A DNA stretch of 63,440 bases, filler included, from Reticulomyxa filosa (lineage: Eukaryota > Protista > Foraminifera): NCBI GenBank assembly GCA_000512085.1. It is 16 parts of 16 records of this genome, joined end to end, with 100 filler letters (N's around TTAATTAATTAA, not from the genome) between each part and the next. Parts side by side here need not be neighbours in the genome. Positions count along the whole stretch, not along the records: positions 38,226 to 41,501 come from ASPP01009511.1; 15 more parts are not named here. One strand, written 5' to 3'. The notes below the pieces were generated by a model. It had not been told where the DNA came from. It did not search any database and worked only from the letters and a program-made list of their open reading frames with translations. The translations under genes were made by a program, and so were the position numbers. Below, in pieces: positions 1-63,440 of the stretch. Position 1 is the first letter of the stretch. Each line of letters starts with the position of its first letter.

Positions 1-663
1 TTTTTCTTTTTCTTTATCTTTTTCTTTATCTTTCTCTTTCTCTGTATCTTTCTCTTTCTCTGTATCTTTCTCTTTCTCTGTATCTTTCTCTTTCTCTTCT
101 TCTTTTTCTTCTTTCTCTTTTTCTTTTACTTTCGAAACATTTTTGTCGCTACCATTTGTTATTGTTTCATTTGCACTTGCATTTGAATTTGCATTTGCAT
201 TTGTACTTGCATTTGCGCTCACACTTGCGCTCAGACTCGTTCTCGGTTTGACGGGTTGCTTCGGTCGATTGGTGGGTGTCTTCGTTTGAGGCTGCGGAGA
301 TTTGCTTTCTCCAGCCTTTGCATTCGTTTGTATTCTACCTTTTGGCTCCGCTTTTTCGTCCTCTTTCTCTGGTCGCCGGGTGCGTGCCGTGCTTTTTGCT
401 TCTGGATTGTTATCATCACCTTTGCTGCTATCTTTGCCTTGGGAGCGCTCTTCTCTCATTTTTCGCCTCTCTGCCGGTGATCGGCTTGTCTTTCGTACAC
501 CACTTTTTGATGGATCTGTTTCAGGTACTGAAATTGTCGTTTTCTTGGCAACTACGCGTTTCTCTGTCGCATCTTTATTTTCCCGAGGAGGATTGGGAGA
601 GCCTCCAATACTCTTTCGGGCCTGCGGTTTTGATGGATCAGCCCGAGTCGTTGATTCTGCCAT
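1..663 (-). CDS. Low-complexity Lys/Glu/Arg-rich protein, runs off the window edge (partial)
   Basis: Open minus frame from ATG at 663 (MAESTTRADPSKPQARKS...NASANETITNGSDKNVSKVKEKEKEE) into E/K/R repeats. An upstream exon is possible. No recognisable domain. Confidence 0.55.
   Translation of the reverse strand, partial: MAESTTRADPSKPQARKSIGGSPNPPRENKDATEKRVVAKKTTISVPETDPSKSGVRKTSRSPAERRKMREERSQGKDSSKGDDNNPEAKSTARTRRPEKEDEKAEPKGRIQTNAKAGESKSPQPQTKTPTNRPKQPVKPRTSLSASVSANASTNANANSNASANETITNGSDKNVSKVKEKEKEEKEEEKEKDTEKEKDTEKEKDTEKEKDKEKDKEKEK
31..95. repeat. 18-bp coding tandem repeat (TCTCTTTCTCTGTATCTT) x~3
   Basis: Directly visible; encodes a charged repeat on the minus strand. Confidence 0.8.
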
Positions 664-968
664 CACTGATGAAAGATACTACTTAAAAAAAACTTGATTT
701 AGTACTCAACCACCAACTAGTTTTTTCAACAATTCGACTTCTCTCTTGCCACTGTCATGTTATCTTTTGACACAAAATTTACTGAAAGCAATCATAAAAA
801 AACAGATCTTGTTATATTCGTTAAAAAAATAATACTGGCAAGAAAAAGATGACACTTTCGATGAGAGATTAGGCTACAGATATATTTTTTATCTTAATTT
901 TTTGTTTCTTTGGGTTAACAAATTTTGGGCACTAAACCTGTAAAAACGGAAAACCTTTTAGTTAAAAA

Positions 969-1631
969 ATGACAGAATCAGAGCTGAATGAAAATGAAAT
1001 ATTTTCGGAAGCAAGTGAACAACATTTCAATTCTACAACTGAAAAGAAGTTGGGACACGCATGGGCCCCTCCTCGTGTGTTTCGTGGACATCCTAGATGG
1101 GCACCAACTAACGACGTAGAAGACGTCAACTGTGTATACTTTCTGGTGGGGACCAGTTATCGTGCAGCAACCAAAGTAAGGTACAATTGGTTAACTGATC
1201 GCACAAAGATTGACAACTTTGTTGACAATCAAAATCTCCAAAAAGAGAAAGAGTTCTCCGGATCTTTCCTGGACTGTATCCGGTTGAAGTACTTGATGAA
1301 CGAAAATGTTGCTATACAAACCCTGGTAAATAGATTTGGTATCAATGAGCCATACGCAACACAGGAATATGAAAAAAACCATATTTATACATTTCGTGAA
1401 AAGCCTCCATTATACTTTCAACAAAAAAATGGTGAGATACCACAGTGGAGGTATAACGAAATGAAGTATCAGTCAAACATCGGTCTGTCACAATTATCGA
1501 ACGAACATTTCTTATATTTAAGAAAAAAATGGGGAAAATATTACAAAATGTATGTTTTTCGCAGTAAAATGAAAGCCTTTCTGATAAAGAAATATCACAA
1601 ATACCAGCCCAACAACGAAACTAAGATGTGA
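969..1631 (+). CDS. Hypothetical protein, 220 aa, intronless
   Basis: Clean ATG-to-TGA ORF with AT-rich flanks and protein-like composition; no family recognised. Confidence 0.6.
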   Translation: MTESELNENEIFSEASEQHFNSTTEKKLGHAWAPPRVFRGHPRWAPTNDVEDVNCVYFLVGTSYRAATKVRYNWLTDRTKIDNFVDNQNLQKEKEFSGSFLDCIRLKYLMNENVAIQTLVNRFGINEPYATQEYEKNHIYTFREKPPLYFQQKNGEIPQWRYNEMKYQSNIGLSQLSNEHFLYLRKKWGKYYKMYVFRSKMKAFLIKKYHKYQPNNETKM

Positions 1632-2136
1632 ACATTACTCAAAATTGAGATCAAAGTAATGAAAATATTCAATGATCACTTCAAACAACTTGTGGGAGCC
1701 TCTGACATGCAAAAAAACCCGGTTCACATAGAAGAAGAAAAAGACACTTGCAGTTTTTTATCGTGTGCTTTTATTAATTCACTATGAATAAAAGATCGAT
1801 TTATGTCGTAACAAATCCAATCTTTTTAAATAAATTATATAAAGACTTTTAAGTTGTACGTTGGTACATTTTCACACACCCAAGAAAATATTTATTTTTT
1901 AAAAGAGAACAATTATTTTACAAAGAAAAAGTTAACTTACAATTTGCAAATAAATAGCAACATGCAGTGAGAAAAAAATTAATGAGATAAATTGACCAAA
2001 AGCTATTTTTATGAAATATTTCTATTGTGAACACTAGTCGTTTTAAATGAGACGCAAAAAAAACTGGAATTAATTTCCTTCAGAACATCACAAAATCTCT
2101 TTTTTCTATGGTTTACGTTTTTTTTGCACTTTTTAT

Positions 2137-4057
2137 TTATTTTTCTGAGTCCAAAAGACGCATCTTAGAATCTGTAGTGTTTCCTTCTTCAAGGATACCA
2201 GATTTATGTTGACTTTCTTGAGGAAGATCATTGCTGGGATGATTTTCTATCAGCCTTTCTTCTTCCGAAAGTAAATTAAGTCTGTATCTGTCGTCTTTGG
2301 GATTGTGTTTATCGGTCATGGCAATAAGTTCAACTTTGCCTTCTCCAATTCTTTTGGAAACTTTGCGTTGAACTCGTAATTTAGCCCGTTTAATAACAGG
2401 TAAGAATCCGGGCTGCTTCAAAGAAGGCGCAGGACCGTCAGGAGGTCTTGGATAGTCTTGAATAGACATTTGTCTTTCATCAATGCTTGTTTCGTATTCA
2501 TCTTCGATACGTTCTTGTATCAATTGCTCCATAATGTCTTCCAATGTAATGCATCCCAAAAAGACAACTGAGTTTGGTATGGATTGATTTGACGAGAAAC
2601 ATTCATTCACAATGTCAACGTCTTTGGTAATCAAAGCAAGGTGCGTCCTTTTCTCGCGAAACATACTCAAAGCCTGAATCATGGATGTATTAGGAGACAT
2701 GATCACAGGTTTGCGACGCACATAATTTCCCAGCAAAGGAGCGTCGTTCGGATTTACTAAAATCAAATCCTTAATTAAGCAAATCCCAACGATGTCCATG
2801 GCATGTTCTTTGAACACTGGAACACGTGAAAATCCGCATTCCCAAACTTTTGTTAAACCTTCTTCGTTTAAATTCAAATCAAATGGGAACGCCTTCACAT
2901 TTTTCCATCGAACCATTTGTCTTTCCACTGTTAGCATACGCAATTTCAATGCGCCATCTGTTGTTGTTATTCATAATCAAGCTCTATTCATCACAACTTG
3001 TTTTATTTTGTAAATATACAGAGAAGGAGATCGAGAGAATATGCACGAATATACAAAAAAATAATTCTTAATTACGTACACTACCTAGAAACAGCAACTC
3101 ATCTTTGTGAAATTGACCTCTCGCCTCTTTATCTTGAGATATTATTCCAAATAAATTGCTCATTTCTTCGTGTGTGAACACGACAGAATGTTTGTGTTTG
3201 ATTATTTTGTCGAGTAGCAACGACAGCGGATACGTGACAGGGAAAAATATGATCTGTAACAATCTCACCAGCCACGCAAAATTGTACCCCGCTTTTACAG
3301 GATCATTGGCCAACAATGCCTGTGGCAATATTTCTCCAAATATCAGCACAAATGTCACTGATATTATTACGGCAAGCCACGACGCGACCAGCTGATCCAA
3401 AAATATTGGCAATGATTCCATTGCCGCTGCATTCGCGACAAGTAATGTTACCAACAAGAAATGTTGGTTCTTTATTATCGGTTTAATACGTTTCACTATC
3501 TTTCTCAACACACATACAATCATCATTAACATTTTCATTGAAAAAGTTCTTGGACGGAACAAAGCAGAAGCTTTCGATCCTTTGTTACTTTTCAAACCAA
3601 AACAATCCCTCATTCCCTTTTTCTATATTATACTAATTTTACCTCAAAACACTGGGCCATACACGGCAAAGAGGCCTTCGAAACAGAAACACATAAAAAA
3701 CACCTTTTGGTCATAAGGCCTGGTAGAGTTTTCCATGATCTTAATCTTTAAGGGATCGATGGAAAGCAGAGAGACATTTAAACCGCTTGTAATGCCACTG
3801 AAGGCAACAAGTCCAATGCATACAAGAATGAATGGTAATGCTTCTTTCAAAGGTAAATCCCGTATCACTTGGGAATAAAACCAATTGCTATTAAATTGAA
3901 ATTGAGTTGAACTTGTCCGTGCATCATCCAACGGAACCATTTTGTAAGCAACACCTTGTTGATCAACATACCGACTCGAACCATCAGATAAATGAAGCAC
4001 GGTCAAATTGACAAACTCTTTAGCAATTATTTCTAATCCAAAGTAATCTAAACTCAT
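2137..4057 (-). CDS. CNNM/CorB-like metal (Mg2+) transporter, DUF21 + CBS pair, 3 exons
   Basis: DUF21 motifs SGITSGLNVSLLSID, HFLLVTLLVANAAAMESLPIFLD and FGEILPQA; CBS motifs GFSRVPVF and GCITLEDIMEQLIQERIEDE. Introns at ~3501-3703 and ~2959-3082. Confidence 0.92.
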
Positions 4058-4234
4058 TCTTTCTCAATCCAATACGTTCGAAAAGACAAAAAAAAAATCC
4101 GTACTTCAAAATACCTTAAAAAACAAAATGCTATTAAGAAATGGCAAAAATTGAAAATATATTTTCTAGTTTTTCAGCAAAACAATCTCAAAAAACAAAA
4201 CTCAAAGTAAAAAAACTTTCCTGTTGAAATAGGC

Positions 4235-5688
4235 ATGGCCGAACTAATAGCAAAAGAACTCGTAAACTTGACATTAATTCACGTGAGTGGTGCCTCATAT
4301 TATAAGGATGAACAGGGCTACTATTATCGTCAAGTGTTGGCAAACTCGGCAGGTGAAAACAACGAGGAACAAATTTTTAAACCACTTTCTGCGTCTCAAT
4401 TGATTGGGAACACAATTCTCTGTTCTGTGTTGGTCCTGTTTGGTGGACTAACAAGTGGACTAAACCTGTCGTTGCTTTCAATTGATCCACTGAAAATAAA
4501 ATTGATGGAGCAATCTAGTCAACCTTATGATCGCAAAGTTATCCAAAACAAAAACCAATCGTTTTCTAATCTTACATCCAATGTTTGCTTTGATACTCAA
4601 AAAAGGTTGTAAAACGCATCAAACCAGTAATAAAAAATCAACACTTTTTGTTGGTCACGTTGTTGGTATGTAACGCAGCAGCGATGGAAGCATTGCCAAT
4701 TTTTTTGAACGAAATGATGGTTGATTGGATGGCAATTATAATATCGGTGACCTTTGTTTAATTTTTGGAGAGATATTGCCTCAGGCTATATTGGCAGCAA
4801 ATCCATTGAAGGCAGGATATCACTTTGCATGGATAGTATTGGTATTGGAAGTACTGACTTTCCCAATAACATACCCATTGGCGTTGTTATTAGATGTAAT
4901 GCTCAAGCACGATCACTCAGTCCTTTTTACGCACCAGGAAATGACAAACCTGTTTGGTATTATTGCGAAAGATAAGGAATATGCTGATACAAAACAAGAA
5001 TTTGAGGGCGACGAATTGTTACTATTGCGTTTCGTGCGCTCTGTTTGTGCGTTGTATCGTTTTTGGTATTATTGTTTGTTTGCTTGTTTACTTTTGCAGA
5101 AGGAGCACTAAAATTGCGTTCGTTAGCTGTTGAAACAGAAATGGTGAAATGGGAAGACGTGATCAAGTTGCCATATGATTTGCCATTAAATTCGGACGGA
5201 TTGGAAAAAATTTGGGAATGTGGATTTTCGAGGGTTCCTGTGTACAAGGAACATGAAATGGACATTGTTGGCATTTGTTTGGTCAAAGTTTAATTGGACC
5301 ACAAACTTTTTTTTTAAAAATCTTGTACACATCCTTAAAAAAAAGGACTGAAACAATAAAAATTAACCAGGACTTACTTTTGGAAGGAGACTCGCAGCAA
5401 GTTCTTGGCGACTGTGTTCGTCGTAAGCCCGTAATTATGACGCCGGAGACAACAATGATTAAAGCTCTGAACATTTTTCAGGAAAAAAGAACTCACTTTG
5501 CTTTAATAACACGAGACGTGGACGTTGTTAATGAATGTTTAGATAAAAGTCTCACTATTCCTCGTTCAGTTCGGTTTTTAGGGGCCATCACTTTGGAAGA
5601 CATTACCGAGCAGCTTATCCAAGAAGAGATTGAAGATGAGTATGCAAAAAAACAAAAACAGCAAACAGATGAAAAAGTTGACAGTTGA
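4235..5688 (+). CDS. CNNM/CorB-like transporter paralog, DUF21 + CBS pair, 4 exons, one homopolymer frameshift at ~4757
   Basis: GGLTSGLNLSLLSID, NAAAMEALPIFL, FGEILPQA, GFSRVPVY and GAITLEDITEQLIQEEIEDE; colinear with the divergent paralog. Confidence 0.9.
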
Positions 5689-6424
5689 TAAATGTAAAAA
5701 AGTAAAAGAAAATGGATGATTAACTCTTCCATTTTTTTTGAGAAGATATTTGTTATGTTGGTACGAAAAAATTATTACTTTGAAAAATAGCGAGACAAGT
5801 GTTTTCTAATTTTTGTGTGTGAAAGCTATTCCTAAGTTTCATTTGTACGCCGTCAAGAGTGCGATAATATACTTCTTTTTTTAAAGTCGGAATAGATACT
5901 ATCGTTTGTGGATGTGCAAAAATATTGCTATTTCAAAGTAATTGTACAATCAACCAAAAAAAAAGGTTCCTAAAATGAACACTTACATGTGTTTGTGGTT
6001 TATTCATGAAAAACAGATTTTTTCATTTTTTAAAATGATATATGTACGCACCATGGAAATCCAAAAATGTACTGGTTTTCTATACCTTTATTAAAAATCA
6101 AATATATTTTTGATTCTGATGAATAGACTTACAAATGCTTAGGAAATTTTTTTTGCATTAGTCATTTTTTGGTTGATTACAAAAGAGGAAACTAAAAATC
6201 TTGGTGATTATTTGAAAATAATATCCGCTCTGTTCAAAATAATGATGTTAAAATAGTAAAACAACGATTTTAGAAAAGACAAGTAAAAATTGGATTTGTT
6301 TGAGGTTTTTATGCAGAAAAATTAATTTAGTTGTTTGGGATACATCAGCTTAGTGTCGAAACATGAATTAATTCCAAAAACTCCCAGTACAAGTCAATAC
6401 GGTCAACAAATAAAAAATAGTAAA

Positions 6425-8328
6425 TCAAATGTGAAGCGTCCCCAAAGCTAAATCAGCAAAAGGATCTTTTTCTGCTTTCTTGTTCTTTGGATTTTGCTGA
6501 GATTGAGTCGGCTGCGAGTTAATATTTGCAAAAGGGTCATTTAAGTACAACTTATTTGCATTTGACGGTATATTCATTGGAGGATTAACAAAAGATGGAG
6601 TGTTGTTAATGGGAATCTGTGCAAAGATATCGAAATTGTTAGTACTGGGCTGAGTGTTAACTGTATTATTCAAGTGCAAGCCATCGAAGAGATTGGGATT
6701 GGAAGTAGGATTAAAATTGACAGTAGGATTGGAACTAGGATTGGAATTAGAAATGAAATTGAAGCTGGAATTACCGTTGGAAGTGATATTGGCATTGGCA
6801 TTAGTAATGTAACTAGGGTTAGAATTTGTACTTTCTCTAGTATCAAAACCAAGTGACAGTAGTCCATCATCTGCATCGGTAGTAGTGGTTGGATTGGCAA
6901 TATCCAAACCTGCAAACATGCCACCGTCCTCTTCTTTATCATCAGTGTAGTCTTGGCTTTGAGGTTCAGTTTGATGTTGATTTTGTGAAGTCTCATTGAA
7001 CATCCAAGAATCTAATTCAAAATTGGTATCTCTCTTCTCTCCATCAAAGGTAACAGGATGGGAAACCTCGCTTTCAGTTTCGGCATCCAGCCCGATTCTA
7101 TGGGCAATAGCACCCCCTTTTTTCTTTAATGAAACTTTTTTGCTTTGTGCCAAGGCTTGCAAGTTTTCTGGACTAGCACGAAAATACTCGGCCACAACAT
7201 GAGCAGATGTGTCATTGAGTAAGGCTTCAATTAGAGTCAATGCCTTTGCCTGAGCTTGCCAAGAACTGTTGTCTGCCAATTTCTCGTCCAAAAACTCTAA
7301 TACATGGGATTGCGATAAATTCTGAAATTGTTGAAGTTTTAATTTCAAATCTGGTATCTTATCCCCGATTCCGCCTGCCGTGATCACTGAATTCACCCAT
7401 TGTCTTTCATAGGAGCCGTCGGTCGTACGATTTGAACTCTTTGCACTGCTGATTGCATATCCAATACCACTTTTTGAATTGTCATCTTGTTCCAGATCTT
7501 CGTCGCTGTTCTCTTCTTTTTTTTTAAAATCTTTTTGACCGCCTGTTTCGTTTTTCCAATTTCCTCCAATTTCACCTCGAACCCTTTTTGTCGAAGTGCG
7601 ACTGATTTGATTGTCCAATTTCCCTTGCGAATGCGGATATTCCGTCGTAAATGTGTTGGGATTCACATAAGAAGCTTTTTGTTTCTGTTGATACGCAACT
7701 GTGGCTTTGGGTTTGTAATCCGTATTTCCAAATCCTTGGTTAAAAGCATAAGGTCTTGTGTTTGACGAATCCGACACTGCTGGTGCTCGGCTAGTGGGTG
7801 CTGATATATTGAACGTGCCTTGGTTTTCATTGCTCGGTCCTGCTGCTTTTGGTCCTTCTCGGCCTATTATGCGGTTGGCCAATTTACTGTTGTCTATTTG
7901 AGTCGATGAAAACACAGCGTCCATAGCCTCTTTGGCTGCTTTTCGAACATTCTCATAGGGCGAGTCGCCGTACACTGCATCAGGAGGACCACGAAACTCT
8001 GTTAAATTATATTACACACAAATAAGCGAACATTTTTTCAAATGTTTTTATTTTTATACGTACGTGCGCAAGCCCGAATTTTGTCGGTATGGCTTTGCCA
8101 TGATTGCTTCCAGCGTGGTGCTCCGTGATCACACAAGTATTTGATGACCCTAAGGGTTTTGTATTTGATGTAGGGTTTGTTCTTTTCCAGTCGGTTCAAC
8201 AAAAGATTTTCAAGGGTACGACAATCCTCGATCGAAAGAGTTTTTGTCGCTAATTCTTGTAAGACAAATCCCGGTGGTTGATCACGGTTGTCTACTGTTG
8301 CTTTATTCACCAATGTACCAATCGACAT
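6425..8328 (-). CDS. TEPSIN: Tepsin (AP-4 accessory ENTH/VHS protein), 2 exons
   Basis: N-terminal ENTH (LVNKAT...PPGFVLQELA...IKYKTLRVIKYLC...YGDSPYENVRKAAKEA), a second VHS-like domain (LDEKLADNSSWQAQAKALTLIEALL) and tail motifs MFAGLDI, LFDGLHL and SSFNFI resembling AP-4 ear-binding motifs. Confidence 0.85.
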
Positions 8329-8897
8329 TGAAAAATGAGGATGAAAATAGATGTTACTTGGAAAAAACCAAACCTTTTGAGAAAAACAAAAGGGTTTGCC
8401 ACAACAAAAAGTTATAAAGAATAATCTTACCACAAATGACAGAACCAAAAATCAATATAACACATTTGACCAATTTAAATGAAACTTGTCATAAATCTAT
8501 CCTGATCAAAAAGAAGCGCACATAAAAATAAAACGTACAAAATCTTTAAAAGTAACTTTACAAAATTTAATCAAATTGTAGTATTCGAGTAAAATATTCT
8601 TTTTATCTTTGTTAAAGGAGATTTTGGACAGTGAATAAAACAAAGTTTTAAAATGTTAAACAGTCTAGAATATTTATGAGAGCCCCAAAAGCTTACTTTG
8701 ATGTATGTTTTGTTAGATTTAAAACGCGTATAAATTTTAAAAATGTTGTGTTCTGCTGGGTGTTCGTAAGTCAGGTTGCCAAGGACTGTAAAACTTGTCT
8801 TTTGGGTTTTTTTAGGGGTGCTCATTGGGAGTGCAAGTTTTCGAAATTTTTTATCTGTTTTTGAGAGGAAAGGTAGGCTAACGAAGTTTTCACGCAG

Positions 8898-10597
8898 ATG
8901 ACAGATCTTTGTGGCCCATTAGTATACAACGTAACTTCATTACGAAATGGAGTCGCTCCTCAAGCCTCCGGAGCCAAGAGCCAGTCTCAAAAAAGTTGTA
9001 TAAAATTTGAGGGGATTGGAATTGATACTAACAAATGGAATAAAAATGAAGAGATGTTCTCTTTATTGAGGCAAGGCACAGAAAGTGGTGAGCCAGCTCT
9101 GAAATTCCAAAGAATAAACACAGGACAAAGATTGAGAAAAATTTCACAGGTAATTACAAAAATATGTTTTGAATAGTTAACAATCGCATATCGATTGAAC
9201 TGATACAGAGTGGTGATCCACCGAATGAGCAAGCAGAAGAGCAGAGTTGTGTGGATGAATATTCTCGAAAAGAAAAGCTGAAAACAAAAAAGTCGAAATT
9301 GGTCCAGGATCAGGCGAAAGTTGAAGATTTGCAAATCGTAGACAAATTGAGAAAATGGCTTTTAGACATTTCTCGAAAAGTGGAGGGCACCACGGAATCA
9401 GAGAATATTTCCAAATTGAGTTTGCAAATGTGTATGCGTATGTATTTGATGTTGTGAATGAATGAAGTATTTTGTATGTGTGTTTTTTATGCAATCAAAA
9501 AAGGTCCTGGAGACAACGCAAAAGTCATCCGATTTAATAAGATATGTCCCGGACATACTATGGTGCGTTGCATCCAAGAGAAATACGATATGCAAAAAGG
9601 AGGGGCACGCCTATGCATTGACAACTGCGCATCGTGTCCATTCAACCTTTTCAAACTCGACAAATCGAATTCGGAGTGGTATTGCACCACAGCGGCGGAC
9701 GATGGACTGAAGGACTATTTATCTTGTTACAAGATAAAAACGACCCGAGGCCAAACGACAGAGATCGTGAGATTCCCCAATTTGGTGCTTCACACTTGGA
9801 TGGGTGATAATCAGTCCAACCGGCTCCAAAAACAACACAAAATCAAAGTGTTGAAAAAAGAGTATTTTAAAAAAATTCGAACGGCGGCAGTTTCGTACAT
9901 AGCAATAATCTTTGTTTGCTTTTCTTTGTACAAAAGAGCACATTGGATTGGATTGATCGACAATACGTATACAATCGCTTTCGTATAGCCAACCAAAGCC
10001 TTGCAACCGTTGAATCTCTCTTATCCGCGTTTTTGGATTGAAATTGAAAAAGCAAACGTCTATTTGGCAGTGGAAGACATGAGTGCATTACAACGCTATG
10101 ACTTCAAAGCCGGGAAACGTCCAGTGGACAGCTCAATTGGCGCTTATGTGGACAAGTCGATGGAGGTCCAATTGGCAATTACCGCTTCCTTTGACACAAA
10201 GATTAACTTTGTTTGGTACATTCGAAAGGATTGGGCGTTGAAAAACGCTATCACCACTTTTGGAATGCGTTTGAGAGGAAATGATACGTACGATGATTGG
10301 GTCTGGTCCGATCATATTGAGGTAAGCTCCAAGTATATCCATACTTATTTGCCAATGCTACTTCCTTTGTATCTTGTTTGTGGCAACGACAACTGTTCAA
10401 CAGGAGGTACGGCCTTCTCCAACCGTACATACCTCTCACACACCCCCTTTCGTTGTATCCAGTCTTTTGAATCGCACGCCAATTTCAGGACATCACGTCT
10501 CGGAACAACCAATACAAGACTTCAAGAAAGTGGGTTGCACCGAAATGTCCATATCCAATCTCAAATCTCCAAGTCCAAGTCCGACCAATTCGCTTGA
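8898..10597 (+). CDS. Hypothetical multi-exon protein
   Basis: Chain of + strand ORFs (8898, 9251, 9458, 10001) separated by short GT..AG AT-rich intervals; no family recognised; 3' end uncertain. Confidence 0.5.
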
Positions 10598-11663
10598 GGT
10601 TTGACACTTTTTCTTTTTGTATGCGTATGGCATATGTAAAAAATTTGCACGTGTACAAACTTTTAAAAATAGACTGGTGGTGCATTTCCAAACAAGTTTT
10701 GTTCTGTGTATCTTTCTCTTGGATAATCCCATCTCCTACAGTCGATTTGATTTTTGATTGCGTGGACTTGAACAGTAAAAATTTGGTGAAACAGATTAAA
10801 AAAGAGGTACCTTTTTTTTTTAAGATTTTTCTGACAGATGAACGGAATCTTGAGCAGGCAGTGTTTGTGTCTTTTGACAAAAAAACACAATAGTCTACAA
10901 AAAAATTGTATGCCTATTACGCGTTTGACGGGCACATCATATACGAAGACTTGTTTGAAGAGAATAACGAACAAGTTCTTTTTTATGTCAAACGTTGTTT
11001 CTAATTTTAAAACGGCTTTTTGCTTGAATGAATAGATCACCATGGACAACTTTCCGGAAGAGGACCCATTTTATCAGTCATTGAAATCCTTGTAACTTAT
11101 GATAACATTTGCCCCTCATATATCTTTGCACTTATTAATTGTAACACTAATAAATAAGTGCAAACGCTGTTTTGTTTTTGTTTTGGAAGTCTTGGATTTA
11201 CTAGTCGCTTTTTGGCTAATTTCAATTACTGTCTTCTGTGCAATTTCCAAGCAAACATTATGTTGCATGTACGTGCAACACAAGGGTACTATGATTTCAA
11301 ACATTACGTACCGCGTTAACAAAAATTTTCAAGTTTGCAAAAACTCCAGCACTCAAAAAATTCACTCCAAATTTGAAAGAGTACGTAAGAAAAATTTTAG
11401 TAATTAAAACATTTTTTTAATGAAAAATGTACATTTGCTACAAGAAAATTTGAAGATTTTATTGCATAAACTTTTTGTCCTTTCAATAAAAATTCAAAAA
11501 AACTTTACATTACATAAAATTTCAAAATTAGAATTCAAATTTCACAAAAATATTTTAAAAATTAAATTTTAATTGTTGAATTTTTTCAAAACTACTAAAG
11601 ATACAAGGCTAATTCTTTTTAAAGTATCTACGTGACTAAAAAAAGAAACAAATTTAAAAATTT

Positions 11664-11760
11664 TACAGTTAGTGACAAAAGTTTTACACTAAAATAACAC
11701 ATTATGAGAGATCGATTTTCTAAGTCAAAAATCAACATTTTTTCAAAATTTTTTGTCAAT
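11664..11760 (+). mobile_element. Degenerate Tc1/mariner-like terminal inverted repeat end
   Basis: Begins TACAGT, then continues with tatgagagatcgattttct...aaaatcaacattt, similar to 34587-34700 and 60320-60380. Confidence 0.55.
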
Positions 11761-12214
11761 TACAAACATTTAATTATTTTCTTATTTTATGAAATTTAAT
11801 TTCATTGTATTATTTTTACGTTCAATATTTTTTGGGTTTTTTTCCTTGTTTTCATTGTTTATGGTTGTTCAGATCAATTTGATTGTTCTGCAAACGTGAA
11901 TAACACTGTTGGAAGATTTTTTATTTGATAATTTTTATTTTGTTTGATTGTTTCAGTCGAAATTTTACGAGATTTTGATTTTGATATCTTGATATTGAGT
12001 TTGATTTTTTTGAGATATTGGAAGTATCTTGAAGTTTCAAATATATTACGACATGTTTTCACTTAAAACGTGTAATATCGTCACGATGATTTGATATAGT
12101 TTTTTTTAAAGAAAGAGGAATTATTGAAGCATTACAATGTATATTATCTCACAAAGCACAAGGACAAGATAATATAAACAGCAAATGATCAAAAATGGAC
12201 AATCAATTATCGAA

Positions 12215-13205
12215 CATTGTTATTATTTTTTAATAGGAATTTTAAAATTGGATATGTTCCAAGATTATGGAAACGAGCGAACAATGTTACAATTACAAAA
12301 CTAGATCTAGATCAGAGAATATGTAAGTATTAAAGCAAAGTATCACTTGATATACCTCAGTCACATGACAATTACGACGAGTACAACAACAAAGAAACAA
12401 GTGACATAGAAAATGATCAATGAACGAGTTAATCATTTTCCAGAATAATATAAACGGTCGATTCGAAAGCTCAACTGATGGGGTAGAATCTCCGCGCAGT
12501 TCAACTAAATATCTGTCTCCTTCGGGAGTGTTTCAGGTTGAGAATAGAGTTATCAGAGCTCTAGAATATGACAATCAATTTTGGGGAGAAACGAAGAAGA
12601 TATATATTCTGTGTCGACAAAACATCCATGCAACCCAAAAAAATCCATTAGTTGAAGAGGAGATTTCGAAGGAGTCGCAATCAAGATAAGAAGAGTTATT
12701 GGTATCGTGGTTCGCACGACCTCCACAGTTCCAAGTCACACCAAAGAAACGAATAAATTTTACAGCTCGTTGAAGATGAAATCTCAAATATTGTGGAAAT
12801 ATCAAGAGAATGTGAGATCAATGAGCATTCCCTTGATTCATTCGATCAGTACCAAGGACCAATTACGGAAGAAAAAGTCATTGAATCACTGAGGCAAATA
12901 TCAGTGAACAATGCGCAAGGATCATTGACTCTATCGTGATATTATTCGATTGAGTCAATCGTGGCATATGCGATTACGGAATCAATTTATGCTTCATTTG
13001 ACTAGAACTCAGTCACTTACGCAGTATTGCTGGATATTTCCTCGGCATACGATAGTGTGGAGAGATTGTCTGATATACAAATGTGACGGGAATTCAATAT
13101 TAATTGAAGGTTATATTGGCTTGATAGTTTTCTGAAAGAAAGAATATGTCAAATAGTCTTGAACGGAGTTAGCCAAATTCAGAAACTAGAGTCCCACAGG
13201 ATAAT
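12215..13205 (+). mobile_element. Decayed non-LTR (LINE) retrotransposon reverse transcriptase fragments
   Basis: FNRNFKIGYVPRLWKRAN (~12230), PITEEKVIESLRQ (~12860), AVLLDISSAYDSV (~13021-13060), WLDSFLKERICQIVLNG and VPQ (~13120-13200); many stops and frameshifts. Confidence 0.8.
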
Positions 13206-13369
13206 TATTAGCCTGTCCAAATACATTCCCCCATGGCGAAATGGCAAACAAAAAGTAAAAGTTTCAAAGTGCAAAAGGAAATAATCGAAAATGCACCAGC
13301 GAGCACGGGGCAAACAAAGGTTGTATGTTGTCTCCCAATACCTGGGACTCCCCCAAATGCGACTTACAG

Positions 13370-13900
13370 GTGCGTTTTAGTGTCCAATCACTCAAATTCC
13401 AAGTATCAATCTTTTACAGTAATAAAGACCACGTGTTTGGAAGATGATCTGAGTGCACATTTAATTCTCCAATTACTAATCAATAGAAGAATGGACGATG
13501 AACATAAAGTAATATCAATGCTTGATGTCATGTTATCTTTCATGAATATGCAATCAAATGGCAATATATTGATAATGTGTAATGAAATCAAGAAGATATT
13601 CACCCATATCGTCGATGCCAACCATACATGATAATGTGCACTCAAATCTCCTCCAATGACAATGTAATCAGTAATTTTCATAGCAGACTGTAATTTTTTG
13701 CTTAAATATTTGAATATTGAGATGATTATACTGCAAATTTCGATAAAAACTGCAGAATAATAAAGGTTTCCTTTGATCAGGTCATGATGTTTCCACCAAA
13801 CATGAAAAAAAACAAAACAAAAACCCAACAATATTCATAACAAAATACGTTGAATGTTATTAAATGATCGTGAAATTGAATGTAAATCTATTCGACATAA
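13370..13900 (-). mobile_element. Decayed LINE APE-type endonuclease fragment, opposite orientation to the RT fragments
   Basis: DYIVIGGDLSAHYHVW (GDFNAH..W motif) and SSIDITLCSSS...ISNWRI (S.ID..L motif). Confidence 0.7.
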
Positions 13901-14085
13901 TACTACAGATCTTACTGTTTCATTCCAGTGATGAATATAAAGATACTGTAAATTATGACCGATGTCAATCTGATGTGAGTTTTGTTCTAATACTTGGGTC
14001 TCGTTAATATTGGTCTTTTTCTTTGGTTTTCGAGGTCTACTATTATTTTCATTTCAATTTAATTTTTGTCCTTTGGCAGCATCAG

Positions 14086-14185
14086 NNNNNNNNNNNNNNN
14101 NNNNNNNNNNNNNNNNNNNNNNNNNNNNNTTAATTAATTAANNNNNNNNNNNNNNNNNNNNNNNNNNNNNNNNNNNNNNNNNNNN
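14086..14185. other. Artificial contig linker N44-TTAATTAATTAA-N44. Also at 18051, 22599, 26140, 27281, 34818, 36922, 38126, 41502, 43467, 49724, 52491, 54816, 60220 and 61341 (100 bp each)
   Basis: Identical N-padded spacer with stop codons in all six frames, repeated 15 times. Confidence 0.99.
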
Positions 14186-14830
14186 CGAGGCTATTTGAGT
14201 CCTTGGTTCATCACCGATGCTAGAAAGCAAATCGTGGAGTATGATAATCCCATCCTGTTATTTGCCGATAAAAAAGTGTCAAGTGGTGCTGCTTTGGCCG
14301 GTCTTATGGAACAAGTATTATTATATATATATTATGTATATTATGTATCTGTATACACTATATTGATGCGTATATGACCCATATATTGGCATACACAACA
14401 CGGTATAATAAATAGTGTCACCATAGCGGACATCCATTAGTGATTGTTGCAGAAGATATTGATGGAGAAGCACTATCGTTTGTCTGCGCTGTCAAAGTTT
14501 GTTGAGGGAGAGAGGGACTAATAGACTTGTATTTTGCAATATATTTATATACATATATACATTTGTATGTTATAGTCTAACTTGTACATTGTTTGAAAAA
14601 ATGATGGTTAGGCTCCGGGATTTTGAGATGTGCGAAAAAAACAGCTTGTGTGATATGGCGATATTAACTGGCGGTCAAGTTGTGACCTTGGACAGAAAAT
14701 TGAGGATGTGCAATTGCAAGATGCTGCAAGTGTTGCTAGTTTGACGACCACTACTGAAGCTGTTATTACCGAACTTCCAAAGAAAGATGCTCCAAAAATG
14801 GATATGGGAGGCACTGGAGCCTTTTAGAGA
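14186..14830 (+). pseudogene. HSP60: Mitochondrial-type chaperonin Hsp60/Cpn60 pseudogene with introns and internal deletions
   Basis: YLSPWFITDARKQIVEYDNPILLFADKKVSS, PLVIVAEDIDGEALS, VCAVK and APGF*DVRKNSLCDMAILTGG, then a jump to DAASVASLTTTTEAVITELPK. Contains an in-frame TGA and large deletions. Confidence 0.85.
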
Positions 14831-15429
14831 CATCGACTGAATAAAAGATATTGTGCGAGAAATAAACTAAAAGAGAAACCATTAAATGCATTGTTTAATA
14901 CTCCATAACCAAAAAAAAAAATATGTTGTTTGTAAGGATGTGTATTAATCAGACATATTTGTTTGGTTTTTCCTTTTTTGTAAACGCTGAACAATCAAAG
15001 GTTCATTCCAATATGGAGATAATTAAATATTATCATAAGTTTTGACTTTTTTTTTTGCAAACTTGGTGTACTTTTTGTATTACAATCACATCTTTGTTAC
15101 CAATTTTTTTTTTTCCAGAAATTCCTATTTGTACAGCGACGCTTACACGTGGCTCTTTTGGAGTAATCTTTTTTTTTCTTGCCACCAACTCTAAATGATA
15201 GAAATCATTCATTCTTGTTGTCAATTTTTTCAAAGACACGACTGAAAAACCAAATTGAATTTATCTGGATATTTTCGACTTTCTTTTACATTTCAAATAG
15301 TCAAATTCAGAATTTTTTACAATAAATGTAATTTGATGAGAAAGATGTCAAGTGAGCCGGAGGAAGTTTGTTGAAATTATTTTTTAAAAAAATCAAGAGA
15401 AACAAGAATTTACACAAAAAGACAGACAT

Positions 15430-17880
15430 TTTTTAAAAATTTGGGGCAAGTGACAAGTCCTTAAAACAGAATATGCCACTAACTTGGCGTTTGAACTGTA
15501 CTTCATCTTTGCTTACAGGCACAGCAACCACCACTCTCCAATTGCTCCACAGACAATTATTGACCTGTATTATATAAGTGTATATTGATCATAAATCTTT
15601 TCATCATTATAAGAAAACGTTATAACTTGGAACTACAATACTAATCAGCTCAATACTTTCCATTGTTCATTTTCTTCAATTAACTATGGGCACATTCACG
15701 ATATGGGTCTTCAATTTTTTTTAAAATTGTACGCAGTTCAAAGCGCAATGCTATAATACATATTTGATGCACGATGTTGCTATCATTGCTGGAGATTCAC
15801 TAAAGTACCATTGCAATGTAAATAGCAACAACTTGCAAATATGTAGCCCAAACTTCATGTAATGTACGTCTATATTATATCAGCCATTAAATATCTGTTC
15901 AAAATTTCAAACGACACATATATAAATAAATAATCATATGTACACACAAAAAAACTTTTTCAAGCAATGGACCCAAGCATGATTATATCATCGGTAACAG
16001 GAAAGACATTTGCACAAATAACCAACAGAATAACAATTCATTGTGTTCTTATGTCGAATGCGCGCTTTGGTTTCAATAACACTCCTTCAATCAAGTATTC
16101 GGTTATTTTGGACGAGGGAGGTTTATTTTATTGAAAAGCTAGTCTAATAGAACTACCATTTTAAAATGGAGGCCTTGTCAATATCAGACAATGTCTTTGG
16201 GAGGCATAATACAATCAACTGCTGGCACTGACATTACCCAAATATCCACCCACACATTGAAGCGATTCATCGCATTGTTTTGACAAATGGTGGAGCAACT
16301 TTTGAATCACCGATTCAACTATCAACCAGCACGACGTTGTTGCGTTTCATGACAAATGACTAAGCTATGCTACAGTAATACTAACTACAAGTCCAGCTAT
16401 AGTCGCCCTTGTGATTATGACCACCTTGGCATTGTCAAATTGACACAAGCATTTCCAAAAAAGCTTATCCAATGTTTGAACAGGCGATACAATGACCGAT
16501 GGTACAACTTTTATTTTTTTCTTCAGTATTGAGTTTATTAGTTGTTGTTCTTCTTTTTTTGTTAGCGTTGGATTTGAGTCGACGTGAATTTTGATATTTG
16601 AATCGCATAGGAACCTTTGGCGCAATCAAAATCAAATTGAACCATAACACGCAAAATAACAAAAAAGACAATGTCAATGTGAAGAGAATGCAACTTGGAG
16701 ACTAGTACAAAATTATTAATGCTCAATGTCGCTCGCGAGCTCGCGATTCCGTCCATTAACCCACACATGGCTCAAAATCCAAAGTCGCGCCATCAGCACA
16801 CGATAAATTTCGACGCTATATGGCGCGGAAGAACAATCAAAACGTATATATGGACCATAACTTGTAGCATATACCGAGCTCGCAATTTCATTTGGTGAAT
16901 TTGCTACCAATGTCGATAGCAGAGGCCACACACAATGTAAACTCAAGTAGAGTTTGCAGCTTCAAAAACTCGTGTTCACATTCTGAACATCGTCGTTTCG
17001 GCAGCTTGGATCATCATCGTGGAGACGCTTTAGTCATCTCACAAGTATTCATCGCTTTAGTGGACATGCCAAGTAATGTATTCCTTTGTATGCGCTGTCG
17101 TGCACTCCACAACAATATGCAAGTCTGTTGCGAAATTAGTGGTTCCAATGAAACGGATCGTGACCAATATGCTATTGTTCAATTCCACGCTCTAGCCCAG
17201 ATTAAAAGGCTAATCGTCGACTCTATCCGTCTTGAGGACTGTTCGAATTGCATCGTTATCTTGGTCGAACGTTGGTAGCAAATTGGCTGCAATGCTGAAG
17301 CACGAGTGAGTGATTATGTGTCGTTGCTTCAAACTGAAGCACCTTGTTCGTTCCACCTCGGCGTTTGTTGGCTATCCGGTTCACGTGTCAAGGTTTCGAT
17401 AACAGATCTTTTTCATTCTTCCATTTTTTCAATTTATGATATGCATCCATGACATTTGCTGCGCAATTTCGCCCGGTCTCGCAAATATACCGCCGTCCAG
17501 GTCTTTTTTAAAAAAACAAACATAATTATTGAATTTTGTTTTGTTCATTTGTCCTAATCTACCTTCTATCTCAATGACCATTGACAAATAATAACAAAAC
17601 TGCAGGTGAGTTTTCTCATTTGCTCCAATGACGTGTACGTCGTCTCCTTTCGCGTCTCTTCCAATGTATGGTGTTATCTATTGTTTCAATTTCAAAGTTC
17701 AACATTATACGTCGTTTGAAAAAAAAAATGGTCAGATTAACTTTTTTTTTGCAATCGCTGTTCAATGCTGGATTTCCCTTTTGTCGTCGCTTTCATCTGT
17801 TGCTATCGTTTCCGGAATCGATCGAATCTTGGAAATTAATCTTCGTTTGGCGAAGGTACCTATTCTTTTTGAACACTACA
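15430..17880 (-). pseudogene. Decayed member of an unknown multicopy gene family, paralogous to 61700-63440
   Basis: Coding-like composition with many stops; 17486-17598 aligns by eye to 63321-63440. Confidence 0.45.
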
Positions 17881-18150
17881 TTTCACATTCGAATCAGGTC
17901 ACTCTTAATTGATATATCTTTTGACTACAAACAACAAAAAAAGAAAAAAAAAAGCAAACCTAAAAGTAGCGGTATTCAATGTCAATGCTATATCGATCAT
18001 TGAGGTGGCACGAACAAATATATTTGATCAATCTGGAACGATTCTTGATTNNNNNNNNNNNNNNNNNNNNNNNNNNNNNNNNNNNNNNNNNNNNTTAATT
18101 AATTAANNNNNNNNNNNNNNNNNNNNNNNNNNNNNNNNNNNNNNNNNNNN

Positions 18151-18189
<39 letters not shown>

Positions 18190-18192
<3 letters not shown>

Positions 18193-19930
18193 CATAACAT
18201 TAGCGCCATTTCAATAACAATTTAGTTTCCTTTGATTTTTGGCACATGTAGATCGCAGTTCGGGTCCCTCTTTGGCGCTGTGCACGCTAACAATTGTTCG
18301 CATAGACTTGCGTGCTGGTGTTTATGGCGAAGCAAGTTCTTTCCAATGCCTCGGGTTGCCAATGATATACATTGCCACGCTCGCTCTGCATCTTTCACTG
18401 GGGAACGCTATGGGAAGTTAGTTCACGCCCGCGAGTGGCGACTTTGCGCGTTTCCAGACATAACGGATAATTTCCATAACCAAACTTAAAAAGCTTCCGG
18501 ACGTGCTGTTTTTTTGTTTGGGTTTTTTTTTTTTTTTGAACAAATCCAACGCGACTTGGTTTCTGGATTTTCTTTCTTCTGTTCATCCTCCTCCTACTCA
18601 TAATCTTTCTCTTCTTGTTGATCGGTGTTTTGACGGAGTTTCACTACAACTCCTCCACCACTTTGCACGATATCAACGCTTTTTTTTTTCTTCTTGACGA
18701 ACTACTTTCGTTGTCTGGAGGCACCAACGATTCCTTCCATCAGCAGAACACTAACTGTTAAAAAGTCAAAGTTGCGAATGTGCGCATGCACACAACATGC
18801 TTCGACACGATTAGTTAGACCTATTTTTTTAACAACCGAGCTTCCCTTGTTCGTTGATGTTTTCTAAATCGCAGGTCGACGTCCTCTTTGAGAATTATTG
18901 TTGGCGTAGCACATAGACAGAGACTTGTGTGCGCATATGTTGACGGCCAAGTTATTTCCAATTGTTCGGGCTACTACTGCTTGACATTCACATAATTTAT
19001 TCATTAGCTTTGCCTGGCGCGTTCTATTGGAAGGTATTGCATATCTGGAAACACGAGGTCTCCACTCGCGGGCGTGAAGAGCCAGTACATAACCACATTC
19101 AGCAAATCTGTCGACAAGTTTGTTTTTTTTTTAAAGATCCAACACGGCATTTTCGATATTCTCTTTCTTCTCCGCATTCTCCTTTTTCTCCTCTTTACGA
19201 TTATCTTTTTATTTGCCAATGTTTTGATGGAGTTTCGCAATACTCCTCCACAAGTTGAACCACTTTCACATGGAATATTCTCCCAATGAGTGGTTTTTCT
19301 CGGTGACGTAGGTAAATTTTTCCTAACAAGTTCAACGCTCTTTTCTCATCGCCTTCCACTTCTTCTCCGCCGCTGTTGTGACACCACAATGTCCCTTTGC
19401 TTGTACTGCTACAATTTCTTTTTTTTTTCTTCTTGGTGAGCTTGCTTTCGTCGTATATCACTGAGATTCAACTTTTTGGTATTGCGCTTGCAGAATCTGG
19501 TCCAACTGTTCCACGATGCACTGACCAAAGTTCAAGTTGCGAATGTGCGTACGCACACGACCAGTTTCGGCACGAGTTTCCAATATATGCGTTGATAAAG
19601 TTTGCGCCATTTTCATAACGGCCGAGTTTCATTTGTCCGTTGGCGCATGCAGATCATAGTTTGACGTCATCTTTGGCGCTTTGACACACCAACAATTATC
19701 CAATAGATTTTCGTGCGCCTATTCTGATGGCAAACAAGTTCATCCAACTGTTCGAGTTAACATACTCACTCATTGATTTGAGCGCTATGGGAAACTAGTT
19801 CATGTCTGGAAATATGCAAGTTTCCATTCATCTCCTTCTCACTACTCACGCTCATCTTCTTTCTTGCCATGTCTTGACGGAGTTTCGCACAACTCCTCCA
19901 CTAAACTGAGCCGCTCTCACGATTAGAGCA
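18190..19930. repeat. Three diverged ~600-700 bp tandem units (decayed coding-like repeat)
   Basis: Shared anchors ttgaYggagtttcRc...actcctccac at ~18630, 19224 and 19874; aagttgcgaatgtgcg at ~18769 and 19534; ctat(g/t)ggaa at ~18408, 19024 and 19785. Confidence 0.75.
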
Positions 19931-21553
19931 AACAAACTTCGCTCTTCTTCTATCACTTTTTCTTCTTTTTCTTCATTTTTATCCCCTTTTTCCCTTTTGC
20001 TTTTTTCTATCTTTTTTTTTTCTTTATCTTTTTTTCATTTTTCTACTTTTAATTTTTTTTTTCCTTTTTTCAAATTGCCATTTTTTTATTTTTTATTTCA
20101 TTTTTCAACATTTTTCATTTTTTATTTTTCTCATTCTTTTTTATTATTTTCTTTTTCTCATTCTTTTTCATTTTTTCGTTTTCTTAAATAAATTTTTTCT
20201 ACATTTTTCCCCTTCATTTTTTCCAATCTTTTTCCCATCTTTTTCTCATTTTTTTCCCATCTTATCCCAATCCTTTTTCATCTTTTTTCCCCTATCCCTA
20301 TCCTCTCAAATTGAAATAAAAAAAAAAACATAAAAAAAAAAAAAACTTTCCAATATTGTTTTGATCTTGACTCCTATTCAAACATTCACAAAGTAAATTT
20401 TTCTCATTTTTTTAGAAAAAAACAGCATACTTTGCATTTGAGCGAAAAGCTCCAATTCCAATTTTCCTATAATTTTTTTTCTTTTGCAAGGGGATGGAGG
20501 GTAGTGCAAACACTTTTTTTTTTGATGGAGGCATGCCTATTCAAACGCATACATATGTTTTATTAAAAAAAATTAAAAATAAAAATAAAAAATAAACCTT
20601 TTCATTTTTTATTGAATACGGGGGTGGCTTCAACCCCGAAGTTTTCTTTGGAGTGAGGGGACGTATAATTATTTTTTTTTTGACAGAGGCTGCGGCTGTA
20701 ATGCAAAAAACACATAATGTCATATGTCAAAAAAAAAAAAAATAGATATAACAAACCATGATTTCTCCTTGAGGAGACGGGGGCCTTACCCCATTTCTTT
20801 TTTCTTTTGTTGAAGGATGCAAAGCACCCGAATAAGAAAGACATTTTTTTTGCAAAGTGGACAGCTGTTGAACAACAAACCACTTTTCTTTTTTAAGCTA
20901 AAATTTTTAAAAAACAAAACAAAAAAGACATACCAGTGACAGATGGTGTAATCACCCTAGTTGCGAGCTGGTACGACGAGAGAGACAACAAAAAAAAAAA
21001 GACCTTTTTTCTTAATTCTAAAAAAATTGAAACAACTCAAGTGATAAGAATTCTAAAAATCCAAAAGAAGACAAGACTGCAGAATAAGTTTAATACAAGA
21101 ATATGTATATGGTCAAATTCTTTTTTGGTATAATTAAAGCAGAAATAGTATAGTTACTTAATTCTATATCAATTTTTTTTCAAAATTACACTTAGTTTAA
21201 CAATTGAAATTCTATTTACGTCGCTATTTTTTTAGCTTAATTTTTTTCCTTCAAAAAAAGGTCAATAATGTGATGAATATAAGAAATAATTAAAGCTGAT
21301 TGTCTTCAGCGAATTTGACTTTCAAGAACATGGAAATTTTCAGTTTGAGATGATTGCCAAGAGAAAGAGGAAAAAAAAAAAAATACTGGAGAAAAGATTT
21401 ATTAAAAAAAAAAAGATGAATGAAATACTATTTTCTTTTTTTTGAATGTATATATATACACAACACGACGTCGTCCGCTTTCAGACGCGACTTTCGTTTG
21501 TTGTTTGTTGTTGTTGGGTTTGTGATGTTTATATAAGCGTGTGTAAGGAATTG

Positions 21554-22556
21554 TTAGAGTTTTCTGAATTTGAATTTTCGCCTTGCACCATACGAGTTTT
21601 CCATCGATCGAATGATAAATCCGCACATGACAATAGTTTTGAGAGTAATGATAACTTCGTGCATGCGAATGTGTTTTGCAGAAAGAGAGAGTTGATGCCA
21701 GGGGCTGAGCCAGGGATCTTCCTTGCGCTGATAGCAATGATGTAAGCCAAAGATCCAGCCTGCGGTATGTAATTCCTCTACCCAGACGTCATGAAGAAAC
21801 TTGGCGCAAGAAGGGATAAGAGTGACGACCATTTTGGGGATGCCTAAGCGTTCCAATTTGGAGTCGAGCCAATGGAGTCCCTCCTTCAAATACAAATCCG
21901 ACGACATTTTTTCAGTTTTGGAGGCAGAAGAAGAAGAAGAAGAAGAAGCATGGGTAGAGCTAGTAGTGGCATTGAGCAAAGCATGATCCTCAGAAGCAGA
22001 GACAGAGGCTGCGACAATGTCAAAACCATTCAATTGGAAGAAGACAATAACAGCACGAACCATGACTTCCAACCTTCGCTTATGTTGGCTGTTAGCCTGT
22101 TTGAATGTGACGACACAAGACTCCAACAACCAAGCGCTGCTGTCAAATGCAGCGTAAGCCCACTTTTCGGCGAATAAGTGTTCGATCATTCGTTGATGCA
22201 GCAGCGCGCAGGCCAATTGCAAAGGGAACTTGGTGGGCAAGATATCTTCGGTTTTCCAGTTGTAGGAATGGAGCCACTCCTTTTCAGTCTGGAGCCAGCC
22301 GGTAGTGATCCCTTTGTTCTTGGCATGTCCGCGGTCGTGGTGTAGTTTCTGCTCGCTGCATACAAACATTTCGATGAGGTTCAAAAACTGTCGACCCTTG
22401 TCCACACGAACGCGACAATGAAACGGTTTCACTTTGCTTTTCTTGCTGTCGGTGTAGTAGTGGATACTCACCAAGTAGGCAGGCTCTCCGTTGCTTGGAG
22501 TGTTCGAATTATTCTGATCAAGATTTGGTACATTGCCACTCGTCCGCTTGCCATCA

Positions 22557-22598
<42 letters not shown>
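21554..22598 (-). CDS. Protein ending in two RyR (ryanodine receptor repeat) domains, 5' partial
   Basis: CAKFLHDVWVEELHTAGWIFGLHHCYQRKEDPWLSPWHQLSLSAKHIRMHEVIITLKTIVMCGFII fits the RyR repeat pattern (A...H..W......GW..G.......HP.L.P...L....K...LKT....G). An earlier diverged copy reads LLHQRMIEHLFAEKWAY...VVTFKQ...FFQLNGFDI. Confidence 0.78.
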
Positions 22599-22698
22599 NN
22601 NNNNNNNNNNNNNNNNNNNNNNNNNNNNNNNNNNNNNNNNNNTTAATTAATTAANNNNNNNNNNNNNNNNNNNNNNNNNNNNNNNNNNNNNNNNNNNN

Positions 22699-23446
22699 AT
22701 ATATATATATATACATAAATTACTTTGGGGTTGAATAGTGGGTGTAACAAAATGGACATGATCTTGCAACAAATGATCAAGAAAGAGAAGAAGATGGGAC
22801 AAATCCTGCGTATGCATATGATGAGCATGTTTGGACAGCAAAGCATTGGAAAAGAAAGAAAACAGCGCCTGCGAATGAGTGGGACATAGCCAATGACGGA
22901 CTTTTGCACTTTGCGTGGCCAAACTTGCAAAGTGCAAGCCGTGCCGTTTGAGGTCGTCGGAAAGAGAAGGGAACAGCGTGCAAAAGTAAAAAACAAAGAC
23001 GCCAATGTTTTCGGTGTGATCGGAGCGATCCAAATACAACACGTTGCATTGATATTTGGGAGTATGTAAGCCTGTGAGGGTCACTTCACATAGTGCCGAG
23101 GATTGACGCAGGTGTATATCCGTTAGCGTTGATACTTTGGAAACAACAGAACGAGAAGAAGAAGAAGAAGGAGGAGAGGGAGAAGAAGGGGTTTTGAAAG
23201 CTTGTTGAAGAGTATACATGGAATCATTGAGGATTGACAACATGTAATGGAGGCCATTGTTTTCAAACAAATGACTGTAGTCAATGTGTGTTTTATGTTG
23301 GTCAATCCACTCTATCGACAAGGACGACCATGCATCTTTTCTTTCAATCGACTCATTATCCAATCCATGTATCTCTCTGTTTTTTTTCGTATGTTTCATT
23401 TCCAATGATAGCATTTCTAAAAATGACTTTGTGATATTTGATATTA

Positions 23447-23483
<37 letters not shown>

Positions 23484-24984
23484 GTTATCAATGTTATTAT
23501 TTGTCTTTTGTGTTGCAATGCTTTTTTTTTGTTCCGTCAATGCTTTCAATTTCTTCAGCTTTTGCTTCAATTGCTTCACTTCCTTTTCTTCTCCTTTTAA
23601 TGACAGCAATGTCTTCATATCTGCGCTCGCTCGCTCCTCGTCCCACAGTTCAATGCACGCATCACAACGGCGCAACAGTGCCTTGTAGTATACGTCGCTG
23701 CAAATGCAGCTGCTGTTGCCCTCGAAATATTCCATCATTTCTATCACGGTCGAACAGTCTTCCACGCATTTCGAATATTCTTTCGTCTTCAAGTACGCAA
23801 GTGCTTCCTTTTTTTTTTTTTTTTTTTTCCCAGCATTTGTAGTAACGCTTTTATACCAACTAACAAAAATATACACACAATGACATATGTGTATACAAAA
23901 CGATTGGTGTATAGCGCTTTCATATCTCGAACGTGGTCAATCCCAATTGAGTACTATTTACACATAAAAAAAAAAAAAAAATAAACGTATAAATAAACGA
24001 GCATAAAAAAAAAAAAAAAATCTGTTATTTTGTGTATGTGTACATATATCCTACATACGTGTTGAATGGCTTGGGCATATTGTTGTTTCGCCATGTAATC
24101 ATTTCCATTTTTTTTTCCTGACAAGGTACACCCACATACGTATACATTGCAAGTTCTAGTGTCATGTTTCAGAAATATATACATATACATAAACACATAT
24201 ACATATATATGTATATATGTATATATATATATGTGTAATCTCAATTGTACTCTCTATTTTCACAGACAATTATATTGACTCCATACTTGGAGTGCGATTT
24301 TCATTTCGCGCTCCTTTTTTTTGCCCTGTCGCGCATATCCAAGGCCATGGCTTTGAACTCTGGAATGTCCGGAATGTAGTCGTCATCCATGTACTCGTTG
24401 GTGTCGAGATCGGGCTCCCACATTTCCCATTCTTTGTAATCGGTAACTTTGGAGGCTTGACTCTTGTCGCCACTCCTTTTTTTTTTGGCGTAGTACTCCT
24501 CCCACAATTGCTTGCGGCGCTGCTTTCTTTTGTGCTCTTCTTTCAATGCATCCACGCGCTCTTGCAATATTCGGTTCCTTTCTTGGCATGTTTGAAGTGG
24601 TCCATTGCACTGCGGACATTGCTCTGCTCCCTCGTTGCCAACTTTGCCGTTCACTGCTCTCGCTTTTGCCATGTCATAAATCTCAAACTTACAACGATCG
24701 CAATAGTATTCGTACTTGTCAATCCCCCAACCACTATCTTTCGTATAACCTTTTTGCTCGATTTCCATTTGCTTTTGTTGCTCGCGTTTCTCTTTGTCAT
24801 TCCGTTCCTTTTTCTGCCGCTCTTCCGCTCTTTTTGTTTCTGACAACTCTTCCATCAGCATGTCTGCTTCCCTCAGTGCTGTCTCGTCCGTAGCGTCACT
24901 TGTCAACTTCTGAACCGTTTGTTGAACACGTGTTGCACGATCCACAAAATCATTTAATTCATCAGGATTTATATAACCTGCCAT
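22699..24984 (-). CDS. TTC12: TPR protein, TTC12-like (axonemal dynein assembly factor), multi-exon, 3' partial
   Basis: N-terminus ELNDFVDRATRVQQTVQKL..D, then FKAMALDMRDRAKK and TPRs (GNDYMAKQQYAQAI; ALAYLKTKEYSKCVEDCSTVI; KALLRRCDA), followed by a helical region; this matches TTC12 organisation. Confidence 0.7.
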
Positions 24985-25461
24985 TTTTTAGTTTTGTTTA
25001 TATTTTATTATTATTGGTTTTTTATTTATTTTATTTTATTTTTTTGAAGAAACGCTCTTCGCCCTTTCTAAGCTTACACAACAAATTTGACTGTAATCTC
25101 CTTTCAATAGAACTGATGGTTTTGAAAATAACTTGTGCACAGCTAAAACTAATTTCAAAAAGTGGGTAAAGATATATTTTTTGCGAAAGTGTAAGCTAAC
25201 ATTTTATCTCCAAGATTAAATTTGTGGAAAAAGCATATAAGTGTTCTACTGCTAAGCTAGGTTATTAAATTTACCTAGCATTTTTTTCCTTCTTAAAGCT
25301 TTTTTTTGCATTGAGCAGTGTTAAAAGCACAAAAACATGGCCTCGTACATTATTCACCAGAGGTGCGTTTGCTAAAGATAAAAACAGTAATAATTTTTTT
25401 TTTTGGCAAGGGCCTTTAAAACCAGCATAATCAGTGAAGTAATTGAAAATAGTGATTTCTC

Positions 25462-25959
25462 ATGTCTTTTTTGAATGAGGAACTTTCAAGCAAATGGAAG
25501 ACAGAGATAGCCCAACTGAAAGAAGATTCGGTGACAATAGAAGTGAAAAAATCTCTGCCGTCATCATCATCGAAAAAGACGACACCGAATAAAGCAGGAG
25601 GTTCTCCCCGAAGAGGAGAGAAAAGAACAAGTATTGGAAGAACAGCAGGCGTTCACTCGCATTCAATGGACTCATTGAATGAGAACAAAGTGAGTAACTC
25701 AGTATCGAGTAACAAATGGAAAGCAAAGTGTGGAAAGTTAATAGATAATCCACTTCGACTGTGGTTGATTATATTTTGCACGTTTTATTTGATAACCTGT
25801 TGTCTAACGCTGATTATTTTCCCGTTCCTGGACGACTCCAACAAGGACGCCATCGACAATTTGATCAGTACAAATACAGACATGGTCCACGTCGAGGCAA
25901 ATAACAAGTTGCGTATTGTTTTTTTGTTTTTGTTTTTTTGTTTTTTTTTTTTGAAATGA
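25462..25959 (+). CDS. First exon of a membrane protein (partial)
   Basis: Disordered N-terminus, then one hydrophobic segment (LWLIIFCTFYLITCCLTLIIFPF), then intron-like T-rich DNA and the contig end. Confidence 0.5.
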   Translation: MSFLNEELSSKWKTEIAQLKEDSVTIEVKKSLPSSSSKKTTPNKAGGSPRRGEKRTSIGRTAGVHSHSMDSLNENKVSNSVSSNKWKAKCGKLIDNPLRLWLIIFCTFYLITCCLTLIIFPFLDDSNKDAIDNLISTNTDMVHVEANNKLRIVFLFLFFCFFFLK

Positions 25960-26074
25960 AATTTAAAAAGGGGGCCAACCCAATGTCTCAACAACAAAAA
26001 TAATAACAAATTGGTAGTATAGAAAAGATGAATGAGCCGAAAGGCCACATAGAAAAAGTAATGACAATGATAAC

Positions 26075-26139
<65 letters not shown>

Positions 26140-26239
26140 NNNNNNNNNNNNNNNNNNNNNNNNNNNNNNNNNNNNNNNNNNNNTTAATTAATTAANNNNN
26201 NNNNNNNNNNNNNNNNNNNNNNNNNNNNNNNNNNNNNNN

Positions 26240-26417
26240 GCTGTCGGTGAACCTGGCCGGTCTGCCGGCAATGAGCGTGCCGGCCGGTTTTGCCGACAAC
26301 GGCCGCCCGGTGGGCCTGCAGATCATCGGCAACTACTTTGCCGAGGCCAAGATGCTGAACGTGGCGCACCAGTTCCAGCAAGTAACCGACTGGCACAGCA
26401 AGGCGCCGGCGCTGTAA
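26240..26417 (+). CDS. gatA: Bacterial Glu-tRNA(Gln) amidotransferase subunit A, 3' end
   Basis: [52 protein letters not shown], an amidase C-terminus directly upstream of gatB. Confidence 0.95.
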
Positions 26418-26428
26418 AACGATCAATT

Positions 26429-26542
26429 GGCCACGAAATCCACGGAAAAACACGAAAGCAGCTTGTTGCATGATGCTGTGTGACTTGAGTCAGCTTGATC
26501 TTGTCCTCGGTCTTTTCGTGTTCGTTAGTGGATTTCGTGGCT
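26429..26542. repeat. Bacterial intergenic imperfect inverted repeat (REP-like)
   Basis: ggccacgaaatccacggaaaaacacgaaag (26429-26458) pairs with cttttcgtgttcgttagtggatttcgtggct (26512-26542). Confidence 0.85.
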
Positions 26543-26565
26543 AAGAACATAAGGATTTTCCGACC

Positions 26566-27280
26566 ATGAAATGGGAAGTCGTCATCGGTCTTGAGGTGCA
26601 CGTGCAGCTCAACACCGTCTCCAAGATTTTCTCTGGCGCCAGCACTGCTTTCGGCGCTGAACCCAACACCCAGGCTTCGCTGGTAGAGCTGGCGCTGCCG
26701 GGCGTGCTGCCGGTGATGAACAAGGCGGTCGTGGACAAGGCCATTCGTCTGGGCTTGGCGCTGGACGCCACCATCAACCAGAAGAACGTGTTTGCCCGCA
26801 AAAACTACTTCTACCCCGACCTGCCCAAGGGCTACCAGATCAGCCAGATGGAGCTGCCGATCGTCGAGCACGGCAAGCTGGCCATCCTGGTGGGCGAAGA
26901 AGAAAAAGTCATTCGCGTCACCCGCGCGCACATGGAAGAAGATGCCGGCAAATCGCTGCACGAAGACTTCCACGGCCTGTCGGGTATCGACCTGAACCGC
27001 GCCGGCACCCCGCTGCTGGAAGTGGTGTCCGAGCCGGACATGCGTTCGCCGGAAGAGGCTGTGGCCTACGCCAAGGCGCTGCACACGCTGGTGACCTGGC
27101 TGGGTATCTGCGATGGCAACATGCAGGAAGGCAGCTTCCGTGTCGATGCGAACGTATCGGTGCGCCCGTTTGGTCAGGCCGAGTTCGGCACCCGCCGCGA
27201 GATCAAGAACCTGAACTCGTTCCGCTTTCTGGAGCAGGCGATCAAGTACGAAATCCAGTGGCAGATCGACACCATCGAAG
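26566..27280 (+). CDS. gatB: Bacterial Asp/Glu-tRNA amidotransferase subunit B, 5' part
   Basis: [57 protein letters not shown] and [10 protein letters not shown]; upstream AAGGA RBS; GC-rich codon usage. Confidence 0.98.
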
Positions 27281-27380
27281 NNNNNNNNNNNNNNNNNNNN
27301 NNNNNNNNNNNNNNNNNNNNNNNNTTAATTAATTAANNNNNNNNNNNNNNNNNNNNNNNNNNNNNNNNNNNNNNNNNNNN

Positions 27381-27426
27381 CATATAGTGCCATTTAGGTA
27401 TGGCAGTTTTTTTTGCAATTACTGTA
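27381..27426. mobile_element. Tc1/mariner-like TIR outer end (...ACTG-TA)
   Basis: Near-perfect reverse complement of 34587-34633; resembles 61321-61340. Confidence 0.75.
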
Positions 27427-27642
27427 TTGTTTTAAAAATTTGAATTTTTAATTAATTTTTGAAGGAGTTGGCACTAAAACAGTATCCAAAAACATTTATT
27501 TGAAAAGATATAAAATGTTTAGAAAAAGAATCAATTTTTATTTAGTGAAAACAACTATATAACTTTTTTTGTTAATTATTAAAATTAGTTTTCGTTAATA
27601 TTTTAGTTATAATAAATATCAAAAAACTTCATTCGCATATGC

Positions 27643-28976
27643 TCATCCCCAAAAATAAATTGACCCATTGCTTGAACCATAGCATACATTAACACAGCTA
27701 TCACCATTTAATTTTTGTTATTGTTTACTTTCTTCAATTCTATAAATTTAAGACATAATACTTGTTCATATACTCTTATCGCATACAACTGATTCTTATT
27801 TGATCGAATATCCCAAAAGCGAATTGTATTATCACATGATCCAGAACATATCACATTTGAATTATCACCAAATTCACTATTCTTTATTACAAATGGTGAA
27901 TATTCAACACATGTTACATCATTTGTGTGTCCATTGAATACTTGTATCTGCTTAGAAGATCGAATATCCCACAAACGAACACTGAAATCATCTGATCCAG
28001 ATAATATTATATTTTTTAATTCATTTGGCCCATATTTTACACATCTCACATAACTTTCGTGCCCATTGAATACATTGAATTGTTTGGTTGTTTCGATATC
28101 CCATATTCTAATAGTTTTATCAAATGATCCAGAACAAATTGTATATCCATTACCACCAATCACACCAATATTATTACTTTTATTATCGTTATTGTTGTTA
28201 TTACTTCGTAATGGTGAAATATCAACACACCAAATACCATATCTATGTCCATTAAAAACATGTAATGATCTAGATGTTTCAATATCCCATAAACGAATAG
28301 TTTTATCATATGATCCAGAACACAAATATCTACCACCATTGAATGGTGAAAATTTAATACCACAAACGCCATTAAATTCGTTGAATATTTGTAATTGTCT
28401 GTTATGTTTGAAATCCCAAAAACGAATGGTTCTATCCCACGATGAAGAACAAATGACATTTTGATGATGATTATGATAATGATATGGTGAAAATTTCACA
28501 CAATACACATCATCTGAATGCTCATTGAATGATTGAATTTGTTTGTTGTTCTCTATATCCCATACACGAACTGTTTTATCATTTGATCCAGAACAAATAA
28601 ATTGACAATCACCAAATGTTGAATGATCAATACTATACACCCAATTGATGTGTCCAGTGAATGTATTGAGTAATTTGGATGATGAACGAAATGTGTCAAA
28701 TATGAAGATAGTATATGCCTATATTAATTAAATATTATAATATTTTAATTAGTAGTTATAAAAAAAAGAACAAATGGACTAACATAATTGACAACAAGTT
28801 TGTCAAAATCTTTGATCCATCCAAACTTGATATGTAACATTCGCATCCAATGATGAATAATTATTTGAGTCTCTTCTTCTTTTGACTGTTTCATTCAAAG
28901 CACAACGACAAACAAAATAAATAATAAAACATAAAGATAACTTGGGCTTAGCTTTCATTGATAAGTTTAGGTTCAT
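27643..28976 (-). CDS. WD40-repeat (G-beta-like) protein of an expanded family
   Basis: Repeated GH...V..V.FSP...ICSGS.DKTIR.WDIE units, family N-terminal exon EEETQIIIHHW...GWIKDFDKLVVNY, and insert NNNN..SNNIGVIGGNGYT. One frameshift near 27708. Confidence 0.92.
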
Positions 28977-29319
28977 TCTTGTAACTTCTTTTAGTTTTTT
29001 CTTGAGACGAAAAAAATGTGAACTTTTATTTTAAACCTTTTTTTGAGAGCTCTTTATCATGTTAAAGAAAATTCAAAACAATAATTATTCAAAGTACATT
29101 ATTTCATGCAATTATTTTATGTATAATTGCAAACTGAATGCTTAACGAAAGAATAAGATATACTTTTTTATCCCCAAGCACGAAAAGCATATTACACACA
29201 GTTAATCACCTTGTATTTGTTTGCATCTATCTTTTTTTTGAACTGACAAAAAAAGGGGTCAAAAGGTTTTCACATGAAAAAATTACATTTTCTAAGTTTA
29301 ACGAAAAAAGCTTTTTGGA

Positions 29320-30010
29320 ATGGGTACCGGTTCTATCAGTCAAACTAATGCAGAGGTGAATACTACTATTGATGAAAATGAAAAGACAGCATCGCAGTTG
29401 TCAACGTCTTTCTGTTACTTTTTTTTTTGCTTGTATATGCGAACAAAAAAAAAACACAGTGAAAAACATGTGCAATTAATAATCCAAAATTGGATTCGAA
29501 TTTTGAACATTAAATTAGGATTTTGATAAAATGCTTATCAAATACGTTGAGCTATTTGTTCTTTTTTTTTCTTTTTTAATCTGAATAGATATATCAATTA
29601 ACGATCAACATATAATGTTAGATAAAATATTTTGAATTGATAAAGACATTAAAAGGACATGACGGTATAATAAACAGCGTAAGTTTTTCATCAGATGGAA
29701 GCAAAGTTGTTTCATCATCAAATGACAACACAATTCGAATATGGGATGTCGAGTCTGGAAAACAGATTAAGATATTGCATTATTTTTGCAAAATTTTCTC
29801 CAAATGGACATACTATTTTATCTTGATCAGAAAATTCAACAATTCAATTATGGAGTGCAGATTCAGGAAAAAATTTAATGAAATTGGAAAGATATTCAGG
29901 TATTATATGTAATCTGATTTTCGCCAGATGTTAAATACATTATATCAGGTTCACGTAGTGGAATGATAATTTTATGGGATGCGCTAAATAAGGCATTACA
30001 CTATAATTGA
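29320..30010 (+). pseudogene. Truncated/decayed WD40 paralog
   Basis: IIQNWIRILNIKLG and LKGHDGIINSVSFSSDGSKVVSSSNDNTIRIWDVESGK, followed by deletions and stops. Confidence 0.75.
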
Positions 30011-31899
30011 GCTTTTTTTATGAAGATATGTTATCTTTGAGTTTGTTTCTTTTTGGAAGAATATCATTAAAGCCTTTTCAATTTAAGTAAAAAAAAGACA
30101 AGTAATAAAATCATTTTGTTCAAAAAGAAAACATCAATCTCATTAAATATATATAAGTGAAGTTAAAACTAATATAAATAATTATTGACACACAATTTTA
30201 TTATCAGTGAAGCTATATTTTTTGTGATTGTTGAAACTGGAGTAACTCAAGTTTGTTCAATGACTGTCGTTGATTAAATGCGCCTCTCTAAATAGAACAA
30301 TCAAAGACGAATGATTCAAAATTTTTTCTTTTTCTGTTATTTTCAACAAAATTGTGAAAACGAAAATTTAAAATTGCACAATGAGTATATATTTTTTAAA
30401 AAATTAGACTTCTACGTTGCGTACTTTTTGAGAAAACGCAATTTTTGTTATCAAATTTTTTTTTTTGGAGAATTTACTGTTATTTTCAAAGTTTGTGCAT
30501 TGTGAATACATAATGGTTTTTGACTACTATTTGCTTTGTATAATCACAATTAGTCTTTTTCCATTTTTTGTACAGTGCAACACGTCAAGTTAGTTCAAAA
30601 GCTTAAAATTTTTTTTTGTAGTAATATTTTTTTTAGTGAAAATTATCATTTATTAAATCAATTTTTGTATTGTATAATACTTGTATTCAATCTAGCATTG
30701 CTTTATTAAGTTTGTGTATATTTCTTTGTTAATTTTTTCACATTATAATTTAAATTATTTCTAAAATTCTTCTTTTGATCGACTGTTACGTTTTTATATA
30801 TTTTTGTTTTCAATATAAACTATATATTTTTTATATTGTTCATATATGTGAAATTAATATTGAATTAAATATTTTGATGTCGTTTTGTTAAAACTATTCT
30901 TTTACTGTATTGTTGTATAGCTAGTGGCATTATATTGATGAAATATAACATGTAACTAACAATTGCTATTATATTTCGTAAATACATTATGATCTTTGAA
31001 ATATACATTTCAATCGTATTTGTATAATTTTTTGAATATAAATTCGATTGTAAACATTATGATCGTAAATTTGGATACGAGTTTGATCCAGATTAAATGA
31101 TATTACATTTGTTAATCAGTATATCTTGATAAATGATGTTTTATGACTTTCATAATTGTGATATGTAGATATAATTGTTTAATATCAAATTTAGAAAATA
31201 TATTTTTATTGATAATTTTTTACTAAGTCATTTATATTTAGTAGAAGACAATTTTCAAGTATTATTGCTTTTTTCCTATTTTTGATAATACATAAACATT
31301 TTTTTCTTAGCTAATACTACTGTATCTTCGAATTAATAATGTTTTAGTATTATTCATACATATATAATTCTTTTATATTATATTTACTTATTGATTTTTT
31401 ATCTGTTTGTGACAATATTTTAATTTAATTTTATAAGTTACTAAACTTCAGATATAAAATCTATTGGTTACTATAAATTATGATAAGACTTTGTATTGTT
31501 GTAGTCATTTTGCTTTGGAAGTTCCAATCCAATGTTAATATCATCAACCAAGCAAATTATCATTATTTTTTACTAGCAATATTGTGTTTTTCTTTTCTTT
31601 GTTTTATTTCAATGTCATTATCTCGGCTGATGGTTTTGCTCTTCTTCATGCGCATGCAATGCGCTTCAATTTTTTCCAAAAGCGATCAATGCTCATTATG
31701 TGACTCACTAACAAGGCAAACACTAATCATCCAACAACATCTCCAAATCAACTGCATTATATGAGTGTTTATGTCCGCTTGTGATGTCTATTAACACTTG
31801 TTTGATTTCATTTGCATAATGTTCAGTCTATGATATATCAAAAATCCCATTTTTAGCTGCTTTTTTTTACACGAAAAGAAGCAGCATTTAGTATACATA

Positions 31900-33400
31900 C
31901 AAAACGTCAACGATAATACAAAACAATAAAATCAACACACGATAAATTGTCCGTCGGATCTGCGTTGTTTTTGTTCTTTAGTAATCTCAATAAAATAGGT
32001 GACGCAGCAATATCTACAATGCACAAGTAATTGTGTAAAAACCCTTCATGACTAACCGCACCAGCAGTGATTCCAATTATTAAACAAATAAATGATGACA
32101 GTATAATATCTACAAATGTTTTTATACAACATTATTATATTTTTAATCATCTGTTTATGGCAACACATTCCTGAATGTTCCTTTTTTTTGCACCTTGAAT
32201 ATGTTTTTTACAGTATCCACTAAATTCATGTTAATGTTCGCGATTGACAAAATTTCATTGCAAGATGCTGTTTCGAGCAATAATGCACATACATCATTTA
32301 AAAAAATTTTTTTTGAATATGGAAAAAACCATAACAAAGAAAGTGCAAATGCTTGCCAAATATCGTATTTAATGCTGACGTCAACGTTGTAATGTAATTC
32401 ATATTTCAATAAAGTTGCCATTTCCGCCTTTGACGCCAATCGATTCCTTTTTCGCGAGGTGATGAAGAAAGCGTTTGATCATAAACGACGCTATTGACAC
32501 CAACAGCACCACAATTAGCAAATACTGCAGTTGCATAAACCATTTCACGCATAACAAGGTCCACACCAATATGGTTATTTACAATGCCATTCCGTAAAGT
32601 CGAACAGTTTGATTGCTTTTCAAATTTTTTTTCATTATATCAGTTTCTTTTTCTTTTTTTAAAAATACTAGTAAAAAAAATTAGTATGTATACTCTTCAC
32701 AACAAATTTTACAACAATCACATATATGCATATACAAAAACCTAAAAAAAAGACTGTAAAGAGACCACTCTACTGACAATTGACAACCAAATCCATAACT
32801 ACACAATGTTGACTTGATTATCTCAGCGAATCGATGATTTACGAGGCAATGACGAAACTCGTACCAATGTTGAGTAGTGGCCAATGGCGTGCCAATGTGC
32901 GGACCAATAGATATAATAAGTACAATACCCTTTGAAGTTCATCACTGCGAATGGCAGACACCATGATGTCAACATCGATAAATGTGGATAAGCACAAATG
33001 ATAATAAAGTATGACATGCCTGTTTCGCCGACGGTAAAGCAATCGCAAAAATATCACAAGAATACTGATCGATACATTTACACACACTGTCCAACGTGAC
33101 ATCATTTTCTTTTTTTAGGTTTTTTTTAAACATATCTGTGATTCGGTGTCTTTAAGAATTTTTTTCAAAAAGGGTTTTATTCAAAACTTTTTTTATTTCC
33201 AAAACACATTCTGTTGCAGTGTCAATCACTTTCATTGTCATTGGTTTTCCGATTGAAGTGTATCTCATTGATTTGATGGCTCCTTCGTTCCATGTGTGTC
33301 CATTGTCAACTTTACTTCCGAAAGCAACTATCTGTTAATACCAACAGTGCTTTGTCCAGGTTTTTTCCTTCTTCGCAAGTTTGTTATTTCTTCTTCATCT
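31900..33400 (-). pseudogene. Decayed gene fragments, possibly of a membrane protein
   Basis: Coding-like hydrophobic segments interrupted by stops; family not identified. Confidence 0.3.
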
Positions 33401-34586
33401 TTTTTTTGTTTTAAAAAAAGAAAAAAGCAAAAGTAAACACTTATACCTTTTTAAAAAAAAAGTGGTCAGAATAGAAGAAATGTTTTTTTTCACATTCTTG
33501 TATCATACTATCTGCTGCTTATACAACTTTGTCGACTGAAGACACATACACTTCTTGTTCTTGTTCGTGGGACTATGCGTAGTAGTTGGGCAATTATGTT
33601 TGAGATACAAAATATATTGCTTGTAGGAACAATTCATTCGAATCCACATAGTACACACAACAGAGTTGCTGTTGCCTTTTTTCTAAAAACTTGTCGTACC
33701 AATTATCATCTTGTTTTGCGTCATCTTTGCTTTCGACTGCTTCTTTAGGCTGGGTAAATTCCAGTATGCTATAATTAGAACGTCTTCTATTCATTTTATT
33801 ATATTCGAACTAATAATAAAAGTTAAATTAAAAGGACGTGAATACAAGTTCAATTATTTTGACCAGAAATCTCTTTGTACCGACGTAGTACCTTTTTGAC
33901 CTGTTGTATTGTCAGTGAAAAACATTAATTCATTTTTAAAAATAACTTAAAATCCCTTAATATGTAAGTAAAATGCTAAAGCAATTATCATTCTATCTTT
34001 TTATTTTTTAACATGAATGGAAACAAATAATATGAAAGTAAAAAAAACTACAAACTGGACATTCCAAGTACTTTTGACACCTCGGCTCCTTCAAAATGCT
34101 CCTCGAACATACGCAATGTGTATTCTATGATTGACAATGGATGAAATATGAACAATTTTTACCTATTGCTTTGAGTGATTATGTTGCTGTGTTTAGTGAA
34201 GATAACACATTTATGTATATTCTCGGAAATTTGGTTCTGATAATAAAATACCAGTACATATGAATCCACCATTGGCCTCGTACATATGTGATGTACAATC
34301 CAAACAGACCTGAAACAGTCTTATTGCCCTCAATCACACTTATGCTGTGTAGCATTTAGCATACAAATAACTGGAATAATTGTTAGCGGATAATGATCCA
34401 GTGCATAATGTATTTTGGATCCAATCCAGAACATGATCAGATATTTTTAATTTTTTTTTGTCTATTTGGCCAAAATATCTCTTTTTAAAAAAGATATGGT
34501 TTTTGTATCTTGGCCGGTTTGCATCTTTATCTGCTGCATTGATAACCTTTTTATCACTATCTCGTTTGCATTATATTCAATACATG

Positions 34587-34817
34587 TACAGTAAATTACA
34601 AAAAAAACTGACATACCTAAATGGCACTATATGAAAAGAATCGATTTTCTCCATGAAAAATAAATATTTAAACCTAATTTTTTTTTAAAAAATATCTACT
34701 AATCTTGTAGTTTTTAATATGAAATTGATTTTATAATAAGTTTTTTCTATGTTGATCAAAAATATGATTTTTTCAAATGATTTTTAAAAATTTCGAAGGA
34801 TTTCATATAAATTGAAC
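34587..34817 (+). mobile_element. Tc1/mariner-like element end (TA-CAGT...), truncated by the contig end
   Basis: tacagtaaattacaaaaaaaactgacatacctaaatggcactatatg, then atatctac...gtagtttttaa shared with the TIRs at 60320-60500. Confidence 0.78.
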
Positions 34818-34917
34818 NNNNNNNNNNNNNNNNNNNNNNNNNNNNNNNNNNNNNNNNNNNNTTAATTAATTAANNNNNNNNNNNNNNNNNNNNNNNNNNN
34901 NNNNNNNNNNNNNNNNN

Positions 34918-35449
34918 ATTGCCATTTTTCGAATGGCCCAAAAAAAGACAAAACTGTCCTGGCTTGCTCTCCTCGCCTATTGGTATCATATGCACGGTGT
35001 CGCCAATTATCTGCTGATCCTTGTTTCCACTCCCATTCATCGCAGTGATTATTGCTGGACTGAAGGAGAGCCAAATGCCTCCAAAGATTTCGGATTGCAC
35101 ACCATTCTTACCACTCGAGTTTATATTTACATATATGTACATATGTATATGTGTATATATTTTTTTTTGCTGTGTCACGAATTTGATTGTTGTTGGACTT
35201 GGTCTCCAGGATTATTGGATCAGCTCCAATTTGGCAATCTCATTGTTTTGCTTTGAAATGTTCAATGATCACGCATTACACCATATGTTCCCGACTTTGG
35301 ATATGTCAAGAATTCGCGAAATTCGACATGTTTATGAAAAACACTTACTTACATTTGGCTTAAAAGACCACGCCAAATCCTATAATTTATTCACACTACT
35401 TGCCGGCACACTTCGAAACTGGTATCGTGTAAGAAAGATAGACAATTAA
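34918..35449 (+). CDS. Fatty-acid desaturase / cytochrome-b5-related protein, C-terminal part
   Basis: His box FNDHALHHMFPTLD, preceded by PIHRSDYCWTEGE...DFGLH; short intron at ~35119-35190. Confidence 0.72.
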
Positions 35450-37079
35450 ATATTTATTTTGGAAACTTGTTTAATTCATTTGTTGTGCTTTTAATTGTTA
35501 GGCAATTTCATTTTATGTATTTCAATTTCTGGTAATAATGTCAATGAATCTTATTCATACGAGTCAAAAAATATAAATACCAATAAACAATGGTTCATTT
35601 CACTTGTAAAGTTATCTGCACTGATTTTTTCATGCTCAAGGACAAATTTGTACGCTACAGTATCGCACAGAATTTGTCCAATCATTGCAATAGAATGAGT
35701 GCTTAGATCCATACAACCACAACTAATCGAGCTAACGCACCATTAACGAGGGAAACAAAAAGTGAACGTGTCAAACAAGAAGGGGTAAAACTTTTTTTTT
35801 TTTTTGGTTTGTTCTCTTACTTTCTTCATTTCTTTGAAGGTCTGAACAATAACATGTTTACTTTTGTTTATTTGTATGTAATAAGCGAATATGATTTTGT
35901 CATTGCTTTTTTTTTTTGCTCGGAGTTGAAAAACAAGACAAGTTTATATTATAAAAAAATAGTGCAACAATAACAAGTGGACAGACTAATAAATGTGACA
36001 ATGCTAGTCCGCTATTCATTTATAATTGGCCAAAGTGCAAAGTTATTGAAGTCATTAAATCGGTAAAATTGTTCTCAAGAGCGTGCTGAATGTTTTTTAG
36101 GTATCAACAAATGCCGGGTTTTGTCTGTTTGTGTCAGAACAAAAGAAGAAAAATTTAAACTGAAATTGCTTATCGTGCATCCGAAAAAAATACTTGTATG
36201 ATAAAAAATATTAAATAGATTGGATTATATAAATATCTTATGAATTTTATGCTTCAATTGTGAACAACAAAAAAAGATGTAAAGAGTTGTCATCTTTTTC
36301 TTCGTTTCACAGACTGAACGAGATTGCTGATTAAAGAAATACCAATTATAAAATACATTGTTTATGATATTTTTTTGTGTGAGGATTTTTTTAATTTTGA
36401 ATAATATTTGTATTGTTTTATAGCTTGAAGTCACGATAAATCAAGGGTGTGTCGGAGTTTTAACTGTTTCGGGAACACTAGGAAAAAAGTTGGCGCAAGT
36501 TGACAATGAAATGCCGAACGTTTTTTTCCGAACAATGATATCGGATTTTTATTTGATAATGTTCAACTAGTTTTTGGCTTGCTGAATTGAAGACAATGGT
36601 TCAAATCATGAACGCAAACAGTGATAACGACGTGGCTCCGAATGATAATAATTTGTATATATTGAAAAGGATTAATTTGCATTTGATAGAACGCTTGCAA
36701 TGGTATTGATTATTGTATGATATGTCGTTTTCGAGTGTCAATTTGTGAAAATCATTAATTAGAATCAGAATTTTTTTTCACAAATTGATTTACTTGATCA
36801 TAATAACAATTTTTACTGTACGGTCAAGATCAGACAAGTGTTGCTATCATATCATGCGTTTTCAAGATAGTAAAGTCGTGGTCAATTGGTAACTTGTTGC
36901 AAATGAATGGCAAGAGTTTGANNNNNNNNNNNNNNNNNNNNNNNNNNNNNNNNNNNNNNNNNNNNTTAATTAATTAANNNNNNNNNNNNNNNNNNNNNNN
37001 NNNNNNNNNNNNNNNNNNNNNTAATAATAATAATAATAATGTTGGTAGTTATAACTTGTATTATCCTTCATTCCAATCA

Positions 37080-37725
37080 AATGTCGTCCAACCCACTCGA
37101 TCGAATCAAGTCGGTCGAGTAGATCCCATCAACCTCTCCACATCCGTAACGACAGCGTCGCCGATGCAGGGCTACTCTTCGCAGCAAATCCCTGGCGTCT
37201 ATGTCACCGACCCTGCCAACCACAAACACAAACCCAAACACAAGTACACGCGCTCGCAGTACATCCCCATGTCGCCTCAAACCAGAGACAGCGGCAAAAA
37301 TACACCCGCCAATCCCCACTCCTCGCAACAGCGCAAACGCACGCTTCATCATCAAGACTATTATATGTCGCCACAATCCACTCTCCAAACTCCACTTATC
37401 GGTATTTGCTCTTTGTTTTGTTAAATTGTTTTTTTTTAAGCGCCATTTTAAAAAAAAAAAAAAAAAGCAAATGTGTTGACATGGCATTGAAAAAGATGAC
37501 AGTGTACTGAGTGACAAGGATTCACTGCTGTACAAGTATTTGGAACTTTCCGCGAAAAATAATGAGTACAATACCAGCGATTGTTTCAGAGAAGAGGACG
37601 CTGATAACCCATATTTGGATCAAAGATTACTTCAGTTTTCTTTGTCTATGCCTTTATTTATTTATTTTTTTTTTTAATAACAATAATAATAATAATAATA
37701 ATATGCTAACAGCGACGGTGCTGGA
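37080..37725 (+). CDS. Low-complexity Ser/Pro/Gln-rich hypothetical protein fragment
   Basis: GC-richer exon-like blocks separated by T/A-rich intron-like DNA. Confidence 0.35.
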
Positions 37726-38275
37726 CTAAAAAAATCGGAGAAAACAAAGAATCGTTCTGAATTGCGATCTCCAGTTGCAAAGACAAAGAATAATCCAATT
37801 TCGACAACTGCATCTTTCAGTCCTCGAAATGTATTTACCCCCAAAGTTTGGCCAGAATAGTCCAACATTGTGTCACATTTCGTTTTTCTTTTTCAACAAG
37901 TTACCCCTCCTCATATTCTCTCTTCTCGAAATAATTAGAAATGCACACCCAAAAAGGAACAGAAACGCACGTCAACAGAATCATTGTGGGAAAACGCCAC
38001 CGGATCGGATGAAGATCAGCCATTCTCATTGGCAATCTACACAAAAAAAGTTACAAGAAAGGTTACTAAATCATAGTCTTTGCGGTCTTTTTATAATTTG
38101 TTTCTCTCTTTTTTTTTTTTTTTTTNNNNNNNNNNNNNNNNNNNNNNNNNNNNNNNNNNNNNNNNNNNNTTAATTAATTAANNNNNNNNNNNNNNNNNNN
38201 NNNNNNNNNNNNNNNNNNNNNNNNNCTAATAAAAACTTAAAAAAAAAAGAAACGTATTATGATTATCAAACAAAG

Positions 38276-40258
38276 TTGTATAATTATTCCGCCTGTCTCT
38301 CTTCAACCACGACCTTGGGTTGCGGCATTTACAATGGAACGCAGACGCAATTGACGTGCATGTTGGCCAAGTACGAGACGTCCTCGTTACCAGCGGGATG
38401 TTGCCGGCGTGCGTTGGATCAGATATCGCAAAGTAACGTGTTTACGAAGGACTGTGCAGGTGACGTGTCCAAGTACTGTGGTAGTGACGGGAGTACGGCA
38501 GGAAACATAAGCGCAGCGTGCGCAACGACGCTGTTGTCCCAAAGGAATAGCAGCCAGTTGTCGGGCAATTGCAACCTCACGACATGGTATTGTCGAGTGG
38601 ACGGAGTGTGGCCGACGACGTTGGCGGGGAGCGAAGCCACAGTGAATTGTACGTCAGGATACGTAGGAATGAGAACGCGAAAATGCGTTGGCGGCAAAGC
38701 GAATACGAAAGTGTTGGTGCCGTATTGGAGCGACGACATCGATGACAGTGGATGTGCACATTTGTATTGCGACGCAGAGAAAGACGTATACGGGCAGACA
38801 TGGGGCGCGACCCCTGTGGGCAATGTTGCCACCTGGTTTTCCAAAGATGTGTCAAAAAATAGTTCATCGCAGTTTCCTTGTATGACTTTTACTTACGAAT
38901 TCAATTCGCGTTATTGCGGTCTTGAAAATGATACTACTAATGGCAATGGCAATGGCAATGGTATGAAAGCAAAGTGGTCGAATTCATTTGCTTATTGCAA
39001 ACCTTCATACTTGCAATGGGGTTCATCGACAAAGGATCAGACGTGCGATAAAACCAATAGCTCGATGCTATTTGAACTCGCCACGGCAAGTATGTACAGT
39101 AGCGACGAGGATGCCATTAGTGCATGCAAGAATAAGTGTCTAATTGATAGCATTCATTGCCACGCATTGGTATTCAATAACAACACCAAAGTTTGCTATG
39201 GGTTCGATTGGTGCTCCGTCAAGAAGGAAAAGGGACAGAACTGGACGTTCTATTATGTTCCCGCCGCGTTCCCGGAATGGATGGCGTCGGTGTGCGCGAC
39301 TTATTATTCGTGGTATCCTTCCAAGGCTTTGAATGATCGAGGCATCCCATATCCCTCGTGCTTCAATGTTTTCTTGTGGGAGTACTTGATGGACCCCAAA
39401 GGGGGCGCCACGTCCGTACCCAATTTCCGGTTGCAAAATCAAAATGTGTTGTATAATCCTTATTCCGGATATCTCAATCTGAAGATACGCTCCACTTCCA
39501 ACTCCTTGCTGGTCCAAAAGATTGCTGATGATGCCGTTGCGGTGAAGTTCATCGTGGCGTTGCGGGACTTTGTCGATACGCATTTCAATGACAACGAGCT
39601 GTGGGTGGCGCTGCATGGTCTGCTGTTTGATTTGGACACGCAATATATTCATATCACTCGCTACTTTGTCACCAACGTGCTGTTGCTGATCATCGCTGTA
39701 ATGCTTGCTGGCTTGCTATTCTTGATCCATCCCTTGGCTGCTTTTGTCATGCTGTTCACTGAAATAGCCACGATCATTGAAGTCTATGGGTTCATCGATT
39801 GGGCCGACCTCCACATGAATGGGGTACTCGCGTTAAATATGCTTGTCGCTGTAGGTCTGACCATGGAGTTTGCTGCACATATCGCTCGTGCTTTCATGCT
39901 GGCTTCTGCAAATCCTGAAGAAAAAATTGGCATTCCTCATGCACTGCCCGGACAAATTCGCATGAAAAAAACACTTCGCGAAGTATTCACGCCCGTCACT
40001 TTGACTGCCATCACTACCTTTATTGGAATTGCTCCAATTGCTTCTTCCACCTTCCCTTATTTCCGTGATTACTACTTTGTTTTGTATGTCATGATGATTC
40101 TAACCGGATGGGTCAACGGCGCCGTCTTTCAACCTGTCATCTTGTCATTCTTGAATCCTGCCACCTTTTCGCACGAAAATGATCCAACTCCAAACTCGAT
40201 AAACCACGAAACCATGATTGCTACCACAATTGCGCTCAATGATCACCACAGCGCCTAA
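38276..40258 (+). CDS. NPC1/Patched-family (RND-type) membrane protein, C-terminal exon with extra Cys-rich lumenal modules, 5' partial
   Basis: TM bundle with LNMLVAVGLTMEFAAHIARAF (cf. NPC1 VNLV..CGISVEFCSHITRAF), TAITTFIGIAPIA and YFRDYYF...GWVNGAVFQPVILS. Confidence 0.88.
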   Translation: MYNYSACLSSTTTLGCGIYNGTQTQLTCMLAKYETSSLPAGCCRRALDQISQSNVFTKDCAGDVSKYCGSDGSTAGNISAACATTLLSQRNSSQLSGNCNLTTWYCRVDGVWPTTLAGSEATVNCTSGYVGMRTRKCVGGKANTKVLVPYWSDDIDDSGCAHLYCDAEKDVYGQTWGATPVGNVATWFSKDVSKNSSSQFPCMTFTYEFNSRYCGLENDTTNGNGNGNGMKAKWSNSFAYCKPSYLQWGSSTKDQTCDKTNSSMLFELATASMYSSDEDAISACKNKCLIDSIHCHALVFNNNTKVCYGFDWCSVKKEKGQNWTFYYVPAAFPEWMASVCATYYSWYPSKALNDRGIPYPSCFNVFLWEYLMDPKGGATSVPNFRLQNQNVLYNPYSGYLNLKIRSTSNSLLVQKIADDAVAVKFIVALRDFVDTHFNDNELWVALHGLLFDLDTQYIHITRYFVTNVLLLIIAVMLAGLLFLIHPLAAFVMLFTEIATIIEVYGFIDWADLHMNGVLALNMLVAVGLTMEFAAHIARAFMLASANPEEKIGIPHALPGQIRMKKTLREVFTPVTLTAITTFIGIAPIASSTFPYFRDYYFVLYVMMILTGWVNGAVFQPVILSFLNPATFSHENDPTPNSINHETMIATTIALNDHHSA

Positions 40259-40847
40259 TAATCTGCTTCTTTCGAATCCCAAAAAAAACTAATATCAAAA
40301 AAAAAGAAACAAATGGATAAGAACGAAATTCAAGAAACCCAGGGATAAAAGATATTATATTTCCAAGGGATTGCTCTCTCTTTTTCACTTTGGAGCAACT
40401 CCATTTTTTTTTTTATATTAAAAAAAAATCGTAAATGTCAAATTTTTTGAGCTGGTGTGAATGACCATAGTGTATATTTATATCATTGCTCTCTTTTCAC
40501 TTGTTGAAAAAAAAAAACAAATCTCCTCAATTTTACAGTTTTGTGTACATGAAATAACGTTACGTTCTCAGCTCGATTTTTTTTTTAATGCGGGTAGGAA
40601 AGAAAAAAAAAGCTGCTTACTACTAGACGAATTAATAAAAACCTCGACAAGTAAACAAAAAGCAAACAAAAAATATAATTGCCAATTGATGCGCTCTTCC
40701 AACGCAACACCTGGCATTCTCAAACACAAGACATACACAAAAAGGTCGAAATTTTTTGTATTTAAAATACTTAAAAAAAAAAAAAAAAAACACTCACAAA
40801 GACCAAATTTTTATGCAATAATTATGAATTGAAAATGAATCCCCGAG

Positions 40848-41370
40848 TTACAAAATTGTACACTGACAAAAGCAACACGATTTTCTTTTTTTGTCAACCA
40901 GCGGTGGAAGAAAGCCCATATTACTTCTCTCAGTAGGCAAAAGTTTGTCATTGATGCTTGGATCTGGAATATTGTATTGTGTTGGAACATGCAGAGTGTC
41001 GATACTGTCATTTTCCATAACACGTTTTGCTGGGATAGTGCCTTGAAACATTGCTTGCGGATTGCAAGGTGTCAATTTCAAGAATTGACAAATAGCATTG
41101 CAATGATGCGATCTTAAAAACCTTTCCATACCCGATTGACCCATATTCCCCTGCCCACAACCTTGACCATCAAATGTATGCATTTGCGGATCAGTATATA
41201 AATCTCCAACTCCCTGAAGATCACAGATCAAAATTTTGTGTTCACTTGCCTCATAAGTGAAATGAGCAAAAGCCTGCGGTGTATTGCGACGCACTACATC
41301 ATTGATCCAGTCCCAATTGTTTGTATATTTTTTGTAATCTCCTTCAATATATGGTTCTACTCCACAACTG
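40848..41370 (-). CDS. Alpha-kinase (eEF2K/MHCK family) C-terminal exon with CaaX tail, 5' partial
   Basis: VEPYIEGDYKKYTNN, PQAFAHFTYEAS, ICDLQGV..LYTDPQMHT, GQGNMG and H.CNAIC; ends KKRKSCCFCQCTIL*. Confidence 0.92.
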
Positions 41371-41452
41371 CAATGCATTTATCCCATTGTTTTTATTTTT
41401 ATGTTTATCTTTTGTTTTTCATACAATTAAACGGGGGAAAAAAAAAGATGAC

Positions 41453-41487
<35 letters not shown>

Positions 41488-41601
41488 AAATAAAAAAAAA
41501 ANNNNNNNNNNNNNNNNNNNNNNNNNNNNNNNNNNNNNNNNNNNNTTAATTAATTAANNNNNNNNNNNNNNNNNNNNNNNNNNNNNNNNNNNNNNNNNNN
41601 N

Positions 41602-43460
41602 CATGTATGATAAGGGCTTGCCCTACATTCCCCCCTCTTTGCACCATCTGGGCAACATGCACCTGTTTGATCATTTGTCAAGTGTACTATCTCGATATTG
41701 TGTATGTTTATGTTGTCTTTTGTCTTTTTACGATCCACGCTTGCCACTTCATCGACGTTATGCAATGGTTCCCACGGTCGATGTGACTTGTCAATTATGT
41801 TCAACAATGACGGTGACTTGTCAATGGTATCTAAGGATGGTGACGGATCGGCTTGTTTTAATGACATGTCTGGCTGATCTAATTGTTCAAATGAAGGACG
41901 TTCTTGTTCAGCAAATGTTTCAGATTCGTTATTTTCATTTGCAATATGCATTTTTTGCGACCTTGATGCATGAGACACCTTTTGAATACTGTGTTCACTC
42001 GTGGTCTTACGAGTTACTGGATCCATGCGTTGACTAACTGCATACGGGTCAACAAATTTTGTCAAACATTTTGATTTGATACTTACTGCCTCACTATACA
42101 ACGCAGCAGTGTGCTCCAAACCTTGAGCTTCCAATATGTCCTCCGATTGTATCTGATCAAGTTTTTCATGTTCCAACCTCAAGGCATAACCGAGCCGGCG
42201 TAATGTATTCCTAGATAAAATAAAATTAAAAGGTAAATTTGGGACAACATAAAAATGCTCCTTGAACCCATTCATATCTTTACTTCCTGGATTGCTTAAT
42301 GTCAGTTCCAACTTTTCACTGACTGTTGTACGACCACCTGCATGCGCTATATCACATGCCCTAGAGTCTTTAGACAGCAGCTGACGAAATTGGTTTGCAA
42401 TCCTTTCGTTAATTGCACATATAGAAGAGCCTGTATCTGCAATAGCTTTGATATCTCCTATTTCTATAGTTTGTAATACAATTTCAATTTCATCTTGTGT
42501 TTCAATTGCATTGTCAATAACAAGCATCGGAAGGATGTGTTCAATGTTTGCATCATTGGTTGCTTGTTTCTCGAGTGTTTGTATTTCTTGCTTCTCTCGA
42601 CAATCACGTTTCTTATGTCCATGACCACCGCATCGCCAACATTCATCATTCCATTGTCTCTTGCTTGCGTTATCTGTTAAATTCGTTTTACTTCTTGGTC
42701 CTTTGTCCATGGAAACGTTGTGATTTTGATGTTGTAAGTCGATATCGGTCGACTGTTTATCTTTCCACTGATATGGTACGCTGCGATGATTTCGTTCTGC
42801 TTTCTTAACTGTAAAACGAAAATTTCCTCTCTTAAGTGTAAGATGTTTGCTTCTGGATCTAATTTCTTCTTCGTATCGGTGTTGTACGAATTCGAGTGCT
42901 TCTTCTGTTTCTTCCAATGTGGTTGGGTCTCTATCGTATACCAATCTTCTCACGATACCACTCAAAGAGTCCAGCAACGCTTCCATTAATCTCTCATCGG
43001 AGGGTTTCAACCTCTTTCTAGATGGGACGTCACATTCGGAAGCATAATCCAATTCCAATTTTAATGCAAACTTTGCTTGCCGCCAACGTAGCAAAATGTC
43101 TAAAGGTTCTTCTCCAGGTCTTGTGATGAACTGAACCAAATCAGATGTTCTATCTTCGATTTGATGCTTTCCTCCAAACATCTTACACATCCAATTCATC
43201 AGTTCACCAAATGACTTATGCTCTTCTGCAGCTGCCATTTCCTGGACTTCAAGCGACAAACACTGTGATAACATGTACCTGTGACAAAATTTATCAGTCA
43301 ATTGATACGTAGCTTTCCAAGCCAAAAACTGTCGTCGCCAACGAGGAAAATCGTTTCTGCTTCCATTAAAAAGCTTTCGAAAACGATTATGTGCCTCCAT
43401 TGCCAACTTTAATGTATTATCGTCACCACTTGCAATTTCCTGGTCTGCATTACCATTCAT
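41602..43460 (-). mobile_element. LTR-retroelement Gag (capsid + CCHC knuckle) and aspartic protease ORF, followed by PPT and probable 3' LTR start
   Basis: FNGSRNDFPRWRRQF capsid-like start, CWRCGGHGHKKRDC (~42600-42641), AIADTGSSICAI (~42430) and FILSRNTL; AAAGAGGGGGGAA-TG at 41640-41626. Confidence 0.85.
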
Positions 43461-44175
43461 TGATCTNNNNNNNNNNNNNNNNNNNNNNNNNNNNNNNNNN
43501 NNNNNNNNNNTTAATTAATTAANNNNNNNNNNNNNNNNNNNNNNNNNNNNNNNNNNNNNNNNNNNNTCTGTACTGGCCATATTGAACTTCACTTTCGTTT
43601 AATAAAGGCAAAATTTGTTTATATCTTGAAAGTGTAAACTTTACCAGTATTCGTTGGAGTACTTTGGCTTCATTTGCTGGTTATATCCTCTGTACATAAG
43701 TTATTGCATTGTCCTATCGGTAAAAAGTTGATTTCATAGACACAATTGCTTCATTTCCTATTAATTTGAAAAGTCAAACTGCGACAAATTAATAGCAGAA
43801 AAAAAAAAAAAAACAAAGGCAATGAACAAACAAAACAAAAAAGTAAAATCCTATCAAGAAAAGATTGCTTAGTGCAAATTACGAAATTTTGAAAAAAACC
43901 AAAAACAATAATCTGACAAAGAGGAGAATACTGATTGACTTATATTTTTGAAATATGTATAACACATTACAAAAATGTCTTATTTTCTTTCATTAAACAT
44001 TTTGTTTTTGATATTTCCAGTGTTATTGCGTTTGAATAAATCTACTTTAGCATTTATTATTTTAATACGTGCAAATAGCATTTTGATATTAGATATGCGT
44101 ACAACTTTGACTGCTTCATCTAATTACCCAAAAGAAACAAAGCACTCAATAAATTTTTGTTTCGGAAAAGTGATA

Positions 44176-45611
44176 CTATCCCCAAATACGAATAAGACCC
44201 TTTCGTGTACCATAACACAGATTCATATAATAACCACCATTATTATTTTTGCTTTTCTTTTTGAATTGTAAAAGTTTAAGACAATATATCCCGTAATCTT
44301 CTTTCTTATCTCCCTTTATCACATGCAATTGGTTTTTATTTGTTCGAATATCCCAAAAGCGAATTGTATTATCTTTTGATCCAGAACATATTACATTTGA
44401 ACTACCTTCGCTGTCATATACTACAAATGGTGAATATTCAACAGCATATACATAATCTGTATGTCCATTGAATTCTTGAATTCGTTTACCAGATCGAACA
44501 TCCCAAAGATAGATGCAGAAATCATCTGAGCCAGATAATATTGTGTTTGAGCCACCATTAATTCCTGATTCATTTGGTCCATATTTTACACAATTCACAA
44601 AATCATTATGTCCATTGAATACAGTTAATTGTTTGGCTGTTTCAATATCCCATAAGCGAATTGTATTATCATATGACCCAGAGCAAATGGTGTATCCATT
44701 GCCACCAATCACACCAATATGATTACTTTTATTATCATTATTATTGTTATTGTTATTGTTATTGCTTTGCAAAGGTGAAAAATCAACACAACAAACACCT
44801 TCATCATGCCCATTGAAAATATGCAATAATTTGGATGTTTCAATATCCCACAAACAAATAGTAGTATCACCAGATCCAGAACACAAATATCGACCACTAT
44901 TAAATGGTGAGAATTCTATGCCACCAACCCATTCGGCGTGTTTACCGAATACTTGGAATCGATTATTATCTTTGATATCCCAAAAACAAATTGTTTTGTC
45001 AAATGATGCAGAACAAATAACATAACGACGATTCTTATTATAATAATGATACGGCGAAAATCTTGCACAATACACAGAACTCGAATGTCCATTGAATGTT
45101 TGAATTTGCTCGTTGGTCTCTATATCCCATACACAAAGCGTTTTATCTGCTGATCCAGAACAAAGAAGTTGACGACCATTCAATGTTGAATTGTCAATAG
45201 TCCCACACATAATCAGTATGTCCGCAGAAAGTATTCAGCAATTTAGATGACGAACGAAACGTATCAAGTATGAAAAAGCCTAATGTCTGTGTTGAATCAT
45301 GAACACATACATTTTAACAACAACAAAAAAAATATTCGAACATTTCATTCACATTGAAAACGAGAAACAAAAAACATAACATAATTCACAACAAGCTTGT
45401 CAAAGTCATTGATCCATCCTAATTTGATCTTTAATATTCGAATCCAATATGAAATAATCATTTGGATATCTTCTTCTTTTGGCTGATTCTATCACAAATC
45501 ACGTACACTACACAGTAACAGCTAAAAACAACTAGCTTTTTCAAAGAATAAACTGAAATTTACCAATGTTTGTTGTATTGACTCTTCGTTTTCATTAATA
45601 AAAGTACTCAT
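44176..45611 (-). CDS. WD40-repeat protein, same family as 27643-28976
   Basis: Seven WD units, the same N-terminal exon (EEDIQMIISYWIRILKIKLGWINDFDKLVVNY) and the IGVIGGNGYT insert; homopolymer frameshift at ~45203. Confidence 0.92.
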
Positions 45612-46208
45612 TTTTTGAAAATATCGATTTAGACAATGAAGATAAAAAAATGTTGACTTTTTTATATCAAAATTAAAAGGGACACCAGAAACACTTTGAC
45701 TTAAAGCTTTTTGTTAGACGCTGACTCGTTATGACTTTGTTGTCGTTTGGACTTATTTGTAACAATACTATTGTTCATATGATATCTTTTTAATTTTTTC
45801 AAGCGTTTAAAATTATTCAATTTTTTTGGAATGTGAACTTAAAAACAAACAAAGGTGTTAACATAAGATGGTAATTATCTGTATTAAACAGTGAATACGA
45901 ACAATAACGGGTATTTGGACATTTCAATTTAATTGAATGAAAGATATAACATAATTGATGATAAGTGTTAAGGTTGTGGATCCATCTTACTTCAATGTTT
46001 AACATTCAAATTAAATGTTTAATAATGGTTTGGATTGCCTTGGATGATTTAGTGAAAATTGTTTGAAATTTGTTTATCTCAAGATCGAAACAATTGAATC
46101 TGTAGGTTTCTAATTATTTGGAACTTACAAGCAAGCTGACGAACAAAAACAACAGCAAATCAGAAAACAAAAGTTTGAAACGAAAGGAAAGAAAAAAAAA
46201 AAGGTATT

Positions 46209-47191
46209 TTACAAAGATTTTCTCTGTTGAAAGATAATGTCATAATCAGTGGTATCTTGACTTTCAATACAATACCATTCACTACATTTTTTGTTGCGAA
46301 TGTCTGTTCTAATATCTTGCAACATTTGCTTGAATGGATAACCACTCTTATATTTTGACGTGACAACGTCTTTGAAGCTTTTACTCAACAATGACAAATC
46401 GGCCACTTTGTGTCCTTTGGTAGTTGACCAAATGATTAAAAATCCATCATCATTATGGCCCCATTGAATGTCCCTCGATCGAGTTGTAAGTTCATACGCT
46501 TTTGGAGCTGTTTCACCACGACAAGCATCAATGATAAAGATCTTAGGTAAATCTTTGAGTGATTCCATTGCACTGCAGTCGAATGATGAGCGTAGTTGAG
46601 TAATTGATATCTGTTTTCCGTCGCTTGCCACCAACATATTTTCATCCTCTCCATGTCCACAAAAGATCAAAATCAATCCGTCATAGCTTTGAGAATTTTT
46701 GTGAAGTTGATGATTTACAATTAATTCAGCCAAAAATGATTGAATATCTTGTTTTGTCATTTGTGGAGATGGGATTGCATACAATTTCATAGTTTAATTC
46801 TTGTCCAAATAATTGCTTGAAGTATGTAACATCCTTTTCTTTTACATTTGGAAGATTACGCAATATTGTATTATCATATTCGCTAATGGCAATCATAATC
46901 ACTAATGCATTTTTTAATCGTTTTTGTTTTTCCAATTATTATTGGTTGAAGTGTGGTCAAAGTTATTTTAAATGTAGGTTCATTACTTTCAAATGCTTTT
47001 TTCACAGCTTCATCTGATTCAACAATAGTATTCTCCATATCAACCAATTGCAGTCTTATATATTCGCTGGCCATTTTTCGGTGGTGTTTTGACTCCAAAC
47101 TTTTATAACTTTGACAAAGAAGTTCTTCAAATGTCAATGTGCTCATTGCTATCAATTTTTTCCTTTCATCTACTATCACGTACGCTGTCAG
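46209..47191 (-). CDS. Caspase-like (peptidase C14) protease with N-terminal PB1-like domain; two homopolymer frameshifts
   Basis: NALVIMIAISEY, LILIFCGHG (catalytic His), PKIFIIDACRG (catalytic Cys) and p10-like DGFLIIWSTTKG. Upstream exons are uncertain. Confidence 0.85.
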
Positions 47192-47702
47192 CTATTTTAT
47201 ATTTTTTACTATTGTAAAATTGAACCAAAAAAAAAAAAAACAAAAGTAAAAAAATTAACTTCTTTTTTACTATCTTGATTGCATTTCGTTTTTATTTGTT
47301 CTTCATTTTTTCCAATATCCTATTTAACAAGGTTATGCAGTTCTACAATTTTATTACAGTTTCGTAGTTACTCCATTTTACAAAAAAAAAAAAAACACAC
47401 ACACACACACACACACATTTGAAGTAGAATGAAAATTAATATAAGATTCAATTGCGGTATAGATTGCAGCTATGTCCTCATTCGTTATATCGTGTTTCCA
47501 TTTACTTTGTTTTAACAACCCACTCCAAAATCCCTAAATGACAATTGTTCAAATTTTGCAATAATTTCTGATTGGTCTATTTTATTCCTCTCTTTCCACC
47601 ATTTCGTCCATTTTTTCGTTCTTTTTTTCTCTCTATTGCCATTACACACAATTACTAAATCGATAATTTATATACAATGACAATAGAAAGTAAAAAAAAA
47701 AC

Positions 47703-48888
47703 TCAAACATTGGCATATTCATTTGACATTTTGTTTGCTTCATCCCTTTTTGCTTTTTCTACTTGCAATGGTTTTGCATGTTTCATTACTTCTTCATTCA
47801 ACCATTCGCTTACCTTCGTTTTTATGTGTGTTGACACAGAGCTAAAATCTTCGTCTCTTCCGCCAATAATATGCATATACATGCTATCTTCACTCAATAT
47901 TGCAACGCAATCAAGCAGTGGATTGGGCAAAGTATATTGGAATGTACTCCATTTGTCTTCTTGAATTGAATACATATGCACTGCTTTTGATACAGCCTCC
48001 AAATCCCATCCACCAAAGAATAACACAATATCATTGATACACACATGTGCATAATTATTGAATAGTGTAATATCATCACAATCAGGTAGCTTATGAAATT
48101 GAAATGCATTATTTCCTTCATCATATTCAATTCCTAACTTTGTATTGTAATAAAACAAAAGCATTTCATTCTTTGTTTTCTTTTTGCTCTTATTTTCTTC
48201 TTGTCCATCAGCCTCCATAATTTCTTGTCGACTGCTCGACTTTGCCACAAGACAAAGATAGAGCCTCATGTTATCAAATGGTAGAATAGTATGATTGATA
48301 AATTGAAATACATTCAAATCAAAACACGCTAATATTCTTTGGAGGATAAGTGATAAATAACAAATTATTATCGCTACCGCCAATCACTGCGCGCATTCCA
48401 CAATAATTATCTTCGTATCTCCCAATCAAAATCTGATCATTATTGTTGGTGAATGGGAGCCACTTATTGCAATTCTTTAATGATCCCTTGATCTCATTAT
48501 CACTGCTCCAAACGCTCACATATTTCATTACAAATGTATGCTTGTTTCTTCCTCCAAAAGATAACAACGTAATTGCATTGCTATCTTTGTTGTTGTTGTT
48601 GTTGTTGTTGCTGTCTGTCAGTTTCACTACACAGTGCCCATCTAATGTAATTGTACTTGGGTACGAACAAATATATTTGTATTCATTTCTGATTGTATGA
48701 TAAGAATAACAGTCACCATTAAAACTGCCTCCGCAAATCAGAATTTCGTGTTTACATGTCACACTTTGGGACCCAACAAGCGAAACGGGTAAATCTTTTA
48801 AACTTTCAAAAAGAGTTGAAGTAATAATCTTTTGAGTTTGCTTAGAATTTGTCCCAAGGGAATTTTGTGTTGCGTTTTGATTACCCAT
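47703..48888 (-). CDS. Kelch-like beta-propeller protein, probably N-myristoylated; one frameshift at ~48320
   Basis: MGNQN start, GG-containing blades (ILICGG, LLSFGG, AVIGG, LFFGGW, MHIIGG) and YS...DKW motifs. Confidence 0.82.
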
Positions 48889-49964
48889 ATTATTAATGTT
48901 GATGAACTATTAAACAGTTCACTTTTTTTTTTTTTTTAAAAAGTTGCTCTTTGTGAAAATCAAAAAAATTGTACACAAATATTTACAAAAAGGCCAAGTT
49001 GGGATTCGATAAGTTATTTTAAGATAACAGCTAAAGACATTTCAAAGTGGCTCAACTTAAAAAAAATAATTTTCGCTGGTCTTTTCTTTGCTAAAAAAAA
49101 AAAAAAAAAAATATTCACCATAAAAAGAATAGCGACAAGGTTGTGATTTTTAAAGATGAAATTGGTTGATTGCCTACCTTCAGTCCGAAGACACAATATT
49201 TTTTGGTTATATTGTTTTCAGGTCAGCTAAAACGTAGCAAACAATTTTGTCAAATGCTAAATGATATAATTTGCTTTGCAGATGTGTAATGTTTGCCATA
49301 TTTCTATTTGACAGCTCTCTTGGTCCTCCGCACTACTAATAGTATGGCATTTTGCAAGATAACTCCAGTTTCAGTTCTGGCAAGTCAGTTTATTTTTTGC
49401 ATCAGAAAAAGTATTTTATTTTTATTTTTTATTTTTTTTAGGTAATGTCACATATAAACAAGAAATGGTGTCTGATTACAATAGCCGTTTACGTAATATG
49501 TTTGCCATTATCAGTGAGTTTTACATACAAGCTTAAAGAGAAGAATTACAAATTCAAACAGACAAATCCCAGTAATCAAAACAAATGAGCAATGACATGT
49601 TTCATCTGTGAAACATTACATCACATTGCAACAAGTTTTGGATTTGGGCAAAGAGTTTTTCCTGGACAACAGGTCGTTACTCGTAATTCGATTAGGATCA
49701 GGAGTTTCAACTGGAAGTATTTTNNNNNNNNNNNNNNNNNNNNNNNNNNNNNNNNNNNNNNNNNNNNTTAATTAATTAANNNNNNNNNNNNNNNNNNNNN
49801 NNNNNNNNNNNNNNNNNNNNNNNTTTTTTTTTTAAATATACTGTATATTTTACTTTGATTAAAAATTTCATTTTTATTTTTATTTTTGTTTAAAAAAAAA
49901 AAAAAATAGATTATTTTATTGAATGAAGATATAAAAAAAAAAAAAAAAAATGGATAATTTGTAA

Positions 49965-51467
49965 TCATTTTTTAACGATTTGAACGACATCTTCATCATC
50001 CAATTTATGATTTTTACCAACTTTTTGTGGATTAAATTTGGCAGAAGTTCCCCACACCCAAGCATAATTAAACTCTTCTGCCAATCTTTTATGTATTTTT
50101 AAACAAAAATCTTCAATTGTGCATTTGTCTTTGGACAAAATAACAGGATCATCCAAATCTGGAATTTGTCCTTTAGGTTTTGTGTACACTCGAATCATTT
50201 TCAATTCTTTCCAAATTTCTTCCAGTAATTCTTGCATATTCCATTCGTCTTTTCCAGAAATTGGAATGACATGTGGAATCTTACTCAACATTGTCAATTC
50301 TTCAATTGATATCTTATCAATCTTACTCAATACATATAAGCAAGGGATATATATTCGATTGCCTTCCAATGCATCGATCAAATCGTCCATTGTTGCATCT
50401 TGGCGTATTGTAACTTCTGCACTGTTATAACGAAACTCTTTGCATAATTTCGTAATCTAAAAAAAAAAATAATAATTATAAATAAATAAATATCATGTAT
50501 ATTTATTTATTTATCTATTTGTAATTATCTCCTTTTTTTTTTTACATAACAAGTTGATCATCCAAATGTGTTTGTTTGACGATTTTGATAATATTGACAG
50601 GGCCTTTTTCTAATTTTTTTATTTTAATTTTGGGTGGCTTTTTATTCAAGCGTATTCCAAAGCCTTCCAGCTCTTCTTCTATAATTTTCTTATGTTGCAA
50701 TGGCTTTGAAGCATCCAACATTATTAGAATCAATCCACACGTTCGTGCCACGCCAATCACTTGACGTCCACGACCACGGCCTTCTGCTGCTCCTTCTATT
50801 ATACCCGGCAAGTCCAGCAATTGGACGTCGCAGCCTTTGTATTGAAAGTTGCCTGGAATGCACGTCAGCGTCGTAAATTCATAATCTGCTGCTTTCGAGT
50901 CCACGCCTTTGTTTCCATGTTTTTATTTCATGTTTTGTTTTATTAGCATTTTTTTCTTCATCTGCGCAAATGCGCGGCAAACAACTAAATTTTTTTTTTT
51001 TTTTTTCCCCTATTTGTTATTTGTTATTTATTAATTGTGAATTATTAAATAAAAAAAATTCACCTGTCAGCTTTTGTAAGAGAGTAGACTTTCCGACAGA
51101 CGGAAATCCAACTAGTCCGACTCTTGCATCTCCAGTGGCACGAACTCCAAACCCATCACCACCACTACTGCCTCCCGGACCACCTCCGGCTGACAAGTCC
51201 AACAATTCTTTTTTGTATTTGGCCAATTTGGCTTTTAACATTCCCAGGTGGCCTTCCGTGGCCTTGTTCTTCTGGGTTCGGGCCATCTGTTCGTTCACGT
51301 ACGCAAGAAAGGGATGCGAGGTTATTCATTAAAAAAAACAAATCCAAAATGTACTGTAGGTCTGAAGACGTTGCAACGACAAGGGAAAAACCACATAGAA
51401 AAAAGCAAAAAAATATTACCTCTTCTTCAATGCCCTTGATTTTTGCTTCTATACTTGAAATGGACAT
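49965..51467 (-). CDS. DRG1: Developmentally regulated GTP-binding protein (DRG, OBG family), 4 exons
   Basis: [49 protein letters not shown], and TGS domain [14 protein letters not shown]...[13 protein letters not shown]1 versus DRG2 assignment is tentative. Confidence 0.93.
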
Positions 51468-51907
51468 TTTTTTGATTTGATCTTATTTGAAAGAATTATT
51501 AATGATTAAAAAAAAAAAAAAACGAAAAGGCAAACCCCAAAGACATTCGCTAATGTTACATTAGTGAGCCTTTTGCTAATATCTTCTTTTTTTATTGGTT
51601 TCATTTAACCAAATCATTAAATTTGCAGACAAAATTGTTTGAAAGCACAACCAGCCTAAAAATTACATAAAAGTGAAAGGGAAAAAAACTGAAAATAAGA
51701 GCTACTATCTTAATGTTTGGTAGAAACATCTTGTCAAAACAAATAAAATAATTTCTCAAATAAAGCAAACTAGTTTGCAAAAAAGCAGACAAAGGAGGGC
51801 AGAAATACAGAAAAACCTATGATGTATGAACAGTTCATCAAACAATAAAAATAAAAATAGAAAAATAAATAAAATAAGTTTATTAAGTATAATTAGCCAA
51901 TAAAGAT

Positions 51908-52348
51908 ATGAAAGATAGTTCAGAAACTGAAATAAGTTTGTTATTTGATTCTTCCGTAAGTAAGCCGGCAAACACAAACAAATCCCTTCCAAGTAAGTCG
52001 GCGAACCCAAAGATGTCAAGTTGTCGAACTCTGGGATTTAATTCAGTTTGGATGGATTTGATTGATTTTCTGTGTGTTGTGTTTGCAAGTGGGAAACGTT
52101 TAACACATACAAAAATTCGATGCCTGATGTGTGTGTGTGTGTATGTGTGTGGGAAATGGGGGCAAAAAAAAAAACAAAGGATGGAGAATACGATTCAGGG
52201 ATGCGAGGGCGAGAAGAAAGTAAAGAAGTAGAGACGAATCACATAAGAACATCAAAATACACCCTGTGGACATTTTTACCATTGAACTTATATGAGCAAG
52301 TGATTCGTCCAGCCAACTTTTACTTTTGTTGCATCGCCGTGCTACAAG
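51908..52348 (+). CDS. P4-type phospholipid flippase ATPase, N-terminal exons (partial)
   Basis: [37 protein letters not shown] is the PhoLip_ATPase_N signature. Confidence 0.85.
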
Positions 52349-52590
52349 TTTGACCCAATTGCAAACAAACAAACAAACAAAAAAAAAAAGTGATTTGAGT
52401 CTGAGAGGGAAGGAGGAGGAGGAGAAAGAGTTGAGTGGGCAAGAAGATAATAACAATAACAATAATAATAATAATAATAATAATAATAATNNNNNNNNNN
52501 NNNNNNNNNNNNNNNNNNNNNNNNNNNNNNNNNNTTAATTAATTAANNNNNNNNNNNNNNNNNNNNNNNNNNNNNNNNNNNNNNNNNNNN

Positions 52591-54165
52591 GTTGGTGCCT
52601 TGAAATTTTGCAAGCAAAAGGCTATGGAATATTTCAAACAAAACCATATTATTGTCAATGAAAACAAAATTCAATGGGTGATTACAGTTCCAGCAATTTG
52701 GAGTGAGGAAGCTAAAGAATTGATGAAACAATGGGCACGACAAGCTGAGATATGGAGTCCCTCTATCTCTAATCAATTACTTATTGTACTTGAACCCGAA
52801 TGTGCAAGCATGTGTATAATGCTTGAAATGAAAGAGAATCCAAATATTGTTCAATTCAAAACAGGAGATTGCTATATAATGATGGACTTGGGAGCAGGGA
52901 CTGCTGATATGGTATGTCATGAAATCATAGGGCCATTTGAAGTAAGGGAAATTATCTCTTCATTTGGAGGGCCTTGGGGAAGTTCTTACATTGATAAAGA
53001 TATCGAAATTATATTTGATGAAATATTTCAAACAAAATCTGGCGAAAAGAAAATGATGGAATTCCAAGCAACACATCCAACACATTATTTAAAATTGTTG
53101 GAAAATATTGAAAACGGTAAACAACGATTCTTCAATAATAAAAAGATAATAGGAACCCATAGAATTGAAATTCCATGTGAATTTAATCAATTTATGCAAG
53201 ATAACATCTCTAGCAATTTGGAAGAATTGGTTTCTAATTTTAAATATCTTGGAGAATCTGGGTTAGTTTTTATTTATTTTATTTTATCATTACTTATATA
53301 GTTTAAAAATTATAGACATTCATACGATGGTGCAGATTTATTACTTTCTTGCAAATTGTGGATGAAGTTGTTTGATTTAAGAATTGATCCGATAATTAAA
53401 AAAATGGATGAAATATTAAAAAAAAATGAAAAAATATTGAGCGGGAAATTGAAATATATATGTTTGGTGGGTGGATTTAGTCAATCTCCTTATTTACAAC
53501 ACCGACTCAAACAATATTATGAACACAAGTATACATTTGTAATGTACAAACGACCTGTTTTTTCAGTAGTGCAAGGAGCTGCTCAATTGGCAAGAATTCC
53601 TTCTTTTATCAAGTCCAGAATTGTTAAATACACTTATGGGACTTCTTCTGGTCGGCCAATAGAAAAAGCTCGATCTCATCCAAAAATCAGTGAAGATCAT
53701 ATCAACAAACACAAATATATTAATAATATTAAAAATAAAGTGTACATTGCTGGTTGTTTCCGTGTATTTGTGAATAAAGATAAAGAAGTGAAAGTAGGAC
53801 AAGTTTAAAATTGTCGTATCTGTTATGTTTTGAATATCAAATATCGATATTAATTTGTTTCATCTTTATAGATGGTTGAACACAGGTACTCCAAAAGAAG
53901 TAAAGAGAGAAAAAATATGAATGTCATAATCTACCGTAGTGAGGAAGAAGATCCAGGAGTGATTACTGGATGCAAATATTTAGGACGTATCGAAATCCCA
54001 TATCCAGAAGATTTTGATGATGTGAAGGATAGCTTTTGTGTTCGTTTTTATTTTGGTGAAACAATGATTCGAGTGACAATAACAATGAAAGGAAAAGAGT
54101 ATGTTGAACATGAAGTACAAATTAAGTATGATTTTGGTGTTCAACACTTGGATGCAATTGGTTAA
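52591..54165 (+). CDS. HSPA12-like atypical Hsp70 protein, 5' partial, 3 visible exons
   Basis: QWVITVPAIW, LEPECAS, MDLGAGTAD, GGPWGSSYID, LVGGFSQSPYL, VVQGAA and FYFGETMI. Confidence 0.9.
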
Positions 54166-54915
54166 TATTATTTTTGTAATAATTCAAATATAGAAAAATA
54201 TTTATGCATTTTTCATTCAACTTTCTAATATTTGCGTCCTTTGGGCAATTGCTTTTCATTAAAATTTGGCATTTTATTACATAGATAATGTCAGAGACCA
54301 AAGTGGAAAAAACAGATATATTTTTTTGAACCCACAAAATTGAAATACTTCCAAACAATATTGTTGTAAAGATAACATCATTCGGTTGTAGGACATGAAA
54401 CAGGAACTAGAAGGATATTCTGAGGAAGTAAAACTAAATATGAATAAAATTTAAAGCTATCAACTATTAAAAATAAATATCTGCAAGAAAGTGTAAATAA
54501 TTTGAAGATTCTTAATAATCAATTTTTATTTGTTAATCTAAAAAGAAAGGTACAGCATATTGCAATTGCGACAAGACTATCACAATTTCAATCCTTTTTA
54601 CTTCATTCTGCCTTGAGTGTTCGATACTATGCAAAAACAATAGTAAATAGACATAAAAAACAATCTAAAAAAATTTTAAAAAATTAGTAGTGATTTGTAA
54701 TGAAGAAAACAACACTTGAAATATCTCGTAATTTATGTGCTATTTGAATAAATTTTCATTTATGAGCAATAACAAATTCAAATCATATGTAATATTCTTT
54801 GTCTTATCTTTCTTTNNNNNNNNNNNNNNNNNNNNNNNNNNNNNNNNNNNNNNNNNNNNTTAATTAATTAANNNNNNNNNNNNNNNNNNNNNNNNNNNNN
54901 NNNNNNNNNNNNNNN

Positions 54916-56967
54916 AGCGTTTCTTTGATTCCATCCTCTTAGCGGATACATCTTCGTCATTGCCGTCGCAAACTACACACGCTCAAATGGATGAAACCAT
55001 CAAACAGAAAGTGGAAAAAGAGTTATTGCGAATATGTGCAGTGGATAAACTGTAGAAGTGAAAAGACAAAGACAAAAAGAATAAAGGCAATGATCAAGAT
55101 GGAGACAAGCCTATGGCAAATGCAGAGCAAAAAAAAGAAGATAATAATAAATGAAGATGAAAAAGAAGAAATACAAACTGTTTTTATAGCAATTGTACAA
55201 AATGATAGAACAGTTGAAGCCGCAGGTGACAGATGATAATAATATGTTGTATTGTGCGTGCATTCGCGTGCTATCGCAAATGGAAAAGTGGAACGTGTCG
55301 ACACAAGAGATCACCGACAAGAGCAAGGCACTGTTAATCAATCAAATCCTGCCCGCATTCGAAACGAAGAGCACCACTGCCAAAATCAATCCAAACGTGC
55401 TTGTCAAACTGAGTAATTCTTTGGATGGATCTTATTCAAATCCTTTGGAAGAGTATTCATAATAATAATAATAATAATAATAATAATATATTTGAATTAG
55501 AAATGTTTGACCCAATAAAAATAATGTTGCAACCAAAGTATGAAAAGTATTGGTGGAATGTATTTGTATTATGCAAGCAGGCATTTGAAATAGTAAAGAG
55601 CGAAGGGTTTGACGCGGTGAAACATATTGTGATTGAGCTGTGCGAGTTGCGATGTGTGCAGCAGAGCAATGCCGTATGGACACACGCGTTGGAGGAAGCC
55701 ATTGGGTCGGCCATTCGATGGTGCGGAGCACCGGCAGTATTGTCATGTTTTCCATTGAACTTGCCCAATCCGGAACGATTGGGCGAGTTAGATTTGAACG
55801 CGCAGATCAAACAATGTCGCTTGTGGATGCTCGATCTGATGCGACGCTATGTGTGCAACACGCAGTTGGCATATTTCGGATCGCACTTGCTGCCTCAAGC
55901 CGATGTGTTCCTAAAGTGTTCCGAAACGTTCCGGAACAATGAACAATCCACCCATTCCAAGTTCTTCCTCAACTTGGCGCATTTCGTTTGGAGGACATTC
56001 CCTTCCTTCTTGCATTCGACCTGTCGATTTTGCACATTCCTTCCCGGCCATTGCCGATCGAATTGTCCAATACTTGATCCATATCCCTATGCTTCGTCGC
56101 TACCTTCTCAATGGCTTAATGCATTTGGCCGAGTTTTGTCTCGATAACAACAACAGCAATGGCAATGAAAATAATAATAATAATAATAATAATGCCATAT
56201 TGGCAGAATGGTCCAAGTCATTTTTCCCAATACTGTTTAATCTGATTGTTCTTAGCGATCATGTCGATCGTAAGTATATAATGCAATTGGTGCAACTGTT
56301 TGCGGAAATGAATGACTGTGAGTATATCAACACCTTATTCAAAAAGACCCTCGTTAAGTATTTGAAAGAAGTCAAAGGCGGTGATAATGACAATACACTC
56401 CCTAAAGTCGATAATCGAATCGCCTATCTTGTCATCATCGAAGGACTGTCTTCACATTGTGATCATCACATCTATCCGCAATACTCGCAATTTATTTGTG
56501 CTGAATTGATTCAATCTTTGAATGATCCCTTGTCATCATCATCATCATCATCATCATCGCCATCGAAAAGTAATAAAGATAAAGGTCTATTCCGAAAGTT
56601 GTTATACGACAACTTGAATGGGATAATAAAGCAAAGGGCGTTGAACGAGATTCGCGACGACTTTGTAACCTGGTTTTGTGCGTCGGAGTTGAGACAGGAC
56701 ATATCTTCCACGACGCCCGGGACGATTCAATGCGCACGCTTCGCATGCATGGAAAGCCTGTTGGAAAAGCTCGAATCCGACGTCTTTGCGCGCACATACC
56801 CTTCTGTCATTAGTCAAATCCTGTTGGGCGTCTCTCTGTCCAATTGCAGAATACGAAGATCCGCTCTTCGCGTTCTCGCCGCAATCGCGTCCAGACTCGA
56901 AGATCTGTCCGCCGATCAATTTTGTCTATTTTTTACTCAAATTATGACCATTGCCTTTTCTACTCAA

Positions 56968-57007
<40 letters not shown>

Positions 57008-58086
57008 CAACAATTCATATACAATGTGGTGCGGTGGTATGTGTTGGATATTTATTGGAACAATTTGAAATGAGGATTCCATCGACGGTGCTGTCGACAT
57101 TGTTTGAGTATTTGTCGACTGTCCACCAGACTGACAACTCGCAACTGACGACACACTATCTCACGTTTTTCAAAGCATTGATCACATGCATACCCACAGA
57201 TGTGCTGCAGACTCGTTTGCCGGACATTATCAAGCCTTTGGTCGCGTGGGGCACGCACATACATAAGAAATATCGCAGGGGTGTCTCCATCAACTTTGAC
57301 AAGCTTTTGAAGCGCTTTCCTTTCTCTGTCCTTAGTCCTCTTATCCCCTCGCAATACATCTCCTTGCATCGCTACTTGAAAAAAAGGGCTCTTTTAGCCG
57401 TCCGGCAAAAAACCTCCAAAAAGGAAAAACGAAAGGCCAAACGCACCTCGGCGCTCGATCGCACACAAGCACGTGCCAATGCTAGTAATGATGTTGATGA
57501 TGATGATGATGATGATGAAGGCAACGATGGAATAGAAGGGGATAGTGACATTGGTGGTCATACTGAGTTTGAAAAGTTAACCATTGGCACACGTCGTACG
57601 AATCGATCGCAAGTATCACAGTTATTGAAAGTCGATAGCTCTGACCATATCATGGACTTAATGTCCGAAAAGTCCGTTCAATCCAAGTTGCGCTCGGTTC
57701 ACGCTAAAAGTATGGCTGCTCCTACGTCCACTTCCATTTCTGAACAATCCAACAAAAAAATGAGAATTGAAGGTCTTCGTGTCAAGTTGACTCATGACAC
57801 GTGGGCGCCTGGAGAGTTACAACCTTATGCTTATCATATTGTATCCCCTGCTTTGCTCAATCGCAAAAAGCAACATCTGAAATCGCAAACCTTTGCCAAT
57901 GTCATGAACAAACAAGATGAACAACAACAGGTCAATGTGTCTGTGTCAAAGGGACGAAAGATCATGCGTGGTCGTCGCACTTTGAAACGTGCACAAGTCA
58001 AAGCAAAACACAAACATCTCAGTCAAGCTACTCCTACTCCTCTTGCAACTGCCAAACCAAAAAAGAGAAAACGCAGGGACATGTAA
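54916..58086 (+). CDS. RRP12: RRP12-like ribosome biogenesis protein (NUC173, HEAT/ARM), 5' partial; frameshift at ~56011
   Basis: EEAIGSAIRWCGAPAVLSCFPLNL, RLWML.L.R.YVCNTQLAYF...LLP and VWRTFPSFC.RP.D (NUC173); C-terminal PYAY...P.LLNRKK. Confidence 0.82.
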
Positions 58087-58385
58087 TTTCATCTGTCCTC
58101 CCTTATCATATGGTTGTATCTTTTTTTGCTTTGTTTATTCTAGTCCTTTTTTTGAAGTTTATATCTTGATGTTATTCGTTTTTAAGTCAATTTATTTGTC
58201 CAAATTATTTGAAATTAATTTGTAATCTTGTGCACACATACTTCTCAACTGTCAAAAAAAATAGACGGGAGGGGTGCACAGTTTAACTTTTTTTTTTTTT
58301 TTGAAGATCAGAGAGAAAGAAGGGGGGGAAGAATTACATTATCAATTTGGACTAGTAATTTTTCCCCTGAAGTCTAAAACGAAAG

Positions 58386-59470
58386 ATGTTCGTTTCAACT
58401 AAGGTCAAATCCGCAGGTGTAGATCGTTTTTCCACAAACATTCAGTCGAAAGCTGGTCAAAGCAAGAGCCGACGACCAGCAGCAAGACGAGCGAAAACAA
58501 CAAAAGCGACAAGAATGAAGAGAGCAAAAGAGCGAATGTCAATGGACGGCACGAAGCAAATAAGCAAAGTATCTGCAAAGCCGATCGCATCACGTACAGC
58601 ACGCTCGCAATCGATTCACTTCGGAGCGATCGCACTGCCACTATCCATATCAAAAGAAGCATCCTCCGACGCAGCTGCGATCGAAGAAGAGGAAGAAGAA
58701 GAAGAAGAAGAGAAAAAGAAATATCAAGTCTAAGCGAAGACGACGATGACGATGACGAAAGTAATAACAGTGACTACAAAAAAATGAAACGGGTTGAAAG
58801 TGCATCGCACTTGTCAACATATCATATCTGTACATTATCACACTGTAGTGACCCTCGATGCAAGGCAGTGTCGCGAGAGTGGCAACAACAAAACAAAACG
58901 CGTAAGCAAGACATAGGGATGAGCACAATAGCAAGCAAAACAGAAAAAGAAAAAGGAAAAAAGCATGATTCGAAAGAGACCGACGATGTGTCGATAAAAG
59001 AAATCGTGGAAAATTACGGGAACCATTCGCAGTCGCAATTGCAAAGCGACAGTCAATCGATTCTGAGCAATGTGAGTCCGGCCACACAGGCCGTGCACTT
59101 GGAGTTTCAGAGCTTGTCTTTCGAAATGGAAAAGGTGCAAATCATGAATGACAACAATGACATTGACATGTTGGACGAGGAAATCCCTTTGGAAAACTTC
59201 ATTGTTGCTTTGCAAGAAGGCAATATTCGCATCATGACGGAACAAGACAAACAGATCGAATACTCCACTGGCGTCAAAATCGCTAGGCATCATTCCATGG
59301 GAGATCGCAGGCTACTTGAGACATTTACCAAAGCTCGACAATTATGTGGCATCTCTGAAACCAATGAACGCAACGCTTCCTCACGTCATGAGTCCACTTT
59401 TAGTCATACTTCCAATAGCTCCTCCAGTGCTTGGTCTCATCACGACTCGGATGATGATGATCTCGCTTGA
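58386..59470 (+). CDS. Hypothetical charged protein, probably one gene split by a frameshift or intron
   Basis: Two adjacent + ORFs with coding-like composition; no family recognised. Confidence 0.45.
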
Positions 59471-60319
59471 TCGTATATGTGCCCTTTTGTCATGCTTTAC
59501 AAACGGGCTGCTTATCTCTTCTTACACACATTTTTTTAATCCTCGGCTGTTTTTTTTTTATCTACTTTTGTCATTTTTCTTCATTTATGGTGATAGTTTT
59601 GTTTTGTTGCTAATTTTTTCTTTTTTTTTTAATAGTCTGTTTTGAAAAATAAGGTTAGTTTTTTTTTTAGTTTGATGCAAGTGTTTAAAAAAAAAGCATA
59701 CAATATGCTTTCTTATTTGTTGGCTTTTTTTTTTTGGACAAGGTGTTGCTTTTTTTCCCTAAAATATGGTAATATAAACCGTTTCGGACCTCAAATTTTC
59801 ATTTGCTTGATCAACCTTTCAAAATACGTTAAAAAAATCAAAAACGTATCTGAACTTGTGGTACTAATAACTATATACTTCCAAGGATACAATAGATCCA
59901 TCTTCTTTGTTTAATACAGCAACACAATCCGACTTTTTTTTAATTGTTAGATAATTATCATGTATCTACATTCTTTATTATTGGAAGATGCAATGTTATA
60001 AATAAAACTCGTCTTCAATAAATAACTTCTAAAAAAAATCAAGTAATGCATGGTTAAAATCGTTTTCATAAAACTGTGTTGATGTCAAGTGATTCTTTTG
60101 CAAAATGGTACCAGAATCATACTTCAACGAAGGTTATTAGCAAAAAAAATAGAAGTACAACATGCTAGAAATTTGGGGAGACAATATTTTGAAATGACTC
60201 AACTAAATCTCTTTTTCTTNNNNNNNNNNNNNNNNNNNNNNNNNNNNNNNNNNNNNNNNNNNNTTAATTAATTAANNNNNNNNNNNNNNNNNNNNNNNNN
60301 NNNNNNNNNNNNNNNNNNN

Positions 60320-61340
60320 TTATAGAGATGACTGTGTTTCTAAATGAAAAAACAACATTTAATTAAAATTTTTTTGTTAAAATATCTACAAATCGTGTAG
60401 TTTTTAAATATCATTTTGGTTTTTTAATAAGTCTTTACAATTTTTTCAAAAATTTTAATCTTTCATTTGATTTGGTAAAATTTCTTAAAAAAAGTTGACA
60501 ATCGTGTTTTTCTCGTAGTCATGAAATTTTACAATCTTTTTTTAAACAATTTTTGAGATTTACCTTTTTTTTTTAGATGTTCGATATTGATTGTCATTTT
60601 GATTATTTTGTTGATGAAATATTGATTGACAATTATTATATTGAAGTTCCATGACAAGAAGAACAAAATTTGTTGGTGGAAGCATTTTAGTCTGGTCATA
60701 TTTTGGAGCATTATGAATAAGTTACGCTTGCAAGGTGGAAGGTTGAGTAAATGCTTATATAAAAAAAGTTTTATCTGACTAAATCTAAAGATTGTCAATT
60801 TCTGCTTAGAAAATAAAGAAAATTGGATTTTCAGCAAGATAATGCAACATGCCATAAATCGGAAAAAATTATAAAATAGTTAAAACAAAAAAAAATGAAA
60901 ACAATAAATTTACTGTAAATTCACCTGATTTAATCCAATTGAAAATCTTTGTTGGATAGTAAAGACAATGATTCACAATGCAGAAATTTAGAACCAATTC
61001 GAAACAGAATGGGAAAAAATAATAACAAATATTTGTGAAAACTTAATAAAATCGATTACAAAGAGAATACAGTCAGTTAAAAAAGCCAAAGAAAATATAC
61101 ACGTTGGTAAACTTGAATTAAATTTTAAAAAAACAAATCTTATCATACTCAGACAACCACAAAAAATTTTTTTAAAGTAAATGAAAGATTAAAATTTTTG
61201 AAAAAATTGAAAAGACTTAATAAAAAACCAAAATGATATTTAAAAACTACACTATTCGTAGATATTTAAAAAAAAATTTTGATTAAATGTTGTTTTTTCA
61301 TTGAGAAACACAATCATTTCCATAAGGTGGCATTTTAGGT
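60320..61340 (+). mobile_element. Internally deleted Tc1/mariner (Tc1-type DDE) transposon with long TIRs
   Basis: ~60320-60505 is the inverted complement of ~61145-61325. Internal remnants KFVGGSILVW, WIFQQDNATCH and NSPDL.PIENL, with stops and frameshifts. Confidence 0.88.
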
Positions 61341-61699
61341 NNNNNNNNNNNNNNNNNNNNNNNNNNNNNNNNNNNNNNNNNNNNTTAATTAATTAANNNN
61401 NNNNNNNNNNNNNNNNNNNNNNNNNNNNNNNNNNNNNNNNAAAGGGTAGAAAGTGGGAAAGTAGAAAATTTTTTTTAAGAAAATTAATAATAATAATTTA
61501 AAAAGAAATGGAAAAAAAAATGTTGCAAAATGTAAAAGAAAAATAAAATAAAAAAAGATTGTGATGAGAAAAAATTAAAAAAAAAAAAAGAGTAAAAACA
61601 AAGAGAAAAAAGAATAAAAAAAAAAAAAAATCAACATTTGATATCGCAACGGCGACATCGACACTGTAGATAGTTATACATATTTTGTTTGTTTAAAAA

Positions 61700-63440
61700 A
61701 TTGTTTGGCTCTTCAAGTATACAAGTGGTTGCTTTGCTTGCTTTCAATAATAGATTGATTTTATGTACTTAGAACAGCAGCCGATGAGATGAGACCAATC
61801 GATATTCAAACTTATCGTATACCTGCGCGTAATCGCAACTTTGGATATTTGGTCGTGTGCGATATTGTGAGCGCGAGCAAATCTCTGGCAATCGGATCTT
61901 GGTGTCTATCAGTTTGCAAGCAAGTTTGATGAGAAGAAAAAAGAATGTGTGGTGGTATCAAGTAAAGTGAAAATGATATCAAAATTATGTTGTCGTAACA
62001 GCAGCGGCGATTGATTGGAGGATAAAATGAACTCTTGGCGTGGCAAAGCAGCAAAGATTGTGTCGAAATTCGATAACCAGCGTCAAAGACAACGGAAGCT
62101 TGGCCGTTATAGAAATGACCCCAATTTTCTTAACCGAAATCGTGCGAAAACTGCTCATCTGCGTACGCACAATCGCAATTATGATTTTCCATTGTGAGCT
62201 CGCGAACGACGTTGAACATTATTGATTGGTGAAGAAAGATATAGAGTTAGTTGCATTTTCCGGTTCAATTGCCACAAGAGTTTTGTGCCTTGAGTTTGTC
62301 GAGCAAGCGTGTATTATCTTTGCTTAGCTGCTTCTGGGATCGCTTGAAGTACGAGTGACGTGTTGGGTGGCCTAAGAACGTAAGAAGTGGAAGACGATGA
62401 CGAAAAGAATTTGAGTGTTATCAAAAAATACGCGACATTGAGATCGGGCAAACCACTGCGTCAGTAAAATCATCACATGTAATAGTTTTGCAAAACTGGC
62501 GGCGTGTTCGATTGTAATCAAGAAAACAATAAAGAAAACAACAGTGAATGCGTCAATAATAATTAAGAAAATACAAATGTCGCTCTCAATCATCGTATCC
62601 TCAATAGAAAAATTATTAAATGGACCCATAATCACGTATGCGAGAATTTCCAACATCAACTATTTTCCAAGGTCAATGTATGCTCTTATCATAAGGTCGA
62701 CGATAACGAATGAATTTGGCGTTTAGAAAATATCCAAAGTCGAAGATAAAATCCTGCTGTTACGTCGCGACATTGGTATTATTCTTTTCGTTGAAACCAT
62801 CGAAGCAGCTAGTTGTGTTTTGTGTTATTTCTTGTTTATAATAATAAACAAACAAATAAATATATGTACATGTTTATACGTTATTTTATTATTTATAATT
62901 AACGACTAGATTCTTATGATGCAATTCAATGAAGACCTGCGCAAAAAAAGACATCGACACGAAATTGAAGGCTTGAAAGCAGACACAGTTGAAACGGACC
63001 GTGGACACAATACCATTGATCAATCCTTGATGCTCTTTCGGACTGCACTGTTGTCAGTCGAACTCGGGCAGCGAATGGTTGTAATGTCGAAGCGTGAGCG
63101 AGTTATGATATATCAGCACTTCAAATTGAAACGCATTGTTCTTTCCACTTCACCGCTTTACCTCTCCGATCCATACGTCGACCTCGATTGCATGTATTTC
63201 CCCTTCGCCCACCATTCAATGTATTTTATGTATCAATAACATCCACTCGATCTCCAAAATACAGTACTGAAACGTCGTCTTCGTCGATTGGTGTTTCGAT
63301 TTCCATATTCCCGCAATAAGTATACCGCCGTCCAGGTCTTTTTTTTAAAAAAACAAAGTAACATAAATATTGCATTTCTGTTTTATTCATTTGCCCTCAT
63401 CTCCTTTCTATCTCAACAGCAATCGATAAACAATAACAAA
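61700..63440 (-). pseudogene. Decayed member of an unknown multicopy family, paralogous to 15430-17880
   Basis: Shared exon start and intron (tataccgccgtccaggtc...) and a gaaacggaYcgtg anchor at ~17150 and ~62991. Confidence 0.45.

Follow-up and report, generated by a model that had tools for sequence, protein, structure and literature searches.

We analyzed a 63,440-nt stretch of Reticulomyxa filosa DNA (assembly GCA_000512085.1; hereafter the window), in which 16 parts of 16 genome records are joined end to end with 100 filler letters between one part and the next. The part from ASPP01009511.1 (positions 38,226 to 41,501) was found to carry a single open frame on the plus strand with the extent and the 660-aa length given in the initial annotation. 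The frame ended in a TAA and was still open on its left side up to the edge of the piece at 38226. The following features were identified:

38226..38275, + strand: AT-rich edge of the contig and probable 3' intron end, with candidate acceptor AGs at 38248-38249 and 38274-38275
38276-40258, + strand: open frame of 660 codons with no internal stop and TAA at 40256-40258
38276..38587, + strand: Cys-rich, mostly helical module (aa 1-104) with 9 Cys including a CC pair, co-linear in relatives
38588..38755, + strand: HRM/HormR unit 1 (aa 105-160; C106, C125, C137, C160), from HMM and structure matches
38756..39004, + strand: HRM-fold unit 2 (aa 161-243; C165, C202, C214, C241), from hhalign and VIA
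39005..39280, + strand: PAN/apple domain (aa 244-335; Cys 257, 284, 288, 295, 307, 313), from the AF2 fold and structure searches
39281..39670, + strand: membrane-proximal segment of the second extracytoplasmic domain, ECD2 (aa 336-465), conserved in relatives
39671..40159, + strand: Patched-type TM8-TM12 (aa ~466-628), from PDB and TIGRFAM matches and hydropathy peaks
40160..40258, + strand: short cytoplasmic tail, variable among relatives, and the TAA stop

The two HRM-like units had originally been placed at ~38590-38755 and ~38767-38998, and the boundaries obtained here agree well with those positions. No in-frame ATG was present at 38226..38275, and the family alignments started at a conserved Y-D/N-Y-S-x-C motif at position 38279. 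In the relative L003, the equivalent exon was preceded by >500 nt of AT-rich non-coding DNA. TM1-7, the first extracytoplasmic domain (ECD1) and the first part of ECD2 would belong to upstream exons beyond the contig edge. Residues 1-362 held all 25 Cys of the ORF and 11 N-x-S/T sequons while the TM part had none of either; judged from the sequence, this confinement of Cys and sequons to the predicted loop is an extracytoplasmic signature.

A search for the same architecture recovered the co-linear layout in at least six other sequences. The co-linear relatives were P0004 (Tara metagenome), the three JGI sequences P0006, P0007 and P0002, L002, P0033 and P0028 (a family fragment from assembly GCA_024449935.1), and the same layout was seen in a 2220-aa ORF from the transcriptome of Elphidium margaritaceum (P0034), of which P0007 is a near-identical cluster-mate. 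A fragment from Bolivina argentea (P0032) was also a member of the family. Scanning metagenomes with the family alignment yielded one further locus only, L002. A tick 'filaggrin-2-like' sequence (P0005) with 23 matched stretches was discarded as a probable compositional match, having no Pfam family and no TM. In both P0007 and P0034, TM1 and an SSD (matched by Pfam Sterol-sensing with an E-value of 2e-26) were followed by TM7 and then by ~1300 aa ahead of TM8, and their TM4 carried G-F-G-V-D-D at 490-495. Hydropathy of P0007 indicated two large extracytoplasmic domains, one after TM1 and one after TM7, and the window holds the end of the second only; ECD2 of the relatives contains about 700 more residues of other Cys-rich material. 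Since TM1, the SSD, the TM4 GxxxDD and TM7 all lie upstream in P0034, the modules are placed in a giant second extracellular loop, although the relatives that supply this topology and the SSD are only 28-45% identical and TM1-7 lie outside the window. The proposed arrangement, with HRM and PAN modules in an extracytoplasmic loop ahead of a C-terminal TM bundle, was found in the relatives in the same order, and its position in ECD2 was seen in a full-length relative.

To which branch of the superfamily the TM bundle belongs was addressed with several searches. A PDB sequence search matched the ORF to Patched-1 (PTCH1) with an E-value of 4e-15 and to NPC1 with an E-value of 1.9e-12, and query residues 457/464-646 (~190 aa) aligned with TM8-12 of PTCH1. 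For the same ORF, the E-value was 7.4e-19 for TIGR00918 (Patched) versus 4.5e-12 for TIGR00917 (NPC1). The acidic residue of RND TM10 was present in G-L-T-M-E-F, which aligned to G-I-G-V-E-F of PTCH1, and this Glu (E531) was invariant in the family alignment. In the membrane-proximal segment, the motifs G-I-P, C-F and P-x-G-G were invariant in the same alignment, and the final ~30-40 aa of the segment aligned to PTCH1 immediately ahead of TM8. This segment together with the TM bundle (aa 324/348-628) was 44-45% identical to P0006 and P0034. The pN and pS values were 0.08 and 0.75 for the TM8-12 segment and, relative to L001, 0.25 and 0.85 for the membrane-proximal segment; pN was far below pS in every segment, and all segments are under purifying selection. 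A Pfam scan of the whole ORF gave no family at E <= 1, a result that is uninformative because PF02460 'Patched' in the release used covers only the SSD, which is absent from the fragment.

The full-length relative P0034 matched Patched-1 with an E-value of 3e-62 and NPC1 with an E-value of 3e-34. A search of P0034 for the NPC1 N-terminal domain (NPC1_N) gave no match, and TM1 lies at aa ~34-52 of P0007; the layout is therefore not the 13-TM layout of NPC1. Comparison at the sequence level indicates that Patched is a closer relative of the family than NPC1 is. Of the earlier label 'NPC1/Patched-like transporter', the superfamily and the Patched part were retained, whereas the NPC1 subfamily was rejected since Patched scored better both for P0034 and for the TM bundle in the window. 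The window shares TM8-12 homology and the TM10 G-x-x-x-E with Patched-1 (RND superfamily, TC 2.A.6.6), and the full-length relative likewise has an SSD, a TM4 G-x-x-x-D-D, a 12-TM layout and, by hydropathy, two large extracytoplasmic domains. On the other hand, ECD2 is roughly 260 aa in PTCH1 and about 1300 aa in P0007/P0034. NPC1, NPC1L1 and NCR1 belong to the same superfamily, but their TM match is weaker than that of Patched.

We compared unit 1 with an HMM built from 151 HRM repeats of Pfam-HRM-positive proteins (47-176 bits on Pfam HRM, for which the gathering score is 26.2), from which the window had been excluded. Unit 1 scored 49.9 bits (E 9e-17) over model positions 2-49 of 50. The Pfam HRM model itself matched the window at unit 1 only, over model positions 13-45, with 15.8 bits (E 0.018), which is under the gathering score. 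Foldseek matched unit 1 to the HormR domain of BAI3 with a probability of 1.00 (rmsd 2.4 A, 64 columns), and the HormR domains of BAI3, BAI2 and latrophilin had probabilities of 0.97-1.00. With VIA, in which 48,161 chains were compared, unit 1 was matched to CELSR1 HormR (Z 5.5, rmsd 1.5 A, 51 aligned, 31% identity) and further to GPR110, BAI3 and the ECDs of GLP1R, PTH1R and GCGR.

In unit 2, a ~30-aa insertion separates the two halves, and an N-G low-complexity loop lies at ~38930-38962. Its HRM-HMM matches were weak and split but were co-linear in P0004, P0006 and P0034. When a 4-sequence alignment of unit 2 was compared with the HRM-repeat alignment by hhalign, the probability was 90.5% (E 1.4e-6) over 52 columns that covered the whole template. 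VIA matched model residues 163-247 to Gpr126 HormR (Z 5.5, rmsd 2.4 A, 57 aligned), followed by VIPR2 (4.8), GHRHR (4.0), PAC1R (3.7), CRFR1 (3.6) and the calcitonin receptor ECD (3.6); HRM-bearing receptors accounted for about 17 of the 50 best rows. A structural Z of about 5.5 is modest and the domains are small. The AF2 model of aa 1-345 had an overall pLDDT of 52.9, so the better-predicted segments alone were used, with moderate confidence for the two units (pLDDT ~70-78 in unit 1 and ~35-73 in unit 2). Searching the PDB by sequence with either unit on its own gave nothing useful. Unit 1 and unit 2 are HRM-fold domains, as had been suggested from the sequence. Each has four Cys and not the six of secretin receptors, and the consensus of the tandem-repeat relatives described below also has four.

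The units share with the HormR/HRM domain (PF02793) of adhesion and secretin GPCRs the fold and the motif C...W-P-x-T-x-x-G...C...G...R-x-C...W...C, and the identity to the HormR domains of CELSR1, GPR110 and BAI3 was 29-31% in structural alignment. They differ from GPCR HormR in the large insertion of unit 2, the sub-threshold Pfam score and the non-holozoan host; moreover, GPCR HormR adjoins GAIN-7TM, whereas the units in the window sit in a transporter loop. They are joined to the PF02793 family only via intermediate tandem-repeat proteins. By sequence, unit 1 was closest to tandem HRM-like repeat surface proteins (such as KAK8813074.1 of Blastocystis sp. and the metagenomic P0008, P0010 and P0011), in which the identity of single repeats reached 41-45%. 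These are single-pass or giant secreted/surface proteins that carry He_PIG, Sushi, Kringle or WW domains; they do not have the Patched-type TM bundle.

For the third module, AF2 with an 8-sequence alignment produced a model with a pLDDT of 76.1 and a pTM of 0.69. Of the ~45 rows returned by Foldseek, nearly all were PAN/apple-containing, and the top one was the HGF N domain (probability 1.0, TM 0.61). VIA matched the model to plasminogen PAN (Z 8.6), HGF NK1 (8.1), SML-2 (8.1), the kallikrein and FXI apple domains (7.7-7.8) and MIC4 (7.7). The top ~28 matches (Z 8.6-4.5) were exclusively PAN/apple/WSC/AMA1-type folds, with 77-83 of 96 residues aligned, and unrelated folds appeared only from Z 4.4 downwards. 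When the family profile was searched against the PDB, the top 15 matches were all the HGF N domain. Pfam PAN_1 gave 18.5 bits (E 0.0018), under the cutoff of 21.4, and matched two of six family members with a best E-value of 0.00039. Thus Pfam placed both the HRM (PF02793) and the PAN matches below the gathering score, while the repeat HMM, hhalign and structural comparisons supported the domains.

The six Cys are spaced as in the apple pattern (C1-C6, C2-C5, C3-C4); the disulfides are predicted, the spacing being known from the sequence. C284 and C307 were lost jointly in P0006, P0034 and L002, a pattern that would fit the apple C2-C5 disulfide. The structural model indicates that aa 244-335 is a PAN/apple domain, in agreement with the PAN-like unit of the initial annotation. 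The whole 90-aa fold (TM 0.55-0.61, Z 7.7-8.6) and the six-Cys apple spacing are shared with the HGF N domain, plasminogen PAp, the factor XI apple domain and apicomplexan MIC4 and SML-2, with marginal sequence similarity. Unlike in these known domains, one predicted disulfide is missing from half of the family, and the setting in a transporter loop is new. A feature search of the ESM Atlas returned sub-0.9 leads only (PAN/Sushi, 0.76).

Taken together, the locus is best explained as the last exon of a gene for a Patched-family (RND) transporter of a foraminifer-like rhizarian, whose ECD2 bears modules and may serve as a binding platform; we estimate the probability of this reading at about 0.82. 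ECD2 would have been enlarged to 1000 aa or more via inserted disulfide-rich extracellular modules. The window would then represent the distal ECD2, with the helical Cys-rich module, an HRM, a second HRM with its loop insertion and the PAN domain, followed by the membrane-proximal segment and TM8-12. In RND and Patched proteins, acidic residues of TM4 and TM10 link transport to a cation gradient. The TM10 Glu is kept in the window, and the TM4 G-x-x-x-D-D and the SSD are kept in the relative; from what is known of the family, the protein may actively transport lipids or sterols with cations as the driving force. The HRM-HRM-PAN array could form a putative platform that binds an extracellular protein or glycan. 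Such a platform might hold the transporter at an extracellular surface, be it matrix, organic test lining or prey; alternatively, it might modulate the ECD conduit in the way that Hedgehog acts on Patched.

That the Cys-rich and TM parts come from different genes or transcripts and were misjoined in the assembly or gene model is extremely improbable. The contig is short (3.3 kb), which would favor such an artefact, but one stop-free frame spans the junction, conservation is unbroken over the PAN-to-ECD2 junction, and different projects repeat the order in six or more independent contigs, among them the 2220-aa transcriptome ORF of a cultured species. The protein is not a chimera because the architecture is conserved in relatives. 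A chance resemblance of Cys patterns within a lineage-specific Cys-rich loop has also been largely refuted and is very unlikely. It would account for the sub-gathering Pfam values (HRM, E 0.018; PAN_1, E 0.0018-0.029), for the empty whole-ORF scan and for the unproductive PDB searches with the individual units. It does not sit well with the full-length HMM match of unit 1 and the hhalign probability of unit 2, nor with the fact that two separate model segments each retrieved HormR and secretin-receptor ECDs from the whole set of chains. Similarly, the PAN model retrieved PAN/apple folds only down to Z 4.5, and the HGF N domain took all of the top PDB places.

The initial annotation had favored a receptor-like Patched, in which a peptide, protein or glycan bound to HRM-HRM-PAN gates sterol or lipid flux, as a non-animal analogue of Hedgehog-Patched. 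We consider this reading unlikely, though less so than the two above, and ligand-gated sterol transport is speculation. In PTCH1, the two extracellular domains form the sterol conduit and bind Hedgehog, and the modules are located in ECD2, which takes part in both; they are also kept across divergent family members. In secretin-family GPCRs, HRM serves to bind peptide hormones, and both proteins and carbohydrates are ligands of PAN/apple domains (established knowledge and the discussion in PMC12716839). However, the HormR ligand is unknown even in adhesion GPCRs (PMC12716839), and neither a candidate ligand nor a downstream component was seen. The nearest kin of unit 1 are repeated in tandem, as many as about 20 times, within surface proteins that are giant or single-pass, and such arrays are typical of adhesive or structural repeats and not of dedicated hormone sensors. 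By analogy, HRM-type tandem repeats in single-pass proteins would point to a general role in binding or adhesion no less than to hormone sensing. The large amount of other Cys-rich material in ECD2 of the relatives also speaks against a receptor-like role. We know of no Hedgehog, Smoothened or other pathway context in Rhizaria.

Work on Patched, NPC1 and Dispatched treats them as sterol transporters with a lipid conduit made up by the extracellular domains, and in animals Hedgehog acts at the conduit of Patched. To our knowledge, HRM, PAN and helical Cys-rich domains do not occur in any Patched, NPC1 or Dispatched protein. Our literature search for a Patched architecture with HRM or PAN found no describing paper, and HRM-HRM-PAN in a Patched-type loop appears to be undescribed. 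A protist lineage with HRM and PAN/apple domains in the conduit loop amounts to a natural experiment in how lipid transporters of the RND type gain extracellular regulation or anchoring. If the foraminiferal Patched were ligand-controlled, Patched signalling under the control of a ligand would have evolved independently outside animals, and HRM as a ligand sensor would have a pre-holozoan or horizontally acquired history. A 2025 survey found HRM largely restricted to Holozoa, plus Fonticula (PMC12716839); this survey left out Rhizaria and, ciliates excepted, other SAR lineages. The HRM-fold units in foraminiferal Patched-like proteins and the HRM-like arrays in the Blastocystis protein bear on the history of HRM.

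The helical module at the start of the frame was specific to the family. A Pfam search of 38228-38590 at E <= 10 gave no family, Cys_rich_FGFR (PF00839) included, and the earlier description of this region as a GLG1-like Cys-rich repeat was rejected for want of a profile match. AF2 predicted helices at residues 44-102 with low to moderate confidence, the pLDDT being ~70 for aa 60-100 only. The module was co-linear with P0004 323-424, P0006 679-795 and P0034 1390-1522, and a second partial copy of it was detected at aa 80-136 of P0006.

The piece of the window at 38226-41501 (3276 bp) carries a plus-strand frame that runs without a stop codon from the left edge of the piece up to the TAA at 40256-40258. 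The first ~50 nt of the piece are AT-rich and have no in-frame ATG, candidate acceptor sites lie at the end of this AT-rich edge, and a conserved Y-D/N-Y-S-x-C motif, encoded from 38279, is where the alignments with related proteins begin. On L003, a contig with a related locus, more than 500 nt of AT-rich non-coding DNA precede the equivalent exon. Because of these features, we read 38276-40258 as the putative final large exon of a spliced gene of a eukaryote, with the exons upstream of it presumably off the contig.

38248-38249, plus strand: candidate acceptor AG
38274-38275, plus strand: candidate acceptor AG
38276-40258, plus strand: the frame studied here (660 codons; amino acid numbers count along it)

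A word-index protein search identified, beyond the window's own gene call, only P0002 (66% identity), encoded on JGI contig L001. In every segment compared between the window and L001, the proportion of non-synonymous differences (pN) was far below that of synonymous ones (pS), which was saturated.

Substitution proportions, window relative to L001
PAN region: pN 0.35, pS 0.92
ECD2 core: pN 0.25, pS 0.85
TM bundle: pN 0.08, pS 0.75

In a PDB sequence search, aa ~457-646 aligned with TM8-TM12 of Patched-1 (E 4e-15), and the alignments with NPC1 (1.9e-12) and NPC1L1 were weaker. The NCBIfam models TIGR00918 (Patched) and TIGR00917 (NPC1) matched at E 7.4e-19 and 4.5e-12, respectively. The TM10 motif G-L-T-M-E-F aligned with G-I-G-V-E-F of PTCH1, so the cation-coupling acidic residue of RND/Patched proteins is retained; this Glu was invariant in the family. 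A Pfam scan of the whole ORF matched no family; PF02460 'Patched' in the release used is a 156-position model of the sterol-sensing domain (SSD), which the window's fragment does not contain.

An exhaustive HMMER search of 1.84 billion representative proteins with aa 1-445 gave 32 matches of two kinds. Those of the first kind were co-linear with the window over the Cys-rich region and on into the TM bundle, and both family members with an organism name are from Foraminifera (Elphidium margaritaceum and Bolivina argentea).

Co-linear relatives
P0004: 1023 aa, Tara metagenome; one alignment of 703 columns, E 3e-112
P0006: 1603 aa
P0007: 2132 aa, cluster-mate of P0034
P0034: 2220 aa, Elphidium margaritaceum transcriptome MMETSP1385
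P0017, P0028, P0032 (Bolivina argentea) and P0033: fragments
L002: one further locus, from a metagenome DNA scan

P0007 and P0034 are full length. They matched PTCH1 at E 3e-62 and NPC1 at 3e-34, carry a Pfam Sterol-sensing domain (E 2e-26) and have G-F-G-V-D-D in TM4; profile and sequence searches with them gave no Dispatched match and no NPC1 N-terminal domain. In P0007, TM1 (aa 34-52), the SSD and TM7 (aa 598-616) are followed by ~1300 aa without a hydrophobic segment and then by TM8-12 (aa 1925-2070). Since this is the full-length layout, the Cys-rich modules are predicted to sit within the giant second extracytoplasmic loop (ECD2) of a Patched-like 12-TM protein. The loop holds all 25 Cys and 11 N-glycosylation sequons of the ORF, as expected for what would be an extracytoplasmic, disulfide-bonded ectodomain. 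The initial annotation had proposed an NPC1/Patched-like transporter with modules in its lumenal loop. The topology agreed with this placement, and a single transcript of a cultured species (P0034) encodes both the modules and the TM domains, so in that species they are not on separate transcripts. The Patched side of the label was borne out, while the NPC1 side fared less well, given the weaker match and the missing N-terminal domain. The rest of ECD2 in the relatives (P0034 aa ~700-1390, P0006 aa 1-680, P0004 aa 1-322) comprises a further 300-700 Cys-rich residues with 27-31 Cys and no Pfam match.

The part of the loop in the window begins with a segment (aa 1-104) that is conserved across the family and helical in the AF2 model; P0006 has, at its aa 80-136, one extra copy of the first half of this segment. 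No Pfam family, GLG1-type repeat included, matched it even at E <= 10, and we dropped the earlier GLG1-like label and call it a family-specific module, predicted to be helical and Cys-rich. A Dermacentor silvarum 'filaggrin-2-like' protein (P0005, XP_037564830.1) matched aa 43-101 in 23 short stretches (E 2e-29). Neither a Pfam family nor a TM segment was seen in it, and the match is probably due to composition or low complexity, not to homology.

The second kind of HMMER match covered only aa ~84-142, often in many copies per protein, and these proteins scored well beyond the Pfam HRM gathering score (P0008, 93 bits; P0009, 84; P0010, 155; P0011, 176; P0013, 65; P0003 from Blastocystis, 47 in sum). 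An HMM of 151 of their repeats, built after removal of the window seed, had the consensus ...C-p-a-D-G-e-W-P-e-T-e-a-G...C...G-t-r-t-R-l-C...W...C. It matched aa 105-160 with 49.9 bits (E 9e-17, model positions 2-49 of 50) and the equivalent unit of P0004, P0006 and P0034 with 38-43 bits. When aa 1-345 were modelled with AF2, the pLDDT of this unit was ~70-78. The highest-probability Foldseek rows were the HormR domains of BAI3 (probability 1.00, 2.4 A, 64 columns), BAI2 and latrophilin-1; ECDs of CRF receptors came next. VIA, a structure search independent of Foldseek that covered 48,161 chains, returned CELSR1 HormR (Z 5.5, 1.5 A, 51 aligned, 31% identity), GPR110, BAI3 and the ECDs of GLP1R, PTH1R, PTH2R, GCGR and the CGRP receptor. 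The Pfam HRM model itself gave only 15.8 bits, and therefore membership of this unit rests on intermediate sequences and the predicted fold, which together sustain its earlier assignment as HRM. P0008, P0010, P0011 and P0013, the bridge from this unit to Pfam HRM, are single-pass surface proteins from metagenomes in which 3-7 four-Cys HRM domains in tandem occur together with Sushi, Kringle or a cytoplasmic WW domain; their hosts may be holozoan or not.

On the second unit the repeat HMM gave no more than a weak match, split into two co-linear halves, in several members of the family. Profile-profile comparison of a 4-sequence family alignment (aa 160-243) with the repeat alignment covered the whole template (probability 90.5%, E 1.4e-6), with ~30 extra residues between the W-x-x-T-x-V-G strand and the ...R-x-C...W...C half. 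For residues 163-247 of the model, which was less confident here than in the first unit and has an N-G low-complexity run in a loop, VIA returned Gpr126 HormR (Z 5.5, 2.4 A, 57 aligned) and the ECDs of VIPR2, GHRHR, PAC1R, CRFR1 and the calcitonin receptor, a set different from that of the first unit. We accept it as a probable divergent HRM-fold domain, with less certainty than the first. Because relatives lack the N-G-N-G-N-G-N-G run (~38930-38962, last loop), it seems to have expanded recently by slippage in a surface loop that tolerates it.

From sequence alone the case for the PAN/apple unit would be marginal. Pfam PAN_1 matched the window at E 0.0018 (18.5 bits, with the cutoff at 21.4) and two of six family members (best E 0.00039); the top 15 PDB matches of the family profile were all HGF N domain (E 0.014-0.19), and the next was an apple domain of Toxoplasma MIC4. 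Folded alone with an 8-sequence alignment, aa 240-335 gave an AF2 model with pLDDT 76.1 and pTM 0.69. Nearly all of its ~45 Foldseek rows contained PAN/apple domains, among them HGF N (probability 1.0, TM 0.61), plasminogen, leech antiplatelet protein, Eimeria PAN, SML-2, factor XI and prekallikrein. The first 28 VIA rows were PAN/apple or the allied WSC and AMA1 folds (plasminogen, Z 8.6; HGF NK1 and SML-2, 8.1; kallikrein and FXI, 7.7-7.8; MIC4, 7.7), and the first unrelated fold had a Z of 4.4. Six Cys (257, 284, 288, 295, 307 and 313) have apple spacing. P0006, P0034 and L002 each have both C284 and C307 replaced, as the loss of one C2-C5 disulfide would look. The predicted fold thus upheld the proposed PAN/apple identity.

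Known ligands of HRM and PAN/apple domains are peptides, proteins or glycans. In this protein a conserved string of such binding-type domains is borne by ECD2 of a Patched-type TM machine that keeps its coupling residues, both in the half that the window covers and in the full-length relative. The reading we favour is a lipid transporter with an ECD2 array that would tether it to, or sense, an extracellular partner; by family knowledge, the TM domain would move a sterol-like lipid through a conduit of ECD1 (the first extracytoplasmic domain) and ECD2, driven by a cation gradient. The stronger proposal made earlier, that a ligand would gate the transporter in analogy to Hedgehog on Patched, is possible. 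The nearest relatives of the first HRM unit occur in surface proteins as tandem repeats of many copies, a setting that suggests adhesion or scaffolding no less than gating.

A full-text literature search of partial coverage found no HRM or PAN domain described for a Patched or NPC1 protein and nothing on Patched-family proteins in Foraminifera. From the 1.84 billion proteins, the search recovered only a handful of Patched-type proteins (P0004, P0006, P0007/P0034 and fragments) with such an ectodomain. For both reasons, we rate this as a combination of known folds and a known transporter family that appears undescribed and lineage-restricted, seen in the window without the gene's N-terminal half. 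An HRM survey reported a Holozoa-plus-Fonticula range, with ciliates as its only SAR coverage (PMC12716839). P0003 (KAK8813074.1), a giant single-pass Blastocystis sp. protein of 4434 aa, has ~20 units like the first HRM unit (summed E 4e-67), which are interspersed among 21 He_PIG Ig-like domains, and thus places HRM-like modules in a stramenopile, outside that range.

Non-coding DNA of the piece (40259-40847 and 41380-41501) has a GC content of ~30% and long runs of A and of T (such as ~40775-40792 and ~41455-41483) and exons are 45-55% GC, a contrast that marks exon borders in this organism. Downstream of the transporter frame, a 590-nt AT-rich spacer is followed by a convergent exon:

40848-41378, minus strand: C-terminal half of an alpha-kinase domain (Pfam PF02816, E 1.9e-37, profile positions 91-185)

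This frame is cut at 41379 by AT-rich, intron-looking sequence, so the kinase gene, too, continues off the contig.
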